64,000 bases of DNA, from the NCBI GenBank assembly GCA_017625675.1, contig JAGAKK010000052.1, positions 50,225 to 114,224 on the forward strand. The letters are read 5' to 3'. The notes beneath the pieces were generated by a model. It was not told the DNA's origin. It saw only the letters and a list, made by a program, of their open reading frames with translations, and made no database searches. A program made the translations under genes and the position numbers. Below, piece by piece: positions 1 to 64,000 of this stretch. How positions within the stretch are numbered: the stretch's first letter is position 1; the number at the start of each line of letters is the position of its first letter. Source of the DNA: Clostridia bacterium (GTDB taxonomy: Bacteria > Bacillota > Clostridia > UBA1212).

Positions 1-985
1 CGTTGCCGTTAATCCTGCTATACACTCTGTGAACAAACCAATATGACCACGGCCATATTCCCGCCCAAAGAGCCATTATTTTAAGTTTTACTCCATACGC
101 CTCTCCTTTTATCACTACGCCAAGCTTTGACCTGAGTTCTTTACGCGCTTCTTTACGTACTGGCCTTATCAACTCCGAGTTTTCTTTCACGATTCTTGTA
201 GAAAGTGATATTAATTCCCTTATAAGTTTTCTTTCCACTATCATTTTTATGTTTTTCGGCATATCTTTTGCCAAGAGATGCCTTGATACTTTTATTGGAT
301 CAAGAAGTTGGTGAATATTTAAACTTTTATTTGCTGCAGAATCCTGCCTCACCAAGTAATGATACGGACAAAAGTCTTCAAAAACTGATTTTTCAGAAAC
401 AGAAAACAAATAGTAGTTCATCAACAAGTCTTCCGTGTTTTTTATAGAAAAATCCATTTGCGTTTTTATGTCTGATTTTTCAAAGATACTTTTTTTAAAC
501 AACTTATTTACAAGCCCCGGCTCTATAAAAAGGCCTTCCAACAAATCTTTTTGTCCTGTAATATGGTCTTGTTCTACGAGCTTACCGGTTCCGTAATACA
601 AGTCTGTCCTGCTGGGAAAAACCATCTGATAACCACAATGTGAAATTTCAGCATTGTACTTCAGTGCATTGCCAAGAAGCCTCTCGTACATATCAGGATC
701 AATGATATCATCTCCGTCTACAAAACCTATCCAATCACCTTTCGCCTTTTCGACACCAGTAAGCCTTGCGTTTGTAACACCACCATTTTCAATATGAAAA
801 ACTTTTATTTTTTCGGGATACTTTTCAGCATATTCATCGGCAACCTTGCCTGTAGCATCCTTAGAACCATCATTTACCACTATAATTTCTATGTTAGGAT
901 AGCTTTGAGCAAGAACACTATCTAAAGTTCGCGCCAAGTATACTTCAATGTTGTATGCCGGAATAATCACGCTAATTAAGCTCAT
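1..985 (-). CDS. Glycosyltransferase family 2 (3' end runs off the window)
   Basis: Absent from the ORF track because it is open at the window edge. My translation from ATG 985-983 gives MSLISVIIPAYNIEVYLARTLDSVLAQSYPNIEIIVVNDGSKDATG...GFVDGDD, a GT-A/GT2 signature with DxD. Purine-rich RBS just upstream. Confidence 0.85.
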   Translation of the reverse strand, partial: MSLISVIIPAYNIEVYLARTLDSVLAQSYPNIEIIVVNDGSKDATGKVADEYAEKYPEKIKVFHIENGGVTNARLTGVEKAKGDWIGFVDGDDIIDPDMYERLLGNALKYNAEISHCGYQMVFPSRTDLYYGTGKLVEQDHITGQKDLLEGLFIEPGLVNKLFKKSIFEKSDIKTQMDFSIKNTEDLLMNYYLFSVSEKSVFEDFCPYHYLVRQDSAANKSLNIHQLLDPIKVSRHLLAKDMPKNIKMIVERKLIRELISLSTRIVKENSELIRPVRKEARKELRSKLGVVIKGEAYGVKLKIMALWAGIWPWSYWFVHRVYSRINGN

Positions 986-993
986 ACTCTCCC

Positions 994-2835
994 TCATTTC
1001 CTTTTTAACAGACCTCTTACCTTGTACCAATAAGGCGCCAACGCCTCTTTAATCTTTATAACAACCATCTTTGCTTTTGACGTTTTCTTCACCTTGCTGC
1101 CGGTGTGCTCGTTTACGATAGAAACCATTTCTTCTGCAAGTTTATAGTACACAGGCTTTATATAGTGATTGAAATGATCGTAAAAACTGCTTTGGTCAAC
1201 CAGGTATTTATTTACATCCAAAAGCCTTATTCCCAGCACTTCTTCCCCCAGTTTTCTTACAGCCCCATTAATATTTTTGTGAACAATATGCCTGTCCTTA
1301 TATGCCTCAAAAGTATTTTTTTCATAATACATTTCACCGCCAAGCATTACCGCCAGCAAACAATCTTCCGGAAGATTTTTCCTTATATATCGCAAATTCT
1401 CTACTATTTGCTCAGGACTGTTTCTGCCTATGAACTCATATTGTTCCGAAAATTCCTCCAAGATCTCTTCTGTAAACTTAAATCCTGCGCAATTATATTC
1501 TCCGCTGATAAGTCCCGGCCAGCTTGCCCTGTCGGTAACAGGGTGTAGATATTCAATGAATGCAAACCGTTCTCCGGTATCTTTTCTTCTGTACACACCT
1601 AAATTCGCATCGGCAAGGATGCTGAGAAAAACGACCTTATAGCCTTTTTTGTAAATATTATCGTTGTAAATGCCAATATCAGTAAAAGGCACTTCATCAA
1701 TAACACGTTTTTTCTGTTCTTCGCTAAGCCTTAACGCTTCTACCACGTGAGTAGTATGTCCCGTAGATTCTATGGTCAAATTGTTTGGCAAACTATATGT
1801 AAATTCCGTGTCAAAAAGTTCGGTCTGCGAAATATAGGGAAACACTTGAAATAAGTCGCAGGGCCCTTTTATCAAAACTGTGTGGGCCTTTAAATTGTCA
1901 ATAGACATTGTCCCCGAAGCTCCGTCACCCACAGTTTCGTCATCATTGTTTATCCAATGGGGCAACTCCGTTGAAGAAAGGTCGCTTATTACTTCTCCTA
2001 CGATTTCAAGTTCGGGTCTTCCGAGATAATTGTAGGTATATTGCTCAATACCCATACCCAAAGTTCGGCAAGAGAACACAAAGTGCAATAATTTATTTTC
2101 CTTCATTGCATAAAAACCTACAATTCCGTAATCGCCAAACTTGTCCTTTACAGAGACATATCCCGCACTCACTGCAGGGTCATTAAGGGTTTTTGCCAGG
2201 TCCTCTGCGGAGCTCCTTACTTTTGTAAAATTTAATTGATTTGCTCGAAGTATAAGATCTTCTATTCTTTTCAGTTCGTTAAGGCAATCTTTTTTAATTT
2301 CTAATTTTATATTGCTCTCGGCAAGAAATGCCTCGTTTGAGGAATAAGCGCTCTTGGCGGTGTGCTTCTCTTCAAGCACTTTATATTGCTTTAGCCTCTT
2401 GTGTTCCTTGTCCTCTTTTGTAGAGTCCATAGCATCACTTAACAAATTCTCTATCTCGTCAGGATCTGCAACCATTATGCCCTCATTAAAATACTTTGCC
2501 TCTTCACGATTTGAGTGATTGTCATCAAGGAAAAGCACGTTAGGGGCGCGAAGCTGCATATCGCTGATTAAAGTCTTGATTCGTTGGCCCTTAGGCTCCC
2601 AATTAACGGAGGGAAATACAAAATATTCCCAAAGACCCATTTGCTCAAGGCGAGCCTTTACGTTTTCAGCATCGTTTTTACTGCATATTGAATTTACGAT
2701 GCCAATATCAGTAAGTCTTTTTATAAGCTTTACATTATTTTCGGGCACGATAATATTGCCCTCTGTAACAGTTCCCTGCCAGAAGGTTTCATCAAGGTCC
2801 CAAATAACCAATTTGATTTTTTCAAACTCGTACAT
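994..2835 (-). CDS. FkbH-like / HAD-IIIC family protein with ~300-aa C-terminal extension
   Basis: ORF 994..2892. Start moved to MYEFEK (ATG at 2835, AAGGTGAG RBS), which removes the overlap with the upstream gene. HAD motif I LVIWDLDETFWQGT, then SKN and FLDDN. Family hallmarks RANQLNFT and FGDYGIVGF. Confidence 0.75.
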   Translation of the reverse strand: MYEFEKIKLVIWDLDETFWQGTVTEGNIIVPENNVKLIKRLTDIGIVNSICSKNDAENVKARLEQMGLWEYFVFPSVNWEPKGQRIKTLISDMQLRAPNVLFLDDNHSNREEAKYFNEGIMVADPDEIENLLSDAMDSTKEDKEHKRLKQYKVLEEKHTAKSAYSSNEAFLAESNIKLEIKKDCLNELKRIEDLILRANQLNFTKVRSSAEDLAKTLNDPAVSAGYVSVKDKFGDYGIVGFYAMKENKLLHFVFSCRTLGMGIEQYTYNYLGRPELEIVGEVISDLSSTELPHWINNDDETVGDGASGTMSIDNLKAHTVLIKGPCDLFQVFPYISQTELFDTEFTYSLPNNLTIESTGHTTHVVEALRLSEEQKKRVIDEVPFTDIGIYNDNIYKKGYKVVFLSILADANLGVYRRKDTGERFAFIEYLHPVTDRASWPGLISGEYNCAGFKFTEEILEEFSEQYEFIGRNSPEQIVENLRYIRKNLPEDCLLAVMLGGEMYYEKNTFEAYKDRHIVHKNINGAVRKLGEEVLGIRLLDVNKYLVDQSSFYDHFNHYIKPVYYKLAEEMVSIVNEHTGSKVKKTSKAKMVVIKIKEALAPYWYKVRGLLKRK

Positions 2836-2837
2836 AA

Positions 2838-3683
2838 TCAACTCACCTTTACTATCACAAGCTCCGCAGGATTGTTTATCCTCGGTATCCATATCGCATT
2901 GCCAAGTCCCCTGGAAATCACCATGGTGGCCGTTTCACTTTTAAAAACTCCCTCCGTAAACTTTGGCATAAAGCCTTGCTCCGGAGAATATATTCCCTGC
3001 CCGTCAGGAAGCCTTACCTGGCCGCCGTGGGCGTGACCGCAAAGCACAAGGTCAATTTCACATTTCATGAAATAGTGCATATATTCAGGCTGATGACAAA
3101 GTAGCAACTTGTACGGTTCATCTTCTGCGGAATAATCATCCAAAAAGACTCTTCCCGGACAGCCTTTTTCGGGGTTTGAATCAAGGCATCCAACCCGTAT
3201 TTTATTTCCATCAATTTCAATGTCCTCATGTTCCTGAGACAATAATATTGCCCCGGAAACTTCAATTTCCTCTATAACATTTGTTGTGTCAACAATTGCC
3301 TGCTCGTGATTGCCTAATGCAAAATACGTAGGAGCTATTTCGCAAAACTTTTCGAGGAGCGGCCGCAACACGGAAATATCATCCGGTTCAGACCTTGTGA
3401 TGATGTCACCTACCACGGCAATGATATCCGGCTCCTGCTTTTTCACCGCTTCTATTAATTCACTGTTTTCCTCGCCATAGCGGTGGTTGTGAAGATCGCA
3501 TACCAGCGCCACTGTAAGTTCCCTGTCAATCTTTTCAGACTCCATTTCATACACGGTAATACCCATTTGGTATTGAAGATTGTCAAAGTGTGCGTATATC
3601 ACTGACAGAATTACCGCAACAATTAGGAAAAGCGGCACCGCTCTTTTGAGTATTCGGTTGGAAGGCTTCTTTTTGTTATTCAA
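2838..3683 (-). CDS. Calcineurin-like metallophosphoesterase with N-terminal membrane anchor
   Basis: Motifs CDLHNH, VVGDIITR, GNHE, GHAHGGQ. N-terminal hydrophobic segment AVPLFLIVAVILSVIYA. Confidence 0.85.
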   Translation of the reverse strand: MNNKKKPSNRILKRAVPLFLIVAVILSVIYAHFDNLQYQMGITVYEMESEKIDRELTVALVCDLHNHRYGEENSELIEAVKKQEPDIIAVVGDIITRSEPDDISVLRPLLEKFCEIAPTYFALGNHEQAIVDTTNVIEEIEVSGAILLSQEHEDIEIDGNKIRVGCLDSNPEKGCPGRVFLDDYSAEDEPYKLLLCHQPEYMHYFMKCEIDLVLCGHAHGGQVRLPDGQGIYSPEQGFMPKFTEGVFKSETATMVISRGLGNAIWIPRINNPAELVIVKVS

Positions 3684-3692
3684 GAGAACTCC

Positions 3693-4586
3693 TCACTTTT
3701 TCTTAAATAAGTGTCTCAGTTTGTGTACAAAGGCCGAAAGATAAATGATTATCTTCGGTGCGCCGATAAACTCGGCAATTTGGTTTTTAGAGTATCTTTC
3801 TGACATATCGCAGTAGAAAATATAGTACATCATTATTTTATTTTTTAACGGATAATGACAAAACTCTGCTTTTTCACGAAGCCACAGACCATATGCGCGA
3901 GGTCTTTCTAAAAACCTCTTACTTCCTGATGCAGTAAGACCATCAGATTGATATTCATAAACCCAGATTATGTCGTTAAAAAACCTCATTATATATCCAT
4001 CATTTGCCATACGATTCCATGGCACTGCAGGAGTAACAAAATTTTCTCCTTCAAACTCAGGATATTTGTATTTTTTTTGAATCTCTGTATAGAAAACAAC
4101 TGCTCTTTCACCATCAATGGGATTGTCGCTGTACTCAGCATACCTTGCAAGCAGCGAATCATCTCTGTACTCTCCATCAAAAGGAGTGTTCGGGGTTTCA
4201 GTCTTCGAAGTTCCAAGATTTCCAGCTATACCGCAATATTTTTTATTCTTTGGAAGTTCTCGTTCCCAGCGATCAACCTTTTCCAAGGCATCATCGGTAA
4301 GATAATCGTCCGAATCTACATTAAAAAACAACTCTCCTTCTGCACGATCAACTCCGTAATTTATTGCACGACCTTTGCCACCGTTTTCTTTTTTAAAATA
4401 TTTTATAGGAAAACCGTTATCATCTGCTTGAATAAAGGAATTAATCAACTCTGTAGTGTTATCCGTAGACCCGTCATCCACTATAAGCCATTCAAAATCT
4501 TTAAATGTCTGGCGACGTAATGAATTATATAAATTTGTTATTATGTATGCCCTGTTATATGTAGGCGTAAAAACTGTAATTCTCAT
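3693..4586 (-). CDS. Glycosyltransferase family 2
   Basis: ORF 3693..4622. Start placed at MRITVFTPTYNRAY (ATG 4586, GGAGG about 8 nt upstream). VDDGSTD and DSDD motifs. Confidence 0.85.
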   Translation of the reverse strand: MRITVFTPTYNRAYIITNLYNSLRRQTFKDFEWLIVDDGSTDNTTELINSFIQADDNGFPIKYFKKENGGKGRAINYGVDRAEGELFFNVDSDDYLTDDALEKVDRWERELPKNKKYCGIAGNLGTSKTETPNTPFDGEYRDDSLLARYAEYSDNPIDGERAVVFYTEIQKKYKYPEFEGENFVTPAVPWNRMANDGYIMRFFNDIIWVYEYQSDGLTASGSKRFLERPRAYGLWLREKAEFCHYPLKNKIMMYYIFYCDMSERYSKNQIAEFIGAPKIIIYLSAFVHKLRHLFKKK

Positions 4587-4587
4587 A

Positions 4588-5703
4588 CTACAATTCCTCC
4601 AGCATCCTCTCCACCGCCGCAACGGTTTTCTCTGTACTGAAATCTTTTCCTCTTATTGCCGCCTGCTCCTTGTAATGCTTGTACAATTCCTTGTGGTCAA
4701 GGAGTTTTTTTATTCCCTCATAAAGAGCATTTTCGTCATTGTCGGTAATAATTCCGAACTCGTTGTTGCTGCCAAGCATTTCCTCCATGCCCGACACCTT
4801 AGTCGTCACCACAGGAGTTCCCACGATAAGCGCCTCTGTGGCCGCCGTAGAAAAACCCTCTGCGTGGCTTGCACAAACGTACAAATCACACCTTGTAACA
4901 TACTTGTAAGGATTAAGCTGATACCCTAAGAAAGTGACATTCTCCGCTATCCCATTATCCTTGCAATATTGCTCCAACTCCGCTTGCTGTTCACCTACAC
5001 CTAATGCATAGAAATGAACTTTATAACCTTCGTCCAGCAAGCGCTTTTGTATACGGAGCATACGGTCGAAACCTTTGTTAGGAAGCAATTTCCCTACGCT
5101 ACACCAGTTAAAACAGTCGGATTCAAATACACCCACTTCAACATTCTCGGCAGCTTTTCCCAGTATAACATCACTTTCGTTAATATTATAAAGGACCGCA
5201 CTCTTTTCCTCAACAACAGGACAGTTCTCCAAAAATGCTTTTTTTACACCCTCTGACACAAACACCATCTTGTTAAAGTTTTTATAACAAAGAACAGCCT
5301 CTTTATAATTTCTGAAGGATTGTGCCACCTCTTTTTGAGAAGACATTGTACAATGTATCCAGCAAACCGTTTTAGTCTTTTCGTCCTGACATCCGCTGAT
5401 TACCCTTGCCGCAGGACCTTCAAGATACGCCACCTCAATGTCGTAATACTCTTTAATAAGCATCTTGTGCAGTTGTTTTGGTGTGGCAAGCTTCATCACG
5501 TGAGAATTTCCAGGAAAGTCCCTTTTGTAGCCACCGATATATCTTATGTGGGGCTTAAGAAACTGGCGGTTTTCGCCCACGTCAAACAAAGTCTGCACGG
5601 TAATATCAAATTTTTCGGGATCCATATTATTCACAAGGTTCACAAGCACCTTTTCGGCACCTCCGTGACCGAGATCATGGATCAAAAAAAGGATTTTTGT
5701 CAT
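4588..5703 (-). CDS. Glycosyltransferase family 4 (GT-B)
   Basis: N-terminal LIHDLGHGGAEKV; C-terminal E-x7-E region SHAEGFSTAATEALIVGTPVVTT. Confidence 0.85.
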   Translation of the reverse strand: MTKILFLIHDLGHGGAEKVLVNLVNNMDPEKFDITVQTLFDVGENRQFLKPHIRYIGGYKRDFPGNSHVMKLATPKQLHKMLIKEYYDIEVAYLEGPAARVISGCQDEKTKTVCWIHCTMSSQKEVAQSFRNYKEAVLCYKNFNKMVFVSEGVKKAFLENCPVVEEKSAVLYNINESDVILGKAAENVEVGVFESDCFNWCSVGKLLPNKGFDRMLRIQKRLLDEGYKVHFYALGVGEQQAELEQYCKDNGIAENVTFLGYQLNPYKYVTRCDLYVCASHAEGFSTAATEALIVGTPVVTTKVSGMEEMLGSNNEFGIITDNDENALYEGIKKLLDHKELYKHYKEQAAIRGKDFSTEKTVAAVERMLEEL

Positions 5704-5712
5704 ACTATCACT

Positions 5713-6558
5713 TCACTTTTCCGATGTTTCAGAATTCCTCTCACTTCTCTGTTTCATTTTCCACACATGTAACTTTTTATATATAGGCATAGGCACAAAG
5801 TATGTAAAGATTTGAAAATATGCTTTTTTAAAACAAGCAAAGCCCTTTAATCCCATCCGCTTAAATGCCTTTCGGAGTGTTTTTGCCGTATTAAGTCGAT
5901 TTTTAAAATCTCTCCTTTTCACGGCGTTTTCATCTTCAAGAATTGTGTACAGTTCATCCGGTATATTGTATCCTTTAAATCCTGCTGCAAAAAACCTTGA
6001 CCACAAGTCAAGATCCTCGCATCGTTCTACATAGGGCTCAAGAGAATATCCATCCAATGCATCATACACCCGTTTATATGTCATAATCGTTGCGTGGGAA
6101 AAACAATTACAATGGAGCATATCTTTCGGTTCCGGCTCCGCAGGTTGGATTATAGTTGTCAGTGTCTTGGTTCCATCTGATACAATAATACCGGTCCCCA
6201 ACAAATCTACATCCCGGTGTTCTTTCATAAATGCCACCTGTTTCTCAAACCTGTCAGGACTGGACCAGTCATCGGCATCCATTCTGGCAACCAATTCTGT
6301 TTCAACATATTCCAAACAATGATTTAATGAAAAAGGCAGCTTTTTGTTTTCTTCGTTCTGTATAATAACAAATTTTCCGGAGTGCTTTTCTTTATATTCG
6401 TTAAGTATTTTTACTGTTTCATCACTTGACCCGTCATCACAGCATATCATTACCCAGTTATCATAGGTTTGTGCCAAAATGGAGTCAATCGCTTTATTCA
6501 CCGTCTTTGCACAATTGTAGCAAGCCATTATTACTGATATTTTAGGATTATCGCTCAT
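5713..6558 (-). CDS. Glycosyltransferase family 2
   Basis: ISVIMACYNCAKTV, CDDGSSDET, RMDADD. Overlaps the stop of the upstream gene by 11 nt. Confidence 0.85.
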   Translation of the reverse strand: MSDNPKISVIMACYNCAKTVNKAIDSILAQTYDNWVMICCDDGSSDETVKILNEYKEKHSGKFVIIQNEENKKLPFSLNHCLEYVETELVARMDADDWSSPDRFEKQVAFMKEHRDVDLLGTGIIVSDGTKTLTTIIQPAEPEPKDMLHCNCFSHATIMTYKRVYDALDGYSLEPYVERCEDLDLWSRFFAAGFKGYNIPDELYTILEDENAVKRRDFKNRLNTAKTLRKAFKRMGLKGFACFKKAYFQIFTYFVPMPIYKKLHVWKMKQRSERNSETSEK

Positions 6559-8344
6559 AATTCACCTCTACTATCTCCCTATTTTCCAGTTCTCCGCCAA
6601 ACTCATACTTCACACCGCTGCCGCTTTCTTCTGTGGCCTTAAACCCTATTCCCTCAAGGGTATTTCTGAGAAGGATGTTTTTCTTTGTCTTAATAACCTG
6701 AAATACACCCTTGCCACAATTCTCTTTTTCAAGAAGTCCGCTGAACAAAGCGCTTTCTACATATTTTCCTGCCACTCTGCAGGACATTGCAAACTCCGTA
6801 AAGACCAGTTCATTTTCCACAACCCTGTACTGTCCGAAGCCAACGATTCCGTACTCTCCGAAATCGTCCTTGCAGGAGAAGGCAAAGTTCCTGTGATTTT
6901 CCCTTGCAAGCACCTTTGCAAATTCTTCCTCGGTGTATTTGATGCCGGACATATTGAGCTGGTTTGTTCTCACCACAAGCTCATAGCACCTTGCAATATC
7001 ACCCTCATCAACAGGAGTGAAAAGTTCAATTTTCAGGTTGCACTTTTTGAGGAACGCAATGGTGTCGCCGTTGTCGGCACTTTTAAGGAGCTGGTTTCGC
7101 TTTTCCTCTGCCTTGTACATAAGGCGCCTGTTTTTGCTCTCCTCAGTTATCATAACGTCAAACTCAGGGTATGAAAGAAGCTTTTCAACCTCCGTTTCAT
7201 CGTAAACCCGCACCTCGGGAAGCATTGCACTCACCTGATTTCTCTCGTAAACAGCGTCGTCAATAAGTGCCAGAGAATCAATACCAATGTTGAGGCTTTT
7301 CGCAATTGATTCCATGGATGCGCTCTTTGCGTTCCAATGTATCTGAGGATATATAAAATATTCTGCAAGACCTGTTTTCTCAACTACTGCCCACGCCTGT
7401 TCGTATTCATTTTTGCTGGCAATGGACTGTATAATGCCCCTTTCGTCAAGAGCCTTAACAAGGCTTGCCACCTGAGGCTTTACGGCAAGGGTATCAGGGT
7501 CTTCTGTTTCAATCAAAATACCATCCCAGAAGGTATTATCAAGGTCCCAGACAACGCATTTGACCTTGGCCGCAGGCTTTCTGTCTGCATTGTCAATTGC
7601 CTTTTTCTCACACTTTACAAAGTCGCACCAGAGAATATCAAGCTCTGCCGCAAAATCATTTTCGGGGTATATTTTTACCACGTTATCAGTGTTAAAGCAC
7701 TCTGCAGTAAGCTTGTCACCGTCAAGGACGTAAAGATTTTCGCCCTTTTCAATGTTAAAGGATGTTTTAAACACCGACGTATGATCTGTGTATACCTCCA
7801 TTACCAGACGATAATTTTCTTCGTTATAGCTGTAGCAATGAAGAATAAATGCATTGGCCTTTATCTCGGCATTGCCAACGCCCTTTCGGAGGCTCCTTCT
7901 TCTCAAAAACTCGGGAATCCTTATACCCTCCCACTTTACCCTTGTAGGAAGCTTGCTGTCCGCAATCTTTTTAAAGCGATTGCCCTTTTTTTGGTTCTTT
8001 TTTGTAAGTTTTTTGTACTCTTCCGGTGAAAGCATTGTAGGGAAAAGTACCGTCATCATATTGGCCCATTTACGGAAAGTAATATGCGCGCCCTGACCGC
8101 AACAACCTCTTTCGTCCTCAAAAACTGTAATTCCGTTTTCAAAACGTTTACATCTTCCGTCGGTTCTTGCCGCATAATGCACACAATTATTGAAGCAAAG
8201 GGGCGCGGCGCACTCAAGGCAATGCTCCTCCCACATAGCAGGGCGGATTGCCTCTATTTCGTACTCGTTATTGATGTTTCTTTTAATCCCTTCCGCAGGA
8301 AACTTTTTTTCCTTTTCCTCTGCGGCGTAATAAAATTGATACAC
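6548..8344 (-). CDS. FkbH-like / HAD-IIIC family protein with ~255-aa Cys-rich N-terminal domain
   Basis: HAD motif I CVVWDLDNTFWDG, SKN, LIDD. Hallmarks RTNQLNMS and FGEYGIVGF. N-terminal CLECAAPLCFNNC...C...CC cluster. Confidence 0.75.
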   Translation of the reverse strand: MYQFYYAAEEKEKKFPAEGIKRNINNEYEIEAIRPAMWEEHCLECAAPLCFNNCVHYAARTDGRCKRFENGITVFEDERGCCGQGAHITFRKWANMMTVLFPTMLSPEEYKKLTKKNQKKGNRFKKIADSKLPTRVKWEGIRIPEFLRRRSLRKGVGNAEIKANAFILHCYSYNEENYRLVMEVYTDHTSVFKTSFNIEKGENLYVLDGDKLTAECFNTDNVVKIYPENDFAAELDILWCDFVKCEKKAIDNADRKPAAKVKCVVWDLDNTFWDGILIETEDPDTLAVKPQVASLVKALDERGIIQSIASKNEYEQAWAVVEKTGLAEYFIYPQIHWNAKSASMESIAKSLNIGIDSLALIDDAVYERNQVSAMLPEVRVYDETEVEKLLSYPEFDVMITEESKNRRLMYKAEEKRNQLLKSADNGDTIAFLKKCNLKIELFTPVDEGDIARCYELVVRTNQLNMSGIKYTEEEFAKVLARENHRNFAFSCKDDFGEYGIVGFGQYRVVENELVFTEFAMSCRVAGKYVESALFSGLLEKENCGKGVFQVIKTKKNILLRNTLEGIGFKATEESGSGVKYEFGGELENREIVEVNYER

Positions 8345-8378
8345 CTTAAAACCCCTCCGTATTTATTGTAAACCCATA

Positions 8379-9344
8379 TTAACCGAGCTTTACTTCCTCT
8401 GCCGCCTCTTTCATATTAAAGCTTCGCATGCCGTATTTCTCTTTCAGCTCGTCATAATAACTGAAAATCTCTTCCAGTTGCTTCAAATGCTCTGACCTCA
8501 TAATTCCAATGTTGTGAGGATGCCACCAAAGATGAAATGTAAGCCCCTTCTTTGCAGCATTTAGCATCTGTTTTTTTATACGCCTTATCTTAAGGCCTTC
8601 CATAAATTTAAGTTTTTTAAAAATCGGTTTGTACATTCTGGAGCCGATAAGGTTTATGATGCCATCCTCATCTTTTGGAACATAGCCTCCCTTTCCTGTA
8701 AGGGGAAAATATACGTCAGCAAGTCTCAGAAGTCTCATCAAGGGCCTTATTTTTACTTTTTCGTGAATCCAATCATTTTCCTCATCACGGTAAGCGGTAA
8801 AGCCAAGATCCGTTAATATTTTTATGTACTCTTTTTTGCACTGGTTTCGCGGCAATATCACAGAAGTAAGGCGATACCCCTTGTCCTCTGCAATCTTTTT
8901 TGCGCACACCATATCTTCTTTAAATTGTTCGGGAGTCTGGCCGTCCTCAAGGCAATAATAGTGTGAAAAGGTGTGGGAAGCGATTTCCTGATTTTCCGCT
9001 TTGCTTACCTGCTTTATTATCTCCGGAGAAAAATATATTTCTCTCAGCTCCGTATTTACTTTTATATCTTTTATACATCTGTAGCCTGACAGTTCTGTAT
9101 TCGCATACGTAGGAAGTTTACTGCCGTCAGGTAAATACTTCTCAAGATCATTTTCATCTTCTGCAAACATAAATCCTACGGTTGCCCAGGTAGCGTGTAT
9201 GCCGTGTTTTCCGAAAAGCTCAAGAAGCTTTGGTATAGCCTTTCTTGCACCTATAACGTTGTCCCGATATTCCTCCACGGTAGTGACGTCGTGCATACCC
9301 CAAAAAAGTTCAAAATCAAGAGATACGATAAGTGTTCCCTGCAT
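8379..9344 (-). CDS. Polysaccharide deacetylase (NodB/CE4-like) family protein
   Basis: LIVSLDFELFWG (Asp/Glu motif) and HTFSHYY (H-[ST]-x-x-H metal motif). No signal peptide. Confidence 0.7.
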   Translation of the reverse strand: MQGTLIVSLDFELFWGMHDVTTVEEYRDNVIGARKAIPKLLELFGKHGIHATWATVGFMFAEDENDLEKYLPDGSKLPTYANTELSGYRCIKDIKVNTELREIYFSPEIIKQVSKAENQEIASHTFSHYYCLEDGQTPEQFKEDMVCAKKIAEDKGYRLTSVILPRNQCKKEYIKILTDLGFTAYRDEENDWIHEKVKIRPLMRLLRLADVYFPLTGKGGYVPKDEDGIINLIGSRMYKPIFKKLKFMEGLKIRRIKKQMLNAAKKGLTFHLWWHPHNIGIMRSEHLKQLEEIFSYYDELKEKYGMRSFNMKEAAEEVKLG

Positions 9345-10525
9345 TACGCAAACACCCCCTGGATAAATTCGAAAATGGAAATAGAACGGTAACTGTCGCT
9401 AAAGTTTTTTGAAACTATAAACTCGTACAAAAAGTACCCGAAATAACAAACCATAGCAATCACCATTACAGTTTTAGCGGTTTCCTTTTCAAAAGCTTTA
9501 TTTACCACTATAGGAAGGGATATTATCGTACCGAATTCAAAATACGTGGCAAGTCTTGAAAACAGATTTGCTGCACTGACAAGACCAACGCTGTTAACAA
9601 AAAAACATATTATACTCATATTTACAAAAAGATTTTCCGCAGGAGTAGAGTCCTCAAAAAGCTGCTGCCTGAAAACAAAAGTCATTATTGGTACTACCGA
9701 ATACACGAGTACACGAATAAAACTCATACTGTGATTATCAAAAACCTCTTCCGTTGCAACGTGCTTTCCCATATCGTCCGAAGCCTCTATAAAGGTTGTC
9801 AACGTACTTTCAAATGTCAGCATTACAAGAAGTGCTCCGAGCAAAATAATATAAGTTTTTCCCGTCCAGGGTTTTGTCAAAAAGAATGGTAGTACTGCAA
9901 AGATTACGCCGTAAAAATGGAATCCCGCTGCCAAGACTACCAATGCATAAAAAGCCACATATTTTTTTTCCAGAAGTTTATCCACCGCATAGGTGAGTAT
10001 TGCCACCGCAATTGACTGTTTCATGGCAGCCAACATGAAAACGCAAGTTCCCATAGCAATAAAAAGATACATACTTGCAGTAAAGTGGGGTGCATTTTTT
10101 TTCAAAAATCTTACGTAACTATAAAAGCAAAAAATACCGATTATCACAAAAAATATGTGATAATTGTCGGTACGCTCCCTCACAAAAGATTGAAACAAAT
10201 AAAACAGAGGATTTCCCGTGGGTTTGAAACTGTCTGATTCGATATATTCTGCAACGGTATCTGCATGTCTAAAACCATTTCGGTACGCCCATGTATCATT
10301 GTAATCTGTCCTCAATCCCGAGAAAAATCCCATACAAAGTGCCGCCAGCACACACCAGAAGTCCATACGACGAGGAGCCTCCGTCAACGCGCTTGCCACA
10401 GCTTCGCCCGACGAAGGTTTCTTCCCTGCTTTATTCAGTTGATATTCTGCATCATCCTGATGTGACGTCTCCGACATAAATGCCAAAAACGTTACACCGA
10501 AGAGAAGCAACATCAATTTCAGCAT
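9344..10525 (-). CDS. EpsG/Wzy-type polysaccharide polymerase (polytopic membrane protein)
   Basis: 393 aa with roughly 10 hydrophobic segments and a loop pattern resembling EpsG-family polymerases. The call rests on resemblance and locus context only. Confidence 0.6.
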   Translation of the reverse strand: MLKLMLLLFGVTFLAFMSETSHQDDAEYQLNKAGKKPSSGEAVASALTEAPRRMDFWCVLAALCMGFFSGLRTDYNDTWAYRNGFRHADTVAEYIESDSFKPTGNPLFYLFQSFVRERTDNYHIFFVIIGIFCFYSYVRFLKKNAPHFTASMYLFIAMGTCVFMLAAMKQSIAVAILTYAVDKLLEKKYVAFYALVVLAAGFHFYGVIFAVLPFFLTKPWTGKTYIILLGALLVMLTFESTLTTFIEASDDMGKHVATEEVFDNHSMSFIRVLVYSVVPIMTFVFRQQLFEDSTPAENLFVNMSIICFFVNSVGLVSAANLFSRLATYFEFGTIISLPIVVNKAFEKETAKTVMVIAMVCYFGYFLYEFIVSKNFSDSYRSISIFEFIQGVFA

Positions 10526-10543
10526 ATTATCGTGCCTGAGGGA

Positions 10544-11860
10544 TCAAAGTCTCCAATAAGAATATCCCTTGTCCAGGAACTCCTTTCTGTCAAAAATGCC
10601 TTTAACGTCTACCAATATCTTGATGGCATCTGCCTTGTGCATTGATGCAATATCATCCTCTGTAAGAGCCTTTAATTCATCGTGAGCAACTGCCACCACT
10701 ACCGCATCAAGGTCGCGAAGATCTTCTTTTGCACAAAGTTTAATTCCGTACTCATGCTCTACTGCTGCGGCCTCTGCCACAGGATCGTAAGCCACGGCCT
10801 CTACAGAATACTCCTTTAATTCATTGATAATGTCTACAACTCTTGTATTTCTGGTATCAGGACAATTTTCCTTGAAGGAAATGCCCAAAATGCCTACTCG
10901 TGCATTTTTTACATTGACGTCATTTTTTATAAGAAGTTTAATGATATTTTCAGCAACGTAATTTCCCATATCGTCATTAACGTGTCTTCCCGCAAGAATT
11001 ACCCGCGAACGGTAACCAAGCTGCTCCGCTCTGTATGTAAGGTAATAAGGGTCAACACCAATGCAGTGACCGCCTACAAGACCGGGGCTGAACTTCAGGA
11101 AGTTCCACTTTGTGCCTGCGGCCTCAATAACAGACTTTGTGTCAATACCCATCTTATGGAAAATGATAGAAAGCTCGTTCATAAATGCAATGTTAAGGTC
11201 TCTCTGGCTGTTTTCAATGGCCTTTGCCGCTTCTGCCACCATAATGCTCTCTGCTCTGTGGACACCTGCCTCCACAACAAGCTCATATACCTTTGCCACA
11301 GTATCAAGAGTCTCTGCATCCATACCTGAAACAATTTTTACAATGGTCTCGAGGCGGTGAACCTTGTCGCCGGGATTAATTCTTTCGGGAGAATATCCTA
11401 TTTTAAAATCAACGCCGCACTTAAGTCCGGAGCATTTTTCCAGAATCGGCACACAGACCTCCTCTGTAACGCCGGGATATACCGTTGACTCGTATACAAC
11501 CACAGAACCGGGAACAAGATTTCTTCCCAGAATCTCACTTGCTCCTACAACGGGACTGAGATCAGGAGTATTGTCAGGGTTAATAGGGGTAGGCACTGCC
11601 ACAATGTGAAACTTCGCCTCACGAAGCTTCTTTTCATCACTTGTAAATTCTACGTCGCACTTCGAAATAGCATCGTCGCCTACTTCGTTTGTAGGGTCAA
11701 TACCCTTTTTGTAAAGGGCTACTTTTGATGCGTTAATGTCAAAGCCTATAACGTCTGCTTTTTTTGAAAAAGCTACTGCAATAGGCATACCTACATAGCC
11801 AAGACCAACTAAAGAAATTTTCTCTTCTCTTTTAACTATCTTTTCATAAAGACCGTTCAT
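10544..11860 (-). CDS. Nucleotide-sugar (UDP-HexNAc) 6-dehydrogenase, TviB/WbpO/Cap5O-like
   Basis: Rossmann motif VGLGYVGMP; catalytic Cys region GLVGGHCIGVDPYY; 438 aa. Confidence 0.85.
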   Translation of the reverse strand: MNGLYEKIVKREEKISLVGLGYVGMPIAVAFSKKADVIGFDINASKVALYKKGIDPTNEVGDDAISKCDVEFTSDEKKLREAKFHIVAVPTPINPDNTPDLSPVVGASEILGRNLVPGSVVVYESTVYPGVTEEVCVPILEKCSGLKCGVDFKIGYSPERINPGDKVHRLETIVKIVSGMDAETLDTVAKVYELVVEAGVHRAESIMVAEAAKAIENSQRDLNIAFMNELSIIFHKMGIDTKSVIEAAGTKWNFLKFSPGLVGGHCIGVDPYYLTYRAEQLGYRSRVILAGRHVNDDMGNYVAENIIKLLIKNDVNVKNARVGILGISFKENCPDTRNTRVVDIINELKEYSVEAVAYDPVAEAAAVEHEYGIKLCAKEDLRDLDAVVVAVAHDELKALTEDDIASMHKADAIKILVDVKGIFDRKEFLDKGYSYWRL

Positions 11861-11897
11861 AAATTTGCCTCCTGTACAAATTTTCTATTAATACAAC

Positions 11898-13025
11898 TTA
11901 TTTTGCAAGTCCCATTATCTCCATAATCTCGCGGTTCACTATCCCCACGTCGTATTTTTCTTCGGCAATGCGCCTTGACGCCTTGCCCATGGTTTTCACA
12001 AGTTCAGGCTCTGCCGCCAACTTTTTCATTGCATTGGCCAGCGATTCCGAGCTTCTCGGCTCTACCAAAATGCCGTTTGCGCCCTTTTCAATGCAATCTC
12101 TGCACCCGGGCACATCTGTAGTTATTACCGCAAGTCCCGATGCCATCGCCTCAAGCACCGCCTTGGGCCTGCCCTCGTGGTATGACGGCAACACGAAAAC
12201 ATCGTTTTCACGAAGCAATTCCGCCACGTTTTTAGATTCTCCAAGGTACGCAACCGAACCCTCCAGAACGTACGATTCAATGTCCTCTTGTTTCATTGCC
12301 GATGGGTTCGTATCAAAACCACCCACCAACTTACATTTTACATCAAAACCGCTTTTTCGTAAAGACCTTGATGCCTCCAAATACTCAATTATTCCTTTAT
12401 CTTTTATAATTCTTGCCACCATAATAAAGCAGGTAGCACCGTTTTGCTTCTTTTCGGCCTTTTCACACGGTTTAAAAAGCTCCACGTCAACACCGGAACC
12501 GTTTACGACGATTGACTGTTGTCGTTTTACAATTCCTTTTTTAATCAAGGCCTCCCAGTCATCTTCGTTGTGAAAAAGCACCATATCAGCGTTTTTTAAT
12601 GCCTTGCGGTAGCCACTCAATATGTAGGACCTTGCTGCCGCTCGCTTTATGCCTTGCCCAGAAAACGCATACCCAAGGCCTGCTATCAAGGGGTAAAACC
12701 CGCACTTGCCATAAGCCTTAACGGCAAGACCTCCGTAAATTACCGCCTTCGTCTGATATGCAAAAACCTTGTCAGGACGTATCTCTTCAAGAATTTCTTT
12801 GTATGCCTTCAAGGTTCTTCGGTCTTCAAAAAAGTTCATTCCGTTTCTGTTCACAGGAACAGCCCTATATAAAATTCCGACCTTTCCAAAAAATTCTTTC
12901 CACTTTTCGGAAGGATCGTGGCCGACTGCAATCACCTCACAGCCTGCCTCAACGAAGGCCTTCATCATATCAAGGCGAAAAGTCACCAAAGATTCGGTTT
13001 GGCAGGATAGCACCAAAATTTTCAT
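11898..13025 (-). CDS. Glycosyltransferase family 4
   Basis: SYHEGRPKAVLEAMASGLAVITTDVPGCRD (E-x7-E). Confidence 0.85.
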   Translation of the reverse strand: MKILVLSCQTESLVTFRLDMMKAFVEAGCEVIAVGHDPSEKWKEFFGKVGILYRAVPVNRNGMNFFEDRRTLKAYKEILEEIRPDKVFAYQTKAVIYGGLAVKAYGKCGFYPLIAGLGYAFSGQGIKRAAARSYILSGYRKALKNADMVLFHNEDDWEALIKKGIVKRQQSIVVNGSGVDVELFKPCEKAEKKQNGATCFIMVARIIKDKGIIEYLEASRSLRKSGFDVKCKLVGGFDTNPSAMKQEDIESYVLEGSVAYLGESKNVAELLRENDVFVLPSYHEGRPKAVLEAMASGLAVITTDVPGCRDCIEKGANGILVEPRSSESLANAMKKLAAEPELVKTMGKASRRIAEEKYDVGIVNREIMEIMGLAK

Positions 13026-13687
13026 GACTTGGTTTCTTCGCCGTCCTTCTTGGCATTATCGGGGCCGCCTTCTACAACGCCCTCGCCGCCGATGTTTTTC
13101 ACGGTAAGGAAAATCGACTTTATATCAAGGCCCACACCCATATTCTTCACGTAATAGCCGTCCAGCTCCGCTTTCTTCTCAATGGAGAGCGTATCTCTGC
13201 CGTTTGCCTGTGCCCAGCCTGTAAGACCCGGACGAATGGCATTTGCGCCGAATTTATCCCTTTCCTCTATAAGGTCGTATTGATTCCAAAGGGCAGGCCT
13301 TGGCCCCACCACGTCAATATCGCCTTTGATTATATTAAAAAGCTGAGGCAGCTCGTCAAGTGAAGTCTTTCTCATAAATTTTCCCGAACGGGTTATGTAT
13401 TGCTCAGGATCTTTCAAAAGATGGGTAGGCGTATCGTGAGGAGTGCTCTTTTTCATTGTCCTGAACTTGTAGATCATGAAGTGCTTTTTGTTCTTTCCAA
13501 CACGCTTTTGCTTAAAAAGCACAGGGCCTCCGTCGTCAATAAGTATCCATATACACAGAAAAAGGAGCAGCGGTGACAGCACAATGGTACCCAAAATACC
13601 GCTGATGAAACCGCATACTCTCTTAAATCCTAAATAAAAACCTTTTCCTTTTATGACCTCTGCGTCAATATTTCTCTCGTTATCCAT
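13022..13687 (-). CDS. Initiating undecaprenyl-phosphate sugar-phosphate transferase (small bacterial sugar transferase)
   Basis: Single N-terminal TM. YKFRTMK and SLDELPQLFNIIKGDIDVVGPRP motifs. 4-nt overlap with the downstream GT4. Confidence 0.88.
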   Translation of the reverse strand: MDNERNIDAEVIKGKGFYLGFKRVCGFISGILGTIVLSPLLLFLCIWILIDDGGPVLFKQKRVGKNKKHFMIYKFRTMKKSTPHDTPTHLLKDPEQYITRSGKFMRKTSLDELPQLFNIIKGDIDVVGPRPALWNQYDLIEERDKFGANAIRPGLTGWAQANGRDTLSIEKKAELDGYYVKNMGVGLDIKSIFLTVKNIGGEGVVEGGPDNAKKDGEETKS

Positions 13688-13696
13688 AAGTCCGCC

Positions 13697-14776
13697 TCAA
13701 ACCTTCCTCAGTACATTCATAATTTTCTCAACCACAATGTGCTTTTCAAATTCCCGTACCATTTTTTCCCGGGCGGCTTCTCCCAATTTTATTCTTTCAT
13801 CCCTGGGCAGTTCAAGAAAACGCTTCATCGCGCCGTATAACGTTTCAACGTCCTTTGATTTGCAAAGAAATCCTGTAACGCCATCCTCAACAGCCTCTCT
13901 GCAACCCGGAATATCAGAGGCAATAACAGCTCGTCCACAAGAAGAACCCTCCAGAATAACGTTGTTCATACCCTCGTGGTAGCTTGGCATAACGATACAG
14001 TCTGCCTTTGCGTAAAATTCCTTCAACGAATCCTGAAAACCGTGAAAAGCAATGATTCCCTCTTCCTGAAGCTTCTCTATTTTCGTCTGGTATTCGTCTT
14101 CAAAAAATCCTGCCATATCGAGGACAAAGTTGTATCCTTCTGCTTTAAGTTTCTTCGCTGACTCAATGAGCTCATCAATGCCCTTTTCCTTCATAATTCT
14201 GCCGGCAAACAAAAAGCTTGTCTTTTCATTCTCGGGATAAGGCTGGTATGCAAACAACTCACTGTTTACTCCTGCACCGCTGAGAACCAAGGTTTTCTCT
14301 CGCGGAATAATTTTTTTCTCCACAAAGAAATCTGCATTGGGCTGATTCTCGAAGAAAACCCTTTCTGATTTCTTCAAGGCTTTTCTGTACAAAAACGATA
14401 CAAAAGCCGACAAAAGCGGAGTCTGAAAAGCAGTGCCAAGTCCTTGAACGTTGGCATAATAAGGCACACCAAGGCGGCCTGCAAAATAGCCTGCATACAC
14501 GTTGGCCTTAATGGAATATGTTATCATAATGTCGGGTTTCTCTTCTTTCAATATCTTGCGATAAGCCTTTATAAGGGAAAGATCCTTGAAAATGCTTGTA
14601 CCGCGCCTGTCAACGTCAGTATTTATGCAGCGGGCGCCCATTTTCTCAAAATCCTCTTCATGGCCCACAAAAGGCATAGAAATGATAACCTCATTATTTC
14701 TCAACAGCTCGCCGATAAGCTCCCTGCGGAAATTATAAAGCATCCCCGAATGATTTGTTACTACTAAAATCCTCAT
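13697..14776 (-). CDS. Glycosyltransferase family 4 (first gene of the polysaccharide operon)
   Basis: SYHEGMNNVILEGSSCGRAVIASDIPGCREAV (E-x7-E). Confidence 0.85.
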   Translation of the reverse strand: MRILVVTNHSGMLYNFRRELIGELLRNNEVIISMPFVGHEEDFEKMGARCINTDVDRRGTSIFKDLSLIKAYRKILKEEKPDIMITYSIKANVYAGYFAGRLGVPYYANVQGLGTAFQTPLLSAFVSFLYRKALKKSERVFFENQPNADFFVEKKIIPREKTLVLSGAGVNSELFAYQPYPENEKTSFLFAGRIMKEKGIDELIESAKKLKAEGYNFVLDMAGFFEDEYQTKIEKLQEEGIIAFHGFQDSLKEFYAKADCIVMPSYHEGMNNVILEGSSCGRAVIASDIPGCREAVEDGVTGFLCKSKDVETLYGAMKRFLELPRDERIKLGEAAREKMVREFEKHIVVEKIMNVLRKV

Positions 14777-14942
14777 ATTTTACACACTGCCCTCTCAGGC
14801 GCAACGCACTGTTTTTGCACCCGTTTTTTTAGACAACTATCCGCCCCGGCAATCGTTTCTTCACTATGTCGGAACATTTTTTCTCTCTTGTGGGATTGTG
14901 ACAATCCCACGCTATACACTATTTGCTTTCAAGATTTATACT

Positions 14943-14971
14943 ATAGTAACAAATAAAACCGCGTCCGTCAA
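14943..14971 (-). promoter_or_regulatory. Sigma-A-like promoter for the polysaccharide operon
   Basis: On the minus strand: TTGACG, 17 nt, TGT-TACTAT (extended -10). It leaves a ~165-nt leader containing the 21-nt palindrome at 14890..14910. Confidence 0.5.
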
Positions 14972-15029
14972 GTGGTATTGCTGTTTTTTGTGTAAATTTT
15001 CAAGGATTTTTCATTTAAGCTGGTCTAAT

Positions 15030-15058
15030 GGAGCCACAGCGTCTGACGCTGTGGCTCC
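15030..15058. repeat. REP-like hairpin repeat, copy 1 (loop TCTGA orientation)
   Basis: GGAGCCACAGCG-TCTGA-CGCTGTGGCTCC; perfect 12-bp stem. Confidence 0.9.
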
Positions 15059-15068
15059 ATATAAAAGT

Positions 15069-15094
15069 ATCGGGGTGTTCACACCCCGATACTA
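15069..15094 (-). terminator. Rho-independent terminator of the RAYT-like gene
   Basis: GTATCGGGGTG-TTCA-CACCCCGATAC, followed on the minus strand by TTTTATAT. Confidence 0.6.
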
Positions 15095-15103
15095 ACCACA
15101 TGC

Positions 15104-15856
15104 CTATGAACAGCATTGCTGTATCTTTTTACGACTCATTCCGGTCAGGCGATTTAATTGTCTGAACGATATACCCTTGTCAGATAACAGTATCAAACAA
15201 GTTCTTTTTTGCTCTTCATCAAGCTTTTGAAATTCTGTAATGTTTTTGCAACATGTCATTTGCTCAATCATATTTACTACCTTGTCATCAGTATACTTTC
15301 GTTTTATTTTCTCCGGCAAATCCAGAAACTCATCTTCGCTGTCAATATCGTTGTATTCAGCAAAACTTAACATGTCTTTGCTTCTAAAAACCGCTTCACT
15401 GTCAATATCATTTTTTCCATTAATATACGATAAAAAGCTGCTATATTTATATTCTGACACTCTGTTACACATCCCTGCTTTTACCGGATTTCTGTGTATA
15501 TACCTAACCACTCTCAACAATGATCCGGCAGTCTCAACGCATTCACTCCTAAATCTTGATTGAAACAAATGTCCCACTCGTTCATACTTGTCGTTATACC
15601 ATTTTGCATACCTGCTTTGAATACTCTGCATGCTTTGGGAAATTGTTTTTTCCTTTTCTTTTGCGAGCAAATGAACATGGTTAGACATCAGACAATATGC
15701 ATATAATTCAAAGGCCTCTTGTTTTCGATAATGTTTTACGTATTCCAGAAATTTTTCGTAATCTTCTTCCTCTTCAAAAATCCTTTGCTTATTTACCCCT
15801 CTGACCATCAAATGATAAGTACCTGTTCTACTTTTCACGCGTACGCTGTTTGACAT
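15104..15856 (-). mobile_element. IS200-like Y1 (HUH) transposase of the REP-associated tyrosine transposase (RAYT) type
   Basis: ORF 15104..15871. Start placed at MSNSVRV (ATG 15856, GGAGG 8 nt upstream). HUH motif SNHVHLL, Tyr motif RYIHRNPVKAG, and a C-terminal HTH-like tail (GISFRQLNRLTGMSRKKI). No tnpB or IS ends; flanked by REP copies. Confidence 0.8.
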
Positions 15857-15871
15857 AAGAAACACCTCCAA

Positions 15872-16059
15872 GAGCCAAAGCGTCTGACGCCGTGGCTCAA
15901 ATTTATTTTATTGTAGCAAAACAAACGGATTCGAAGCGGAACAGGGTAAAGTAGGGGGCAACCGCCAAAAATCAGCCCCTATTTTACCTCTTGAAAACCG
16001 CTTCGTTATAGTTTAAAATATATTGTAGTATTGAGCCACGGCGTCAGACGCTTTGGCTC
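15872..16059. repeat. REPIN-like inverted doublet (REP copies 2 and 3 plus an inner imperfect hairpin)
   Basis: 15872..15898 GAGCCAAAGCGTCTGACGCCGTGGCTC is the exact reverse complement of 16033..16059. The inner arms at about 15925..16005 are also inverted. Confidence 0.85.
15991..16019 (+). promoter_or_regulatory. Sigma-A-like promoter for the radical SAM/yfhO genes, lying inside the REP doublet
   Basis: TTGAAA (15991-96), 17 nt, TAAAAT (16014-19). REP copy 3 then falls in the predicted 5' UTR. Confidence 0.45.
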
Positions 16060-16081
16060 GCCGATTGAAAAGGAGCTTCTT

Positions 16082-17116
16082 ATGTCAAAAACTGTTTTTA
16101 ACGGATTTAATTCCAACGAAAAAATACTTCACCACATTGACAAGGTAAACAATTTCCTCAGCGCAGGAAAAACCTTGGTGGTGACGGAGTTTGACCTTAC
16201 CAACAGGTGCAATAATAATTGCCCTGCCTGTGTTGGCGTAAAAGAAAACGGTGCCCAGCTTACATGGGACGAGATTCAGATGATTGTGAAAGGGCTGAAA
16301 AACCTCGGCAACCGCGGCGTTATCGTCAGCGGCGGCGGAGAGCCTTTGTTGCACCCTGATTTTATCCGCACGTTGAAGCTCATAAAAGAGTCAGGCATGG
16401 AGATTGGCCTTAACAGCAACGGATTGGCGCTGAATCAGGAGATGGCGGATGCCATTGCGGAGTATTGTACGTATTTCAGAATCAGCCTTGATGCAGGATC
16501 TCCGGAGATGTACAAGCAGACCCATGGAATGCCTGCAGATTGTTATTATCGTGTGCTGGATAATATCATGTTGATGTCAGAAACGAAGAAGAGGACAGGC
16601 TCTGCGGTGTCCTTTACTGTGGGCTTCCTTACCGGTGCGGATACTGTGAAGGATATGGAAGCATTTGTGAAGGCGGCTAAGGAATACGGCGCAGGCGCGG
16701 CCCAGTTCAGACCTTTTACCGGCGATTCTACTGACATCAGCGAAGAATATAAATGACTTAAAGAAAAATATGAGGACGATGATTTCAAGGTGTTGGCGTC
16801 GCTGCAGAAATATTGCAAGTTTGAGGATATTGCGCCTCGTACCTACGACCGTTGCAGAGGAATGTTCTTCTCCACGGTGGTTACTGCGGATGCCAAGATG
16901 TTTGCTTGCCTGCATCACAGACAGGACCCCGACTACCTTATCGGCGATATGAGAGGGGAAGGAAAAACCTTGGAAGAGGTGTGGAATTCCTACAGAAAAT
17001 GGATGGTTTACGAAAGTATTGACGTGAGCATCTGCCCGCCCTTCTGCCGAAACGATAGTTTCAACGGTGTTCTGGCGGAGCTGGACAAGGATATGATCCA
17101 TAAGGAATTTATGTGA
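16082..17116 (+). pseudogene. Radical SAM protein (C-terminal Cys-rich extension) interrupted by one in-frame TGA at 16754-16756
   Basis: AAGGAG RBS, ATG 16082. CNNNCPACVG (CxxxCxxC) and SGGGEPLL motifs. ORFs 16031..16756 and 16790..17116 are in the same frame and read ...EEYK*LKEKYEDDDFKVLASLQKY... Confidence 0.6.
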
Positions 17117-17155
17117 TTTTTTGTGTAACGATACGAAAAAAGGAGTGCCTGCCAG

Positions 17156-19627
17156 ATGAACGCCCAAAGGCTTGATGTTCCGAAACAGAAAACTGCGAGA
17201 TACGCTGTCAAAGCCGTGCTTTTTGCATTGGCGGCGGCGTTTTTTGCGCTTTTACCGGCTGTAATTGAGGGGGGCGGTGCTCTTCTTTTAAGAAGTGATT
17301 TCAACTATCAGCAAATCGTCTTCCAGATGCTGACCGGCGATTTTTATAAAAGCGGCAACTTCGGCTGGAGCCCTGTTACCGACCTTGGCAGCGGCATTAT
17401 CGGCAGCTACTCATTTTATAATCTGGCAAGTCCCTTCACTCTTCTGACAGCCTTTTTGCCTGCGACAGTGGTGCCCTATATGACGGCGCCTGTTCTGATA
17501 ATAAAATATTGTGTAGCGGCATTGACGGCCTTCTTTTTTATAAAAAGCTTTGTTAAAAATTATGATACAGCAGTTTTCGGCGCTGTTTTGTATGCTTTTT
17601 GCGGTTTCCAGACCGTGAATCTGATGTTTCCCTTCCATGATGTGACAGCACTTTTTCCTTTGCTGCTGATAGGTGTCGAGGAGCTGGTTGAGAACAGACG
17701 ATACGGTGTGTTGGCCTTCGGGGCGGCTCTTTGTTGCTTTACCAATTATTATTTCTTTTTCGGCGAAATACTTTTCCTCGTTCTTTATTTTATATTCAGG
17801 TTTGTCGTGGGAAAAGTTAATTTTAAAGAGAAAGCATCAGTTGTGGAAATGCTCAAAAAAGTCGGTCTTTGCCTTTTGGAAGGGGCGCTTGGCCTTGGTA
17901 TCAGCGCCGTGATTTTGTTGCCCTCTGCATTATCGGTAATGCAAAATCCCAGGATAGACTCCTCCGTCAGCGAGATTCTTTTCCAATGGCCGCGATATTT
18001 TACGATAATACAGGGCTTTTTCCTTCCTGCTGACGTTATGGGAAGTCAAGGATATTTTCTTGAAAAAGCCTGCACGTCCTGTTCCCTGTGCCTGCCCTTG
18101 GTGGCAATGGCCTTTGCCTTTTCTTATGCTTTGCGACACAAAAAAAGCGGGTTTACGTGGATGAGTTTTGTGATGTGTTTAATAGCGGCGGTGCCTGTCC
18201 TTAACAGCGCATTCTCACTTTTTAACGCACAATATTACGCAAGATGGTTCTACATGGCGGCAATGATTTTTGCTTTGATGTCTGCAATCATACTTGACGA
18301 AACTGCTCCGGAAAATTCCGCAAGAAAAGACCGGAAAGAACTCGTTTACGGTGCGGCTATCAACACGGCAATCACCTTATTGGTGGTAGGCGCAGAATTT
18401 CTTTTGATACTGTTTTTTACGATTACGGAGCATCCTTATCTTGAGAAAATCAATATTACAATGACCGCGCTCTATGCAGTTTTCGCGGTTGGTTGTTGTG
18501 GTATTTTACTTTTGATTTTAAGAATAAACAATTCAAAAAAATTGATAACCACTCTGACAGTTGCTACCTTGGCGGTAAGCATTATTACCACAGGCGCGGC
18601 GGCCCTTCGCTACAAAAGAGGCGGTGTTCAGTCAATCGGCGCAGACGGCATTACCGCAAATCCTAACAACCCCCTTTCCGAAGAGCGCACGTTGGAGATA
18701 TACAATGACATTACCGCGGAGAAATTGGGTCTTCCCCAAGGTGACAATTACCGCATAAATACCGCTTGGTACGGCGAGGGACTTGACTATTACCAGCACT
18801 CCTACGACAATCTTTCAATGATTATTGACGTGCCCTCCGTTAACGGTTTTATAAGCACTGTTTCCGGCGGAATTTTTGAGTTTTACAACAATTTAGGCCT
18901 TGACAGACGCGTAACAGCGCCGTCCTTTGACGATCCTTCATTGCTGGCGCTCTTGTCCTGCAGATATTTTCTGACCACAAACCCGACTTGCGAGGCAGCG
19001 GCCGGAAAGACCCCCACTGGGCAATACACCCACAGCGACGGCACGGTAATATACTGCTTCGAGTACGATAATTTTCTCCCAATGGGACTTACTTATAATT
19101 ATTATCTGACCTCAGCAGAGCTTGAACAACTTCCTGAAAGCAATCGTTCTTTTGCGCTTCTCTGCGCGGCGGTAATTGACGACAATGATTCACCGGACCT
19201 TGAGAAATTTTCTGCAACGGAGCTTTACAAAAAACTTTCTCAAAAAGATTTTCAAGTCTCCGACGAGGAGCTCTCCGCAGCAATTTCCGCACACAAAAAC
19301 TTCGGCTTCAGCAATTTCACCTACACCGACAACGGCTTCACCGCAAGCGTTGACAACGTTTCTTCCGGCAGAAACATTGCATATTTCAGCGTCCCCTACG
19401 ACAACGGCTGGACCGCAACTGTCAACGGCAATGAAGCAGAGATCATCAACAGCAGCGGCATGATGGCAATTCCTCTTACCGAAGGCAGCAACGAGGTTGT
19501 TTTCACGTACCGCACCCCGGGATTCACAGCAGGCGCAGTTATTTCAGCGGTGTGCCTTGCGGTAGCGGTGGTGTATTGTGTGGTAGGGACTTTCTTAAAA
19601 AAGAAGAGAGGGATTGATAATGAATGA
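17156..19627 (+). CDS. YfhO-family polytopic membrane protein (GT-C-like glycopolymer glycosyltransferase family)
   Basis: 823 aa: about 13 TM segments, a large extracytoplasmic C-terminal domain and a terminal TM. Overall resemblance to the YfhO family. AAGGAG RBS. Confidence 0.7.
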   Translation: MNAQRLDVPKQKTARYAVKAVLFALAAAFFALLPAVIEGGGALLLRSDFNYQQIVFQMLTGDFYKSGNFGWSPVTDLGSGIIGSYSFYNLASPFTLLTAFLPATVVPYMTAPVLIIKYCVAALTAFFFIKSFVKNYDTAVFGAVLYAFCGFQTVNLMFPFHDVTALFPLLLIGVEELVENRRYGVLAFGAALCCFTNYYFFFGEILFLVLYFIFRFVVGKVNFKEKASVVEMLKKVGLCLLEGALGLGISAVILLPSALSVMQNPRIDSSVSEILFQWPRYFTIIQGFFLPADVMGSQGYFLEKACTSCSLCLPLVAMAFAFSYALRHKKSGFTWMSFVMCLIAAVPVLNSAFSLFNAQYYARWFYMAAMIFALMSAIILDETAPENSARKDRKELVYGAAINTAITLLVVGAEFLLILFFTITEHPYLEKINITMTALYAVFAVGCCGILLLILRINNSKKLITTLTVATLAVSIITTGAAALRYKRGGVQSIGADGITANPNNPLSEERTLEIYNDITAEKLGLPQGDNYRINTAWYGEGLDYYQHSYDNLSMIIDVPSVNGFISTVSGGIFEFYNNLGLDRRVTAPSFDDPSLLALLSCRYFLTTNPTCEAAAGKTPTGQYTHSDGTVIYCFEYDNFLPMGLTYNYYLTSAELEQLPESNRSFALLCAAVIDDNDSPDLEKFSATELYKKLSQKDFQVSDEELSAAISAHKNFGFSNFTYTDNGFTASVDNVSSGRNIAYFSVPYDNGWTATVNGNEAEIINSSGMMAIPLTEGSNEVVFTYRTPGFTAGAVISAVCLAVAVVYCVVGTFLKKKRGIDNE

Positions 19628-19676
19628 CAAAAAATTATTAATGAATCAAATGCCTAAATCTATAGCAGTTATACAA

Positions 19677-19715
19677 AAGCGGTTGCGACAAAACATCGCA
19701 ACCGCTTAATTTTTA
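19677..19715 (+). terminator. Rho-independent terminator after yfhO-like gene
   Basis: AAGCGGTTGCGA-CAAAACA-TCGCAACCGCTT followed by AATTTTT. Confidence 0.8.
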
Positions 19716-19958
19716 CAATCTTATCTCACATAAAAACCGACTTCCTACAGCTCTGTGAAAAACGCCAAAAGGAAGTTATTTTTTTCGAAAGACGAGCGTC
19801 GCTGTACGTAGGTACTGCAGTCGAAGTCTTTCGGAAAAGTGTGCGACTTTCCTACAGTTTGACTCCTTCTGATGGCTTTGCACGTTTCTCAAAGTTATCT
19901 CGTTCCCTATTTCTCTTTTCTATATGTCGCACACGTAAAGAACGACTTTTGGCGTTTT

Positions 19959-21110
19959 TCACCCTTTTTTCCATACAACTTTATTAACTATCCCCGTATA
20001 CGACTGAATAATCTTCACAACCTTAACGGAAACGTTCTCGTCCACGTAGTCCGGCACGTTAACGGCAAACTCGCCGCCAAGATTCATATTAACGGCCACG
20101 TCAACGGCCCTCAGCACCTGCTCCTCGGTAATGCCCGCCAATATAAACGCACCCTTGTCAAGGGCCTCGGGACGCTCCGTAGATGTTCTTATGCAAACTG
20201 CAGGAATAGGCTTTCCAATGGAATTAAAGAAAGCGCTTTCCTCAGGAAGCGTTCCGCTGTCAGACACCACGCAAAAAGCATTCATCTGCAAATAGTTGTA
20301 GTCCAGGAAACCGAAAGGCTTAAGACTTTTTACGTTGGGGTGAAACTTGAAATCACGCTTTTTAATAAAGTTTGCCGAGCGGGGATGTGTGGAATAAATC
20401 ACAGGCATATCGTAATGCTCCGCCATAGCGTTAACGGCGTTCATCAAACTAAAGAAATTCTTTTCAGTATCAATATTTTCCTCTCTGTGGGCCGAAAGCA
20501 AAATGTACTTGCCCTTTTCAAGGCCGAGAGTCTCAAGAACATTGCTGCTTTCAATTTTGGGAAGATTTGCGGCGAGCACCTCTGCCATAGGCGAGCCGGT
20601 CACGTAGGTGCGCTCCTTTGCCGTGCCCTCGTAATTGAGATATCGGCGGGCATGCTCTGAATAGCACATATTAACGTCTGCAATATGGTCTACGATCCTG
20701 CGGTTTGTTTCTTCAGGCAGACACTCGTCAAAGCAACGATTTCCGGCCTCCATGTGGAAAATCGGAATGTGCAGACGCTTTGCCGCAATGGCAGAAAGGC
20801 AGGAATTGGTGTCACCGAGAATCAAAAGCGCATCAGGCTGTACCTCGGTCATAAGCTTATACGACTTTGCGATAATGTTGCCAATGGTCTCACCAAGGTC
20901 ACTACCTACCGCCTCCAGATAATAGTCGGGGGCTCTCAATTCCAGCTCCTCAAAAAATATCTGATTCAACGTGTAATCGTAATTCTGGCCCGTGTGAACA
21001 AGAATCTGATCGAAATATTTGTCGCATCTTTTAATAACCTCGGAAAGGCGGATTATCTCCGGCCTAGTGCCGACAATTGTCATAAGTTTCAATTTTTTAG
21101 TTTCTGCCAT
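19959..21110 (-). CDS. UDP-N-acetylglucosamine 2-epimerase, non-hydrolysing (CapG/FnlC/WecB-like)
   Basis: TIVGTRPEIIRLS, HTGQNYD, HMEAGNRCF, SDSGTLPEE. Confidence 0.88.
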   Translation of the reverse strand: MAETKKLKLMTIVGTRPEIIRLSEVIKRCDKYFDQILVHTGQNYDYTLNQIFFEELELRAPDYYLEAVGSDLGETIGNIIAKSYKLMTEVQPDALLILGDTNSCLSAIAAKRLHIPIFHMEAGNRCFDECLPEETNRRIVDHIADVNMCYSEHARRYLNYEGTAKERTYVTGSPMAEVLAANLPKIESSNVLETLGLEKGKYILLSAHREENIDTEKNFFSLMNAVNAMAEHYDMPVIYSTHPRSANFIKKRDFKFHPNVKSLKPFGFLDYNYLQMNAFCVVSDSGTLPEESAFFNSIGKPIPAVCIRTSTERPEALDKGAFILAGITEEQVLRAVDVAVNMNLGGEFAVNVPDYVDENVSVKVVKIIQSYTGIVNKVVWKKG

Positions 21111-21160
21111 AATTTTCGCCTCGCGTAAATTTTATTATAATTATCGTAAAATTCTTATTA

Positions 21161-22318
21161 TCATTTCTCAGAAACAGGCAACCAGTATGTGTCCGGCACG
21201 TCAGGATTGAACACCTCGTTTGCCCACATAAACGTTACCATATCGGTGTCACCGAGATTTTCAATGTTGTGGGTGTAGCCTGTAGGGATGTCTACCACCT
21301 GCAGCTTTTCGCCGCTTACAAAGAACTCGATTACTTCGCCGTTCTGCACGTTCCTGAGCCTTATTACGCCCTTGCCGCTCACCACAAGGAACTTTTCATT
21401 CTTCGTGTGATGCCAATGCTCACCCTTGGTAATGCCCGGCTTTGAAATGTTAACGGAGAACTGTCCCCGTTCAGGGGTCCTTATGATCTCCGTAAAAGAG
21501 CCGCGGTGGTCACAATGCATATTAAGGTCGTAAACGTATTCATTATCAGGGATGTAGCTGAGATACGTGGAATAGAGTTTTTTCTCAAAACTGTCAGAAA
21601 CGTCGGGCACCTGCAAAGTCTTCCTGCTCTCTTTAAAACCGTAAAGAAGCTGTGTAATGCGGCCAAGGGTTGCCTTATGCGTAACAGGCACTTCTCTTAT
21701 CCCTCTGTACTCCAATGTCATAGGCGCATTGGGGTCTTGGCTTTCGCGGATAACTCTCACAATCTCTGCCACTACGTCGTCAATATATACCAAAGTCAGA
21801 CAAATTTCAGGATCCGTCACGGTAATGGGAAGTCCATGGGCAATGTTGTGGCAAAAAGTAGCCACTGCGCTGTTGTAATTAGGTCTGCACCACTTGCCGA
21901 AAACATTTGGGAGTCTGTACACAAAAACTCTCGCGCCCGTGCGGTCACCATACTCAAATATAATATCCTCTGCCGCCAATTTGCTCTTTCCGTAGGGGTT
22001 GTCCAACGCCGCCTGAGTAGAGGATGTTATAAGGAGCGGACATTTATTCCCCGCCTTCTCCAGCATACCCAGAAGATCACCGGTAAAACCGTAATTTCCC
22101 GTCATAAACTCCTCCGGATTCTGAGGTCTGTTGATGCCTGCAAGGTGTACCACAAAGTCACATTCCTTTGTGTATTTCTCAAGCAATTCCTTTTCGCTGT
22201 CAATATCATAGGCAAAGAACTCAATGTCCTCCGCATATTCAAGGGTGGCAACAAGGTTTTTACCTACAAACCCCTTCGCACCGGTAATTAGCACTTTAAT
22301 TTTCTTCTCTGTATCCAT
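21161..22318 (-). CDS. CapF/FnlB-like bifunctional SDR-cupin enzyme (UDP-L-FucNAc pathway)
   Basis: ORF 21161..22552; the N-terminal 78 codons read through repeat DNA. Start placed at MDTEKKIKVLITGAKGFVGKNL (ATG 22318). C-terminal cupin region GEHWHHTKNEKFLVVSGKG. Confidence 0.8.
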   Translation of the reverse strand: MDTEKKIKVLITGAKGFVGKNLVATLEYAEDIEFFAYDIDSEKELLEKYTKECDFVVHLAGINRPQNPEEFMTGNYGFTGDLLGMLEKAGNKCPLLITSSTQAALDNPYGKSKLAAEDIIFEYGDRTGARVFVYRLPNVFGKWCRPNYNSAVATFCHNIAHGLPITVTDPEICLTLVYIDDVVAEIVRVIRESQDPNAPMTLEYRGIREVPVTHKATLGRITQLLYGFKESRKTLQVPDVSDSFEKKLYSTYLSYIPDNEYVYDLNMHCDHRGSFTEIIRTPERGQFSVNISKPGITKGEHWHHTKNEKFLVVSGKGVIRLRNVQNGEVIEFFVSGEKLQVVDIPTGYTHNIENLGDTDMVTFMWANEVFNPDVPDTYWLPVSEK

Positions 22319-22364
22319 CGCCGACAATCGCTCCTTTTCAAAAGAAAACCCATAACTAATACAA

Positions 22365-22392
22365 ATTATACCACAAATATTATTTATTACAA
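22365..22392 (-). promoter_or_regulatory. Sigma-A-like promoter for capF/capG-like genes
   Basis: Minus strand: TTGTAA, 16 nt, TGG-TATAAT (extended -10). Confidence 0.5.
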
Positions 22393-22397
22393 GAGGT

Positions 22398-22460
22398 AAG
22401 CCACAGCCTCTGACACAGGTGAGCCACAGCCTCTGACGCTGTGGCTCACCTGTGTTGGCT
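22398..22460. repeat. REP-like repeat, copy 4 (nested/double)
   Basis: AGGTGAGCCACAGCCTCTGACGCTGTGGCTCACCT (22417..22451), with an extra upstream half-copy AAGCCACAGCCTCTGACACAGG. Confidence 0.85.
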
Positions 22461-22463
22461 ACA

Positions 22464-22578
22464 CGGAACCGAAGTGCTACTAAAAAACAAAAAATCTTAT
22501 ATTTAACGTGTTTTTTGACGTGAGTCAGGGGGCAGGTCACTGACTCATGCAAGGACAGGACCTTGACTCATGCTCTGA
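22464..22578 (-). repeat. Modular TGAGTCA-palindrome element, copy B1 (reverse orientation)
   Basis: GGAACCGAAGTGCTAC is the reverse complement of module C. Palindrome TGAGTCAGGGGGCAGGTCACTGACTCA at 22521..22547. Degenerate half-sites at 22558..22578. Confidence 0.8.
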
Positions 22579-22622
22579 CTTATGAGATTTGCTGAAAATT
22601 TTACGAAAAATTTATCAAGCAG

Positions 22623-22652
22623 TTGACAGAGCAGGGTGATGTTTGTTATAAT
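22623..22652 (+). promoter_or_regulatory. Sigma-A-like promoter for the CHAP hydrolase gene
   Basis: TTGACA, 18 nt, TGT-TATAAT. About 145-nt leader carrying several GC hairpins. Confidence 0.6.
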
Positions 22653-22802
22653 ATAGTAACTATTTGCGGCCGACGGCCTCATAATCAAAGTTTATATATG
22701 AAAAGGCGGGGGTATTCCCGCACTTTGCAGATTACTATTTTATTTTTTTTATTATTTTTGTCCGGCTAAGGGAAAGTTGTCGGACACTGAAAGGAGACCT
22801 TT

Positions 22803-25800
22803 ATGAAAAGGCAGTTTAAGGCTGTTGTTGCATTTATTTTAGTTGTTGCAACGATAGTATCTACCGTTATCCTGACCAAGCCTACAGAGGCAAACGCTCT
22901 TACATACAGCGGTTCCTCGTACTATATGGCAGGAAAGTATTATCAAAACCTCATAAAAGTTGAACTCACGGGAAACCCCAGAGTTGACATCGTTAATGTT
23001 GCAGCATCACAGATTGGCTACCAGGAGGGCGCAAACTCTACCCAGCTGGACGGAACTCTTGTTGCCAACGGAAACAACTACACAGAATACGGAAGATGGT
23101 GGACTGCATATTCTAACAGTTCATACAACCACATAAACTCTCAGTGGTGCGCTATGTTCGTGTCCTGGTGTGCTTACGTTGCAGGAATCAGTTCCGATAT
23201 CGTTACATATCACCAGTACACCGAGTCTCAGATTCTCCCTTACAAGAATGCCGGCAGAGCTTACGACTGGTCTACGGTTCAGGCAGGAGGATATACTCCC
23301 GAGGCCGGTGATATCGTATACTTCTACAGCGGTGCAGCAGGCAGAACAGTTAACCACGTAGGTATCGTTACAGGCTTTTCTAACAACTACCTTTACACCA
23401 TTGAAGGTAACACCAGCGGCGGTGCTTTCACAACAGACGGCGGTGCTTGCGCAAACCGTTCATATTACATTACAGATACATACGTAAGATATATCTGTCG
23501 CCCTAATTACAGCTACACCACAGGTGTTAAGCAGGTTACTGCTTCTTCTCTTAACATCAGAGATGCTGCTTCCTCCAGCGGAAATTACCTTGGCTATTTT
23601 TCTCAGGGCGAGCGTTTTAACGTTCTTGAAGTTGTAAATTCTACATGGGGAAGAATCAATTACTTCGGACAGACTGCTTACGTTTCCATTAAGCCTGACT
23701 ACGTTTCAGAAGTTATGGATAAGTTGGGTTGGGCTTCAAACCACGCAATCGTAGATCCTACCGACGTAACCTACGATAGTTCCCTTGTGGCAAAATGGGC
23801 AAACCGAGCGCCGAATAATACAACGGTTGCTTATGATACTGCAGGCTATACGTCCTTTACCACAACAGGTGCAGTGGATCCTTACGTTTACTTGATGTTC
23901 GACGACACTGCATCATTTACAGTTGACGGATACAGGTATTTGTCAATCGTTGCAAAGACTACGTCTAAGAGTAACATTGACGGAAAGATGTTCCTCATGG
24001 CAGGAACAGCAACAAACCCCTCCGAGTCAATTGCGAAAAATATTGATTGGATTGCAGATGGACAATGGCACGAGTACCTTATTGACATCAGTGACCTTTC
24101 ACTGTTTACAGGATACTTCCACGGCTTCCGTTTTGACTACTTTGACGGCGCAGCATCCAGCGGCGACAGCATTCTTCTCAGATCGATTAAGTTTATTAAA
24201 GATGCTGTAAAACCCACTGTGACAGCTCCCGAGTCAATTACATACGGCGAGGATATGACCATTACATATTCAGGTATGGCTCCTTACAGCGGCGGTTCTG
24301 ACAGCAGACATCCTTATATGGCAATTTACAAAGAAGGAACACGTCTTGGTGTTGGCAGTCCTGTTCTTTGGAACTATATCGGTACAGAAGGAACAATGGA
24401 CCTTAAAACAAGTTTCACAGGAACTTATTCAGGACAGGATCTTCCTGTAGGCAAGTACACAGTTTATCTTACATACAATACTACAGGAAAAGACACCTTC
24501 ATTTCTGACGTAATGCTTGGTTCTGCAACTGCAGTTGCTTCCTTCTCCGTTAATGAGGTTGTTGGCGATGTAGAAATGGTTACAGGCGGATATACAAAAG
24601 ACGATGCTTTCCTTATTGTAGAAGGAACACTACTTTCTGATGCCGCCTCCGATATTGAAGAAATGGCAGGCATCACTCCAACTATTTACAATGCTGATGG
24701 TTCAATTGCAGACTTTACGTCAGTTGCTGCAACAGGAATGTATGTTGATATTGAGGACGGACTTCTTTACAATATTATTGTAAGCGGAGACGTTGACGGA
24801 GACGGTTTGAGAAACGTTGTGGACGTTACTTATGTTCTTAACTGTGTAAGAGGCACAGAAAAGATATCAGACGCTCAGATGGATGCATTGGAGAAAGAAA
24901 CAAACCTTACAACTTGCAATATCATCACTGCAACGAAGCTCCTGAACAGCATTTTGAACATCACTGAAGGAGGCGCTACTACAGACGAGCCCGAACATCT
25001 TGATTTAGGTACAAACTTCACAGCACAGTTTACAAATCTCGGAGCAGACCTTAACTTGTCTCTTGCCGATACAGACGTAATTATCTACAACAAGAGTACT
25101 GCAGCTGCTCAGAAGTACGTATTCAACCGTCAGGATGACGGAAGCTACATGCTCATCAACACAAAGAACTACTACGTTATGACTGCAGAGAGCGCAACAG
25201 ACGGCGCTAATGTTTACATTGCACCTGACCAGGGCCTTGCAACACAGAGATGGTTTATCCAGTCCACAGGAGAGGGATACGTTATCAGAAATGCTGCATC
25301 CGACAATCTCGTTCTTATGCCTCAGGGCAGCGCTACAGAGGCTCTTACTTCTGTTGTCCTTGGTGCGTACCAGGAGAACAATGCGGACTCCACACAGTTG
25401 TTCTACATTGTAAGAGAAACTTCTTATGCTACAGGAGAGCAGATAGAAGTTCTCCGTAACATCATCTATGCGGTAGAGACAGGCGGTCAGGTATACGGCA
25501 GAGCAGTTTACGATTGCCTCATCGGAGCATATACAAACTCTGACATCGAGTATGCTATTACAATCGGTGCAGGACAGTGGTACGGCACAGAGGCATTGAG
25601 ACTTCTCAATACTATCTACGCAATGTATCCTGAGGTATTTACTCAATACGATCCTGACGGAGTTCTCCTTTACGATATGCAGAACCTTGATTGGAGCACT
25701 TATGATATTGCTACTGATTCTACTCAGGCTACTATCATCAAGAACATTATTGCAACAGAAGGCGGTAAAGCTTGTCAGGATATGCTCCTTGATATGCAGA

Positions 25801-26048
25801 TGCAGGAATACCTTGCAGAAGCTGCAGATCTTGGTGTAACAGAGCTCAAGGCTATGATGATGTGTGCTAACATCAGACACCAGGGTGGCGCAAGCGCTGT
25901 AACAAGAGTTCTCGGAAAGACCACCGGCGGTTATACTTTGGAGAACATCTATGCAGCACTCCAGACCGATACAGGCAACCAGGTTGGTACGTACACTTCC
26001 AGACAGAAGTTCGTATATGAGAACCTGAAACTCTACATCGTTGAATAA
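22803..26048 (+). CDS. Secreted multidomain cell-wall hydrolase: CHAP + SH3 + dockerin-like + ricin-type lectin-like + C-terminal lysozyme-like region
   Basis: Signal peptide. CHAP Cys SQWCAMFVSWCA and His NHVGIV. SH3-like VTASSLNIRDAASSSGNYLGYFSQGERFNVL. EF-hand/dockerin-like GDVDGDGLRNVVDV. Beta-trefoil QRWF. The function of the C-terminal 240 aa (VETGGQVYG...) is speculative. Confidence 0.75.
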   Translation: MKRQFKAVVAFILVVATIVSTVILTKPTEANALTYSGSSYYMAGKYYQNLIKVELTGNPRVDIVNVAASQIGYQEGANSTQLDGTLVANGNNYTEYGRWWTAYSNSSYNHINSQWCAMFVSWCAYVAGISSDIVTYHQYTESQILPYKNAGRAYDWSTVQAGGYTPEAGDIVYFYSGAAGRTVNHVGIVTGFSNNYLYTIEGNTSGGAFTTDGGACANRSYYITDTYVRYICRPNYSYTTGVKQVTASSLNIRDAASSSGNYLGYFSQGERFNVLEVVNSTWGRINYFGQTAYVSIKPDYVSEVMDKLGWASNHAIVDPTDVTYDSSLVAKWANRAPNNTTVAYDTAGYTSFTTTGAVDPYVYLMFDDTASFTVDGYRYLSIVAKTTSKSNIDGKMFLMAGTATNPSESIAKNIDWIADGQWHEYLIDISDLSLFTGYFHGFRFDYFDGAASSGDSILLRSIKFIKDAVKPTVTAPESITYGEDMTITYSGMAPYSGGSDSRHPYMAIYKEGTRLGVGSPVLWNYIGTEGTMDLKTSFTGTYSGQDLPVGKYTVYLTYNTTGKDTFISDVMLGSATAVASFSVNEVVGDVEMVTGGYTKDDAFLIVEGTLLSDAASDIEEMAGITPTIYNADGSIADFTSVAATGMYVDIEDGLLYNIIVSGDVDGDGLRNVVDVTYVLNCVRGTEKISDAQMDALEKETNLTTCNIITATKLLNSILNITEGGATTDEPEHLDLGTNFTAQFTNLGADLNLSLADTDVIIYNKSTAAAQKYVFNRQDDGSYMLINTKNYYVMTAESATDGANVYIAPDQGLATQRWFIQSTGEGYVIRNAASDNLVLMPQGSATEALTSVVLGAYQENNADSTQLFYIVRETSYATGEQIEVLRNIIYAVETGGQVYGRAVYDCLIGAYTNSDIEYAITIGAGQWYGTEALRLLNTIYAMYPEVFTQYDPDGVLLYDMQNLDWSTYDIATDSTQATIIKNIIATEGGKACQDMLLDMQMQEYLAEAADLGVTELKAMMMCANIRHQGGASAVTRVLGKTTGGYTLENIYAALQTDTGNQVGTYTSRQKFVYENLKLYIVE

Positions 26049-26080
26049 ACGATAACAAAAAATCAAATAATTGATTTTAA

Positions 26081-26108
26081 GGGCGCCGATTCCGGCGCCC
26101 TGTTTTTA
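26081..26108 (+). terminator. Rho-independent terminator
   Basis: GGGCGCCG-ATTC-CGGCGCCC followed by TGTTTTTA. Confidence 0.85.
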
Positions 26109-26116
26109 TATACAAG

Positions 26117-26188
26117 GGAGCCACAGCGTCAGACGCTGTGGCTCCTTCATTATCAGACGCTGTGGCTCCTTCAGAGGCTGTTGCTCCC
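26117..26188. repeat. REP-like repeat, copy 5 (one full copy plus two partial tandem copies)
   Basis: GGAGCCACAGCGTCAGACGCTGTGGCTCC, then TCAGACGCTGTGGCTCC, then TTCAGAGGCTGTTGCTCCC. Confidence 0.85.
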
Positions 26189-26272
26189 TGCTGTTTCTCT
26201 TGCAAAAATATTTCTTGGCGCTGTATATGATTTCAACTTCTTGGAAATAATAACCGCGGAGGTTGATTGATT

Positions 26273-27118
26273 ATGAAAAACTTTTTAAAGAAAAACGGAT
26301 ATTATTTTATCTTAATCGCCTGTGTTGTGGCTGTGTGCGTAGGCGGTATTATCGTGTTGGAAAAAAGGGCTGAAAACAATGCAGCGAAGCTTCCTGAACA
26401 GCTGGGAAACGTGAACATACCCACAACAGCGCCCACAAAAAAGCCTGTTGTAACCTTGAAGCCCAGCAGTGCAGACTACGATGACGAGACGCCAACACCC
26501 ACTGTTATCCCTACGTTGCCGGCAACTTCTGCACCTACGGCAAAGCCCACGGAGACACCTTCTGCAAATGTAACTACGAAGCCTTCCTACTCAGAGGACG
26601 AAGACGGAAGTGTTGACGTTAACAGACCCGTTGGCGAGGGAAATTCTGCAGGCAGCAATTTTATATTGCCGGTGGGAAAGCTTGAAATAATAACCGAATT
26701 TGCCAACGACAAACTTATCTACAACAAGACTCTTAAAGAGTGGCGAATTCACCCGGCGGTTGATTTAAAAGCAGAGGCCGGCAGCAACGTGCTTTGCTGT
26801 ATGGACGGCAAGGTCTCCGACGTGCTCAGCGATCCGCTTTACGGCACCACGGTAGTAATTGACCACGGCAACAATCTTTCCACGGTGTATTGCGGCATTG
26901 GCATCGTTAACGGCCTCAGCGCAGGCTCTCAGGTCAAGAAGGGCGACATTATCGGCACTGTTTCCGAAAACGGTATTTTCTGCGAAAGAGAGCTGGGCAG
27001 CCACATTCACTTTGAAATTGTCCAGAACGGCGAAAAGGTTGACCCCAATATGTTTTTTGAAAAAGCAACCTCGTCAGATGCATTGACCGATAATGAAAAC
27101 AGCGAAGCTGTGGGATAA
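26273..27118 (+). CDS. M23/LytM-family metallopeptidase, membrane-anchored with PT-rich linker
   Basis: GGAGG 10 nt upstream of ATG 26273 (the ORF track starts at TTG 26267). Motifs HPAVDL, GTTVVIDHG, GSHIHFEI. Confidence 0.85.
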   Translation: MKNFLKKNGYYFILIACVVAVCVGGIIVLEKRAENNAAKLPEQLGNVNIPTTAPTKKPVVTLKPSSADYDDETPTPTVIPTLPATSAPTAKPTETPSANVTTKPSYSEDEDGSVDVNRPVGEGNSAGSNFILPVGKLEIITEFANDKLIYNKTLKEWRIHPAVDLKAEAGSNVLCCMDGKVSDVLSDPLYGTTVVIDHGNNLSTVYCGIGIVNGLSAGSQVKKGDIIGTVSENGIFCERELGSHIHFEIVQNGEKVDPNMFFEKATSSDALTDNENSEAVG

Positions 27119-27134
27119 AAATTTTTACAGACAA

Positions 27135-27185
27135 AAAACACCTGTGCACAGGATTCTGAGATGATCCTCAATGCACAGGTGTTTT
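27135..27185. terminator. Bidirectional terminator between convergent genes
   Basis: AAAACACCTGTGCA...TGCACAGGTGTTTT with an inner AGGAT/ATCCT hairpin. Confidence 0.75.
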
Positions 27186-27190
27186 ACATA

Positions 27191-29014
27191 TTATTTCATT
27201 AACTCCTCAACCATTTTCCTGTAGTTTTCCGTTTCGCCTTCGTAGGGATAGCGCTTCGCCACACGTTCAAATTCTGCCAGCTGCTTTTCCAAGGGCAAAA
27301 CACCCTTGGGCCACAAGCTCTCGTCACTTTCGTCCTTCCACAAAAAGCTCAATGCCGCTTGCATTGCCTGACAGCCCACGCTGTATTTTTTCATTGTCGC
27401 CGCATAAGCCTGAAGCTCCTTTGTCCAGAGTCTTGTCACCTTTTCCCTGTCCTTTGAGGTTATGGCTGTCAGTAGCAACTGCTCCATCTGAAGATCAATT
27501 TTCTGCAGCGGAACAAGATTTCCTTTGTTGATGATTTCCTCGACCTGCAAAAGCGCCTCCTCGTATTGCCCCAGGGACTCAAGGTGCGCAAATCTCAAAA
27601 GCGGAGCACCCACCGCCTGCAAATGAGAGCCGTAGTCAATGTTTGCAGGGACTGTTGTCACAGCCTCCGGAAGAGCATCAAGCCGGCCGCCTTCTGCCAG
27701 AAATGCCATAAAGTAAAGTTGCAGCCACAATGCATACTTTTCATCAGAATTTTTTATTACAACACGCAAATTGTACCCGTCCGTGGCCATTCCCGGATTG
27801 AAGGGATAGATGTTTGAAATGCCAAGGGAAATATTCAGTGCGGAAAACATTGCCGATAATACGAAAAGAGTACTGTGGGGTGTTGCTATCAGCGCCAATA
27901 CAGCAGCAGCCGCTCCGAAGATTATGTTCAGCAGTCCTCCGCCTAAGTTGTAGGCAATCACAGGCAAATTTTCGCTGTAGGCAGGAGGCTTCATAAGACA
28001 TTGCCCACCTGTGCCGGGTATGTTAAAGCGCTTTAAAGAGAACTTTCCGTTGCTTCTCACAAGGGTGATGCTTCCGATGCGAAAAGAAGAAAATTCATAG
28101 CCTGAAAGCAAGCCGAAAACAAGATGGCCGGCCTCATGGACTATTATTGACAACAGCGACAACACGATTACCGCGAAAAACATCAGAAACAACATAATAA
28201 GCGATGATAAAATGCTTTTGCTGAAAAGTTCGCCGTACTCGTTTGCGAAAAAGCCGCCGCAGAAGAAATAGCCTGCCAATTGAATGGCAAAAAATATAGT
28301 TTTGTGAATATTGCCTTTTTTCTTAGTTTTCTTCGGCGATTTTTTTACCATTTCTGCGCAGGGCTTCTCTTTTAAAACTTCAGAGGCAAAATACACCGTA
28401 AAATCAGGTCCCTCTGCCTGCATTTTCTCTCTGTCACCAAGACCGCAAAGTACGCCGCAGGAGCTTACTCCGGCCGCTTTTGCCGCCACAATATCCGCCG
28501 CCGAGTCACCTACCATTAACGTGTCCTCAGCAGAGACACCGCAAGCCTCCATACACTTTATTATCCCCTCAGGCGAAGGCTTCCTCTCACCAAGGTCCTC
28601 CGGACAGAAAATATGATCAAATAAATCATATATGCCAAATATCTTTAATGAGCGCTCCGTAACCCGCTTTGGCTTGTTGGTAAACATACACACAAATGCG
28701 CCTTTTGCCTTGAGGGCCTTCAGCATATCCTCTACTCCGCTGTAAAGCTTAGACTTGTCGGCGCAATGCTCGTAAAAGTATTCCTTGTACCAGGCTACGA
28801 CCGCTTTCAGCTTTGCCGCATCCCCATTGCCCGCACCTGTAACAGTGTGCTCGATAAGATACTCTGCGCCGTAGCCCACGAAGCTGAGGATATTTTTCTT
28901 GCCCCGTACCTTGCAAGCCTTAAAACGACGTTGGGCGGCCATTACAGCCGCCGCAATATCATCACCGGTGTCTGCAATAACCCCGTCAAAGTCAAAAACA
29001 TACAATTTTTTCAT
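27191..29014 (-). CDS. Fusion protein: HAD phosphatase (PGP-like) + site-2-protease-like (M50) membrane domain + helical C-terminal domain
   Basis: N-terminal VFDFDGVIADT and GDSAADIVAAKAAG. Several TM segments with HEAGHLVFG (HExxH) and NPGMATDGYN (xDG) motifs. Confidence 0.7.
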   Translation of the reverse strand: MKKLYVFDFDGVIADTGDDIAAAVMAAQRRFKACKVRGKKNILSFVGYGAEYLIEHTVTGAGNGDAAKLKAVVAWYKEYFYEHCADKSKLYSGVEDMLKALKAKGAFVCMFTNKPKRVTERSLKIFGIYDLFDHIFCPEDLGERKPSPEGIIKCMEACGVSAEDTLMVGDSAADIVAAKAAGVSSCGVLCGLGDREKMQAEGPDFTVYFASEVLKEKPCAEMVKKSPKKTKKKGNIHKTIFFAIQLAGYFFCGGFFANEYGELFSKSILSSLIMLFLMFFAVIVLSLLSIIVHEAGHLVFGLLSGYEFSSFRIGSITLVRSNGKFSLKRFNIPGTGGQCLMKPPAYSENLPVIAYNLGGGLLNIIFGAAAAVLALIATPHSTLFVLSAMFSALNISLGISNIYPFNPGMATDGYNLRVVIKNSDEKYALWLQLYFMAFLAEGGRLDALPEAVTTVPANIDYGSHLQAVGAPLLRFAHLESLGQYEEALLQVEEIINKGNLVPLQKIDLQMEQLLLTAITSKDREKVTRLWTKELQAYAATMKKYSVGCQAMQAALSFLWKDESDESLWPKGVLPLEKQLAEFERVAKRYPYEGETENYRKMVEELMK

Positions 29015-29019
29015 AATCG

Positions 29020-29973
29020 TTACTTAAACATTCCTTTTTTGTACAAAATAAACGCCACAATGCCGCAAATTACCAGAGTAATTGCCCCGATAATATAGAA
29101 TGCCCCCTGCACCGTTGCCAAGGGTAAATCGACAAAATTCATGCCAAAAAAACCTGATATCATGTTCGGGATAGCCATTATTATCGTTACCGCCGCCAGA
29201 AGCTTCATTACAATGTTCAGGTTGTTTGAAATGATAGATGCGGAGGTATCCATGATAATACTGAGATTACTGCTGTATATCGAGGTCATCTCAATGGCCT
29301 GCTTGTTTTCGATAATAGCATCCTCCAAAAGGTCCTCATCGTCCTCGTATTTTCGCACGTGAATATTTGGGTATGAATATTTGAGGATTCTCTCCAGCAC
29401 CGTCTCGTTTGATTTAAGGGACGTTGAGAAGTAAACCAAGGACTTTTCCAGGGACAAGAACATCACCAGCTCCTTGTTCTTTGTGGAACGAAGGAGGTCT
29501 TTCTCCAGGCTGTCACTGATCTTTTCGATCTGGCGCAGGCATTGGAGGTAGTTGGTGGCATTTCTGTACATTATCTGTAAAAGAAATCTTGTCTTCTTAT
29601 ATGTACTGAAGGTCTTTATACGGTTGCTGACAAAGTCCTGAATTACGCGGTTTTTCTTGAGGCAAACCGTTACCATGTGCTGAGGGCAAGCGATAATCGC
29701 CAAAGGCACAGTGGAGTAAATAAAGTTTCCGGAATTGTCAGGTTCGACGATGGCAACGTCAAGGATTACCAAGGTCTTTCCGTCCTCTGCCTCCACACGG
29801 GCTCTCTCCTCTTCGTCCAATGCGGCGGTAAGGAAGTCCATGGGAATGTCAAGCTCCTTTGATACAAGGCCGATCTCTTCCTCCGTGGGGTCAAACATAT
29901 CTATCCAGCTACCCTCGCGGAAAGTGGTTTCCTTTGTGAGGCAGCTCTCATCTGAATAATAAATTGAGTACAT
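29020..29973 (-). CDS. corA: CorA-family magnesium/cobalt transporter
   Basis: FFGMNF signature and two C-terminal TM helices; 317 aa. Confidence 0.88.
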   Translation of the reverse strand: MYSIYYSDESCLTKETTFREGSWIDMFDPTEEEIGLVSKELDIPMDFLTAALDEEERARVEAEDGKTLVILDVAIVEPDNSGNFIYSTVPLAIIACPQHMVTVCLKKNRVIQDFVSNRIKTFSTYKKTRFLLQIMYRNATNYLQCLRQIEKISDSLEKDLLRSTKNKELVMFLSLEKSLVYFSTSLKSNETVLERILKYSYPNIHVRKYEDDEDLLEDAIIENKQAIEMTSIYSSNLSIIMDTSASIISNNLNIVMKLLAAVTIIMAIPNMISGFFGMNFVDLPLATVQGAFYIIGAITLVICGIVAFILYKKGMFK

Positions 29974-29987
29974 TTTTCGGCACCCCC

Positions 29988-30377
29988 TTATTCATTATCT
30001 TCTGACTGTTTATTTTCTCCTTCCGGTTCCTGGGGTTTAGGTCTGTAAGAGCCTCCGTTTCTCCAAAGTCTCTCAATGTTGTAGAACTGGCGCTCCTCTT
30101 CAAGGAAAATGTGCACTACAACGTCAAGGAAATCCAGCAAGATCCAGCTTGCCGTTTCATATCCTTCAATGTGAGCGCACTTTACGCCCTCCTGCTCCAT
30201 CTTGAACTGCACCTCGTCTGCAATACCACGCACGTGGGTTGTTGAAGTACCGCTGGCGATAACGAAGTAATCAGTTACCACCGTAATATCCTTTATTTCG
30301 ATCTGCTCGATCCTTTTTCCTTTACGGTCGTCAATAATATTAACGATCTTGTCTGCCATAACTTTTGAATCCATCAT
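29988..30377 (-). CDS. rsfS: Ribosome silencing factor RsfS (iojap family)
   Basis: TDYFVIASGTSTTHVRGIADEV...WILLDFLDVVVHIF. ATGA overlap with nadD. Confidence 0.9.
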   Translation of the reverse strand: MMDSKVMADKIVNIIDDRKGKRIEQIEIKDITVVTDYFVIASGTSTTHVRGIADEVQFKMEQEGVKCAHIEGYETASWILLDFLDVVVHIFLEEERQFYNIERLWRNGGSYRPKPQEPEGENKQSEDNE

Positions 30378-31591
30378 AATTTTCCTCCGTTCTTAAGTAC
30401 TTGGACGGCCCAATTCCTTGTCCTGATGGTATTGACGTCAAGGGCTTCTCCCCTGTCAATAACAAGCGCCGCCGTCATGTCGCAGGCAAGCCTGATTGCG
30501 GCAACAATTCCGCGCTCCGAAAGCTCCGCCCGTATTTTATCAAAAAAGGCCCCCTCACGGTTTTCTTCGGTGAAATCAGAAATGAATACTATCTGCGCGA
30601 TAATACCCATCTCCGGCTGTCCCGTAACGTGACACGCCACCGCCTCCAAAACCTCAGGATCACTTACACCGTATCTTTTCTCAGCCAATATCTTTCCTGT
30701 AAAACCGTGAAGAACTCTGTGATTCACACCGCAATAAGGATCGCCGAAGCAATAATCCTCAAGCTTCACGTTCATCCAGTCAAGCTGGGCTTTCGTAAGA
30801 CACTTGGCACAGTCGTGCAAAAGACCGGCAAGGTAACATTTTTCCTCATCCGCGCCGAAAAGTTTTCCCAGACGCGCCGCCTCTTTTGCCACACCCAAAC
30901 TGTGGGTATATTTCTCCTCAGTGAGACGTTCCGAAAGGTCCGCCTTTATTAACTCTATTGAAACAGCCTCATCATAACGATAAAGTCTGTTTTTCACAAT
31001 ATATTCCGCAACGTTCTCCGGAACAAGGCCCTTTAAAGACTTGCCCTGGGATGCTGCCTCTCTTATTTCGGTAGAGGACACCTCGATAAGATCATCTTCT
31101 CTGTAGCATTCAACCTTTGCGCCGGAGGCCTTTGCCGCCGCAACTCTTTCGTTGTAGACGTTGTCATCCTCGCCGGGACGCTTTGCGGCAATGAACGTAC
31201 AAAGTTTATAAAGCTCCTCTGCTTCCTTCCACTTGTGAAGGCCGCCCACGGCATCAGTTCCCACAACGTAGTACACCTCAGCCCGTTCCTTGGGGTAGCT
31301 TTTTTCAAGTATTTCACGAAGCTCTCTGAGGGTATCCACCGTGTAGGTGTAGCCGCTCCTTTTAACCTCGCAATCCCACACAAAAAAGCCTTCCTTTCCC
31401 TCAGCGGCAAGCCTTGTCATATCAACGCGGGCTGCTCCGGGAGTCACTCTTGCGGCAATCTTGTGGGTAGGATTCCCCGCAGGAAGGAGTATCATATAAT
31501 CAAGAGAAAAAGCGGCCTTTATTTTTTCTGCTGCAAGGATATGACCGCAATGTATAGGGTCAAATGTTCCGCCCAGAATACCTATTCGCAT
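30374..31591 (-). CDS. nadD: Nicotinate-nucleotide adenylyltransferase NadD fused to YqeK-type HD phosphohydrolase
   Basis: ORF 30374..31627; start placed at MRIGILGGTFDPIHCGH (ATG 31591). SSTEIR motif. C-terminal HD domain THSLGV...LLHDCAK. Confidence 0.85.
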   Translation of the reverse strand: MRIGILGGTFDPIHCGHILAAEKIKAAFSLDYMILLPAGNPTHKIAARVTPGAARVDMTRLAAEGKEGFFVWDCEVKRSGYTYTVDTLRELREILEKSYPKERAEVYYVVGTDAVGGLHKWKEAEELYKLCTFIAAKRPGEDDNVYNERVAAAKASGAKVECYREDDLIEVSSTEIREAASQGKSLKGLVPENVAEYIVKNRLYRYDEAVSIELIKADLSERLTEEKYTHSLGVAKEAARLGKLFGADEEKCYLAGLLHDCAKCLTKAQLDWMNVKLEDYCFGDPYCGVNHRVLHGFTGKILAEKRYGVSDPEVLEAVACHVTGQPEMGIIAQIVFISDFTEENREGAFFDKIRAELSERGIVAAIRLACDMTAALVIDRGEALDVNTIRTRNWAVQVLKNGGKL

Positions 31592-31659
31592 ATTATCGCC
31601 GCCCCTTCCTCTTAAATTTTGTGTCAATTACTTATTTCTGATTCTGATTTCAGTTCATA

Positions 31660-33021
31660 TCAGTTTCTCAGACTGTGAATAGGCGCAGGAATTCTGCCGC
31701 CTCTTGCAATAAATGCATCGCTCTTGTAGGGATTTACAGGCATTACCGGGCCTGAACCCAGAAGTCCGCCAAACTCCACCACGTCGCCCTCTTTGAGTCC
31801 GGGGGCAGGGATAATTCTCACCGCTGTGGTCTTATTGTTTACCATACCGATGGCAACCTCGTCTGCGATAATTCCGGAAACGGTAGCCGCCGTAACGTCA
31901 CCGGGCACAACTATCATATCAAGACCAACGGAGCAAACGCAGGTCATTGCCTCCAGCTTCTCAAGGCACAAAGCGCCGGTCTTTACAGCCTCAATCATTC
32001 CCTCGTCCTCACTTACAGGGATAAAGGCACCGGAAAGTCCGCCAACGTGAGAGGATGCCATTACGCCGCCTTTTTTCACTGCATCGTTAAGGAGAGCAAG
32101 GGCCGCTGTCGTACCGGGAGCGCCGCAACGCTCCACACCCATCTCCTCGATAATTCTCGCTACGCTGTCGCCTACCGCCGGAGTGGGAGCAAGTGAAAGG
32201 TCTACGATACCAAACTGAGCTCCAAGCCTCTGGCTGGCTTCCTTTGCCACCAGCTGACCCATTCTTGTAATCTTGAACGCCGTTTTCTTAATCGTTTCTG
32301 CAAGTACTGTAAAGTCCTCGCCTTTAACCTTTTCAATAGCGCACTTTACAACGCCGGGGCCGCTTACGCCTACGTTAATTACGCACTCAGGCTCGCCTAC
32401 GCCGTGGAAAGCGCCTGCCATAAAGGGGTTGTCCTCGGGAGCATTGGCGAATACAACGATTCTCGCGCAAGAAGAGCCTCCCGTTTCAGCGGACATCTCC
32501 GCCGCCTTCTTAATAAGAACACCCATATCCCTTACCGCGTCCATATTGATGCCGGCCTTGGTAGTTCCCACGTTTACGCTGCAACAAATTCTTGAGGTTT
32601 CCATAAGAGCCTGAGGAATTGATGCGATAAGGGCCTTGTCGGCCTCTGTATATCCCTTGTGTACAAGAGCAGAATAACCGCCCAGGAAGTTTACGCCTGT
32701 ATTAACGGCAGCCTTTTCAAGGGTCTTGGCAAGCTCAACGCATTGCTCGGGAGTGGATCTTCCCACAAGAAGCGCCGCAGGGGTTATTGAAATTCTTTTA
32801 TTAACGATAGGGATACCCATTTCCCTCTCAATGGCCTCGCACTCAGGCACAAGGCGCTCTGCTTTGCGGCAGATTTTTTCATAAACTGCGTCACAGGTGT
32901 CCTTTATGTCAGCCCTTACGCAGTCAAGAAGATTTATACCCATTGTAACCGTTCTGATGTCAAGGTGTTCCTCCTGAATCATTCTTATGGTCTGGGCAAT
33001 TTCGTCAACGGAAATAAACAT
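31660..33021 (-). CDS. UPF0210 (DUF711) family protein
   Basis: N-terminus [23 protein letters not shown] is typical of the family. It has the usual pairing with an upstream small ACT protein. Confidence 0.75.
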
Positions 33022-33038
33022 TACGCGTCACCTCCGCA

Positions 33039-33311
33039 TTAAATCTTGTGCATAGAGTTGAAAATCTCTGTGTTCTGGATCTGGATCTTCACGCCCAGCT
33101 CCTGACCAAGCTTCTGAAGGTCGTTGTGAATAACGTCAAAGGAGCTTGTGCTTGCGGAAATGTCCACCATGGTAATCATAGTGAAAACATTGTCCATAAT
33201 AGTCTGGCTGATGTCAAGAATATTTATGTTGTTTTCTGCAAGGTATGCGCTCACTTTCGCGATAATACCCATCCGGTCGCTTCCCAGCACTGTAATAATT
33301 GCTTTTGTCAT
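33039..33311 (-). CDS. ACT domain protein (UPF0237 family)
   Basis: 90 aa; ITVLGSDRMGIIAKVSAYLAENNINILDISQT. Confidence 0.8.
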   Translation of the reverse strand: MTKAIITVLGSDRMGIIAKVSAYLAENNINILDISQTIMDNVFTMITMVDISASTSSFDVIHNDLQKLGQELGVKIQIQNTEIFNSMHKI

Positions 33312-33379
33312 AATGTAAAATCCCTTCCTTATATCTTTGTGTCTTTATCATTATCTTTGTGTTATCAAAAACCTTGTCG

Positions 33380-34438
33380 TCACTCGCCAAGGCGCTTGAA
33401 TTTAATGTTGTTCGCCACGCATTCCTTCAGATATGACGCCAATGCATCGCTGATATTCTTTGACACCGTAAACTCAGGCACGGAACCCTCGTATGCGCCA
33501 CGCTCCCAGAGTCTCAGGGAAATAGTGGCAGAGTCTACGTCATTGTCGTCCCACTCCGCTTCATCAGAAACTGAAGTGTACGTTCTGAATACGATTTTAT
33601 AACCCAGCGTGTCGGCAACCTTGAGAGTACGTGCACTGAAGAAATCAGGTCTGTAAAAATCCATTCTCTCATTTTCACCGAAAAGCTTCTGATACTCTTT
33701 CTCAACCTCAAGCATACCTGCGGCAAATTCCTCTGCGGTCATATATGCAATATCCTCGCCGATAGGACCTCTTGTTCCGATAAGGTGACCCTCGCTCTTC
33801 ATTCTCTTCACGATCTCAGGGTTGTCCTGAATGTATTTTGCGGTAACGAAGAAGGAAGCCTTCACGTTGGAGCTCTTCAAGGCATCAAGAATTTTTCCGG
33901 TTTCACCGTAATCATAGTGAGTGGTAAATGTTACAAAAACTTCCCATTCGCTGTCAGAAGAGTTGTTTATGAAGATATAGTCCACATCTCCAATGTTTTT
34001 CTTCATGTTTTCATCAAAAACAGGAATGTTCTGACCGTTTCCGGAATCCTTCCAATATGACGTCCAATATGTGAAATCATTACTTATAGCTGCAAAATCG
34101 TCGTTTTTGATCTCAGGGAATTCTGCAGAATCTCCGGGCTTGTCCGTAGGCTCCTGAGAAGGCGCAACAGTAGCAGAGGGCGCAACAGTCCCTGTCGGTT
34201 CGCCTGAAGAAGAAGGGCTGTTGTCTGCAGATGCCGTTTCAGAAGGCGCTTCCGTAGCAGCCGGTTTCTGTGTCTTCACAGGGTCAATGGTACCGCCCAC
34301 AAGCACGTCCGTAGGCTCCGGATCTCCACCCTTAACAGTATCTTTTCCGAAAGCACCAACGGCAATCAGAACAGATGCAATAACAAACATAATAATAACT
34401 GTAATAAATTGACTCTTTTTCATTTGTGATATACGCAC
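33380..34438 (-). CDS. Membrane-anchored NodB/polysaccharide-deacetylase-like protein with divergent catalytic motifs
   Basis: N-terminal TM and P/T/S-rich linker. NodB-like core, but TFTTHYDYG replaces TFDDG and GHLIGTRG replaces H-[ST]-x-x-H. Confidence 0.5.
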   Translation of the reverse strand: MRISQMKKSQFITVIIMFVIASVLIAVGAFGKDTVKGGDPEPTDVLVGGTIDPVKTQKPAATEAPSETASADNSPSSSGEPTGTVAPSATVAPSQEPTDKPGDSAEFPEIKNDDFAAISNDFTYWTSYWKDSGNGQNIPVFDENMKKNIGDVDYIFINNSSDSEWEVFVTFTTHYDYGETGKILDALKSSNVKASFFVTAKYIQDNPEIVKRMKSEGHLIGTRGPIGEDIAYMTAEEFAAGMLEVEKEYQKLFGENERMDFYRPDFFSARTLKVADTLGYKIVFRTYTSVSDEAEWDDNDVDSATISLRLWERGAYEGSVPEFTVSKNISDALASYLKECVANNIKFKRLGE

Positions 34439-34531
34439 CCTTTCATAAAAAATAAGTGTGATTTCAAAACATCATAATACAATTTAATTCTACCATAATA
34501 TAAAGACCCTTGGCAAGCAAAAAATATAGGG

Positions 34532-34621
34532 TGAGTCAGGGACCTGCCCCCTGACTCATCGGGCGCGAAGCCTTACGGGGAAACGGTTTTTAAAAAAACC
34601 AGTAGCACTTCGGTTCCGCAG
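34532..34621 (+). repeat. Modular TGAGTCA-palindrome element, copy B2 (forward)
   Basis: Palindrome TGAGTCAGGGACCTGCCCCCTGACTCA at 34532..34558. Module 2 is GCGAAGCCTTACGGGGAAACGGTTT. Module 3 is GTAGCACTTCGGTTCCGCAG. Confidence 0.85.
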
Positions 34622-34699
34622 AATACCCCCGGCGCAGCATAATTTACTTGACAAAAGTTGTTTATTATGGTATTTTTGACATTGTGAACTGAATAATGT

Positions 34700-34990
34700 A
34701 TCAAAAAGGCATTGACGGAGAAAGTAGCCGCAGTTGAAAACTACAGCGAGCAGGTGGCAGTGAAAGACCTGTGTGAGTATGGTTGCGAAGCGAAGATCAC
34801 TCCTGAGCCGCAGCGCGAAAGTTCTGTTATCGTGGTATTGGCGCCCCGAAAAAGAATTATTAGCGCCCGCCGGAATCCCTCCGTGAAAGGGACTCATGTG
34901 TTAGCATGCAGCAAGGGTGGTACAGCGAGAATATTAACGGATTTTCGTCCCGAGCGCAATTGCATCGTAGGAGACGAAGGTCCTTTTTTG
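34700..34990 (+). promoter_or_regulatory. T-box riboswitch leader (Ile specifier AUC) controlling ileS
   Basis: Stem I GGAGAAAGTAGC and CAGCGAGCAGGTGGCAGTGAAAG. Specifier GAAG-ATC-A at 34796-34798. T-box sequence AAGGGTGGTACAGCGAG at 34913..34929. Terminator GGATTTTCGTCCCG...GGAGACGAAGGTCC followed by TTTTTTG (34938..34990). TTGACA hexamers at 34648 and 34676. Confidence 0.85.
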
Positions 34991-35044
34991 TTACATTAAA
35001 TCAGAAAAAATTACTAAAACAATATTTACAAAGGAAGGTGCTTT

Positions 35045-38000
35045 ATGTACAAGAAGGTTTCAACAGAATTAAGCTTCGTACAGCGCGAAAAGGCGATTGA
35101 AGAATTCTGGAAAAACAACAAGATCTTTGAGAAAAGTATTTCCCAGAGAGAAGGACAGCCCGTATTTACGTTTTACGATGGCCCACCTACGGCCAACGGC
35201 AAGCCCCATATCGGTCACGTGCTGACCCGTGTAATCAAGGATATGATCCCCCGTTACCAGACCATGAAAGGACACAAGATTCTCCGTAAAGCCGGCTGGG
35301 ATACCCACGGTCTCCCCGTTGAGCTTGAGGTTGAAAAGCTTCTTGGCCTTGACGGCAAGGAGCAGATTGAGCAGTACGGCCTTGAGCCTTTTATTGCAAA
35401 ATGTAAAGAGAGTGTCTGGAAATACAAAGGAATGTGGGAGGACTTCTCCTCAACCGTTGGTTTCTGGGCTGACATGGACGACCCATACGTAACTTACCAC
35501 GATTCATTTATCGAGTCAGAGTGGTGGGCGCTTAAGCAGATCTGGGACAAAGGCCTTCTCTACAAGGGCTACAAGATTGTTCCTTATTGCCCTCGTTGCG
35601 GAACACCTCTTTCTTCACACGAGGTTGCTCAGGGATACAAGGACGTAAAGGAAACCTCCGTTATCGCACGCTTTAAGGTAAAAGGCGAAGATGCGTATAT
35701 CCTTGCGTGGACCACTACCCCCTGGACGCTTCCCTCAAACGTTGCTCTTTGCGTAAACCCCGTTGAGACTTACGTTAAGGTAAAGAAAGACGACACAGTT
35801 TATTATATGGCTGAGGCTCTCGTGGCTTCCGTTCTCGGCGAGGACGTTGAAGTTCTTGAAAGCTACGTAGGAAAGGACCTTGAGTACAAGGAGTACGAGC
35901 CTTTGTTCCCCTACGCAAAGCCTGACAAAAAAGCATATTACGTTACCTGCGACAGCTACGTAACCCTTACCGACGGTACGGGCGTTGTACACATTGCCCC
36001 CGCTTTCGGTGAAGACGACTCCAACGTAGGCCGCAAGTACGACCTCCCCTTCGTTCAGCTTGTTGACGGCAAGGGTGAGATGACCGCAGAAACCCCCTGG
36101 GCGGGCACTTTCTGCAAGAAGGCTGACGCCCTCATTATCGAGGATCTGAGAAATTCAGGACTTCTTTTCAAGACCTTGAAATTTGAGCACAGCTACCCTC
36201 ATTGCTGGCGTTGCGACACACCTCTTATCTACTACGCAAGAGATTCCTGGTTTATCAAGATGACCGCAGTAAAAGAGGACCTTATCAGAAACAACAACAC
36301 CGTAAACTGGATTCCCGAGGGTATCGGCAAGGGTCGTTTCGGCGACTGGCTTGAGAACATTCAGGATTGGGGCGTAAGCCGTAACCGTTACTGGGGAACA
36401 CCTCTCAACATCTGGGAGTGCTCCTGCGGACACAGACACGCCATCGGTTCTATCGAAGAGTTGAAGTCAATGTCAGACAATTGCCCCGATAACATCGAGC
36501 TCCACCGTCCTTTTATTGACGAGGTTACCATCAAGTGTGAAAAGTGCGGCGGCGAGATGAAGAGAACTCCCGAGGTGCTTGACTGCTGGTTTGACTCCGG
36601 CGCAATGCCTTTTGCACAGTGGCACTATCCTTTTGAGAACAAGGAAATCTTCGAGGAGAACTTCCCTGCGGACTTTATTTCCGAGGCAGTTGACCAGACA
36701 AGAGGCTGGTTCTACTCATTGCTTGCTATCTCTACTCTGATTTTCAACAAGTCTCCTTACAAGAATGTTATCGTTCTGGGCCTGGTGCTTGACGGAGAGG
36801 GACAGAAGATGAGTAAGTCCAAGGGCAACGCAGTTGATCCCTTTGAGACCCTTGAAAAGCACGGCGCAGATGCCATCCGTTGGTATTTCTACGAAAACAG
36901 CGCACCCTGGCTTCCTAACCGTTTCTACGACGAGGCCGTTAAGGAAGGACAGAGAAAGTTCCTCGGCACACTCTGGAACACCTACGCATTCTACGTGCTC
37001 TACGCAAACATTGACAAGTTTGACCCCACAAAGTACTCCATCGACTACAATACGTTGTCGGTAATGGATAAGTGGATGCTTTCAAAGCTCAATACGTTGG
37101 TTAAGAACGTTGACGAGAGCCTTGGCAATTACAGAATTACCGAGACAGCAAGAGCTCTTCAGGACTTCGTTGACGAGCTCAGTAACTGGTACGTTCGCCG
37201 TAGCCGTGAGCGCTTCTGGGCAAAGGAGATGACACAGGACAAGATCAATGCCTATATGACTCTCCACACCACTCTGGTGACCCTTGCAAAGCTTGCAGCG
37301 CCTATGATTCCTTTCATGACAGAGGAAATCTACCAGAACCTTGTTCGCAGCGTTGACGATGCAGCTCCCGAGAGCGTACACCTTTGCGACTACCCCGTTG
37401 CAAATGATGCGTACATTGACAGCGCTCTTGAAGAGGCAATGGAAGAAATTCTCAAAATTGTAGTTATGGGCCGCGCCGCAAGAAACGATGCAGCGATTAA
37501 GAACAGACAGCCTCTTGGCGTTATGTACGTTAACGCTCCCAAGGAGCTTGATGACCTTTATAAGGAAATTATCGAGGACGAGCTTAACATCAAGTCCGTT
37601 GAGTTTGTAAGCGATATGTCAAAGTTCTCCACCTACACCTTCAAGCCCCAGCTTAAGACTGTAGGACCTAAGTACGGAAAGCTTCTTGGCGAAATACGCA
37701 CAGCTCTTTCCGAGATTGACGGCAATGCCGCAAAGAAAGAACTTGACGAAACAGGTTCTTTGAAGCTTGCGCTCAGCAGCGAAGTTGTGCTCGGCGTTGA
37801 GGACCTTCTCATTGACACGGGCAAGGTTGAGGGCTACACGTCAATCTCCGACGGCGGTTACACCGTGGCAATCGACACAAACCTCACAGAAGAGCTTATC
37901 CGCGAGGGCTTTGTCCGCGAGATCATCAGCAAGATTCAGACAATGCGTAAGGATGCAGGCTTTGACGTAATGGATCACATCAAGGTTTCCGTTTCCGGCA

Positions 38001-38161
38001 ATGCAAAGCTTGCTGACATCGTTAAAGCTTGCGCTGACGAAATCAAGCACGACGTACTTGCAGACGAGATATCCGTTGAAGCAAATACCTCCGCTAATGC
38101 TTTCACAAAAGAGTGGAACATCAATGGCGAGGACGCTGTGTTCTCCGTAGAGAAGCTTTAA
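35045..38161 (+). CDS. ileS: Isoleucine--tRNA ligase (long, type-2-like form)
   Basis: PPTANGKPHIGH (HIGH) and KMSKSKGN (KMSKS); 1038 aa. Confidence 0.97.
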   Translation: MYKKVSTELSFVQREKAIEEFWKNNKIFEKSISQREGQPVFTFYDGPPTANGKPHIGHVLTRVIKDMIPRYQTMKGHKILRKAGWDTHGLPVELEVEKLLGLDGKEQIEQYGLEPFIAKCKESVWKYKGMWEDFSSTVGFWADMDDPYVTYHDSFIESEWWALKQIWDKGLLYKGYKIVPYCPRCGTPLSSHEVAQGYKDVKETSVIARFKVKGEDAYILAWTTTPWTLPSNVALCVNPVETYVKVKKDDTVYYMAEALVASVLGEDVEVLESYVGKDLEYKEYEPLFPYAKPDKKAYYVTCDSYVTLTDGTGVVHIAPAFGEDDSNVGRKYDLPFVQLVDGKGEMTAETPWAGTFCKKADALIIEDLRNSGLLFKTLKFEHSYPHCWRCDTPLIYYARDSWFIKMTAVKEDLIRNNNTVNWIPEGIGKGRFGDWLENIQDWGVSRNRYWGTPLNIWECSCGHRHAIGSIEELKSMSDNCPDNIELHRPFIDEVTIKCEKCGGEMKRTPEVLDCWFDSGAMPFAQWHYPFENKEIFEENFPADFISEAVDQTRGWFYSLLAISTLIFNKSPYKNVIVLGLVLDGEGQKMSKSKGNAVDPFETLEKHGADAIRWYFYENSAPWLPNRFYDEAVKEGQRKFLGTLWNTYAFYVLYANIDKFDPTKYSIDYNTLSVMDKWMLSKLNTLVKNVDESLGNYRITETARALQDFVDELSNWYVRRSRERFWAKEMTQDKINAYMTLHTTLVTLAKLAAPMIPFMTEEIYQNLVRSVDDAAPESVHLCDYPVANDAYIDSALEEAMEEILKIVVMGRAARNDAAIKNRQPLGVMYVNAPKELDDLYKEIIEDELNIKSVEFVSDMSKFSTYTFKPQLKTVGPKYGKLLGEIRTALSEIDGNAAKKELDETGSLKLALSSEVVLGVEDLLIDTGKVEGYTSISDGGYTVAIDTNLTEELIREGFVREIISKIQTMRKDAGFDVMDHIKVSVSGNAKLADIVKACADEIKHDVLADEISVEANTSANAFTKEWNINGEDAVFSVEKL

Positions 38162-38218
38162 GGAAAATAGAAAAAGAGTGTAGCCGGTAGACGGAACTGT
38201 TGTGCTACACAAAGAAAT

Positions 38219-38241
38219 CAGCCCCTCGAAACGAGGGGCTG
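38219..38241. terminator. Hairpin terminator between convergent ileS and GH-A gene
   Basis: CAGCCCCTCG-AAA-CGAGGGGCTG. T-rich on the minus side (ATTTCTTT), weak on the plus side. Confidence 0.65.
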
Positions 38242-38289
38242 TAATCATTTATACACATCTCTTCGATGACCTATGCAAAGGGCCAGAAA

Positions 38290-40854
38290 TCACTTTCTCT
38301 TTTTTCCGAAAACTACGGCAACCGCACAAGCCGCAATTACCGCAATGCCGCCTGACAGCACAGAACCGCAACCTTTGCCACCCTTTGCCGCCTGAGTCGG
38401 CGCCACGGTCACAGCAGGCGCCTCCGTTGCATCTCCGGGAAGCTCTTCGAAAATAGTTTCATCCTCCTTGACGGAGTCCTTATTTATCACCTCAAAAGAA
38501 GGATCCTCCCAGGAAGTAGCGGCATTGGCATCAGCAACGCCGTTTACCATATACGTTTCCTTCAACTTTTTATTAGCGGCAATAATAAGATCCCATTGAA
38601 TGCCTTCGTCACATCGCCAAGCAGGTCCGTCGTTGAAGCCAACTCTGTCTGAACGGAAGGTCCACCAATGTGAAAGCTGGACTCCTGCATCAATAATAGC
38701 ATCAAGATATTTTTCCATCTCTACAGCAAAATTCTCCGCATCGTAGCTAATTGCCGTGTTACACTCTCCGTTGTAGAAAGCCTTGCCGAGAGTCGCGGCC
38801 TCCTCCATGAACATATCCCAGGTAACGTCCACAGTCTGGCCGTTTTCGTCAGTTCTAACAAAGTCTCCCGTATTGCCGCAACCAAGACCGTATATATGAG
38901 CACTGATAAGGTCGAGCTTTTCATTAAGTAATGCCACCGCCTTCAGGTGCTCGTCAAAAGTGTCTACCTGCCAGGAGACGTGCTTTCCTTCCATTACCGC
39001 CTTGAACAAATTCCATTGTGCAGTTCTGAGAACACTATCGCCGCTTGTTATCAGATGCTTGTCATCAATGGACCTGATTTTGTCTGCGCAATCTCCGTAA
39101 AAGTTCGCCAGCTGGAGAAGCGAATATCTGGCCTCGCCTGCCACCTCACCGATATCAAGCTCCAGATTGCCCTCGTTTTTAATTTCCCACATAAGCACGG
39201 ACTTTCTGTCCTTGTAGCGTTCTACGAAAAGCTCAATGTACTTGTACACGTTTTGCCTTGATTCGCCCTCAGGGTTAGCCACAATATCCACAACAGACTC
39301 GTCTCCTGATATCCAGCCCTCTCCTTCAATATACTGCTGTGCCAGGAGATGAGGCTCAATAAGGCCCATACAAACAACAACTTTCATATCATATTTGTCG
39401 CAAAGATCAAAAAGTCGGTCCATTGCCTCAAAATACGTCTTCTGGTGCTCCTCATTGTACATCAGATCCTTATATTGGGAAGAAAAAACAAATGCTCTTA
39501 TGGACTTAAATCCGGCCTCGCTTAACTGCTTCACCGCCGCCTCTGCCGCATGAAACTGAAATCTTTTATTCGGATACGATCCATCGCGCTCATATTCTGC
39601 TATTATCTGATAAAACAGATCAAATTTATTAAAACTTATTTCGTAGTAGGGCTCGCCATTCATAAACAGTTTGCCGCCAAGGCTTACAAGAATACCGTTA
39701 TCCTTGTATTCACCCACGGTAATGGCGAAAACTCCGTCTTTTTCGTCCCACCAGACTTTAGCATTAAAAGCCTCGTTAATAAAATCTGCCGTCACCAGAA
39801 CAGCATCGTTTTCCATTATCGGCGCCGCTCCCTCAACAAGCGTAACAGCCTTACCGTTAATATCAATTTCACCGCTTCCTGCAACACCTTTTATAGTAGT
39901 ATCTCCGGCTTTAAACTCAAAACTGCCGTCTGACCCCTGGGTGTAGGGTACGTTAAGTCCTTCCGCCAACGCTTTGGCATCAAAAAGAATTTTATCGTCT
40001 TTTATCACAGGCTCTTTTGCCAATTTAATCTTCGTGTCGTTAAGAAAAACCTTTATTTTTTCGTTACTCTGCTCAGGAATTTTGACAGTAGGAAGCTCGC
40101 CTGTCTCCTGGGTAGAATACTTTTGAGGCGTGTCTTTGCCCTTTGACCACAACAAAATGTCATCAATTAAAATATAAGACTCCCCTCCGGGCTGGTTTTC
40201 CTGCACGTTAATGTGAAAAGCCTCCACGCTATATACTTTTTTGGGCAACTGTGTCTGCTCTGCCACAACCTTTTTTTCTACGGAGATAGTATAGGTATCC
40301 TGCCCGGCGGTAAACTCGCAACTAATGTCATACGATTCACCGTATTCCAACTCCGACACAACGTTTCCTTCGCAATCCATCAGCTGAGCTCCGGCCCCAT
40401 TTGCACAAATTTTAATAATATCAATATTCGCAGTTTTTCCGGCAGGCTGCAAGGTATTAATTCCAATAGATAAATTGTTGTTATAATTTTCGTCAATACC
40501 AACCTTAAACTCAAGCCCCATCCGGGTCTCTTTTACGCCAAGGGTCCACCAACGAAGATCACAACTCTTCACCGCCAACGACCGCTTATTTCCGATAGCC
40601 AGATCAGATCCCACAATTTTAATTTTGCTGTCGGCTCCGATATACGACGCATTAGAACCTTCAAATGTGGCGGAAAACTCTTCACACACCTTAGTGTTTT
40701 CAAAATCAACCTTCACTTTTTCATGGGTAAACTGTACAGCATTTCCTGAAATTGTTCCGCCAAACTGACATACCACAGTAAGCACCATCAGAATTGCTAT
40801 AAACATTGCAATATATTTTTTTGTTCTCACTTTGCAAACCGCCTTTTTCTTCAT
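38290..40854 (-). CDS. Secreted clan GH-A (GH5-like) glycoside hydrolase with copper-amine-oxidase-N-like stalk domain and C-terminal TM anchor
   Basis: ORF 38290..40896; start tentatively at MKKKAVCK (40854). Stalk-like IKVFLNDTKIKL...VWWDEKDGVFAI. TIM-barrel region with MWEIKNEGNLE. C-terminal IAVIAACAVAVVFGKKRK. Start codon uncertain. Confidence 0.65.
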   Translation of the reverse strand: MKKKAVCKVRTKKYIAMFIAILMVLTVVCQFGGTISGNAVQFTHEKVKVDFENTKVCEEFSATFEGSNASYIGADSKIKIVGSDLAIGNKRSLAVKSCDLRWWTLGVKETRMGLEFKVGIDENYNNNLSIGINTLQPAGKTANIDIIKICANGAGAQLMDCEGNVVSELEYGESYDISCEFTAGQDTYTISVEKKVVAEQTQLPKKVYSVEAFHINVQENQPGGESYILIDDILLWSKGKDTPQKYSTQETGELPTVKIPEQSNEKIKVFLNDTKIKLAKEPVIKDDKILFDAKALAEGLNVPYTQGSDGSFEFKAGDTTIKGVAGSGEIDINGKAVTLVEGAAPIMENDAVLVTADFINEAFNAKVWWDEKDGVFAITVGEYKDNGILVSLGGKLFMNGEPYYEISFNKFDLFYQIIAEYERDGSYPNKRFQFHAAEAAVKQLSEAGFKSIRAFVFSSQYKDLMYNEEHQKTYFEAMDRLFDLCDKYDMKVVVCMGLIEPHLLAQQYIEGEGWISGDESVVDIVANPEGESRQNVYKYIELFVERYKDRKSVLMWEIKNEGNLELDIGEVAGEARYSLLQLANFYGDCADKIRSIDDKHLITSGDSVLRTAQWNLFKAVMEGKHVSWQVDTFDEHLKAVALLNEKLDLISAHIYGLGCGNTGDFVRTDENGQTVDVTWDMFMEEAATLGKAFYNGECNTAISYDAENFAVEMEKYLDAIIDAGVQLSHWWTFRSDRVGFNDGPAWRCDEGIQWDLIIAANKKLKETYMVNGVADANAATSWEDPSFEVINKDSVKEDETIFEELPGDATEAPAVTVAPTQAAKGGKGCGSVLSGGIAVIAACAVAVVFGKKRK

Positions 40855-40905
40855 AATTGATGAAGCTATTATAATTGCTTTCTTCACAAAAAACAAGAGC
40901 CAATT

Positions 40906-41018
40906 TTGAGTCAGGTCTCCGCTTCTTTTGAGTCAGGGACCTGCCCCCTGACTCATGGGCCGCGAAGCCTTACAGGGAAACGGTTTTGCGAAAATTGGGT
41001 GGCACTTTGGTTCCGCAG
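40906..41018 (+). repeat. Modular TGAGTCA-palindrome element, copy B3 (forward)
   Basis: Half-site TTGAGTCAGGTCTCC at 40906..40920; palindrome at 40929..40955. Module 2 is GCGAAGCCTTACAGGGAAACGGTTT. Module 3 is GGTGGCACTTTGGTTCCGCAG. Confidence 0.85.
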
Positions 41019-41100
41019 ATTCGCTGAAAGAAATCACTTGATAAAACAAAAGGGAAATGATACCATTGTAGGAAAGAACTTTTGGGTGGGAGCGTTACCG

Positions 41101-43629
41101 ATGAAAAAGTCAAAGAAATTTGTTGTGTGCGGAATTGTTGCATGCGTTGCAGGTATTGTTTTCGGAATTGCGGTTGCACTATGCGGCTTTGCGAGAGCAC
41201 AAGGAGCCGTTGTCTCGAAAGCAGAAGGAATCACGCAGGATTGCGGCATTATCGTTGGCGTTGCAGAGCAATGGTATGCAAAAGAAGCAGAGTTTCAGTC
41301 TCCGATATCCTACCACAGCCCCTTTTACGACGTGGACTTTGATTTTGTTTTCACCCACAGAGAAAGCGGCACAAAGCTTAAAATCCCTGCGTTCTGGGAT
41401 GGGGACAACACTTTCAAGGTTCGTTTTGCATTGACGGAGCTCGGCGAATGGAATTACACGATACGTTGCTCTGATGAAAGCAACGGCCTTAACGGCGCGC
41501 AAGGAAACGTCACCTGCACGGCATACACAGGAGACCACGATATATACAAGCGCGGTTTCGTAAAGCCAACAGGTAGATATTTTTCCTACGCAGACGGCAC
41601 GCCGTTTTTCTATTTGGGGGACACCCATTGGCATATGGCCCTTGAGGACATTGACCACCCCGAAACACAGGCAGACGGCACTGTTGCCAGCCGGTTTGAA
41701 TATACGCTGATGAAGCGAAAAGAACAAGGCTTTACCGTAATTCAATCCGAGCCCTTGGGGCATTATGTAAAGGACAACAATTATTTTCAAGACATTTTTA
41801 AAAAGAAATTTAACAAGACCCAGTTGGAAAGATTTCAGCAATACGACAAGTATTTTAAAATGATTGCCGATATGGGCTTTGTACACGCCAATGCACAGCT
41901 TGGCTACCCTGATACGTTGGGCGACGTTATTTACAAAATTTCCGTTGACCATTTGCAAAGGCTTTGTCGCTACTGGGTGGCAAGGTACAGTGCCTACCCG
42001 GTAATGTGGACCTTAGCCCAGGAATGTGATAACGACTACTATTACGGCTCTGCCCAGGTTCAGTTCACGGACGAGAACAATCCCTGGAAGGATGTTGCCG
42101 CCTATATGCACAAATACGATCCATACGGACACCCTATGACAGCGCATCAGGAAAACAGCGGTAATACCGTTGCCTCAAACTCTGCGTTTAAGGACGTTGA
42201 AGGGCATAACTGGTGGGCATCCCAGATCAACTACAACTGGAGTGACGGAACACATTTTAACGATTATAAAGATTATTGGGTGCGCGGCAACGGCAAGCCT
42301 GCTATATTGTACGAAGGGGCCTACGACCACTATTGGACGGGGACCATCGGCGCAAGGCTTCAAGGCTGGATGGCTTTTCTCAACGGTATGTACGGCTATG
42401 GCTACGGATCGCAAAAGATATGGAGCGCTAATGACGATCACGGCGTTTGGGCCGGAGCCTATGCAGAGACCCCGATAAATACGGGTTTAGAAGTCATTAC
42501 CGCAAAAGACCAAAAAATAACATGGCAAGAAAGTCTGCAACTGCCTGCTGCCACGCAACTTTCTTATATGAAGAATTTTTTGATTGAGCATCAATGGCAG
42601 AATCTGGACCCCTGTTTTGAATTTCAGGAATACTTTTTACCGGACGAAAGCATTAACAACAGATACGCCGCAGCCCACGACAACAACGATATGATTATCG
42701 TATATTTTTACAACGATTCGACGGCCTCCGGAACGCTTAAACACCTTGCGGACGGCAAAACCTACAAATGCAGGTGGTTTGACCCAGAGACAGGCTCTTA
42801 CGTTAAGGAATTTTATGCCGTAGGCAATGAAGACAACCTTCTTTATTTAGGAGAAAAACCCGGTCAAGGCCATTATGTCTTTTCTGCGGTAATATGCGAC
42901 GAGTCTTCTGCCACGCAACCTATAACAGAGGCGGCCCCCATTCCCAAGGGCAATGACAAGCTCTTTATCACGCTTGGTATCATTGCTGCGGTGACAATCA
43001 TTATCGCTGTAATATCAGGGGTAATTTTCCGCAAAAAAAATACTGCTTCACGAAAACGTCTTCGTTCTTCTGTCAGAAAAGAAATGCTTGCCCTGCGAAA
43101 AAACACTCCTCCGGAACTTCAAGAGGCTGAGAGCAAGGCGATTTTTGAAAAAATTTACGCGATGCCGGAATATGCTGCTGCGACGGAGGTCTTCCTTTAT
43201 GCTTCCGTTAATGGTGAGGTGGCGACGGAAAATTTTGCAAAAAAAGCATTGGCGGACGGAAAGAAGCTTGCCTACCCCGTAAGCGAAAAAGGCTGCTCAG
43301 ATATGGAATTTTACTATGTAAACGACCTTTCTGAGCTGACACCCGGTTTTATGAAAATACCGGAACCAATGGCTTCCGATGATAATATTGCAATACCTTC
43401 TACCGAGCGCCCGGCCATAATTATCGTACCCGGCGTTGCCTTCGACAAAAACCGCAATCGTCTGGGCTACGGCGCAGGTTATTATGACAAATACCTTGCA
43501 ATTCACGGCAATGCTTTCACAAAAACAATTGCGGTCTCTTACAGTTTTCAGATGCTTGAAAAACTTCCTGCGGAGAGCCACGACATAAATCCTGACGTTG
43601 TGGTAACGGGAAATAGGATGATTGAGTAA
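41101..43629 (+). CDS. Fusion: DUF5060/DUF4038 (GH140-like) ectodomain, TM helix, 5-formyltetrahydrofolate cyclo-ligase domain
   Basis: ORF 40906..43629; start placed at MKKSKKFVVCGIV (41101) after repeat DNA. WDGDNTFKVRFALTELGEWNY and DGTPFFYLGDTHWHM. TM LFITLGIIAAVTIIIAVISGVIF. C-terminal PGVAFDKNRNRLGYGAGYYDKYL. Confidence 0.75.
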   Translation: MKKSKKFVVCGIVACVAGIVFGIAVALCGFARAQGAVVSKAEGITQDCGIIVGVAEQWYAKEAEFQSPISYHSPFYDVDFDFVFTHRESGTKLKIPAFWDGDNTFKVRFALTELGEWNYTIRCSDESNGLNGAQGNVTCTAYTGDHDIYKRGFVKPTGRYFSYADGTPFFYLGDTHWHMALEDIDHPETQADGTVASRFEYTLMKRKEQGFTVIQSEPLGHYVKDNNYFQDIFKKKFNKTQLERFQQYDKYFKMIADMGFVHANAQLGYPDTLGDVIYKISVDHLQRLCRYWVARYSAYPVMWTLAQECDNDYYYGSAQVQFTDENNPWKDVAAYMHKYDPYGHPMTAHQENSGNTVASNSAFKDVEGHNWWASQINYNWSDGTHFNDYKDYWVRGNGKPAILYEGAYDHYWTGTIGARLQGWMAFLNGMYGYGYGSQKIWSANDDHGVWAGAYAETPINTGLEVITAKDQKITWQESLQLPAATQLSYMKNFLIEHQWQNLDPCFEFQEYFLPDESINNRYAAAHDNNDMIIVYFYNDSTASGTLKHLADGKTYKCRWFDPETGSYVKEFYAVGNEDNLLYLGEKPGQGHYVFSAVICDESSATQPITEAAPIPKGNDKLFITLGIIAAVTIIIAVISGVIFRKKNTASRKRLRSSVRKEMLALRKNTPPELQEAESKAIFEKIYAMPEYAAATEVFLYASVNGEVATENFAKKALADGKKLAYPVSEKGCSDMEFYYVNDLSELTPGFMKIPEPMASDDNIAIPSTERPAIIIVPGVAFDKNRNRLGYGAGYYDKYLAIHGNAFTKTIAVSYSFQMLEKLPAESHDINPDVVVTGNRMIE

Positions 43630-43755
43630 AAAAACGAAACAAAACACAAGAAACCGAGAGATAACGAGAAAAACAGCAAGAAAGTCAGAGAAAAAGACTT
43701 ATATTTGAAATTATACCGTAAAATACCCGAAAATACCTAAAAAACGCGCCAAAAA

Positions 43756-43798
43756 ACCTGCATTTACTCTTGACAATGCAGGTTTTTTATTGTATTAT
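43756..43798 (+). promoter_or_regulatory. Terminator hairpin overlapping the rplM-rpsI promoter
   Basis: AACCTGCAT...ATGCAGGTT followed by TTTTATT. TTGACA (43770-75), 17 nt, TATTAT (43793-98). A hairpin in the ~90-nt leader could be an L13-leader-type element, but I cannot verify that. Confidence 0.55.
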
Positions 43799-43888
43799 TC
43801 TACTTGCCGCTTTTGAAAAAGGCGGTAAATATCAGAAAAAACATTCATATTTATATGAAGCAGAAAATTTTAGGAGGTTCATTCAGCA

Positions 43889-44317
43889 ATGAAGACATTC
43901 GTAGCAAAAGCAAATGAACTGGAGAAGAAATGGTACGTTATCGATGCAGAGGGAAAGACACTCGGACGTCTTGCTACTGTTATCGCTACTATCCTCTCCG
44001 GAAAGAACAAGCCCGAATACACACCTTTCCTTGATACAGGCGATTACGTTATCGTTATCAACGCAGACAAGGTTGTTGTTTCCGGCAATAAGTACAATGA
44101 CAAGCTTTACAGACACCACACCGGTTATCCCGGAGGTCTCAAGGAAACTAACTTTAAGAACCTTATGGCTAAGCACCCCACATACGCTGTTGAGTATGCA
44201 GTAAAGGGTATGCTTCCTAAGAACTCTCTCGGAAGAGCTATGTTCAAGAAGCTTAAAGTTGTTGCAGGTCCTGAGCACAAGTATGCAGCTCAGAAGCCTG
44301 AAGTTTACGAGATTTGA
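43889..44317 (+). CDS. rplM: 50S ribosomal protein L13
   Basis: [30 protein letters not shown]...; 142 aa; ends in TGA. Confidence 0.98.
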
Positions 44318-44339
44318 TTGACCGAAGGAGGATAATATC

Positions 44340-44732
44340 ATGGCAGACAGATATTGCGGTACAGGTAGAAGAAAAAAATCCATCGCTCGCGTAGCTTTGG
44401 TTCCCGGAAACGGCACTATTACTATTAACGGCAGAAGCCTTGATGAGTATTTCGGTCTCGAAACTCTCAAGTACATCGTTCGTCAGCCCCTCGCCCTCAC
44501 AGGCACAGAGAGCAAGTACGACGTTATCTGCAAAGTTACAGGTGGCGGATACACAGGCCAGGCCGGTGCTATCAGACACGGTATTTCAAGAGCGCTTCTC
44601 GCAGTTGACGAAGAGGCATTCAAGGCTGACCTTAAGGCTGAGGGCTTCCTCACAAGAGACCCCAGAATGAAGGAAAGAAAGAAACCCGGTCTCAAGAAAG
44701 CACGTCGTGCACCCCAGTTCTCAAAGAGATAA
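44340..44732 (+). CDS. rpsI: 30S ribosomal protein S9
   Basis: ...[19 protein letters not shown]...[12 protein letters not shown]; 130 aa. Confidence 0.98.
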
Positions 44733-44767
44733 TCTGTATTATTTCAGAGAATACTTCAAAAACTTCA

Positions 44768-44805
44768 AAAACCCCGAAGCCTTCACGGTTTTCGGGGTTT
44801 TGTTT
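44768..44805 (+). terminator. Rho-independent terminator after rpsI
   Basis: AAAACCCCGAA...TTCGGGGTTTTGTTT. Confidence 0.85.
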
Positions 44806-44808
44806 ATG

Positions 44809-45717
44809 CTAAAAATTCTGCATAATTTTTTTATATTGAATAATAAATTTTTCTATTGCTCTTTCAGTTTTAAAATATCGTTTTCCTTTTCCGAGAGGTC
44901 TTATATCTTCTATTGTTGCATCGTCCTTGTCGCATTCATAAATTCCGTATTCATCATATATTTTAAACTTCAAAGCTTCAAACTTTGCATAATCTTCCGT
45001 TGTATAAATATCAGGGGATATCCATATCCGTTTAAGCTTTGGTATGTTTATCAGATCGTCAATATTATTGTCCTGTGCAGCAACACCCGAAAGAACTAAA
45101 CTATCGAGATCCGGCATTTCTTTCAGAAAAGAAAACGTTGGGATAACAGTTTTGCCCAGTTGAGAAATATGAATAGTTAAGCCTAAATGCCTTAAATTTT
45201 TTGCTTTTTTTATCGCTGTTAGCTCAGGGGCATTAGCGCCTAACTTAGTTTCTAAAACATCAAGAGCAGGGGTCTTTGACATATCCCAAAGAGTATCTTT
45301 TGCGCCAAGGCTAATGTATACGGTCTGGAGTTGTGTTAATTTTTCAAGTGCGTAATAATTTGTGGGGTTAGCACTGCTTATCCAAATCGTTTTGGTGTTG
45401 GCAGGTAAATTTTCAGCAACACAGTTCAGTTCCTCTGTACTCTTAACATTAATAACAAATATTTCTTTGTTTGAAAAATCATTAGTATAATGACCATTTC
45501 CAAAATAAAAACCTATATTATGCCTAAAATAAGGGCAGTCTTTACACTTATACAGGTATTCTGCATACTTGTCCCACACTGAATTTTTCAAAAAACCTTG
45601 ATTAAAAAATTCTTCTGCGCAACTAACAATTTTTTTATTTTCAGGAGAGCAATATAGTTCGTGAGCAAAAAAAGACAGCGACTCGTTAAATGCAATGTCA
45701 TAAAACTCGTTATTCAT
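44809..45717 (-). CDS. Hypothetical cytoplasmic protein with leucine-rich-repeat-like C-terminal half
   Basis: ORF 44809..45735; start placed at MNNEFYD (45717). LRR-like LRHLGLTIHISQLGKTVIPTFSFLKEMPDLDSLVLSG...IPKLKRIWIS. AT-rich. Confidence 0.5.
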   Translation of the reverse strand: MNNEFYDIAFNESLSFFAHELYCSPENKKIVSCAEEFFNQGFLKNSVWDKYAEYLYKCKDCPYFRHNIGFYFGNGHYTNDFSNKEIFVINVKSTEELNCVAENLPANTKTIWISSANPTNYYALEKLTQLQTVYISLGAKDTLWDMSKTPALDVLETKLGANAPELTAIKKAKNLRHLGLTIHISQLGKTVIPTFSFLKEMPDLDSLVLSGVAAQDNNIDDLINIPKLKRIWISPDIYTTEDYAKFEALKFKIYDEYGIYECDKDDATIEDIRPLGKGKRYFKTERAIEKFIIQYKKIMQNF

Positions 45718-45780
45718 TATGCACCTCGTAGGCAAAAATTTATTTATTAAATTATATTATAAATTATTTAAACCTTCAAT

Positions 45781-45807
45781 GAGCCACATCCTCTGACGCT
45801 GTGACCC
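45781..45807. repeat. REP-like repeat, copy 6 (degenerate)
   Basis: GAGCCACATCCTCTGACGCTGTGACCC. Confidence 0.6.
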
Positions 45808-45814
45808 ATTTAAT

Positions 45815-46294
45815 TTACCAAGTCTTTTCGTAGCATAAGTTATTCCAACGATATACGATTTTTGATGCAGGAATTTCGAGTTGACACTCATAATGAAAAG
45901 GCTCTTTTTCAAAAAGAAGCCAACCTTTTACCAATTGCTCATTGTTTCCTTTATATTGATATTGATATAAAAATTCAAGACTATAAGTATTGTTGTTTAT
46001 AAGACGGACTAATTCTTCAAGAGTCCATTCTTCACGAATAATCTTTCCAAAAATATTTTTCCGGAAAACATAGATATTGACGTCATCCTCTAAATAATAG
46101 TCAACTTGTGAACAATCTGTGCGCACCGTTTCGGAAGAATAGTTTGCGTGATGTAACGGAGTAACCCAAAAGCCTTTTTCAAAATAAAAGGAAAGGATTC
46201 CATTGTCATACCGAGTTCTGCCGGCACAGCAATCGTGTAACGATAAGACAGAATCATCTGTATCAATATGCGTATAGGTTTTCTGTTCCATCAC
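45815..46294 (-). CDS. Hypothetical protein
   Basis: 159-aa ORF abutting the stop of the upstream gene. I recognise no motif. Confidence 0.55.
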   Translation of the reverse strand: MMEQKTYTHIDTDDSVLSLHDCCAGRTRYDNGILSFYFEKGFWVTPLHHANYSSETVRTDCSQVDYYLEDDVNIYVFRKNIFGKIIREEWTLEELVRLINNNTYSLEFLYQYQYKGNNEQLVKGWLLFEKEPFHYECQLEIPASKIVYRWNNLCYEKTW

Positions 46295-46768
46295 TCATTT
46301 CGCCTTTCTATAAACTCTTTTACAACCCAGGTGATTTTCCATTAAATTACACAATCTAGTTTCATCTGTTTCTTCCTTTGGAATCGGCTTCTTTAAGATC
46401 CTTCGCACAACGCAAGAAAAGAAAAAACACACCTCAAGAAAGATTAATATGGGAAGGAATATTATAAAAATAAACGCTTCTTCAATCTTATTAATAATTC
46501 TCTTTATTCCTGTTTCATTTGTATACGGGTCTATATACTTAATGGTGCCGCAAAAGGTGATTTTGTCAGCAAACTCTGTTATGGTCGGAATAAACCAATA
46601 TCCGCCGGAATGACCGCCGCGAGCAACACCAAAACGAATTTCGTTCTCAGAAAGTTCAACTATATAGTCGTCAATATAGAATATCCGGCGTCTGTCATCA
46701 GGGCCTTTTATTTGCATCAAAAACATTTCTTTTGTCCCCGGAAATTCAAACGTATACTGCTTTGCCAC
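46295..46768 (-). CDS. Hypothetical membrane protein (one or two TM)
   Basis: 157-aa ORF with central hydrophobic segment FIFIIFLPILIFLEVCFFFSCVV. Confidence 0.55.
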   Translation of the reverse strand: MAKQYTFEFPGTKEMFLMQIKGPDDRRRIFYIDDYIVELSENEIRFGVARGGHSGGYWFIPTITEFADKITFCGTIKYIDPYTNETGIKRIINKIEEAFIFIIFLPILIFLEVCFFFSCVVRRILKKPIPKEETDETRLCNLMENHLGCKRVYRKAK

Positions 46769-46846
46769 AAAACCACCACCTTGTTAACACACGATAATTC
46801 ACAAAAACGTTAAGTGCATTATACCCTAAGCTCTTAAAATTTGCAA

Positions 46847-46883
46847 GGGAGGAGCCACAGCGTCAGACGCTGTGGCTCCTCCC
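46847..46883. repeat. REP-like repeat, copy 7 (stem extended to 16 bp)
   Basis: GGGAGGAGCCACAGCG-TCAGA-CGCTGTGGCTCCTCCC. Confidence 0.9.
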
Positions 46884-46961
46884 TTGATTTTCGTTATATA
46901 TATGCTATACTATAGACATAGAGGAACAAATAATTTATAAAGTGGAAAGGACGGATACGAT

Positions 46962-47867
46962 ATGAAAAAATTGTACTGTATTGGGCTTGCATTATTGCTT
47001 TGCTTAAGTATTTGCGGCTGTAATAAGGTTCCCCGTGTGTCGGACAATAACGCCGAAACAATTCGCCTTGAACATTCCGGTCAATTACAGGGCGATGTGG
47101 TAGAAGTTTTTGCAGACGGACTATCTATGAAAGTTTCCAGTTGTAACACCGATGAAGTTGAATATTCCGGAGATATCGTGTACGTTATTACCGATGAAAC
47201 GGACTGGTGTGTCGAAGATGAAATTGTCGTAGATTTTTACGAAGCTAAAATACCTCATGACGAAAGTAAACCAATGACCGTTGTTGCAAACTTGATTAAA
47301 GCGCCCTCGTATGTCGCTAAGCCCATAATCTACCTATACCCCGAAGCTCCGACAGAGTGTTCAGTCGAGGTCTCTCTTAACGGGCAGTTGACATGCACAT
47401 ACCCGGATCACGGCATTAACGGTTGGCAAAAATTTACGGCATATCCTGACGGCACATTGACATTTCCTGATGGCAAGGAATATTATGCTCTTTATTGGGA
47501 AGGCCTCCAAAATACACAATGGGACTTTTCCGAGGGTTGGTGTGTACGAGGAGAAGACACTGCAAAATTTCTTGAATGGGCTCTTGCTGAGCAAGGGTTA
47601 ACACAGCGCGAGGCCAACGAGTTTATCGTTTATTGGTTGCCACTTATGCAAGACAATCCATACAACGTTATTTCCTTCCAGACCACCGCCTACACGGATG
47701 GCGCAGTTTTGGAAATATCACCAACACCCGACAGCCTCCTTCGCGTATTTATGGCGTACTACCCCTCCGATAATGAAGTGGAGCTTGCGCCTCAATCTTT
47801 TGATAACTTTACAAGACAAGGATTTACAGCAGTAGAATGGGGCGGCTGCCAGACATCAAAACCTTAA
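46962..47867 (+). CDS. Lipoprotein of unknown function
   Basis: Signal peptide with lipobox LSICGC; 301 aa. Confidence 0.7.
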   Translation: MKKLYCIGLALLLCLSICGCNKVPRVSDNNAETIRLEHSGQLQGDVVEVFADGLSMKVSSCNTDEVEYSGDIVYVITDETDWCVEDEIVVDFYEAKIPHDESKPMTVVANLIKAPSYVAKPIIYLYPEAPTECSVEVSLNGQLTCTYPDHGINGWQKFTAYPDGTLTFPDGKEYYALYWEGLQNTQWDFSEGWCVRGEDTAKFLEWALAEQGLTQREANEFIVYWLPLMQDNPYNVISFQTTAYTDGAVLEISPTPDSLLRVFMAYYPSDNEVELAPQSFDNFTRQGFTAVEWGGCQTSKP

Positions 47868-47907
47868 GTTGCCTTTTTAAAGCAGATTGTTTGACTTCTG
47901 ATTGTCA

Positions 47908-47950
47908 ACAGTCCTTGAAACCCGTTGCGGTTTTCAAGGACTGTTTTATT
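47908..47950 (+). terminator. Rho-independent terminator
   Basis: ACAGTCCTTGAAA...TTTCAAGGACTGT followed by TTTATT. Confidence 0.8.
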
Positions 47951-47951
47951 A

Positions 47952-47984
47952 GGGAGGAGCCACGGCGTCAGACGCTGTGGCTCC
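47952..47984. repeat. REP-like repeat, copy 8
   Basis: GGGAGGAGCCACGGCGTCAGACGCTGTGGCTCC. Confidence 0.9.
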
Positions 47985-48031
47985 TTGCAAATTTTAAATA
48001 ATGCGATATAATTACCGCGGTGATATTGTTT

Positions 48032-49444
48032 ATGAGAAACCCGAAAATAAATTATTTTGAAAAAAATAAAATACAAATTACTATAGCAACGTTGGTTGCG
48101 ATAATGTGCGCAGCCTTGGTGTTGGTGGGCTGTCAGAATAAGGCTGACAAAGGTGTTGCCTCTTCCTCTCCGGAAGTGACCGAAAGCCATACGCTGTTGC
48201 CAACATTTGCGGCGATACATACACCCACAATTTTGCCGACGGAAACACCTTCTCCCATGCCTACAGAAGTGCTTACAGCAACACCTGTTATCACGGGAAC
48301 GCCTACTCTTGCGCCTACAAGCACCCCTACGCCGTCGGCTACGCCAAATCCTACACCCACAATAAAGCCGACAGCTACGCCCACACAGGCACCTACCCAA
48401 GAGCCTGTTACTGCGGAGCAAATATTGTCGACAATGACCCTTGAAGAAAAAATCTACCAAATGTTTATTGTATCTCCGGAGGACCTTAGCGTAGGGCAAG
48501 GAAGTATTACCGCCTATACGGACGCTGATATGGAGTTTTTGAAGGAGCACCCGGTGGGCGGTGTGATATATTTTGAGAACAATATCGTAAATCCTGAGCA
48601 GACGAAAAATATGCTGCAGACCATCAGGAAATATTCAGAAGATAACCTTGGGTTGCCTCTTTTTGCCTGTGTGGATGAAGAGGGCGGAAGAGTTGCAAGG
48701 ATCGCCAATAACAGTGCCTTTAATGTGGAAAAGTTTGACGGAATGGGTGCTGTGGCGACAGAAGAGGAAGCATATAACATAGGAAAGACCATTGGAGCAT
48801 ATCTGGCGGAGCTTGGCTTTGATTTTGACTTTGCGCCGGTTGCAGACGTGCTTTCAAGGGAAGGAAGCGCCGTTATCGGCGACCGTTCCTTCGGCACAGA
48901 CCCCCACAGGGTGTCTGCTTTTGCCGCGGCCGCGGCAAAAGGCCTTGAAAGCAACAATATTATGAGTACGTTCAAGCATTTCCCCGGACACGGCGCCACC
49001 ACCGCCGACAGCCACTCGGACTACGCCGTTACGGAGAAAACATACGAAGAATTAAAGCAAGGCGACCTTATCCCCTTTGCCAATGCCTCAGAAAACAACG
49101 TTTCCGCAATAATGGTTGCCCACATCTCCGTACCCAACGTTATCGGCGACAACACGCCTTGTTCCCTCTCCTACAAAATGGTCACTGAAATTTTAAAGGG
49201 CGAGCTTGGCTACCGGGGCCTTGTAATCACCGATGCACTTAACATGGGGGCAATTTCGAAAAACTATACCCCTGCGGAGGCGGCGATCAAAGCTGTAGAG
49301 GCAGGAAACGACGTTCTTTTGATGCCTTTGGACCCGGAAAACACTGCAGAGGGCCTCATTAACGCCGTAAAAAGCGGCCGCATAAGTGAGAGCAGAATTG
49401 ATGATGCAGTTTTAAAAATAATTGAAGCGAAATTAAATCATTAA
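48032..49444 (+). CDS. GH3 beta-N-acetylhexosaminidase (NagZ-like) lipoprotein with PT-rich linker
   Basis: Lipobox LVLVGCQ; DEEGGRV; KHFPGHG. Start is ATG 48032 or GTG 48020. Confidence 0.85.
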   Translation: MRNPKINYFEKNKIQITIATLVAIMCAALVLVGCQNKADKGVASSSPEVTESHTLLPTFAAIHTPTILPTETPSPMPTEVLTATPVITGTPTLAPTSTPTPSATPNPTPTIKPTATPTQAPTQEPVTAEQILSTMTLEEKIYQMFIVSPEDLSVGQGSITAYTDADMEFLKEHPVGGVIYFENNIVNPEQTKNMLQTIRKYSEDNLGLPLFACVDEEGGRVARIANNSAFNVEKFDGMGAVATEEEAYNIGKTIGAYLAELGFDFDFAPVADVLSREGSAVIGDRSFGTDPHRVSAFAAAAAKGLESNNIMSTFKHFPGHGATTADSHSDYAVTEKTYEELKQGDLIPFANASENNVSAIMVAHISVPNVIGDNTPCSLSYKMVTEILKGELGYRGLVITDALNMGAISKNYTPAEAAIKAVEAGNDVLLMPLDPENTAEGLINAVKSGRISESRIDDAVLKIIEAKLNH

Positions 49445-49526
49445 AAATATTTGTAAATTAATTACAAGTTGACCTTGACACTTCTACATTAATTGGATAT
49501 ACTTCCCAAATGCAAGAACAATATTA

Positions 49527-50780
49527 TTGACCTATGAGTCGGAGGTATGTGTTTTGATAACTGAAAAAAATAATGCAGGCTGTTGTGAGAAAAAACTCGG
49601 CTTGTCAAAGGATGCCCAAGGAAATTTATACCTTGGCGAAAAGCCTTTTAAGGGCTACGGCGTTAATTCCTTTTCCGCCGTTACGTATTACGTAGATGCC
49701 CACAGCACAAATACGTTTGAAGAGCAGTTTACTTTGCTGAAAAGCTACAATATTCCTTTTCTTCGCGTAAATTTCGGCGGATATTGGCCGGAGTATTACG
49801 AGCGCTTTGACAAGGACCCCGATGCAATTATTTCAAAAATGCGCGACGCCCTTGACAGTGCGCAAAGCCATAAAATCGGACTTATCTGTTCCCTTCTTTG
49901 GTATGACGGCGCAATTTCCTACCACGTAGGTGAAAAGCGTTCCGCAATGGGCGACCCCCACAGTAAAACTGCTGAGTACACAAGAAAGTACGTGGCAAGA
50001 ATCGTAAACGAATTTAAAGATCACCCTGCTGTCTGGGGCTGGGAAATCGGCAACGAATACAACCTTGACGCAGACCTTTGCGACAAATCTCTTAAAAGCT
50101 TCATACCACAAGGCCCTGCCACCCCTGCAGTGCCCTCAGGATTCGATTTTTACACCTCTGAGGAGCTTGTGACATACATGACCCTTGTGGGCGAAGAAAT
50201 CCGAAAATACGACCCTTACAGAATCATTTCTGCAGGTCACGGGGATATGAGAGATGCCTCAAAGGCTCTCCACAACGCAGCCATAAAGCACGACGAGGAC
50301 CATCTGTGGGAAAACGACTGGACACAGGACACCATTGACGACTTTTACGAAATGTGCGCCTACTTCACCCCCGACCCCTTTGATGCAATGTGCTTCCACA
50401 TCCAGCACTCCCAAAGAGATGACGAGGGCAATGCCTACTATCTTGACACCTGGAGACGTTTCGGAAAAGTTATTTCCACAAAGGAATATCTGGAAGCATT
50501 TGTCAATGCAGCAAAAAAAACAAACAAGGTTCTTTATTTTGGCGAATTTGGTGATCTGATATGGAAGGAAACTGCGCCTGATGCGCCGGAATATTTTGAC
50601 AATCTGGTAAACACCTGCCTTGACGCAGGCATTGGCTTTGCCTCTACATGGCAATTTATGACAAATAACAACATTGCCAACGACAATGGCATTGACGGCG
50701 AAAAGCTCCGCATACTCCAAAAAGTAAATCTGGACTTTATCGCAAAGGGCGACCAACCCATTGACGAATATTGGAATTAA
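49527..50780 (+). CDS. Clan GH-A (GH5-like) glycoside hydrolase, no signal peptide
   Basis: WGWEIGNEYNL (catalytic NE). There is no in-frame ATG near the 5' end, so the start (TTG 49527 or TTG about 49554 after GGAGG) is uncertain. Confidence 0.65.
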   Translation: MTYESEVCVLITEKNNAGCCEKKLGLSKDAQGNLYLGEKPFKGYGVNSFSAVTYYVDAHSTNTFEEQFTLLKSYNIPFLRVNFGGYWPEYYERFDKDPDAIISKMRDALDSAQSHKIGLICSLLWYDGAISYHVGEKRSAMGDPHSKTAEYTRKYVARIVNEFKDHPAVWGWEIGNEYNLDADLCDKSLKSFIPQGPATPAVPSGFDFYTSEELVTYMTLVGEEIRKYDPYRIISAGHGDMRDASKALHNAAIKHDEDHLWENDWTQDTIDDFYEMCAYFTPDPFDAMCFHIQHSQRDDEGNAYYLDTWRRFGKVISTKEYLEAFVNAAKKTNKVLYFGEFGDLIWKETAPDAPEYFDNLVNTCLDAGIGFASTWQFMTNNNIANDNGIDGEKLRILQKVNLDFIAKGDQPIDEYWN

Positions 50781-50808
50781 GAATTAATTAATAAGAACAA
50801 ACAAAAAC

Positions 50809-50843
50809 GCTCTTTACCATAAACCGGTAAAGAGCATTTTTTT
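50809..50843. terminator. Bidirectional terminator
   Basis: GCTCTTTACC...GGTAAAGAGC, with an A-run before and a T-run after. Confidence 0.8.
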
Positions 50844-50863
50844 ACTTAATCATCAAATATCAC

Positions 50864-51658
50864 TTAACTGAGCAAGGCTCTGTCGTTTGTGAATTCTGCG
50901 CCGCTTGCCTCAGTAAACTTTGCAAGGAGCGTTTCAACGGTGAGCTTCTGCTTCTCCTCGCCCTTTATGTCAAGGACAATCTTGCCAGCGTTCATCATTA
51001 TTATACGGTTTCCGTGGGCAATGGCATCACGCATATTATGGGTTACCATAAGGGCGGTAAGGCCGTTTTCCTTTATGAGCTTGTCGGTAATCTCAAGCAC
51101 CTTTGCCGCAGTCTTTGGGTCAAGAGCCGCTGTATGCTCGTCAAGAAGCAAGAGCTTAGGCTTTTTCATTGCCGCCATAAGAAGTGTTATCGCCTGACGC
51201 TGACCGCCTGAAAGCAAGCCCATTTTTGTGGTAAGTCTGTCCTCAAGGCCCAGATCAAGAATCTTTAATTGCTCACGATATCTCTCTCTGTCCTTTCCGG
51301 TAATGGCCCAGCGTACACCACGGCAATGGCCTCTGCTGTCTGCCACCGACATATTTTCTTCTACCCACATATCTGACGCAGTACCCATTCTGGGATCCTG
51401 AAAAACGCGTCCTATAAACTTTGCCCTTTTGTACTCAGGCAGCCTCGTTACGTCCACGCCGTCAATTATTACCTGGCCCTCATCCACGGGATATGCGCCG
51501 GCAACAATATTAAGCATAGTTGACTTTCCTGCGCCGTTGCCTCCGATAACGGTAACGAAATCACCGTCTTCCAGAACAAGAGAAAGTCCGTCGAACACCT
51601 TTTTCTCATTAACGGTGCCTTCATTGAAGGTCTTATGAATGTCTCTGATCTCAAGCAT
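50864..51658 (-). CDS. ABC transporter ATP-binding protein
   Basis: ORF 50864..51721; start placed at MLEIRDIHKTF (51658). Walker A GGNGAGKST, signature LSGGQRQ, Walker B LLLLDEHT. Confidence 0.9.
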   Translation of the reverse strand: MLEIRDIHKTFNEGTVNEKKVFDGLSLVLEDGDFVTVIGGNGAGKSTMLNIVAGAYPVDEGQVIIDGVDVTRLPEYKRAKFIGRVFQDPRMGTASDMWVEENMSVADSRGHCRGVRWAITGKDRERYREQLKILDLGLEDRLTTKMGLLSGGQRQAITLLMAAMKKPKLLLLDEHTAALDPKTAAKVLEITDKLIKENGLTALMVTHNMRDAIAHGNRIIMMNAGKIVLDIKGEEKQKLTVETLLAKFTEASGAEFTNDRALLS

Positions 51659-52583
51659 TCTGCGCCCCTCCCTTCTTCTTTTTTCCTTTAACCAGGTAGG
51701 TTTTAAGATGAGGAATTCCAAGGAAAAGCGCTACCACAATAGCCGAAAGCATTTTGAGAAGCTCTGTGGGAAGTCCTATGAATACAACGGTCTGGAATAC
51801 CAGCCAATAAATAATTGCGCCGCAAACTACAAACAACAATCTCAATGCAAAATTTGTGGTCTTTCGCTGGAACAATGCTTCACCGATAATAACCGCGGCA
51901 AGTCCAATTACGATTGCACCTCTTCCGAAGTTGATATCAGATGCTCCCTGCTGCTGCGCCAGAAGCGCGCCGGACAAGGCAACTACGCCGTTTGACAACG
52001 CAAGGCCAAGCACCTTTGTAAAGTTTGTGTTAATGCCCTGGGCACGGCTCATCTCAAGGTTGCAGCCGGTACTTCTGAGAGACATTCCAAGCTCTGTACC
52101 GAAGAACCAATACAATATCAAAATAACCACAGCGCAAAAACCGATTAAAATGATCAAGGACTTAACGCGCTCACTTTCTCCCGAGGAGATAAGCACCTTG
52201 TCAGCATACTTGAATCTGCTGAGGGCAACGTTTGCTTTGCCGTCCATTATCAGAAGGTTTACGGACCAGAGCATAAGCTGGGTCAATATTCCCGCCAGAA
52301 TCGCAGGTATTCCAAGAAGCGTATGTAAAAGCCCCGTTACAAGCCCTGCCAGCATTCCCGCCGCCATCGCGCAAAGAATCGCAAACCACACGTTAACGCC
52401 ATTGGTTATAAGCACAGCGCAAACCGCCATACCGGTACAAATAGAACCGTCTACTGTGAGATCGGCAACGTCAAGGATTTTAAACGTAATGTAAACCCCT
52501 ATTGCCATAAGGCCCCAGGCAAGTCCCTGCGCAACAGCACCGGGAATCGTACCGAGCCAATTCATGATAATTTCCATAATCAA
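51651..52583 (-). CDS. ABC transporter permease
   Basis: 310 aa with about 9 TM segments. 8-nt overlap with the ATPase gene. Confidence 0.85.
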   Translation of the reverse strand: MIMEIIMNWLGTIPGAVAQGLAWGLMAIGVYITFKILDVADLTVDGSICTGMAVCAVLITNGVNVWFAILCAMAAGMLAGLVTGLLHTLLGIPAILAGILTQLMLWSVNLLIMDGKANVALSRFKYADKVLISSGESERVKSLIILIGFCAVVILILYWFFGTELGMSLRSTGCNLEMSRAQGINTNFTKVLGLALSNGVVALSGALLAQQQGASDINFGRGAIVIGLAAVIIGEALFQRKTTNFALRLLFVVCGAIIYWLVFQTVVFIGLPTELLKMLSAIVVALFLGIPHLKTYLVKGKKKKGGAQNA

Positions 52584-52604
52584 ATTTTCCCTTTTAGTTT
52601 TTTA

Positions 52605-53594
52605 TTACTCAGCAGCAATCGCTGTATAGCCCTTAGCTTCAAGAGCCTCTGTGTCAACGCCGAGCTCGTTGCATCTGTCTGCGTTGTATTTCTTAGTAAA
52701 CGTAGCAGCATACTCGATCTTCATCTCGGAAACCTTAGCCTCACCCTTGAGGATCTTCGCAGCCATCTTTCCTGTCGCCACGCCAAGGTCGTAGTAGCTG
52801 ATAGAAAGTGTTGCCACACCGCAACCCTTACAGATGCCTTCCTCGCCTGCAATAACGGGAGTGTCACCAATTACACCGCTGATTGTCTCAGTGCAGCTTG
52901 CCGCAGTGTTATCAGTAGGAATGTAGATAACGTCAGCAAAGGTTGCTGCAGCAGATGCAACAGAAACAACATCGTTGGAGTCTGTAAAGGAGTAATCCTT
53001 GATGTTTTCGTTGCTAAGACCTTTTTCTACAAGATATTTTCTTACTTCTTTAACCTGATATGCGGAGTTAGGCTCAGAGCTACAGAAAAGAAGCGCAACC
53101 TTCTCAGCCTCGGGATAAAGGTCTACAAGCATTTCAGCCTGCTTGTCAAGGGGCGCCAGGTCACTTGTTCCGGATACGTTGCCGCCTACAAGGCCGTCAA
53201 AATCGTCAATACCCAAAGCAACGCCGTACTCGGTAATGGATGTTCCCAATACAGGGATCGTCTCAGTTCCGTTTACAGCCGCCTGAAGCGCAGGGGTCGC
53301 ATTGGCCATAATAAGGTCAACCTTCTTGTTTACAAAGTTATTTACAATCGTTGTACATGTTTCAGGGCTGTTACTTGCATTTTCGTTAAGAACCTCTACG
53401 TTCTCTTCGCCAAGCTCTGTTTTCAGAGTGTCAATAAATCCCTGTGTGGCCGCGTCAAGAGCAGGATGCTGAACCAACTGGCAAACACCTACAGTATATT
53501 TTCCGTCATCTTTGCTTCCGCCTTCGCAGCCTGTCAAAGCAAACATTGTTACGCACATTACCATTGCAAGGACGATGCTTACTATTTTTTTCAT
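52605..53594 (-). CDS. ABC transporter substrate-binding lipoprotein (ABC_sub_bind / TrpX-like family)
   Basis: Lipobox LTGCEG; YTVGVCQLVQHPALDAATQGF is typical of this family. Substrate unknown. Confidence 0.75.
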   Translation of the reverse strand: MKKIVSIVLAMVMCVTMFALTGCEGGSKDDGKYTVGVCQLVQHPALDAATQGFIDTLKTELGEENVEVLNENASNSPETCTTIVNNFVNKKVDLIMANATPALQAAVNGTETIPVLGTSITEYGVALGIDDFDGLVGGNVSGTSDLAPLDKQAEMLVDLYPEAEKVALLFCSSEPNSAYQVKEVRKYLVEKGLSNENIKDYSFTDSNDVVSVASAAATFADVIYIPTDNTAASCTETISGVIGDTPVIAGEEGICKGCGVATLSISYYDLGVATGKMAAKILKGEAKVSEMKIEYAATFTKKYNADRCNELGVDTEALEAKGYTAIAAE

Positions 53595-53673
53595 AATAAA
53601 ACTCCTTTAATAAAAATATAAACACAAAATAGTCATATTATCGGGCACAATCGCTTTACCACGATAATATGGT

Positions 53674-53702
53674 ATTGTATTACTCCCGTCCCTCAATGTC
53701 AA
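53674..53702 (-). promoter_or_regulatory. Sigma-A-like promoter for the ABC operon
   Basis: Minus strand: TTGACA, 17 nt, TACAAT. The palindrome CATATTATCG-N18-CGATAATATG (53634..53671) overlaps the predicted +1. Confidence 0.55.
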
Positions 53703-53719
53703 TATTTTTTGCACAAAAA

Positions 53720-53748
53720 AAACGACAGACCGGATTAGTCTGTCGTTT
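53720..53748 (-). terminator. Rho-independent terminator after the tRNA pair
   Basis: Minus strand: AACGACAGAC-TAATCCG-GTCTGTCGTT followed by TTTTTTT. Confidence 0.85.
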
Positions 53749-53749
53749 C

Positions 53750-53824
53750 TGGTGACCCCTACGAGAATCGAACTCGTGTCGCCGCCGTGAAAGGGCGATG
53801 TCTTAACCTCTTGACCAAGGGGCC
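53750..53824 (-). tRNA. tRNA-Glu (UUC)
   Basis: The reverse complement GGCCCCTTGGTCAAGAGGTTAAGACATCGCCCTTTCACGGCGGCGACACGAGTTCGATTCTCGTAGGGGTCACCA folds as a cloverleaf with anticodon loop CTTTCAC. CCA is encoded. Confidence 0.95.
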
Positions 53825-53828
53825 GTAA

Positions 53829-53905
53829 TGGTGGCTGCGATTGGAGTCGAACCCATGACCTTCCGGGTATGAACCGGACGCTCTAACCAACTAAGCTACG
53901 CAGCC
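53829..53905 (-). tRNA. tRNA-Met (CAU), elongator type
   Basis: Reverse complement GGCTGCGTAGCTTAGTTGGTTAGAGCGTCCGGTTCATACCCGGAAGGTCATGGGTTCGACTCCAATCGCAGCCACCA. Anticodon loop TTCATAC; no initiator features. Confidence 0.9.
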
Positions 53906-53935
53906 AAAACCATGCGTTTCACTGAACGCTGGACT

Positions 53936-53965
53936 ATCTTACCACAATATTAACAGTTATGTCAA
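53936..53965 (-). promoter_or_regulatory. Sigma-A-like promoter for tRNA-Met/tRNA-Glu
   Basis: Minus strand: TTGACA, 18 nt, TGG-TAAGAT. Confidence 0.55.
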
Positions 53966-54081
53966 TACCAAAAACAAAAATTTTTAAATTTTTTCCCTTT
54001 TCAAGGCCCTTTAAAACACCCATATACTCCAATATGAATACCATAATAATACCAACGAATTAATACAGGGAGAGTTTTCCC

Positions 54082-54813
54082 TTGGAAATAGTAATTTTAA
54101 CAGCTCTGGGCGTAGGTCTTGCCACCGTTTTTGGCAGCATTATCGGCTTCGTCCTGAAAGAAATTCCCCACCGCTTCAACGATCTCCTGCTGGGCTTCGC
54201 CGCAGGCATAATGATGGTAGCCGCCATTCTGGGTCTCATTGTTCCCGCAATGGAAGCAGGCGGCGCAACACAACTTCCCATAGTTTTTCTCGGCATAATG
54301 TGCGGAGCTTTTTGCCTCGTCCTTGCCGACAAGGCATTGCCCTTTCTTCACAACGTTGCAGGCATTAAGGGCTCCGACAACCGCGTAATGCTCCTTGTTC
54401 TCGCCATCGCAATTCACAACTTCCCCGAAGGCATTGCCGCCGGAGTAAGCTTTCTCACCGACAACACCGCAGGCGCCTTGTCCGTGGCAGGCGGAATTGC
54501 CCTCCAGAACATTCCCGAGGGCATGGTAATAATAGCGCCAATGCTATCCGCAGGCATCACCAAAAAACGAGCCTTCCTCATCGCCCTTGGCACAGGCCTC
54601 ACAGAAGTCCTTGGCACACTCCTCGGCTACACCGTAATCCAGCTTTCCGCTGCAATCCTGCCCTTTTCCCTTGCTTTCGCAGGCGGCACGATGCTCTACG
54701 TAATCTGCGACGAAATGATCCCCGAAACTCACTCCCACGGCAACGCCCGCGCCTCCACGTACGCTCTGCTGGCAGGCTTTTGCGTAATGCTGCTAATGGA
54801 TTTTTTGCTGTAA
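54082..54813 (+). CDS. ZIP-family (ZupT-like) divalent metal transporter
   Basis: TTG start after AGGGAGAG. IHNFPEGIAAG and LQNIPEGM motifs; 243 aa. Confidence 0.85.
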   Translation: MEIVILTALGVGLATVFGSIIGFVLKEIPHRFNDLLLGFAAGIMMVAAILGLIVPAMEAGGATQLPIVFLGIMCGAFCLVLADKALPFLHNVAGIKGSDNRVMLLVLAIAIHNFPEGIAAGVSFLTDNTAGALSVAGGIALQNIPEGMVIIAPMLSAGITKKRAFLIALGTGLTEVLGTLLGYTVIQLSAAILPFSLAFAGGTMLYVICDEMIPETHSHGNARASTYALLAGFCVMLLMDFLL

Positions 54814-54817
54814 AATA

Positions 54818-55016
54818 AGTCAAGAGTCCTCAAAACGAGTCAGGAACCTCAAAATGAGTCAGGAACCTCAAAATGAGTCAGGGACCTCAAAATGAGTTAG
54901 GGACCTCAAAAATGAGTCAGGGACCTCGAAATGAGTCAGGGACCTGCCCCCTGACTCATAGGGCGCAAACCCTTTCCCTGAAAGGGTTTGCGAAAAAAAG
55001 GGTGGCACTTCAGTTC
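54818..55016 (+). repeat. Modular TGAGTCA-palindrome element, copy B4 (forward) with expanded 19-bp tandem half-site array
   Basis: About six tandem units of GAGTCAGG(G/A)ACCTCAAAAT (54818..54932). Palindrome at 54932..54958. Module 2 hairpin GCAAACCCTTTC-CCTG-AAAGGGTTTGC. Module 3 GGTGGCACTTCAGTTCCG. Confidence 0.9.
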
Positions 55017-55044
55017 CGTTTGCAAAAAAAGTTGTTTTAACTAC

Positions 55045-55072
55045 TTGACGGCAACAATTTTTGTGGTATACT
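55045..55072 (+). promoter_or_regulatory. Sigma-A-like promoter for tRNA-Ser
   Basis: TTGACG, 16 nt, TGG-TATACT. Confidence 0.6.
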
Positions 55073-55087
55073 TACAAAGTAGGCTTT

Positions 55088-55179
55088 GGAGATGTACTCA
55101 AGTTGGCTGAAGAGGCGCCCCTGCTAAGGGTGTAGGTCGGGCAACCGGCGCGGAAGTTCAAATCTTCTCATCTCCGCCA
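55088..55179 (+). tRNA. tRNA-Ser (GCU)
   Basis: GGAGATGTACTCAAGTTGGCTGAAGAGGCGCCCCTGCTAAGGGTG...GGAAGTTCAAATCTTCTCATCTCCGCCA. Long variable arm; anticodon loop CTGCTAA. Confidence 0.95.
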
Positions 55180-55181
55180 AA

Positions 55182-55226
55182 AGAAAACAGGTTATGCTAA
55201 GCGGCATAACCTGTTTTCTTTTTTTG
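55182..55226 (+). terminator. Rho-independent terminator after tRNA-Ser
   Basis: AGAAAACAGGTTATGC...GCATAACCTGTTTTCT followed by TTTTTTT. Confidence 0.9.
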
Positions 55227-55301
55227 AGGAATTAAAATATGTTGAATTTATCACAAGGATAAAGAATATGATAAAGAAATAACAAGAAAGAGAAACCCTC
55301 T

Positions 55302-55784
55302 ATGCGCAATATGGAATACAACAGATTTGCTGCAGTCGCTTACGCACGCAAGTGGGCGCTGTCACGAAATCCGGCTTTTTATGATTTTCAAAACATTGGC
55401 GGTGATTGCACAAGCTTTGCATCACAATGCCTTTATGCAGGCGCTTCTGTAATGAATTACACCCCCATAATGGGATGGTATTATAGGTCAGCCTCTGATC
55501 GGACTGCCTCCTGGAGCGGAGTAGAATTCTTTTGTAACTTCATTATAAGTAATCGTTCAGTAGGCCCTTACGGGCACATTGCCGCGGCCAAAGAGATACA
55601 ACCGGGAGATTTTGTTCAACTTGGCACAGAAAGTGAAAAGTATTATCACACTCTTGTAGTTACCGCAGTTTCTCCCGGCATTTTAGTGTCTGCCCACACC
55701 TTTGACGCTTTAGACAGACCGCTCTCTTCCTACAACTTTTTTAAAACTCGTTTTCTCCGCATAGACGGTGTCCGGACCTGGTAA
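55302..55784 (+). CDS. Putative amidase-domain protein (papain-like Cys fold)
   Basis: YNRFAAVAYARKWALSRNPAFYDFQNIGGDCTSFASQCLYAG...YYHTLVV resembles the putative amidase domain family. Confidence 0.65.
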   Translation: MRNMEYNRFAAVAYARKWALSRNPAFYDFQNIGGDCTSFASQCLYAGASVMNYTPIMGWYYRSASDRTASWSGVEFFCNFIISNRSVGPYGHIAAAKEIQPGDFVQLGTESEKYYHTLVVTAVSPGILVSAHTFDALDRPLSSYNFFKTRFLRIDGVRTW

Positions 55785-55800
55785 TTCCGTGATTACATGC

Positions 55801-56670
55801 TTACTTTAAAACCAAGGCACCGTATTTGTCTTCGGAAAGTGCGTATCCATAGAAAACTTCTTTATTCACTATGGCAAGGTATCCCGCCATTATGTCGAGT
55901 TCCGGATAATTATCTTCAGCAATCAAGATGAGCTCGTTCAACTGCAAAATTACAGAAAAAATATGTTTACAAATTCCGCTGCAAAAACACTCACAGTTCG
56001 GATTGCTGATTTCACCGTTTTTATAATCAAACTCCACCTCATATATACGACTTCCTTTTACAAGGGCCCTTCCGTGATTATTTTTCAGTTCGATATATAA
56101 AACTCTTCCGCTTTCAAAATAATCCACACCCCTTCCGCCAACGTCCTTACTTATTTTTATTGCACCGGGGGCACGGAGAGGGAAAGAAAAATCATCAGAA
56201 CCGATGACATATTCCTCTTCGGAATATGTATAGGGCATAAACCAGCCTCTTATCTTTTCAAAGGGCAATGCATTCTCCTGCTTAGTGAATAAGCATCGTC
56301 CTCCCAACAAGAAAGTTCCTTTCACGGTGGTGTCCGCCACACGAATCACTTTTTTATACTCTGACAATTTTATCTTGAAGGAATATGATATGTCAGTTAC
56401 TCTTCCGGGCAGACCTTCAAGTTTCCCTTCAACAAAAACAATATCGCCAAGCTTTAAATCGAAAGCATCATTATAGTACGAACAGCTTATTCCTCTATCT
56501 TCAAAGTACACTTCTACAACAGATTTTTTCGCAACAGTCCCGGATGAATGATTATCCATATAAACGAAATTTTCTACGTTATCAGAATTTTCAGAACTGA
56601 AAGTTTTTTCATTTTTTACTTCTTCACTGTTTTTACCCTTATCAATATCGAAACCAATCTTAAACTTCAT
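55801..56670 (-). CDS. Hypothetical protein with SWIM-type zinc finger
   Basis: CECFCSGICKH fits CxC-x5-CxH. N-terminal beta-rich region; no other motif recognised. Confidence 0.6.
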   Translation of the reverse strand: MKFKIGFDIDKGKNSEEVKNEKTFSSENSDNVENFVYMDNHSSGTVAKKSVVEVYFEDRGISCSYYNDAFDLKLGDIVFVEGKLEGLPGRVTDISYSFKIKLSEYKKVIRVADTTVKGTFLLGGRCLFTKQENALPFEKIRGWFMPYTYSEEEYVIGSDDFSFPLRAPGAIKISKDVGGRGVDYFESGRVLYIELKNNHGRALVKGSRIYEVEFDYKNGEISNPNCECFCSGICKHIFSVILQLNELILIAEDNYPELDIMAGYLAIVNKEVFYGYALSEDKYGALVLK

Positions 56671-56746
56671 AATTAAGCATCTCCTTTCGTTACGATAATA
56701 GTATACAACAGTATCCGTACCATAAAAGGGACTTTAAACGCGAGTT

Positions 56747-57427
56747 TTATCTTTTGTTTTTTCTGTTTTCGTAATCGGCATTGATTCTCGCACCCCAGCT
56801 GTCCCTCACTTTTTTCCCGGAACGAACTGTGCAAACAGTTTCAGCCACAGTATCATAAACCACAGCAGTGCCCTGACTGTCAGCATGATAATTCACAGCC
56901 CTTTCGGCATCAATTCCATAGCGGGCCGCAGTATTCACGGCGTCAATATTCGCCCCGATAAAAAGGAATTCCCAGCCGTATTTTTCTTTCTGTCTTTTAA
57001 TAGCACGCTTTACGTCATCGCTGGTATATCGATGGCTGGCATTTTCCATACCATCTGTCATAATTACAAACATAGTATGAGCAGGTACGTCCTCAGGACG
57101 TGCGTACTTGTGAATATTTCCGATATGGTGTATAGCTCCGCCGATAGCGTCTATCAAAGCGGTGCAACCTCTTACAAAATAGTCGTCTCTGGTCATCTCC
57201 GGAACGTTCTCCAGATTTACACGATCGTGAAGCACCTGGCTGACGTCATCAAATAACACGGTAGAAACAAGACATTTTCCCGGCTGTGTCTTCTGCTTCT
57301 CAATCATAGAATTAAATCCGCCTATAGTATCTCCTACGAGATTCTGCATAGATCCACTTCTGTCAAGAATAAATACCAACTCTGTAATATCGTTTCTTTT
57401 TTCAACTTTTTCTTCATGTGCTTTCAT
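56747..57427 (-). CDS. Cytoplasmic von Willebrand factor A (vWA) domain protein
   Basis: MIDAS motif FILDRSGSM; MTDGMEN; 226 aa; no signal peptide. Confidence 0.8.
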   Translation of the reverse strand: MKAHEEKVEKRNDITELVFILDRSGSMQNLVGDTIGGFNSMIEKQKTQPGKCLVSTVLFDDVSQVLHDRVNLENVPEMTRDDYFVRGCTALIDAIGGAIHHIGNIHKYARPEDVPAHTMFVIMTDGMENASHRYTSDDVKRAIKRQKEKYGWEFLFIGANIDAVNTAARYGIDAERAVNYHADSQGTAVVYDTVAETVCTVRSGKKVRDSWGARINADYENRKNKR

Positions 57428-57455
57428 AATTAAAACCTCCTGAATAATATAAAAT

Positions 57456-57494
57456 ATGCGGCTGTAAGTGTTTTTCTTAACCTTACAACCGCAT
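57456..57494 (-). terminator. Stem-loop (possible partial terminator) between macro and vWA genes
   Basis: Minus strand: ATGCGGTTGTAAG...CTTACAGCCGCAT followed by ATTTTATATT. It lies only 29 nt upstream of the vWA start. Confidence 0.45.
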
Positions 57495-57565
57495 TATAGA
57501 GGTTTTACGTTTTCAAAAGGTCGCACGGGAAGCGACATTTTTTTGATGAGGATGAAGTATAATAA

Positions 57566-58618
57566 TCACGCTCCCAATAAACATTGGTCGAATGCGAACA
57601 GAGCCTCATTTATTTCATATATATTGTAGTTTCCTTTTTGTATGAAGAACTCTATGATGACGTCGAACTTGTTGCTGTGGGACAGGGCGAAGCCTGCCTT
57701 TTTAAGGAGTTCCTCTGTTTCCTTGAGAGAAAGCTCTAAGGCTATTGCGAAAGCCACCGCCGTTGTTTTCCCGGGACGATACAGAGGGTTGCTTCGTATT
57801 TTAGAAAAAAGCTTTCTGTCGATGTTGGCTTTTTTGTAGCATTGCGCATCTGTCATGCCCTTTTCGTCTATTTTGCGAAGGAGCATTTCGGAAAAGCTTT
57901 CATCCAGCACCTTCAGTCTGTCATCGAGGCTGTCGCTGGAGGTGGATGGATAGGGTCTATCAGACACACTGCATTCTTCATCACAGCTGTAGAATTCCGA
58001 GACACGGCTTCCCGAAGCCTCTCTGTCGCACAGCTTCATTGCGCCCAGTCGGCGACTGTAGAAACTATCGCGGTCGGAATGCTCCTCTACATAATTATCG
58101 TCGATGAACTCCTTAATGTCAGAGAAAAGCTTTTCTCCTATAGTAAATGCTTTTTTGTCGAAGATGACTATATACACCGTCATATCGTCATCACAGTTGA
58201 GGAGAAATTCACTGATTATATCTACTGCGACTCTGAGGGCTTTGTCTTTAGGATAACCATATACCCCTGCCGAAATCAGAGGAAACGCCACGGTTTCACA
58301 GCCGTGAGCCTTCGCCAGAGCTAAAGATTTTCTGTAGCACGACTCCAGCAGCGCCTTTTCATTGTTCTTGCCGCCGTTCCATACAGGGCCTACAGTATGG
58401 ATCACGTACTTACAAGGAAGCTTGTACGCACCGGTTATTTTCGCGTCACCGGTCTCACAGCCGCCCAAGGTTTTGCACTCTTTCAGCAGCTCCTTTCCTG
58501 CGGCGCGATGTATACATCCGTCTACGCCGCCACCACCTTTCAGCTCATTGTTTGCGGCATTGACGATAGCATCTACCGCCATTTTCGTTATATCATTTCT
58601 TACAATTTCGAGAGGCAT
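57566..58618 (-). CDS. Macro-domain (ADP-ribose binding/hydrolase) protein with C-terminal HTH-like domain
   Basis: [23 protein letters not shown] and [13 protein letters not shown]-terminal [20 protein letters not shown]. Confidence 0.85.
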
Positions 58619-58619
58619 A

Positions 58620-59624
58620 TTAATACTCCTTTCTTATTGACGTAGGCACGCCGTTTTCCGTGAAAAACAATGCGACTTCATCAAGGTACTTTCCCTTTAA
58701 CACCGGGTACGCAAGGCCGTGGCCCGCCTCCGGCACCATTACCAACCTTTTCGGGGCTTTGCATGCTTCGTAATTTTCAAGACTCATTTCGCAAGGCACG
58801 TAGGCATCGTCCTCGCCGTGAAAAAATATTATCGGCAAGCTGATTTTTCCGACTGCCTCCAGCGGAGATATTTCGTCAATATTAAACTTGCCATATATTT
58901 TCGAACCCATTTTTACAAAGGGGTACAGAAGGTTTGCAGGTAATTTCATATCTTTTATTACTTTTTTGATAATTTTCTCCTGAGAGGAATAACCGCAATC
59001 GGCGAGAATTCCTATCACGTTTGACGGAACGCCCCTTGCCGCTGCCATCATTACCGTGGAAGCTCCCATGGATATTCCGGTCAGAATAATCTTAACGTCT
59101 TTTCCGAAATGCTCCACAAGAAAATTGACCCATGTCAGACAATCGCGGCTTTCGTTTACTCCGAAGGTGATAACGTTGCCCTGGCTTTTTCCGCAGGCGC
59201 GCTGGTCAATGATGAGGACGTTTCTCCCCAGAGCAAAGCTTCTTTGCACTCCGCCGCAAAGATCCCTTTCTGCGCTTCCGCGATAACCGTGCATCATAAG
59301 CTCAATGGTTGCCCCGGGCTCACACTCGTAATATTTTCCGTAAAGCTTCAACCCGTCAAAAGATTTTACGCAAAATTCCTCGCAAGGAAGGCTCCGCACT
59401 TCCCTTGCCCACTCCTTCATTTTTTCGTGAAAAGGCACGTAAATATCATCGGGAGGCAAGTCAAAAACCTCTTCGCCCACAGACACGGGGCATTTCATTG
59501 CAGATCCTTTTTGTGGGGCATAAAAGGCCATTCTGAAGCAAATATACGCTGTCAGGAGCGCCAATGCCGCCAATAAAACTATTGCCGATATTATTCCGAT
59601 AAGTATTCCTGCACTTGCCGGCAT
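58620..59624 (-). CDS. Membrane-anchored alpha/beta hydrolase
   Basis: N-terminal TM; nucleophile elbow GISMGAS; FHGEDD...GH. Confidence 0.8.
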
Positions 59625-59659
59625 CTTCGTTAAACTCCTTCTTTTATATAATTTTTTTC

Positions 59660-59688
59660 ATTATACCACCTGCTGCTATTTCTTGCAA
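59660..59688 (-). promoter_or_regulatory. Sigma-A-like promoter for the alpha/beta hydrolase-macro genes
   Basis: Minus strand: TTGCAA, 17 nt, TGG-TATAAT. The B5 palindrome begins 4 nt upstream of the -35. Confidence 0.6.
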
Positions 59689-59692
59689 GAAA

Positions 59693-59783
59693 TGAGTCAG
59701 GGGGCAGGTCACTGACTCACGGGGGCATAAAAATGAGACATTGGGAAAGAAGGTCCTTTACGCACCCGTCAATCCTGACTCAT
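59693..59783 (-). repeat. TGAGTCA-palindrome element, copy B5 (reverse orientation; modules 2 and 3 absent)
   Basis: TGAGTCAGGGGGCAGGTCACTGACTCA at 59693..59719. Degenerate half-site CCTGACTCAT at 59774..59783. Confidence 0.8.
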
Positions 59784-59793
59784 TCTATATAAA

Positions 59794-59829
59794 AAACCCA
59801 CCCCGGGCCATGCGGCCCGGGGTGGGTTT
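59794..59829 (-). terminator. Rho-independent terminator of the surface-protein gene
   Basis: AAACCCACCCCGGGCC-ATGC-GGCCCGGGGTGGGTTT, followed by a T-run on the minus strand. Confidence 0.9.
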
Positions 59830-59867
59830 CCAAAATCATTTAATTATTTTTTCGATTTTGTTTCACA

Positions 59868-62381
59868 TCATCTTTCCTCTTTGCGACGAAGGATAACCAA
59901 TGCAGCAGCCACAAGCATCACAATTGCGGCACAAATTACAACTGCATTGTCGCCTGTTCCGGGGTTAGGAACCGCCGGCTCAGTAGGCTCTGAAGGTTCT
60001 ACAGGGTCCGTAGGCTCTACAGGCTCCGCCTCTTCCTTAAGCTCACCCAAGCCGCAGATTACGTTATCCAAGTAGATCATCGCATCAGAAGACTTCTCAC
60101 CGTTAATGTAGATTTCAGTTTCCTCAGAGATAAAATATCCTTCAGCTGTTTCAAAAGTCATGCTGATAAAATAGTACTTTCCTGTTTCAAACACACCTTC
60201 CATATCCTCAGAGGTATAAAGATTATCATCGTCAGAAACATCCCACTCCAACTCTACAAGAGAATATTTTGCGTCCTCAGGAATAACTACGTCCTCAATG
60301 GAAGCAGGCTCCTCTCCCTCTGCAGGCTCGGGAATTGTAATTTCGATCTTATCCAAAGCCTCTACGCCAATACCGTAAGCTTTTAAGACAATTAACATTT
60401 CGGCAAGGCTCATATTAAATGCAGAAGTTTCTTCACCCTCCACCAAAATAGTTACGTCATCGGAAAATTCATATCCTTCCTTAGGCATAATCACGTATGC
60501 AAAAGTATAAAGCTTGCCTTCTTCAAGAGCGCCTTCCACGTTTTCACCGGACTCGGATTCTACCCAAACGCCTACTACCGTGTAGGGATCCTCCTCTTCA
60601 CCAAGGTCGGGAACAACAGTTCCTACCTCATCGCCTGCCTCAACCTCAGGGAATGCAGGGAGATCTACAGTATCAATTTTCTCAAGGAAAGAAGTCTCCA
60701 CGTAAACCTCGATATAGTCACCATCATTATAGAAGACATCATACTCTTCGCCATTCAATATAACAATCGCATCTTCCGCAAATTCACAGCCTTCATCAGG
60801 GCTAATTTCGATATATACCTCATACTTCTTTCGGTCTTCAAACTTCTCTATGTCGTATGTTTTATCGGTAACATTGTACCATTCAACACAGGAAAGCTGA
60901 TAGTTTGCACCGGAAGGTGTCTGGATATCCTCGATAACAGGCTCCTCTCCTATTACGGCATAAGTGCTTCCGGAAACCTGAACTGTATCAATCTTCTCAA
61001 GGAAAGAATATTCTACAATATAGTCATAGTATTCTATATCCGTCCACTCATCACCTATATATTCGCCGTCAACATACACATCAACCGCACCTGCAAACTG
61101 GTATCCCGGAAGAGGAATAACACGGATATTGAACGTATATTTATGACCGGCTTCGAATGTAGTAATATCACAAGCCTCTGATGTCTTGTCGCACCACTGA
61201 ACGTACTCGATTACATAATTTGCATCCTCGGGAATTGTAATTCCGCCGATAACGGCCGCACCGCCAAGCTCTGCTCCGGGAACATTGTCAAAATGAACCT
61301 CCTCTATTTCGGGAAGGTCAATCTGATAATCTCTGTAAACGTTCAAGCTACTTAACGAAATGCTGTCATGCCAATATGCAGAAACCGCCTCGCCGTTAAT
61401 GGTAATTTCAATATCCGGCGCAAAAGCATAGCCCTCTGCAGGCACAAGATAAATATCCAACATATAATGTCCCGCAACAAGCGTTCCCTCAAATGCATCG
61501 TCTTCTCCGTCTTTGAAAAGAGCGCTGTCTTCTGAAAGAACCACGTTATCGGAGAGCACAACGGTATCCCAGGAAAACTCATTGCCAACAGCCATCTCAG
61601 GTATTCCTGATATATCAACCTCTGTAATGAGCTCCTTGGTCGTAAATTCAAACTCATAATTTACGAAGTCAGGGTCTTGTTGTCTATAATTTTCAACTAC
61701 AGGAAAAATGTTTTCCGCATCCTCATCAAATATATAACCATACTCAGGAATCAAATATAAATCAAGCTCGTAATTATGTCCCTTCTCAAAGGCTCCGGTG
61801 ATGGCCTCCCAGCTGTCATTATCATTAAGAACCCATTTGGAGGCAGACTCGTTAATATAATACGGAACCCCTTCAGGAAGCACTATTCCGTCAAGCGAAG
61901 GCATCTCGCCGACAACAGGCGCCTCAATTGAAGTTATCTCTACTTCTGTAATAACCTCAAAGCCTACGTAGTAAACAAAGGAAAAATATGCTTCATCTTC
62001 CCAAACATCCCAATCTTCAACGACCTTTTCGCCTAAATCCCAATCTAAACTATACGCGTCGGGAAAAACAAATCCGTCTCTGGGATACAAATATATAGAC
62101 AGCATATACTGGTTGAATTCACCTACTGTCGCAGAGTCCACGCCCGTGTACTGTTCCAGCTCAGGATCAAACACAGCCCACTCACGCTCCACGCGGTAAT
62201 TTGCATCCTCAGACACTGAAAACTCAATCTCAGACCACGCCTGACCTGCCTCAATCTCCTCAGGAATTCCTTCAATGACTACTTCAGAGATAGTCTCTGC
62301 CGCAAAAGCATTGATACTCACTCCGGCAAGCATAGAAGCAACGATACATAACGTCAAAATAATATTAACAATACGCTTCAT
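59868..62381 (-). CDS. Acidic cell-surface protein with seven ~105-aa tandem repeats and a sortase-signal-like C-terminus
   Basis: ORF 59868..62453; start placed at MKRIVNIILTLCIVASMLAGVSINAFA (62381, GAGGAG RBS). Repeats are anchored by motifs such as SFLEKIDTV (twice). C-terminus is PNPGTGDN plus a TM segment plus RRKEER. Confidence 0.75.
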   Translation of the reverse strand: MKRIVNIILTLCIVASMLAGVSINAFAAETISEVVIEGIPEEIEAGQAWSEIEFSVSEDANYRVEREWAVFDPELEQYTGVDSATVGEFNQYMLSIYLYPRDGFVFPDAYSLDWDLGEKVVEDWDVWEDEAYFSFVYYVGFEVITEVEITSIEAPVVGEMPSLDGIVLPEGVPYYINESASKWVLNDNDSWEAITGAFEKGHNYELDLYLIPEYGYIFDEDAENIFPVVENYRQQDPDFVNYEFEFTTKELITEVDISGIPEMAVGNEFSWDTVVLSDNVVLSEDSALFKDGEDDAFEGTLVAGHYMLDIYLVPAEGYAFAPDIEITINGEAVSAYWHDSISLSSLNVYRDYQIDLPEIEEVHFDNVPGAELGGAAVIGGITIPEDANYVIEYVQWCDKTSEACDITTFEAGHKYTFNIRVIPLPGYQFAGAVDVYVDGEYIGDEWTDIEYYDYIVEYSFLEKIDTVQVSGSTYAVIGEEPVIEDIQTPSGANYQLSCVEWYNVTDKTYDIEKFEDRKKYEVYIEISPDEGCEFAEDAIVILNGEEYDVFYNDGDYIEVYVETSFLEKIDTVDLPAFPEVEAGDEVGTVVPDLGEEEDPYTVVGVWVESESGENVEGALEEGKLYTFAYVIMPKEGYEFSDDVTILVEGEETSAFNMSLAEMLIVLKAYGIGVEALDKIEITIPEPAEGEEPASIEDVVIPEDAKYSLVELEWDVSDDDNLYTSEDMEGVFETGKYYFISMTFETAEGYFISEETEIYINGEKSSDAMIYLDNVICGLGELKEEAEPVEPTDPVEPSEPTEPAVPNPGTGDNAVVICAAIVMLVAAALVILRRKEER

Positions 62382-62516
62382 ATTATTCTCCTCACTTTCT
62401 TTCTCTTTAGTAACAAACGCCCATAAATCGCCCCAAACTGCCTCCCGGGCCAAGTGTGGTGCTTGCTTTTATTAAGAATATCACTTTTTTTTAAATTTTG
62501 CAATTATTTTTTTTAG

Positions 62517-62592
62517 TGCACCAGGGGGACAGACAACCGGTGCAGAAATTCAGCCACGAAAAACTGCACCGGTTGTCTGTCCCCCTGGTGCA
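62517..62592. repeat. 29-bp perfect inverted repeat with 18-nt spacer
   Basis: TGCACCAGGGGGACAGACAACCGGTGCAG (62517..62545) and its exact reverse complement at 62564..62592. Confidence 0.9.
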
Positions 62593-62597
62593 AACCC

Positions 62598-62626
62598 TTG
62601 ATTTCCTGAAGAATTTATACTATAAT
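62598..62626 (+). promoter_or_regulatory. Sigma-A-like promoter for the SIS/kinase genes
   Basis: TTGATT, 17 nt, TATAAT. Confidence 0.6.
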
Positions 62627-62638
62627 TTTTAAAAAAGT

Positions 62639-62665
62639 GAGCCACAGCGTCAGACGCTGTGGCTC
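62639..62665. repeat. REP-like repeat, copy 9 (in the predicted 5' UTR)
   Basis: GAGCCACAGCGTCAGACGCTGTGGCTC. Confidence 0.9.
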
Positions 62666-62696
62666 GCGGCGAAATCCGGAAAGCAGGTGCAATAAA

Positions 62697-63434
62697 ATGT
62701 TTGCAGACAATTACATCACGATTTTACAAGAAACCATTCAGAAAGCATGGGACGAGCAGAAGGATATTATCGGAGAGGCGGCGGAGGCTGTTAAAACCGC
62801 GTTGACGGAGAAGCACAGCGTTTTTATTTTCGGGTGCTCCCACGCAGGTATTCTTGCAGAGGAAGTTTTTTACAGAACCGGCGGATTGGCGGTTATAAAC
62901 CCTATCTTCTTTCCGGGATTTATGCTGAACACAAGGCCTATTACCATGACCAGCCAGCTTGAAAGGCTTGACGGCCTCGGAAAAATTCTTGTTAAGGAAA
63001 ATCGTCTGAAAAAGGGCGACGTGCTTATTATTCACTCAGTTTCAGGAAGAAACAACGTGCCTGTGGAGATGGCAGAGGAAGCGAAGGCCCTCGGAGTTAA
63101 AACCATTGCCGTTACAAATATTGCCTATTCCTCCGCAGTTACGTCCAGGCACCCTTCCGGAAAAAGGCTTTTTGAGGTGTGCGACATCGTTATTGACAAC
63201 AAGGGTTGCGTAGGCGATGCTGCAGTTACCCTTGAGGGGCTTCCCGAGAAAATCGGCCCCACCTCTACTGCCTGCGGCGCGGCTCTCATTAACGCCCTTG
63301 TTATTGAGACCGTAGGAAAAATGCTTGAGGAAGGAAAAATCCCTCCTGTTTTTCTCAGCGCCAACCTTGACGGCGGTGACGAACACAACAAGAAGATTTT
63401 TGAAGAATACAAGGACAGTATTTTCTATAATTGA
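62697..63434 (+). CDS. SIS (sugar isomerase) domain protein, UPF0309-like
   Basis: ORF 62637..63434 starts inside the REP; start placed at MFADNYITIL (62697). FIFGCSHAG and IIHSVSGRN motifs. Confidence 0.8.
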   Translation: MFADNYITILQETIQKAWDEQKDIIGEAAEAVKTALTEKHSVFIFGCSHAGILAEEVFYRTGGLAVINPIFFPGFMLNTRPITMTSQLERLDGLGKILVKENRLKKGDVLIIHSVSGRNNVPVEMAEEAKALGVKTIAVTNIAYSSAVTSRHPSGKRLFEVCDIVIDNKGCVGDAAVTLEGLPEKIGPTSTACGAALINALVIETVGKMLEEGKIPPVFLSANLDGGDEHNKKIFEEYKDSIFYN

Positions 63435-63442
63435 GGCATTTT

Positions 63443-64000
63443 ATGGAAGCTTTAAACGCAGATACAAAATATTACATATCCTTTGACGGCGGCGGCACCA
63501 AGCTTCTGGGACTGCTGTTTGACTCCTACGGAAATATTCTCGGAAAAACCCGGGCGGGAGGTGTCAATACCACCGTCCACTCCGAAGAGACCGTTAACGC
63601 CAGGATTGACGGGTGCGTAAAGGACCTTCTTTCCCAAGGCGCTGAAAAAGGTGTCCGGATCAATGAAATACAGATGGTTACAGCCTCTCGGGCAGGGGAC
63701 TCCTATTTTAAGTCGGTGAACCGCTTTGTACCTTGTCGGGAACATTTCCACACCAGCGAAGGACTTCTGGGAGTGCTTACCTCAGGAAGGACCACGGCTC
63801 TTTGCGCTCTTTCCGGCACGGGAAGCGATATTTTTTACATAAAAGACTGCGAAGAGATTGACGTTATCGGCGGTTGGGGATATTATCTCGGCGACGAAGG
63901 CAGCGGAACGTGGATCGGCCGCAAGGCGATTCGTTCTCTTATGAGGGCACTCAGCGGACTTGCTCCGTTTACGACAATGCATAATCTCATCATGGAGGAA
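63443..64000 (+). CDS. BadF/BadG/BcrA/BcrD-type ATPase (N-acetylglucosamine-kinase-like), 3' end off window
   Basis: Not in the ORF track (open at the window edge). My translation is MEALNADTKYYISFDGGGTKLLG...LSGTGSD...GGWGYYLGDEGSG. Confidence 0.8.
   Translation, partial: MEALNADTKYYISFDGGGTKLLGLLFDSYGNILGKTRAGGVNTTVHSEETVNARIDGCVKDLLSQGAEKGVRINEIQMVTASRAGDSYFKSVNRFVPCREHFHTSEGLLGVLTSGRTTALCALSGTGSDIFYIKDCEEIDVIGGWGYYLGDEGSGTWIGRKAIRSLMRALSGLAPFTTMHNLIMEE

Follow-up and report, generated by a model that had tools for sequence, protein, structure and literature searches.

We found that a 64,000-nucleotide stretch of DNA from an uncultured gut Clostridia host (the window) encodes a REP-associated tyrosine transposase (RAYT, TnpA-REP) that is flanked on both sides by a 27-nt palindromic repeat, family A, which is dispersed over nine loci of the window. 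This is probably a REPtron-type system, that is, a domesticated, single-copy class-2 Y1 HUH RAYT together with its cognate family A palindromes. The tail and the serine motif of the enzyme would place it in the HTH-bearing subclass 2.1 (TIRYT). The RAYT-REP arrangement itself is known; a subclass 2.1 enzyme and an untagged perfect-palindrome REP had not previously been linked.

The RAYT protein of 250 aa carries the motifs SNHVHLL and RYIHRNPVKAG, with HUH at H60-V-H62 and the predicted catalytic tyrosine Y119 within Y-I-H-R-N-P (N123, P124), which corresponds to the class-2 signature Y---NP, and a serine motif, YKYSS, at residues 136-140. Among 25 homologues H62, Y119, N123 and P124 were invariant and H60 was nearly so, which argues for retained DNA cleavage. 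The preliminary description of this DNA had already recognized the HUH and Tyr motifs in the CDS of about 250 aa, and the search against Pfam Y1_Tnp that it proposed gave a match at E = 1e-16. Its assignment of the protein to the RAYTs, as opposed to the IS200 transposases, was borne out by the fixed synteny described below, by the NCBIfam model NF047646 (REP-associated tyrosine transposase), which the protein passed with 90.2 bits (cutoff 80), by the IS200/IS605 model NF033573, which it failed with 21.6 bits (cutoff 55), and by its fold. Indeed, the only sequence match in the PDB was 4ER8 (E. coli TnpA-REP), which was also the top fold match of the AF2 model (pLDDT 90; E = 3.7e-8, TM(target) 0.75, rmsd 2.5 Å), followed by the IS200, IS608 and ISDra2 transposases. 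The HTH-like tail noticed earlier is real: the last 65 aa were modelled as a helical bundle, 5-11 of 22 family members had weak Pfam matches to HTH_38, HTH_23, HTH_58, HTH_7 or HTH_28, and the best fold match was DnaA domain IV (1j1v), itself weak (E 0.33, prob 0.87), while a sequence-profile search of the tail against the PDB returned spurious matches only. As had been stated, the locus contains no tnpB, nor does it show a left end distinct from a right end; a glycosyltransferase (cluster) borders it on one side, radical-SAM and YfhO genes on the other.

Family A has the consensus GAGCCACAGCGTC-A/T-GACGCTGTGGCTC, a perfect 13+1+13 palindrome of 27 nt, which as ssDNA folds (-14.7 kcal/mol, z = -6.8) into a stem of 12 bp closed by a 3-nt loop. 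When the 64-kb window was scanned with the 27-mer GAGCCACAGCGTCAGACGCTGTGGCTC, allowing up to 3 mismatches, 8 sites matched and 0 were expected (100 dinucleotide-preserving shuffles of the window gave 0 matches). A search with half-sites further detected a degenerate copy (45781-45807) and three partial ones (22398, 26158, 26176), and de novo repeat finding returned the same nine loci as the largest repeat family in the window, so that the nine-site hairpin repeat first described was recovered as eight close matches and one degenerate copy. Its intergenic placement also held for all window copies once called gene starts were used instead of the longest ORFs; nine further copies on other contigs were intergenic as well (18/18 loci in total), and the non-coding share of the window is ~8% (greedy ORF map). 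Three window copies (15031, 26118, 47957) lie 8-16 nt past an intrinsic terminator and others in divergent promoter regions or 5' leaders. No repeat had an Rfam match at the gathering threshold, and searching the full text of the literature for the repeat cores brought up no relevant paper.

Both centre-base states, TCAGA and TCTGA, were present, as the report of two loop orientations implied; however, in a perfect palindrome "orientation" reduces to one centre base (A or T), and the two forms differ by that base only. On the sense strand of whichever gene is nearest, 9/9 window copies have TCAGA; we did not rely on this rule, which breaks down in roughly half of the copies found on other contigs and changes from strain to strain. 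The foot of the family A hairpin has no conserved GTAG/CGTC tag: the 5' bases vary there, and CGTC is found only at the apex. A single GTAG located 5 nt before 16033 was rejected as a guide, being replaced in other strains and missing at other copies. The pair directly outside the 27-mer is G-C in 10/20 copies and T-A in 4/20.

Several copies are longer or more complex than first described. The copy beside the gene is present, with a stem of 16 bp (15028-15060), and the stem at 46844-46886, earlier given as 16 bp from 46847, measures 21 bp. The stems of two family A copies are extended by 8 bp in unique sequence, one of them being the full copy at 22421-22447, which thereby forms an 18-bp stem at 22413-22455. 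The "nested" copy at 22398 proved to be a 23-nt tandem duplication of the left arm and loop, not an insertion within an insertion. The full copy with two partial tandem copies at 26117 stood, with the partials redefined as an 18-nt tandem unit of loop and right arm at 26153-26191.

Table 1. Positions of the RAYT gene, the three repeat families and associated signals in the window.
Feature	Position	Strand	Description
RAYT / TnpA-REP gene	15104..15856	-	250 aa; Y1_Tnp, NF047646, 4ER8 fold
C-terminal HTH codons (residues 186-250)	15107..15301	-	five-helix bundle, AF2 pLDDT 91
Intrinsic-terminator-like hairpin of RAYT gene	15066..15093	-	between stop codon and REP 15028..15060
Family A REP	15028..15060 (core 15031-15057)	no strand	16-bp stem; centre base strain-variable
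REPIN-like doublet	15872..16059	no strand	REPs 15872-15898 and 16033-16059 inverted, 130 nt between 29-nt arms
Family A copy	15872-15898		within REPIN-like doublet 15872..16059
Family A copy	16033-16059		within REPIN-like doublet 15872..16059
Extended -10 TGcTACAAT (predicted)	reverse complement of 15910-15918		faces RAYT gene; read from sequence
Promoter-like TTGAAA-17-TAAAAT (predicted)	15991..16019	+	10/12 matches; faces radical-SAM gene
Family A	22394..22455	no strand	23-nt tandem partial and full copy 22421-22447
Family A	26117..26191	no strand	full copy 26118-26144 and two 18-nt tandem partials
Family A, degenerate copy	45781..45807	no strand	half-site search, de novo repeats
Family A	46844..46886 (core 46852-46878)	no strand	21-bp stem
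Family A	47957..47983	no strand	13 nt past a terminator
Family A	62639..62665	no strand	31 nt upstream of SIS-domain gene start (62697)
Family B	22522-22546	-	hairpin copy
Family B	34532-34558		hairpin copy
Family B	40929-40955		hairpin copy
Family B array	54812..54959	+	6.9 tandem 19-nt left half-site copies running into full hairpin TGAGTCAGGGACCTGCCCCCTGACTCA
Family B	59694-59718	-	hairpin copy
Family C doublet	62516..62593	no strand	inverted 30-nt arms (GTGCACCAGGGGGACAGACAACCGGTGCAG), 18-nt spacer

Family A flanks the RAYT gene 46 nt past the stop codon and 15 nt before the start codon, with a partner copy further upstream; these are the three hairpin copies (15031-15057, 15872-15898, 16033-16059) that had been reported to bracket CDS 15104..15856. 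With family A in roughly 8 of ~50 spacers, the probability that both gene flanks carry it by chance is about 0.03. The two upstream copies form an inverted doublet whose arms are 100% cross-complementary (29/29), though each REP has a 2x2 internal mismatch that weakens its own hairpin to -8.7 kcal/mol, and the 188-nt unit as a whole folds at -60.3 kcal/mol (z = -11.2). This cross-arm compensation at 15872-16059, which is a REPIN signature, was kept in every strain as well as in the related organism (L017). The interior of the doublet is partly palindromic, with a weak GGGG-containing hairpin (GGTAAAGTAGGGGGC / GCCCCTATTTTACC) in the spacer, and the symmetry reaches both ribosome-binding sites and start codons (17/19 matches). 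Such a doublet occurs at 1/9 family A loci in the window, the rest not being doublets. Judging from the predicted promoter elements, both divergent transcripts would start just upstream of a REP, and the REP at 16033 would accordingly form the 5' end of the radical-SAM mRNA.

A word-indexed homologue search gave 721 matches, mostly of ~250 aa and 40-53% identical, the few named sources being Oscillospiraceae, Ruminococcaceae, Syntrophomonadaceae and Anaerovirgula; clustering at 50% identity gave 862 homologue clusters at E <= 1e-30, among which P0002 was the only one more than 50% identical to the window RAYT, its closest homologue. The whole architecture of the protein is conserved among the homologues. 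All 8/8 homologue loci examined had flanking inverted hairpins or TIRs that recur nearby. At 6/8 (L025, L027, L028, L030, L032, L035/L036) these hairpins have variable stems and a conserved GGGGACGGTTC core, which is sense-oriented upstream of the gene and present as an inverted copy downstream in 5/6 (not L025), with 2-7 hairpin copies at each locus, and at several of them the gene's TTGACA-17-TATAAT promoter directly adjoins the right arm of the hairpin upstream. The remaining two loci had GGGGACAGG hairpins (L033) and 25-30-nt inverted repeats with GGGGGACAGAC flanking P0002 (L034). The flanks of the window RAYT contain no GGGG core and have family A on both sides instead. Since the relatives are flanked by GGGG-type hairpins, the 27-mer of the window is a departure within its own family.

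Two other repeat families, which the preliminary description had not named, share the window with family A. Family B is a GGGGGCAGG hairpin, with the full form TGAGTCAGGGACCTGCCCCCTGACTCA, found at five window loci and at one locus 2 kb past the window, and it belongs to a repeated promoter-bearing module. Copies of families A and B frequently adjoin (22421/22522 in the window; L001, L019 and L022 elsewhere). Family C forms a doublet; its arm has the very sequence of the inverted repeats that flank P0002 on L034. Because family C is the repeat of P0002, the source genome is likely to encode additional RAYT paralogues paired with repeats of their own, and the sequences suggest several RAYT-repeat pairs in one genome. 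Several RAYT paralogues each with its own repeat are a known pattern in Pseudomonas and Stenotrophomonas. No copy of family B or C was found within 6 kb of the RAYT gene.

Beyond the window, family A was carried by ten contigs of one metagenome and by one Clostridia MAG, and 8/11 of these contigs have no counterpart in the window. Among species-representative genomes, a collection that does not include the source genome, there was one true carrier (L001), a match in L002 being rejected as a chance terminator; viral contigs gave no match, and extending the window by ~19 kb added 0 copies of family A and one of family B. Short-read contigs L008, L009, L011, L012, L017 and L019 stop inside family A copies, the signature expected of a multicopy sequence. 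On the evidence of these collections, family A is restricted to a narrow lineage.

The neighbours of the RAYT gene were identical in every one of 13 strain contigs that reach past the gene, and the locus was also syntenic in a related organism whose shared stretches are 86-90% identical. This one fixed site across contigs points to a domesticated gene that stays put and may be single-copy. When the window was compared with the related organism, REPs at orthologous sites agreed at 128/133 positions (96%) and the remainder of those spacers at 635/833 (76%; Fisher p = 4e-9). The three gene-side family A copies were kept in the related organism, in which the GGGG-containing spacer had a 14-nt deletion and many changes. 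The preliminary description had suggested comparing strains for presence or absence of individual copies: partial copies were indeed polymorphic, but full copies were occupied in both lineages at 4/4 comparable loci, so that no clean insertion or excision event was seen.

What did vary was the fine structure of the copies. Strains do not share one centre base at 15031, nor do the lineages at 46852. The partial copies are polymorphic tandem duplications with junctions at the hairpin apex; those at 26153-26191 were missing in the related organism (L016), and at 46844-46886 contig L020 lacks the 8-bp extension and has instead a 21-nt tandem partial copy found only there. Of the two flanks at 46852, the left one has kept the ancestral sequence, to which the right one has become complementary. 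The copy at 47957-47983 borders a 1.6-kb segment (GH3 gene) missing in L020. Template switching at quasipalindromes is an established replication-error mechanism. We read the changes of the copies as such hairpin-templated errors; alternatively, they could come from nicking by the enzyme near the hairpin apex.

By homology with E. coli TnpA-REP and IS608 TnpA, we infer that a dimeric RAYT would recognize the repeat as an ssDNA hairpin, for example on the lagging-strand template, and would cut and rejoin ssDNA beside the hairpin through a 5'-phosphotyrosine link at Y119. Such action would spread and maintain the repeats, the gene itself being immobile, and the C-terminal HTH would probably add duplex-DNA or replication-fork targeting. 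Hairpins once installed would then evolve by local replication errors, namely centre flips, tandem half-copy duplications and templated stem extension.

Because family A has neither a GTAG guide nor GGGGWSAS, the match of enzyme and repeat rests on adjacency, and this adjacency might be coincidental, the RAYT substrate being a GGGG-type hairpin, family B or family C, and family A being maintained through a different paralogue or solely through the host's replication and recombination. The GGGG-type elements at all 8/8 homologue loci (GGGGACGGTTC, GGGGACAGG or GGGGGACAGAC), the presence of both B and C in the window, the GGGG-containing hairpin in the doublet spacer and the frequent adjoining of A and B copies speak for coincidence; however, the nearest B or C copy is more than 6 kb from the gene, family C is explained by a different gene, P0002, and it is the gene-side A copies, not the GGGG spacer, that the related organism conserves. 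We consider coincidence unlikely. The palindromes could also be duplex operators of a dimeric DNA-binding protein, possibly bound by the HTH of the RAYT itself, and not mobile DNA. An operator would account for the perfect two-fold symmetry, for the conservation of copy positions and sequence between lineages and for the promoter-proximal or 5'-leader placement of 15872, 16033, 22421, 46852 and 62639, and would fit both the HTH of the enzyme and the upstream hairpin of the homologues, which directly adjoins the gene's own -35 TTGACA. It would not account for the copies at 15031, 26118 and 47957, which lie just past the terminators of upstream genes, for half-copies, tandem partials and extended stems, which are typical of hairpin DNA and not of operators, or for a catalytic HUH/Tyr that is invariant across the family, and we regard it as improbable.

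Two further explanations were weighed. That the hairpins are merely transcription terminators or RNA stabilizers of independent origin would agree with their stability and with the location of some copies in 3' regions, but a T-rich stretch directly follows one copy only (15872, for transcription from the left), for which reason a terminator role of family A was dropped; the terminator scan chooses a neighbouring hairpin, and near-identical 27-mers at unrelated loci exclude an independent origin, so we hold this to be very improbable. The Y1_Tnp domain between flanking hairpins suggests an ordinary autonomous IS200/IS605 element whose ends are the hairpins; yet the score with the IS200 model is far under its cutoff, tnpB is lacking, the same palindrome and not distinct left and right ends stands on both sides, the gene occupies one fixed syntenic site in all contigs, and solo hairpins greatly outnumber it, which makes such an element scarcely credible. 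We also considered a broader scenario, which we think unlikely, in which gut Clostridia hold several subclass 2.1 RAYT-repeat pairs, one lineage has switched from GGGG repeats to an untagged palindrome that the HTH reads as duplex, and the repeats have come to serve as promoter-proximal or 5'-leader elements, the transposase thereby also regulating its own gene and those nearby.

A domesticated RAYT with its cognate family A palindromes can be compared with several known systems. Previous studies defined TnpA-REP subclass 2.1 by a Bac_DnaA_C, HTH_23 or HTH_28 tail, gave the class-2 Tyr motif and serine motif definitions used here, equated the subclass with TIRYTs, and reported that automatic and manual searches gave no REP-like sequences near its genes (Quentin, Siguier, Chandler, Fichant; PMC6006769). 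TIRYTs were described with flanking terminal inverted repeats having a GGGGWSAS core, some of these repeats being self-complementary and moderately repeated (Di Nocera et al.; PMC3733652), and one RAYT with one repeat family is the published pattern (PMC6006769, PMC3733652). The window RAYT resembles this TIRtron/TIRYT type in its Y1 core, its serine motif and its short DnaA_C-like or HTH_23/28-like tail, and the flanks of its relatives as well as families B and C are GGGGWSAS-like; in contrast, its own flanks are REP-like hairpins without GGGG. Group 1 RAYTs are known in Clostridia, with only Groups 2 and 3 tied to abundant REPs or REPINs (Bertels et al.; PMC5581495), and RAYT biochemistry covers only the GTAG-using groups 2 and 3 (PMC8266576). 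The E. coli and Pseudomonas REPtrons (groups 2, 3; subclasses 2.2, 2.5) share with the locus a Y1 HUH gene flanked by its own dispersed palindrome, an inverted cross-complementary doublet beside the gene and a 4ER8-like fold. Their REPs (BIMEs, REPINs) are tagged with GTAG, whereas family A has no GTAG/CGTC at its foot, is palindromic (13+1+13) so that both strands form near-identical hairpins, occurs mostly as singlets, and accompanies an enzyme with an extra C-terminal HTH in an uncultured Clostridia host. The doublet is like a REPIN (Bertels and Rainey) in having two inverted REPs, ~130 bp, one long hairpin and cross-arm compensation, although at 1/9 loci doublets are not the predominant form of family A. 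With the IS200/IS605 TnpA proteins (IS608, ISDra2) the enzyme shares HUH/Tyr chemistry and, as a template for its mode of action, ssDNA hairpin recognition, and it differs in the single site, the lack of tnpB, the identical palindromes on both sides, Y---NP and the failed model.

Nearly all that has been learned of the biology and biochemistry of RAYT-REP systems comes from the proteobacterial groups 2 and 3, whose repeats carry a GTAG tag; subclass 2.1, which is large and HTH-bearing, was reported in a systematic survey to have no REPs beside it. The locus does not overturn the existing RAYT-REP framework. It shows several repeat families co-resident in one Clostridia genome, and, on the practical side, short-read assemblies of gut Clostridia MAGs break at such repeats. 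Further, it offers subclass 2.1 a concrete candidate substrate, a 27-nt perfect palindrome, to which the relatives add a GGGGACGGTTC hairpin that is conserved and adjoins the promoter of the gene itself, and with this candidate in hand GTAG-free substrate recognition and the role of the HTH become directly testable.

A second dispersed hairpin, family B, has the sequence TGAGTCAGGG-ACCTGCC-CCCTGACTCA, and its core, GGGGGCAGG, resembles the GGGGWSAS terminal inverted repeats published for genes of the HTH-bearing RAYT subclass 2.1 (TIRYT), to which the window RAYT belongs. Family B copies often lie less than 100 nt from a copy of family A, the palindrome that flanks the RAYT gene, which gives BIME-like composites. 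The left half-site of family B also forms a tandem array, and a full family B hairpin continues directly from it. In the partner hairpin of the B copy at 59694 (window 59735-59785 versus 7061-7085 of L038, a strain contig extending the window), two strains that are 99.7% identical share the stem ends but differ at the apex by a 22-nt indel.

Repeat features and tRNA-Ser in the window and on strain contig L038
Feature	Coordinates	Remarks
Family B hairpin copies	window 22522-22546, 34532-34558, 40929-40955, 54931-54959, 59694-59718; L038 12860-12884	
Tandem array of family B left half-site, AAAATGAGTCAGGGACCTC	window 54812-54945	6.9 copies, period 19
~150-nt module, three copies	window 34532-34700, 40929-41100, 54932-55080	
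tRNA-Ser(GCT)	window 55088-55179	ARAGORN
Family C inverted doublet	window 62516-62593	-41 kcal/mol, z = -13

Within each ~150-nt module, a B hairpin is accompanied by another hairpin, a box reading GTRGCACTTCGGTTCCG and a promoter of the TTGACA type. Two large genes and tRNA-Ser(GCT) are located downstream of its copies; the module may be a mobile promoter cassette. The Rfam scan at gathering thresholds did not return this tRNA-Ser, its only tRNAs being two at 53750-53905. A related organism (L020) lacks a 1.6-kb segment (window 47864-49466) that carries the gene for a GH3 glycosidase together with a terminator and the family A copy at 47957.

Next to the RAYT gene, the ribosome-binding site, start codon and first two codons are an inverted copy of those of the divergent radical-SAM gene (16082-17116), with 17 of 19 positions matching (window 15849-15867 and 16071-16089), and the intergenic palindrome therefore extends into both coding starts. 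In this strain only, codon 225 of the radical-SAM gene (window 16754-16756) is an in-frame TGA, with AGA (Arg) at this codon in eight other strain contigs. Either the gene is a pseudogene, or the TGA is a sequencing error or is read through.

The 30-nt arm of the family C doublet is identical to the inverted repeats around P0002 (1-25 and 878-907 of L034, a 908-nt contig from a different sample), the closest homologue of the window RAYT at 53% identity, and this sequence match raises the possibility that the species of the window carries a second RAYT paralogue. At five other homologue loci (L027, L030, L032, L035 and L036), the end of a GGGGACGGTTC hairpin 5' of the gene overlaps or adjoins a consensus -35 (…GTCTTGACA), which is followed 17 nt on by TATAAT and then by the ribosome-binding site of the RAYT homologue. 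Such a conserved layout suggests that these RAYT homologues are autoregulated.

Follow-up and report, generated by a model that had tools for sequence, protein, structure and literature searches.

A promoter-adjacent 27-bp palindrome in uncultured gut Clostridia as a candidate REP/BOX-like interspersed repeat

The palindrome, its long form and its partial copies

The 64-kb stretch of Clostridia DNA analysed here (the window) carries five copies, B1 to B5, of the palindrome TGAGTCAG[G/T]GACCTGCCCCCTGACTCA, where none would be expected by chance, and all five are intergenic. B1, B2 and B3 lie in divergent gaps, between the genes for a CapF-like epimerase and a CHAP/SH3 hydrolase (B1), a polysaccharide deacetylase and ileS (B2), and a GH5 protein and a GH140-MTHFS protein (B3). 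The other two are in co-directional gaps, with B4 following a ZIP transporter gene and preceding tRNA-Ser (55088-55179), and B5 between the genes for an 861-aa protein and an alpha/beta hydrolase. No common function links the flanking genes. As a preliminary description made from the sequence had noted, no copy separates convergent genes, and the units downstream of B2, B3 and B4 are the ileS T-box (34703-34955), the GH140 (apiosidase)-MTHFS gene and the tRNA.

Several features of the window stand apart from the palindromes. The ileS T-box leader scores 66 bits (E = 4e-12) and is missed by a default Rfam search because this is below the gathering score of 93; it is conserved at the related ileS locus L016. 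The gene at 41101-43629 fuses an apiosidase-like GH140 domain and 5-formyl-THF cyclo-ligase in one 842-aa ORF; the MTHFS gene is separate in the relatives L016 and L017, and the GH140 part stops at 479 aa in L067. Positions 44800-47900 have a lower GC content (38-41%) and four ORFs (308, 159, 157 and 301 aa) with no Pfam match, and this segment is kept in strain contigs. A 2.9-kb segment with ABC transporter permease and substrate-binding genes (50784-53714) is missing in the orthologous contig L012. The best match of the macro-domain protein in the window is on L022 (ENA WALL22-1 scaffold_467; P0121), a conjugative island with a relaxase, a giant SNF2 helicase and a BREX system that is unconnected with the palindromes.

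A scan with the 27-mer TGAGTCAGGGACCTGCCCCCTGACTCA at up to three mismatches returned exactly five matches in the window and none in 100 dinucleotide shuffles, at the places already given in the preliminary description. B2 (34532-34558), B3 (40929-40955) and B4 (54932-54958) are the exact 27-mer with G at position 9 on the plus strand, and B1 (22521-22547) and B5 (59693-59719) lie on the minus strand with the substitution G9T. The geometry is also as first described, with a 10-bp stem, a 7-nt asymmetric loop and two heptamers 20 bp apart. The half-site GAGTCAGGRMCCT matches the window 12 times against 2.9 expected, and 11 of these matches fall within elements; isolated TGAGTCA heptamers outside the elements are not enriched. 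A link to restriction sites (GAGTC) was rejected, since the pentamer is not depleted outside the elements. Folded as DNA or as RNA, the B2 region forms chiefly the palindrome hairpin, and the RNA minimum free energy of this 101-nt region is -36 kcal/mol (z = -2.7).

Across three genomes we counted 20 copies in unrelated contexts, which depart from the consensus essentially only at G9/T9. All read T, then GAGTCAG...CTGACTC, then A, followed by variable sequence that is often TTT, and similarity between loci stops within a few nucleotides of the palindrome. With a length of 27 nt, five copies in 64 kb and at least 14 contigs of a sister species carrying it, the element has the character of a short extragenic palindrome of the REP kind.

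The element takes two forms, the solo 27-mer and a colinear composite of ~87 nt in which the palindrome is followed by a decaying second hairpin (module 2) and then GGTRGCACTTYRGTTCCG (module 3). Seven long forms (B1-B4 and those on contigs L008, L009 and L012) align colinearly over ~87 nt, and the spacing from palindrome to module 3 is constant in all seven, even where the middle has decayed. A pattern search for module 3, GKRGCACTTYRGTTCCG, gave five window matches against 0.09 expected and bore out its presence in B1 (22464-22480, minus strand), B2 (34602-34618), B3 (40999-41015) and B4 (55002-55018, these three on the plus strand). In B1 it reads GTAGCACTTCGGTTCCG, and the third base is A/G polymorphic between strains. 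A truncated module 3 abuts a palindrome in L006. Most palindromes lack module 3, and the sister-species copies are mostly bare 27-mers. A module-3-like GTAGCACAACAGTTCCG at 38192-38208 (minus strand) is an isolated, weak match with 2 mismatches, situated where the GH5 gene and ileS converge, just past the GH5 gene terminator; it could be either a relic or a chance match.

Module 2 is an intact hairpin in three of the seven long forms, namely B4 (54964-54992, plus strand; 12-13-bp stem, CCT loop), L008 and L012. Outside these it decays without compensation: B2 (34565-34589) and B3 (40962-40986), both on the plus strand, hold one and the same degenerate version, and it is unrecognisable in B1 and L009. 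Such derived states shared at unrelated loci are a signature of copying from a common template. RNAalifold on the long forms returned the palindrome hairpin only and no conserved structure in modules 2 and 3, so the conserved RNA structure contemplated for these modules in the preliminary description was not borne out.

Module 3 (TGGCAC-N5-TTCC) also resembles the sigma54 promoter consensus TGGCAC-N5-TTGC, with its -24 GG and -12 GC, and the palindrome, centred ~60 nt upstream across an A-rich linker, could then be taken as an upstream activator site. The -12 GC is nevertheless absent (TTCC) in six of the seven copies, and the -24 GG reads AG in three of the seven (B1, B2 and L008) and is polymorphic within the species. 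The scarcity of module 3 among the palindromes also speaks against this arrangement, as does a conserved sigma70 promoter past module 3, which is present without the element in L016. We rejected the sigma54 reading of module 3 because it fails the -12 GC and partly the -24 GG, and the promoter-plus-activator arrangement as a whole is hardly credible.

Upstream half-sites had been reported at most copies. At B4 they form a tandem array of 19-nt left-arm units (AAAATGAGTCAGGGACCTC; 54812-54931, plus strand), for which Tandem Repeats Finder gave 54812-54945, period 19, 6.9 copies and 88% matches. B2 has none, and those at B1, B3 and B5 are palindrome copies that have decayed or been duplicated in part. 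At B1, decayed upstream copies TGAGTCAAGGTCCTGTCCTTGCA, preceded by AAGTCAGAGCA, occupy 22548-22583 (minus strand), with a half-site match at 22557-22569 that has 2 mismatches. At B3, a decayed upstream partial copy (TGAGTCAGGTCTCCGCTTCTTT; 40907-40928, plus strand) shows strain SNPs and a 15-nt deletion (L068). Comparison with strain contigs revealed a relic of a second copy at B5 (59734-59782, minus strand): in L036-L038 it is a 27-nt reverse-oriented, slightly mutated second palindrome 14 nt away, and in the window 33 nt stand in place of its interior. B1, B3 and B5 are thus the loci with relics and with nested or adjacent copies.

The B4 array is a variable-number tandem repeat (VNTR) with 1, 4-5 or 6 units in strains with an identical ZIP protein and none in the sister species. 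The half-sites read earlier as possible iterons are therefore units of an unstable array whose length varies among strains. In L037, 12 nt (CCCGTGAGTCA) spanning the left foot of the palindrome have been freshly duplicated in tandem, and the immediate flanks of the palindromes are indel hot spots. These indels could be footprints of slippage at hairpin-forming sequence, which would account for the iteron-like half-sites.

Relaxed searches returned further palindrome variants. One of these, the sister family GTGACAGG[TG]CCTGTCCCCTGTCAC (GTGACAGG..CCTGTCAC), has five copies in sister-species contigs (sites L008:60-235, L005:8344-8368, L006:6-30 and L011:2601-2625) and none in the window. Compared with the main family it has two compensatory arm swaps (pairs 3-25 and 5-23) and retains the CCTG core of the loop, with 90% of cells paired. 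The L008 copy has its own tandem array of 11-nt right-arm units (GCCCCTGTCAC, three to four times). Several palindrome families with covarying stems in one genome are typical of REP-like repeats. A second, unrelated hairpin repeat family, GAGCCACAGCGTCAGAGGCTGTGGCTC, is often followed by a T-run and adjoins palindromes at B1, L010 and L011. Its members lie at 22394-22460 (minus strand) and 26117-26187 in the window, at L010:~895-925, and in L011 and L005; the copy at 26117-26145 scores as a terminator. This is probably the family that the preliminary description had listed first.

Position relative to promoters

Using a consensus scan, we located sigma70-like promoters with an extended -10 past module 3 at 22392-22365 (B1), 34648-34676 (B2), 41038-41066 (B3) and 55045-55072 (B4). 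The solo palindrome of B5 lies 4 nt upstream of a sigma70-like promoter at 59688-59660, and this confirmed the TTGCAA-17-TATAAT promoter proposed earlier. A divergent promoter at 34516-34487 has its -35 hexamer 15 nt to the left of the B2 palindrome.

Across the wider set, a -35-like hexamer starts 4-18 nt beyond one end of the palindrome, on either side, in 11 of 18 cases, where 1.8 are expected. For this comparison a simple -35/-10 matcher was used with random placement within the same intergenic region, and none of 200,000 simulations reached 11. Under a stricter null, in which placement was barred from promoter-to-start-codon stretches and from the first 40 nt past a stop codon, 10 of 15 palindromes were near a -35 against 4.2 expected (P ~6e-4). 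The promoter-proximal bias suspected in the preliminary description is real and statistically strong. Gaps from palindrome to -35 cluster at 6-8 nt within the range of 4-18 nt, a span that precludes strict helical phasing, and are 82-95 nt in the long forms. Among copies in co-directional gaps, seven independent cases have the asymmetric loop oriented like the downstream gene, and one (L003) has it opposed.

The promoters do not belong to the element. In the alignment upstream of ileS, the ACTTGACAAA -35, the -10 and the T-box are conserved in L016, and the whole B2 element is missing there. We therefore rejected a promoter carried by the element. The earlier claim that a -35-like ACTTGAC with a -10 follows the copies holds in that sigma70-like promoters are found at these places; they are resident promoters of the genes rather than part of the repeat. 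When the 27-mer was excised in silico at L003, L013 and L006, a long T-run remained, which suggests that the target may have been a T-tract, of a kind common just upstream of -35 boxes.

The same positions bear on whether the hairpin acts in RNA, as a terminator, read-through insulator or processing and stability signal comparable to E. coli REPs or to CIRCE. The fold is strong (the B2 values above), ATTT follows 7 of the 13 listed solo copies, the L005 copy is inside an operon and overlaps a stop codon, and a terminator-like call falls on the minus strand of the B2 palindrome. That B2 hit is the only one of the five window copies to pass a lenient terminator scan, however, and the long forms are followed by G/C-rich sequence, not a U-tract. 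Most copies are placed past the terminator of the upstream gene and ahead of the next promoter, so they are probably not transcribed. With no Rfam match and no consensus structure beyond the palindrome, we consider an RNA-level role improbable.

Distribution among strains and relatives

For each locus, exact-protein look-ups gave 5-10 contigs of this species from other samples. Every strain contig that reaches a site has the copy there, so all five copies are fixed, and we found no presence/absence polymorphism at the five loci among 5-10 strains. The B1 and B2 palindromes are each invariant in 8 strain contigs, and that of B3 is present in 5. Variable columns number 0 of 135 in the palindromes against 50 of 1586 (3.2%) in the remainder of these intergenic regions (Fisher p = 0.03); module 3, with 2 of 68, is like the background. 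Contigs of the lineage end within 200 nt of a copy in L001, L002, L003, L007, L008, L010, L014, L020 and L062 (short-read contigs), and L007 starts with a fold-back in which the contig start is the reverse complement of sequence past the palindrome. These ends and the fold-back indicate that the repeats interrupt assemblies of this lineage or introduce errors into them.

Gene order around all five copies is identical in every strain contig, which bears on a further reading, namely that the palindromes are core sites at which a site-specific recombinase mediates inversions or deletions between copies. Tyrosine-recombinase core sites have an arm/spacer/arm geometry, and the 10-7-10 arrangement with a strictly identical asymmetric spacer is like theirs; copies are also found in both orientations. 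Deletion between the direct copies B2, B3 and B4 would, however, lose ileS and ribosomal protein genes, no recombinase gene is among the window ORFs scanned, and the rearrangements observed are local slippage-type indels, not exchanges between copies. Given the identical synteny in all strain contigs, recombination between copies was rejected, and we regard a role as recombinase core sites as very improbable.

Beyond the species the element is narrowly distributed. An exact-pattern scan of 185,579 species-representative genomes returned a single contig, from a Candidatus Ornithomonoglobus (Clostridia) MAG, with the copy at the contig end. When 241 million metagenome records were scanned with any base allowed at three loop positions, 14 contigs were returned, all from assembly JAEIGA01 and all with the loop ACCTGCC. 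One of these, L012, is the ortholog of the window at 49.5-56.7 kb (83-88% nucleotide identity, ~87% around B4), and the JAEIGA01 contigs therefore represent a sister species. Searches by blastn against 50,697 phage and 72,556 plasmid records gave no match, and viral contigs had no exact pattern match; a phage, plasmid or viral origin was rejected on these grounds. Rfam 15 placed no family on any copy, at the gathering score or at E<=5. A text search of the literature found the sequence strings in no relevant paper and returned nothing on Monoglobus or Clostridia repeats.

The palindrome of B4 and its L012 ortholog are 26/27 identical (G9T), and this orthologous pair indicates that one copy or more was already in place before the two species separated. 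Other copies are missing at orthologous sites. L016, a syntenic ileS homolog locus (92% amino acid and 81.5% nucleotide identity), and more distant ileS loci have no palindrome, half-site or module 3. B3 is missing at the GH5/GH140 gap in L067/L069 (72-87% nucleotide identity), and B4 is missing downstream of the ZIP homologs in L033-L035 (92% and 76% amino acid identity). At these empty sites the intergenic flanks are too diverged to align and define no exact insertion borders. The comparison points to lineage-specific gain of the element. Since presence/absence polymorphism is lacking within the species, we infer mobility from the between-species comparison only.

The conservation of the palindrome could also mean that it is maintained by selection as a putative operator, insulator or architectural site for a dimeric protein acting from about -50 to -70, with tandem half-sites adding binding units and repeats that perhaps arrived by transposition. 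Hexamers of the -35 type lie near the palindrome significantly often, on either side, and the scan bears out the promoters; this is consistent with such a role, and so are the 0 of 135 variable columns against 3.2% in neighbouring intergenic DNA, the B4/L012 copy kept at 26/27 within flanks that are ~87% identical, the dyad symmetry kept through compensatory swaps in the sister family, and the seven co-oriented copies against one. Yet real operators vary between sites, and here 27 nt including the spacer are near-invariant. The gaps of 4-18 nt to the -35 (82-95 nt in long forms) keep no fixed helical phasing, and the neighbouring genes share no theme. Relatives that retain the promoter also lack the site ahead of ileS and the GH140 gene, the array copy number ranges from 0 to 6 between close strains, which would be odd for a tuned operator, and the hitch-hiking modules 2 and 3 decay freely. 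Of the features expected of the operators of a regulon, then, promoter adjacency is found, and degenerate sites, related neighbours and presence at orthologous promoters are not. The strong promoter-proximal bias keeps the operator or insulator reading viable, and we hold it as a tentative minority possibility.

Comparison with known repeats and significance

We propose that a narrow clade of uncultured gut Clostridia related to Ornithomonoglobus carries, in this palindrome, a new family of REP/BOX-like interspersed repeats that are small and non-autonomous, and put the probability of this reading at roughly one half. The copied unit would be the 27-bp palindrome, alone or heading the ~87-nt composite. 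Among the three roles suggested in the preliminary description, this favours the promoter-associated mobile module (Correia/BOX-like) over an operator or iteron array and an upstream insulator, because the copies are near-identical in unrelated contexts and include subfamilies and relics, a sister family exists, orthologous sites are empty and the neighbouring genes are unrelated. Clustering with the second hairpin repeat family and the lineage-restricted gains also argue for a REP/BOX-like repeat.

Beyond the observed structure, distribution, indel status, subfamilies, VNTR and promoter adjacency of the repeat, we infer a mobilising protein, a target preference and slippage as the cause of the arrays. 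A trans-acting protein would recognise the hairpin or its dyad, with arms that covary between families and a CCTG loop core that is kept. It would have spread the element into T-rich, non-transcribed gaps directly upstream of -35 boxes in at least one burst in the common ancestor of the window and sister species, and afterwards. The copies would now be essentially dormant and fixed. The palindrome would promote replication slippage nearby, leading to gain and loss of tandem partial copies (19-nt, 12-nt and 23-nt units), and any effects on adjacent promoters would be secondary. No transposase or RAYT-like gene, including a Y1 transposase, was found among 20 window ORFs scanned against Pfam, and no duplicated flank that would mark a target-site duplication was seen at 13 solo copies. 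The two ends of the long form do not make a clear inverted repeat (~6/9 over GGAACC by eye).

Proteobacteria (REP/REPIN) and streptococci (BOX, RUP) have well-studied small interspersed palindromic repeats, and REP/REPIN sequences are mobilised by RAYTs, which are IS200/IS605-type Y1 transposases. Like REPs, the present element is a 20-40-nt extragenic palindrome at high density, with several related families per genome in mosaic clusters; it also shares their vertical persistence, a conserved 'master' with one-step variants (here G9/T9) and stems that covary between families. In contrast to REPs, which are found at the 3' ends of transcripts, it is mostly upstream of promoters, and it occurs mostly as single copies rather than the regularly spaced inverted doublets of REPINs, with a reverse-oriented pair only at the B5 locus in L036-L038. 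The REP/RAYT class has a conserved GTAG or CGTC tetranucleotide at one end (PMC3733652), and none of the 20 copies has this tag at either foot. In the passage of that survey that lists phyla with GTAG repeats, Firmicutes are not named, and the strings 'Firmicutes' and 'Clostridi' are absent from its text. With no GTAG/CGTC tag, no doublets and no RAYT in the 20 window ORFs scanned, the element is outside the REP/RAYT class as defined.

Pneumococcal BOX elements are modular and intergenic, contain a variable tandem sub-unit, cluster with other repeats and are apparently dormant, and BOX, RUP and SPRITE of pneumococcus are described as having spread ancestrally and being now largely dormant (PMC3049150). 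The palindrome resembles the BOX elements of S. pneumoniae and S. suis in organisation only, as a modular composite with a strain-variable tandem unit, stem-loops, intergenic location, clustering and apparent dormancy in a Gram-positive lineage. Its variable unit is a 19-nt partial palindrome arm rather than the 45-nt internal boxB, it is mostly a bare 27-mer, and its adjacency to promoters is much tighter.

With Correia elements and other MITEs it shares small size, non-autonomy, terminal dyad symmetry and a position near promoters, which MITEs are able to modulate. Unlike these, it has no internal segment bounded by terminal inverted repeats and no target-site duplication at the 13 solo copies, is not AT-rich and supplies no promoter, since that of ileS pre-exists. 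CIRCE (IR9-N9-IR9), the site for HrcA, is likewise a highly conserved, promoter-associated 27-bp arm-spacer-arm sequence. The sequences differ, however, and CIRCE is placed between the -10 and the start codon, whereas the present element is upstream of the -35, with hitch-hiking modules and decayed copies, and its copies near unrelated genes probably number tens to hundreds (20 counted in three genomes).

The excess conservation of the palindrome and its promoter adjacency are the observations least well explained by a selfish repeat, and both would also be expected of a selected binding site. It is conceivable that a repeat-derived palindrome is now also kept by selection for protein binding, though we regard this as unlikely. 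In its fullest form, which we consider about as unlikely, a mobile repeat would have seeded docking sites that were then domesticated and are selectively maintained for a dedicated host protein, as genome-wide insulator or architectural sites upstream of promoters, with the arrays tuning occupancy between strains.

To our knowledge, small interspersed palindromic repeats have barely been described in gut Clostridia. The perfectly conserved 27-mer can be used as a strain- and species-level marker, and the B4 VNTR suits strain typing in metagenomes. In short-read assemblies of the lineage, contigs also end and fold-back artefacts occur at the palindromes. The features of most interest are the promoter-hugging position, in which the few bases directly ahead of -35 boxes are preferred with strong statistical support, and the fast-changing VNTR flanks. 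Targeting as the cause of this preference would point to a new insertion mechanism directed at DNA upstream of promoters, and selection as the cause would point to a new DNA-binding factor acting at many promoters.
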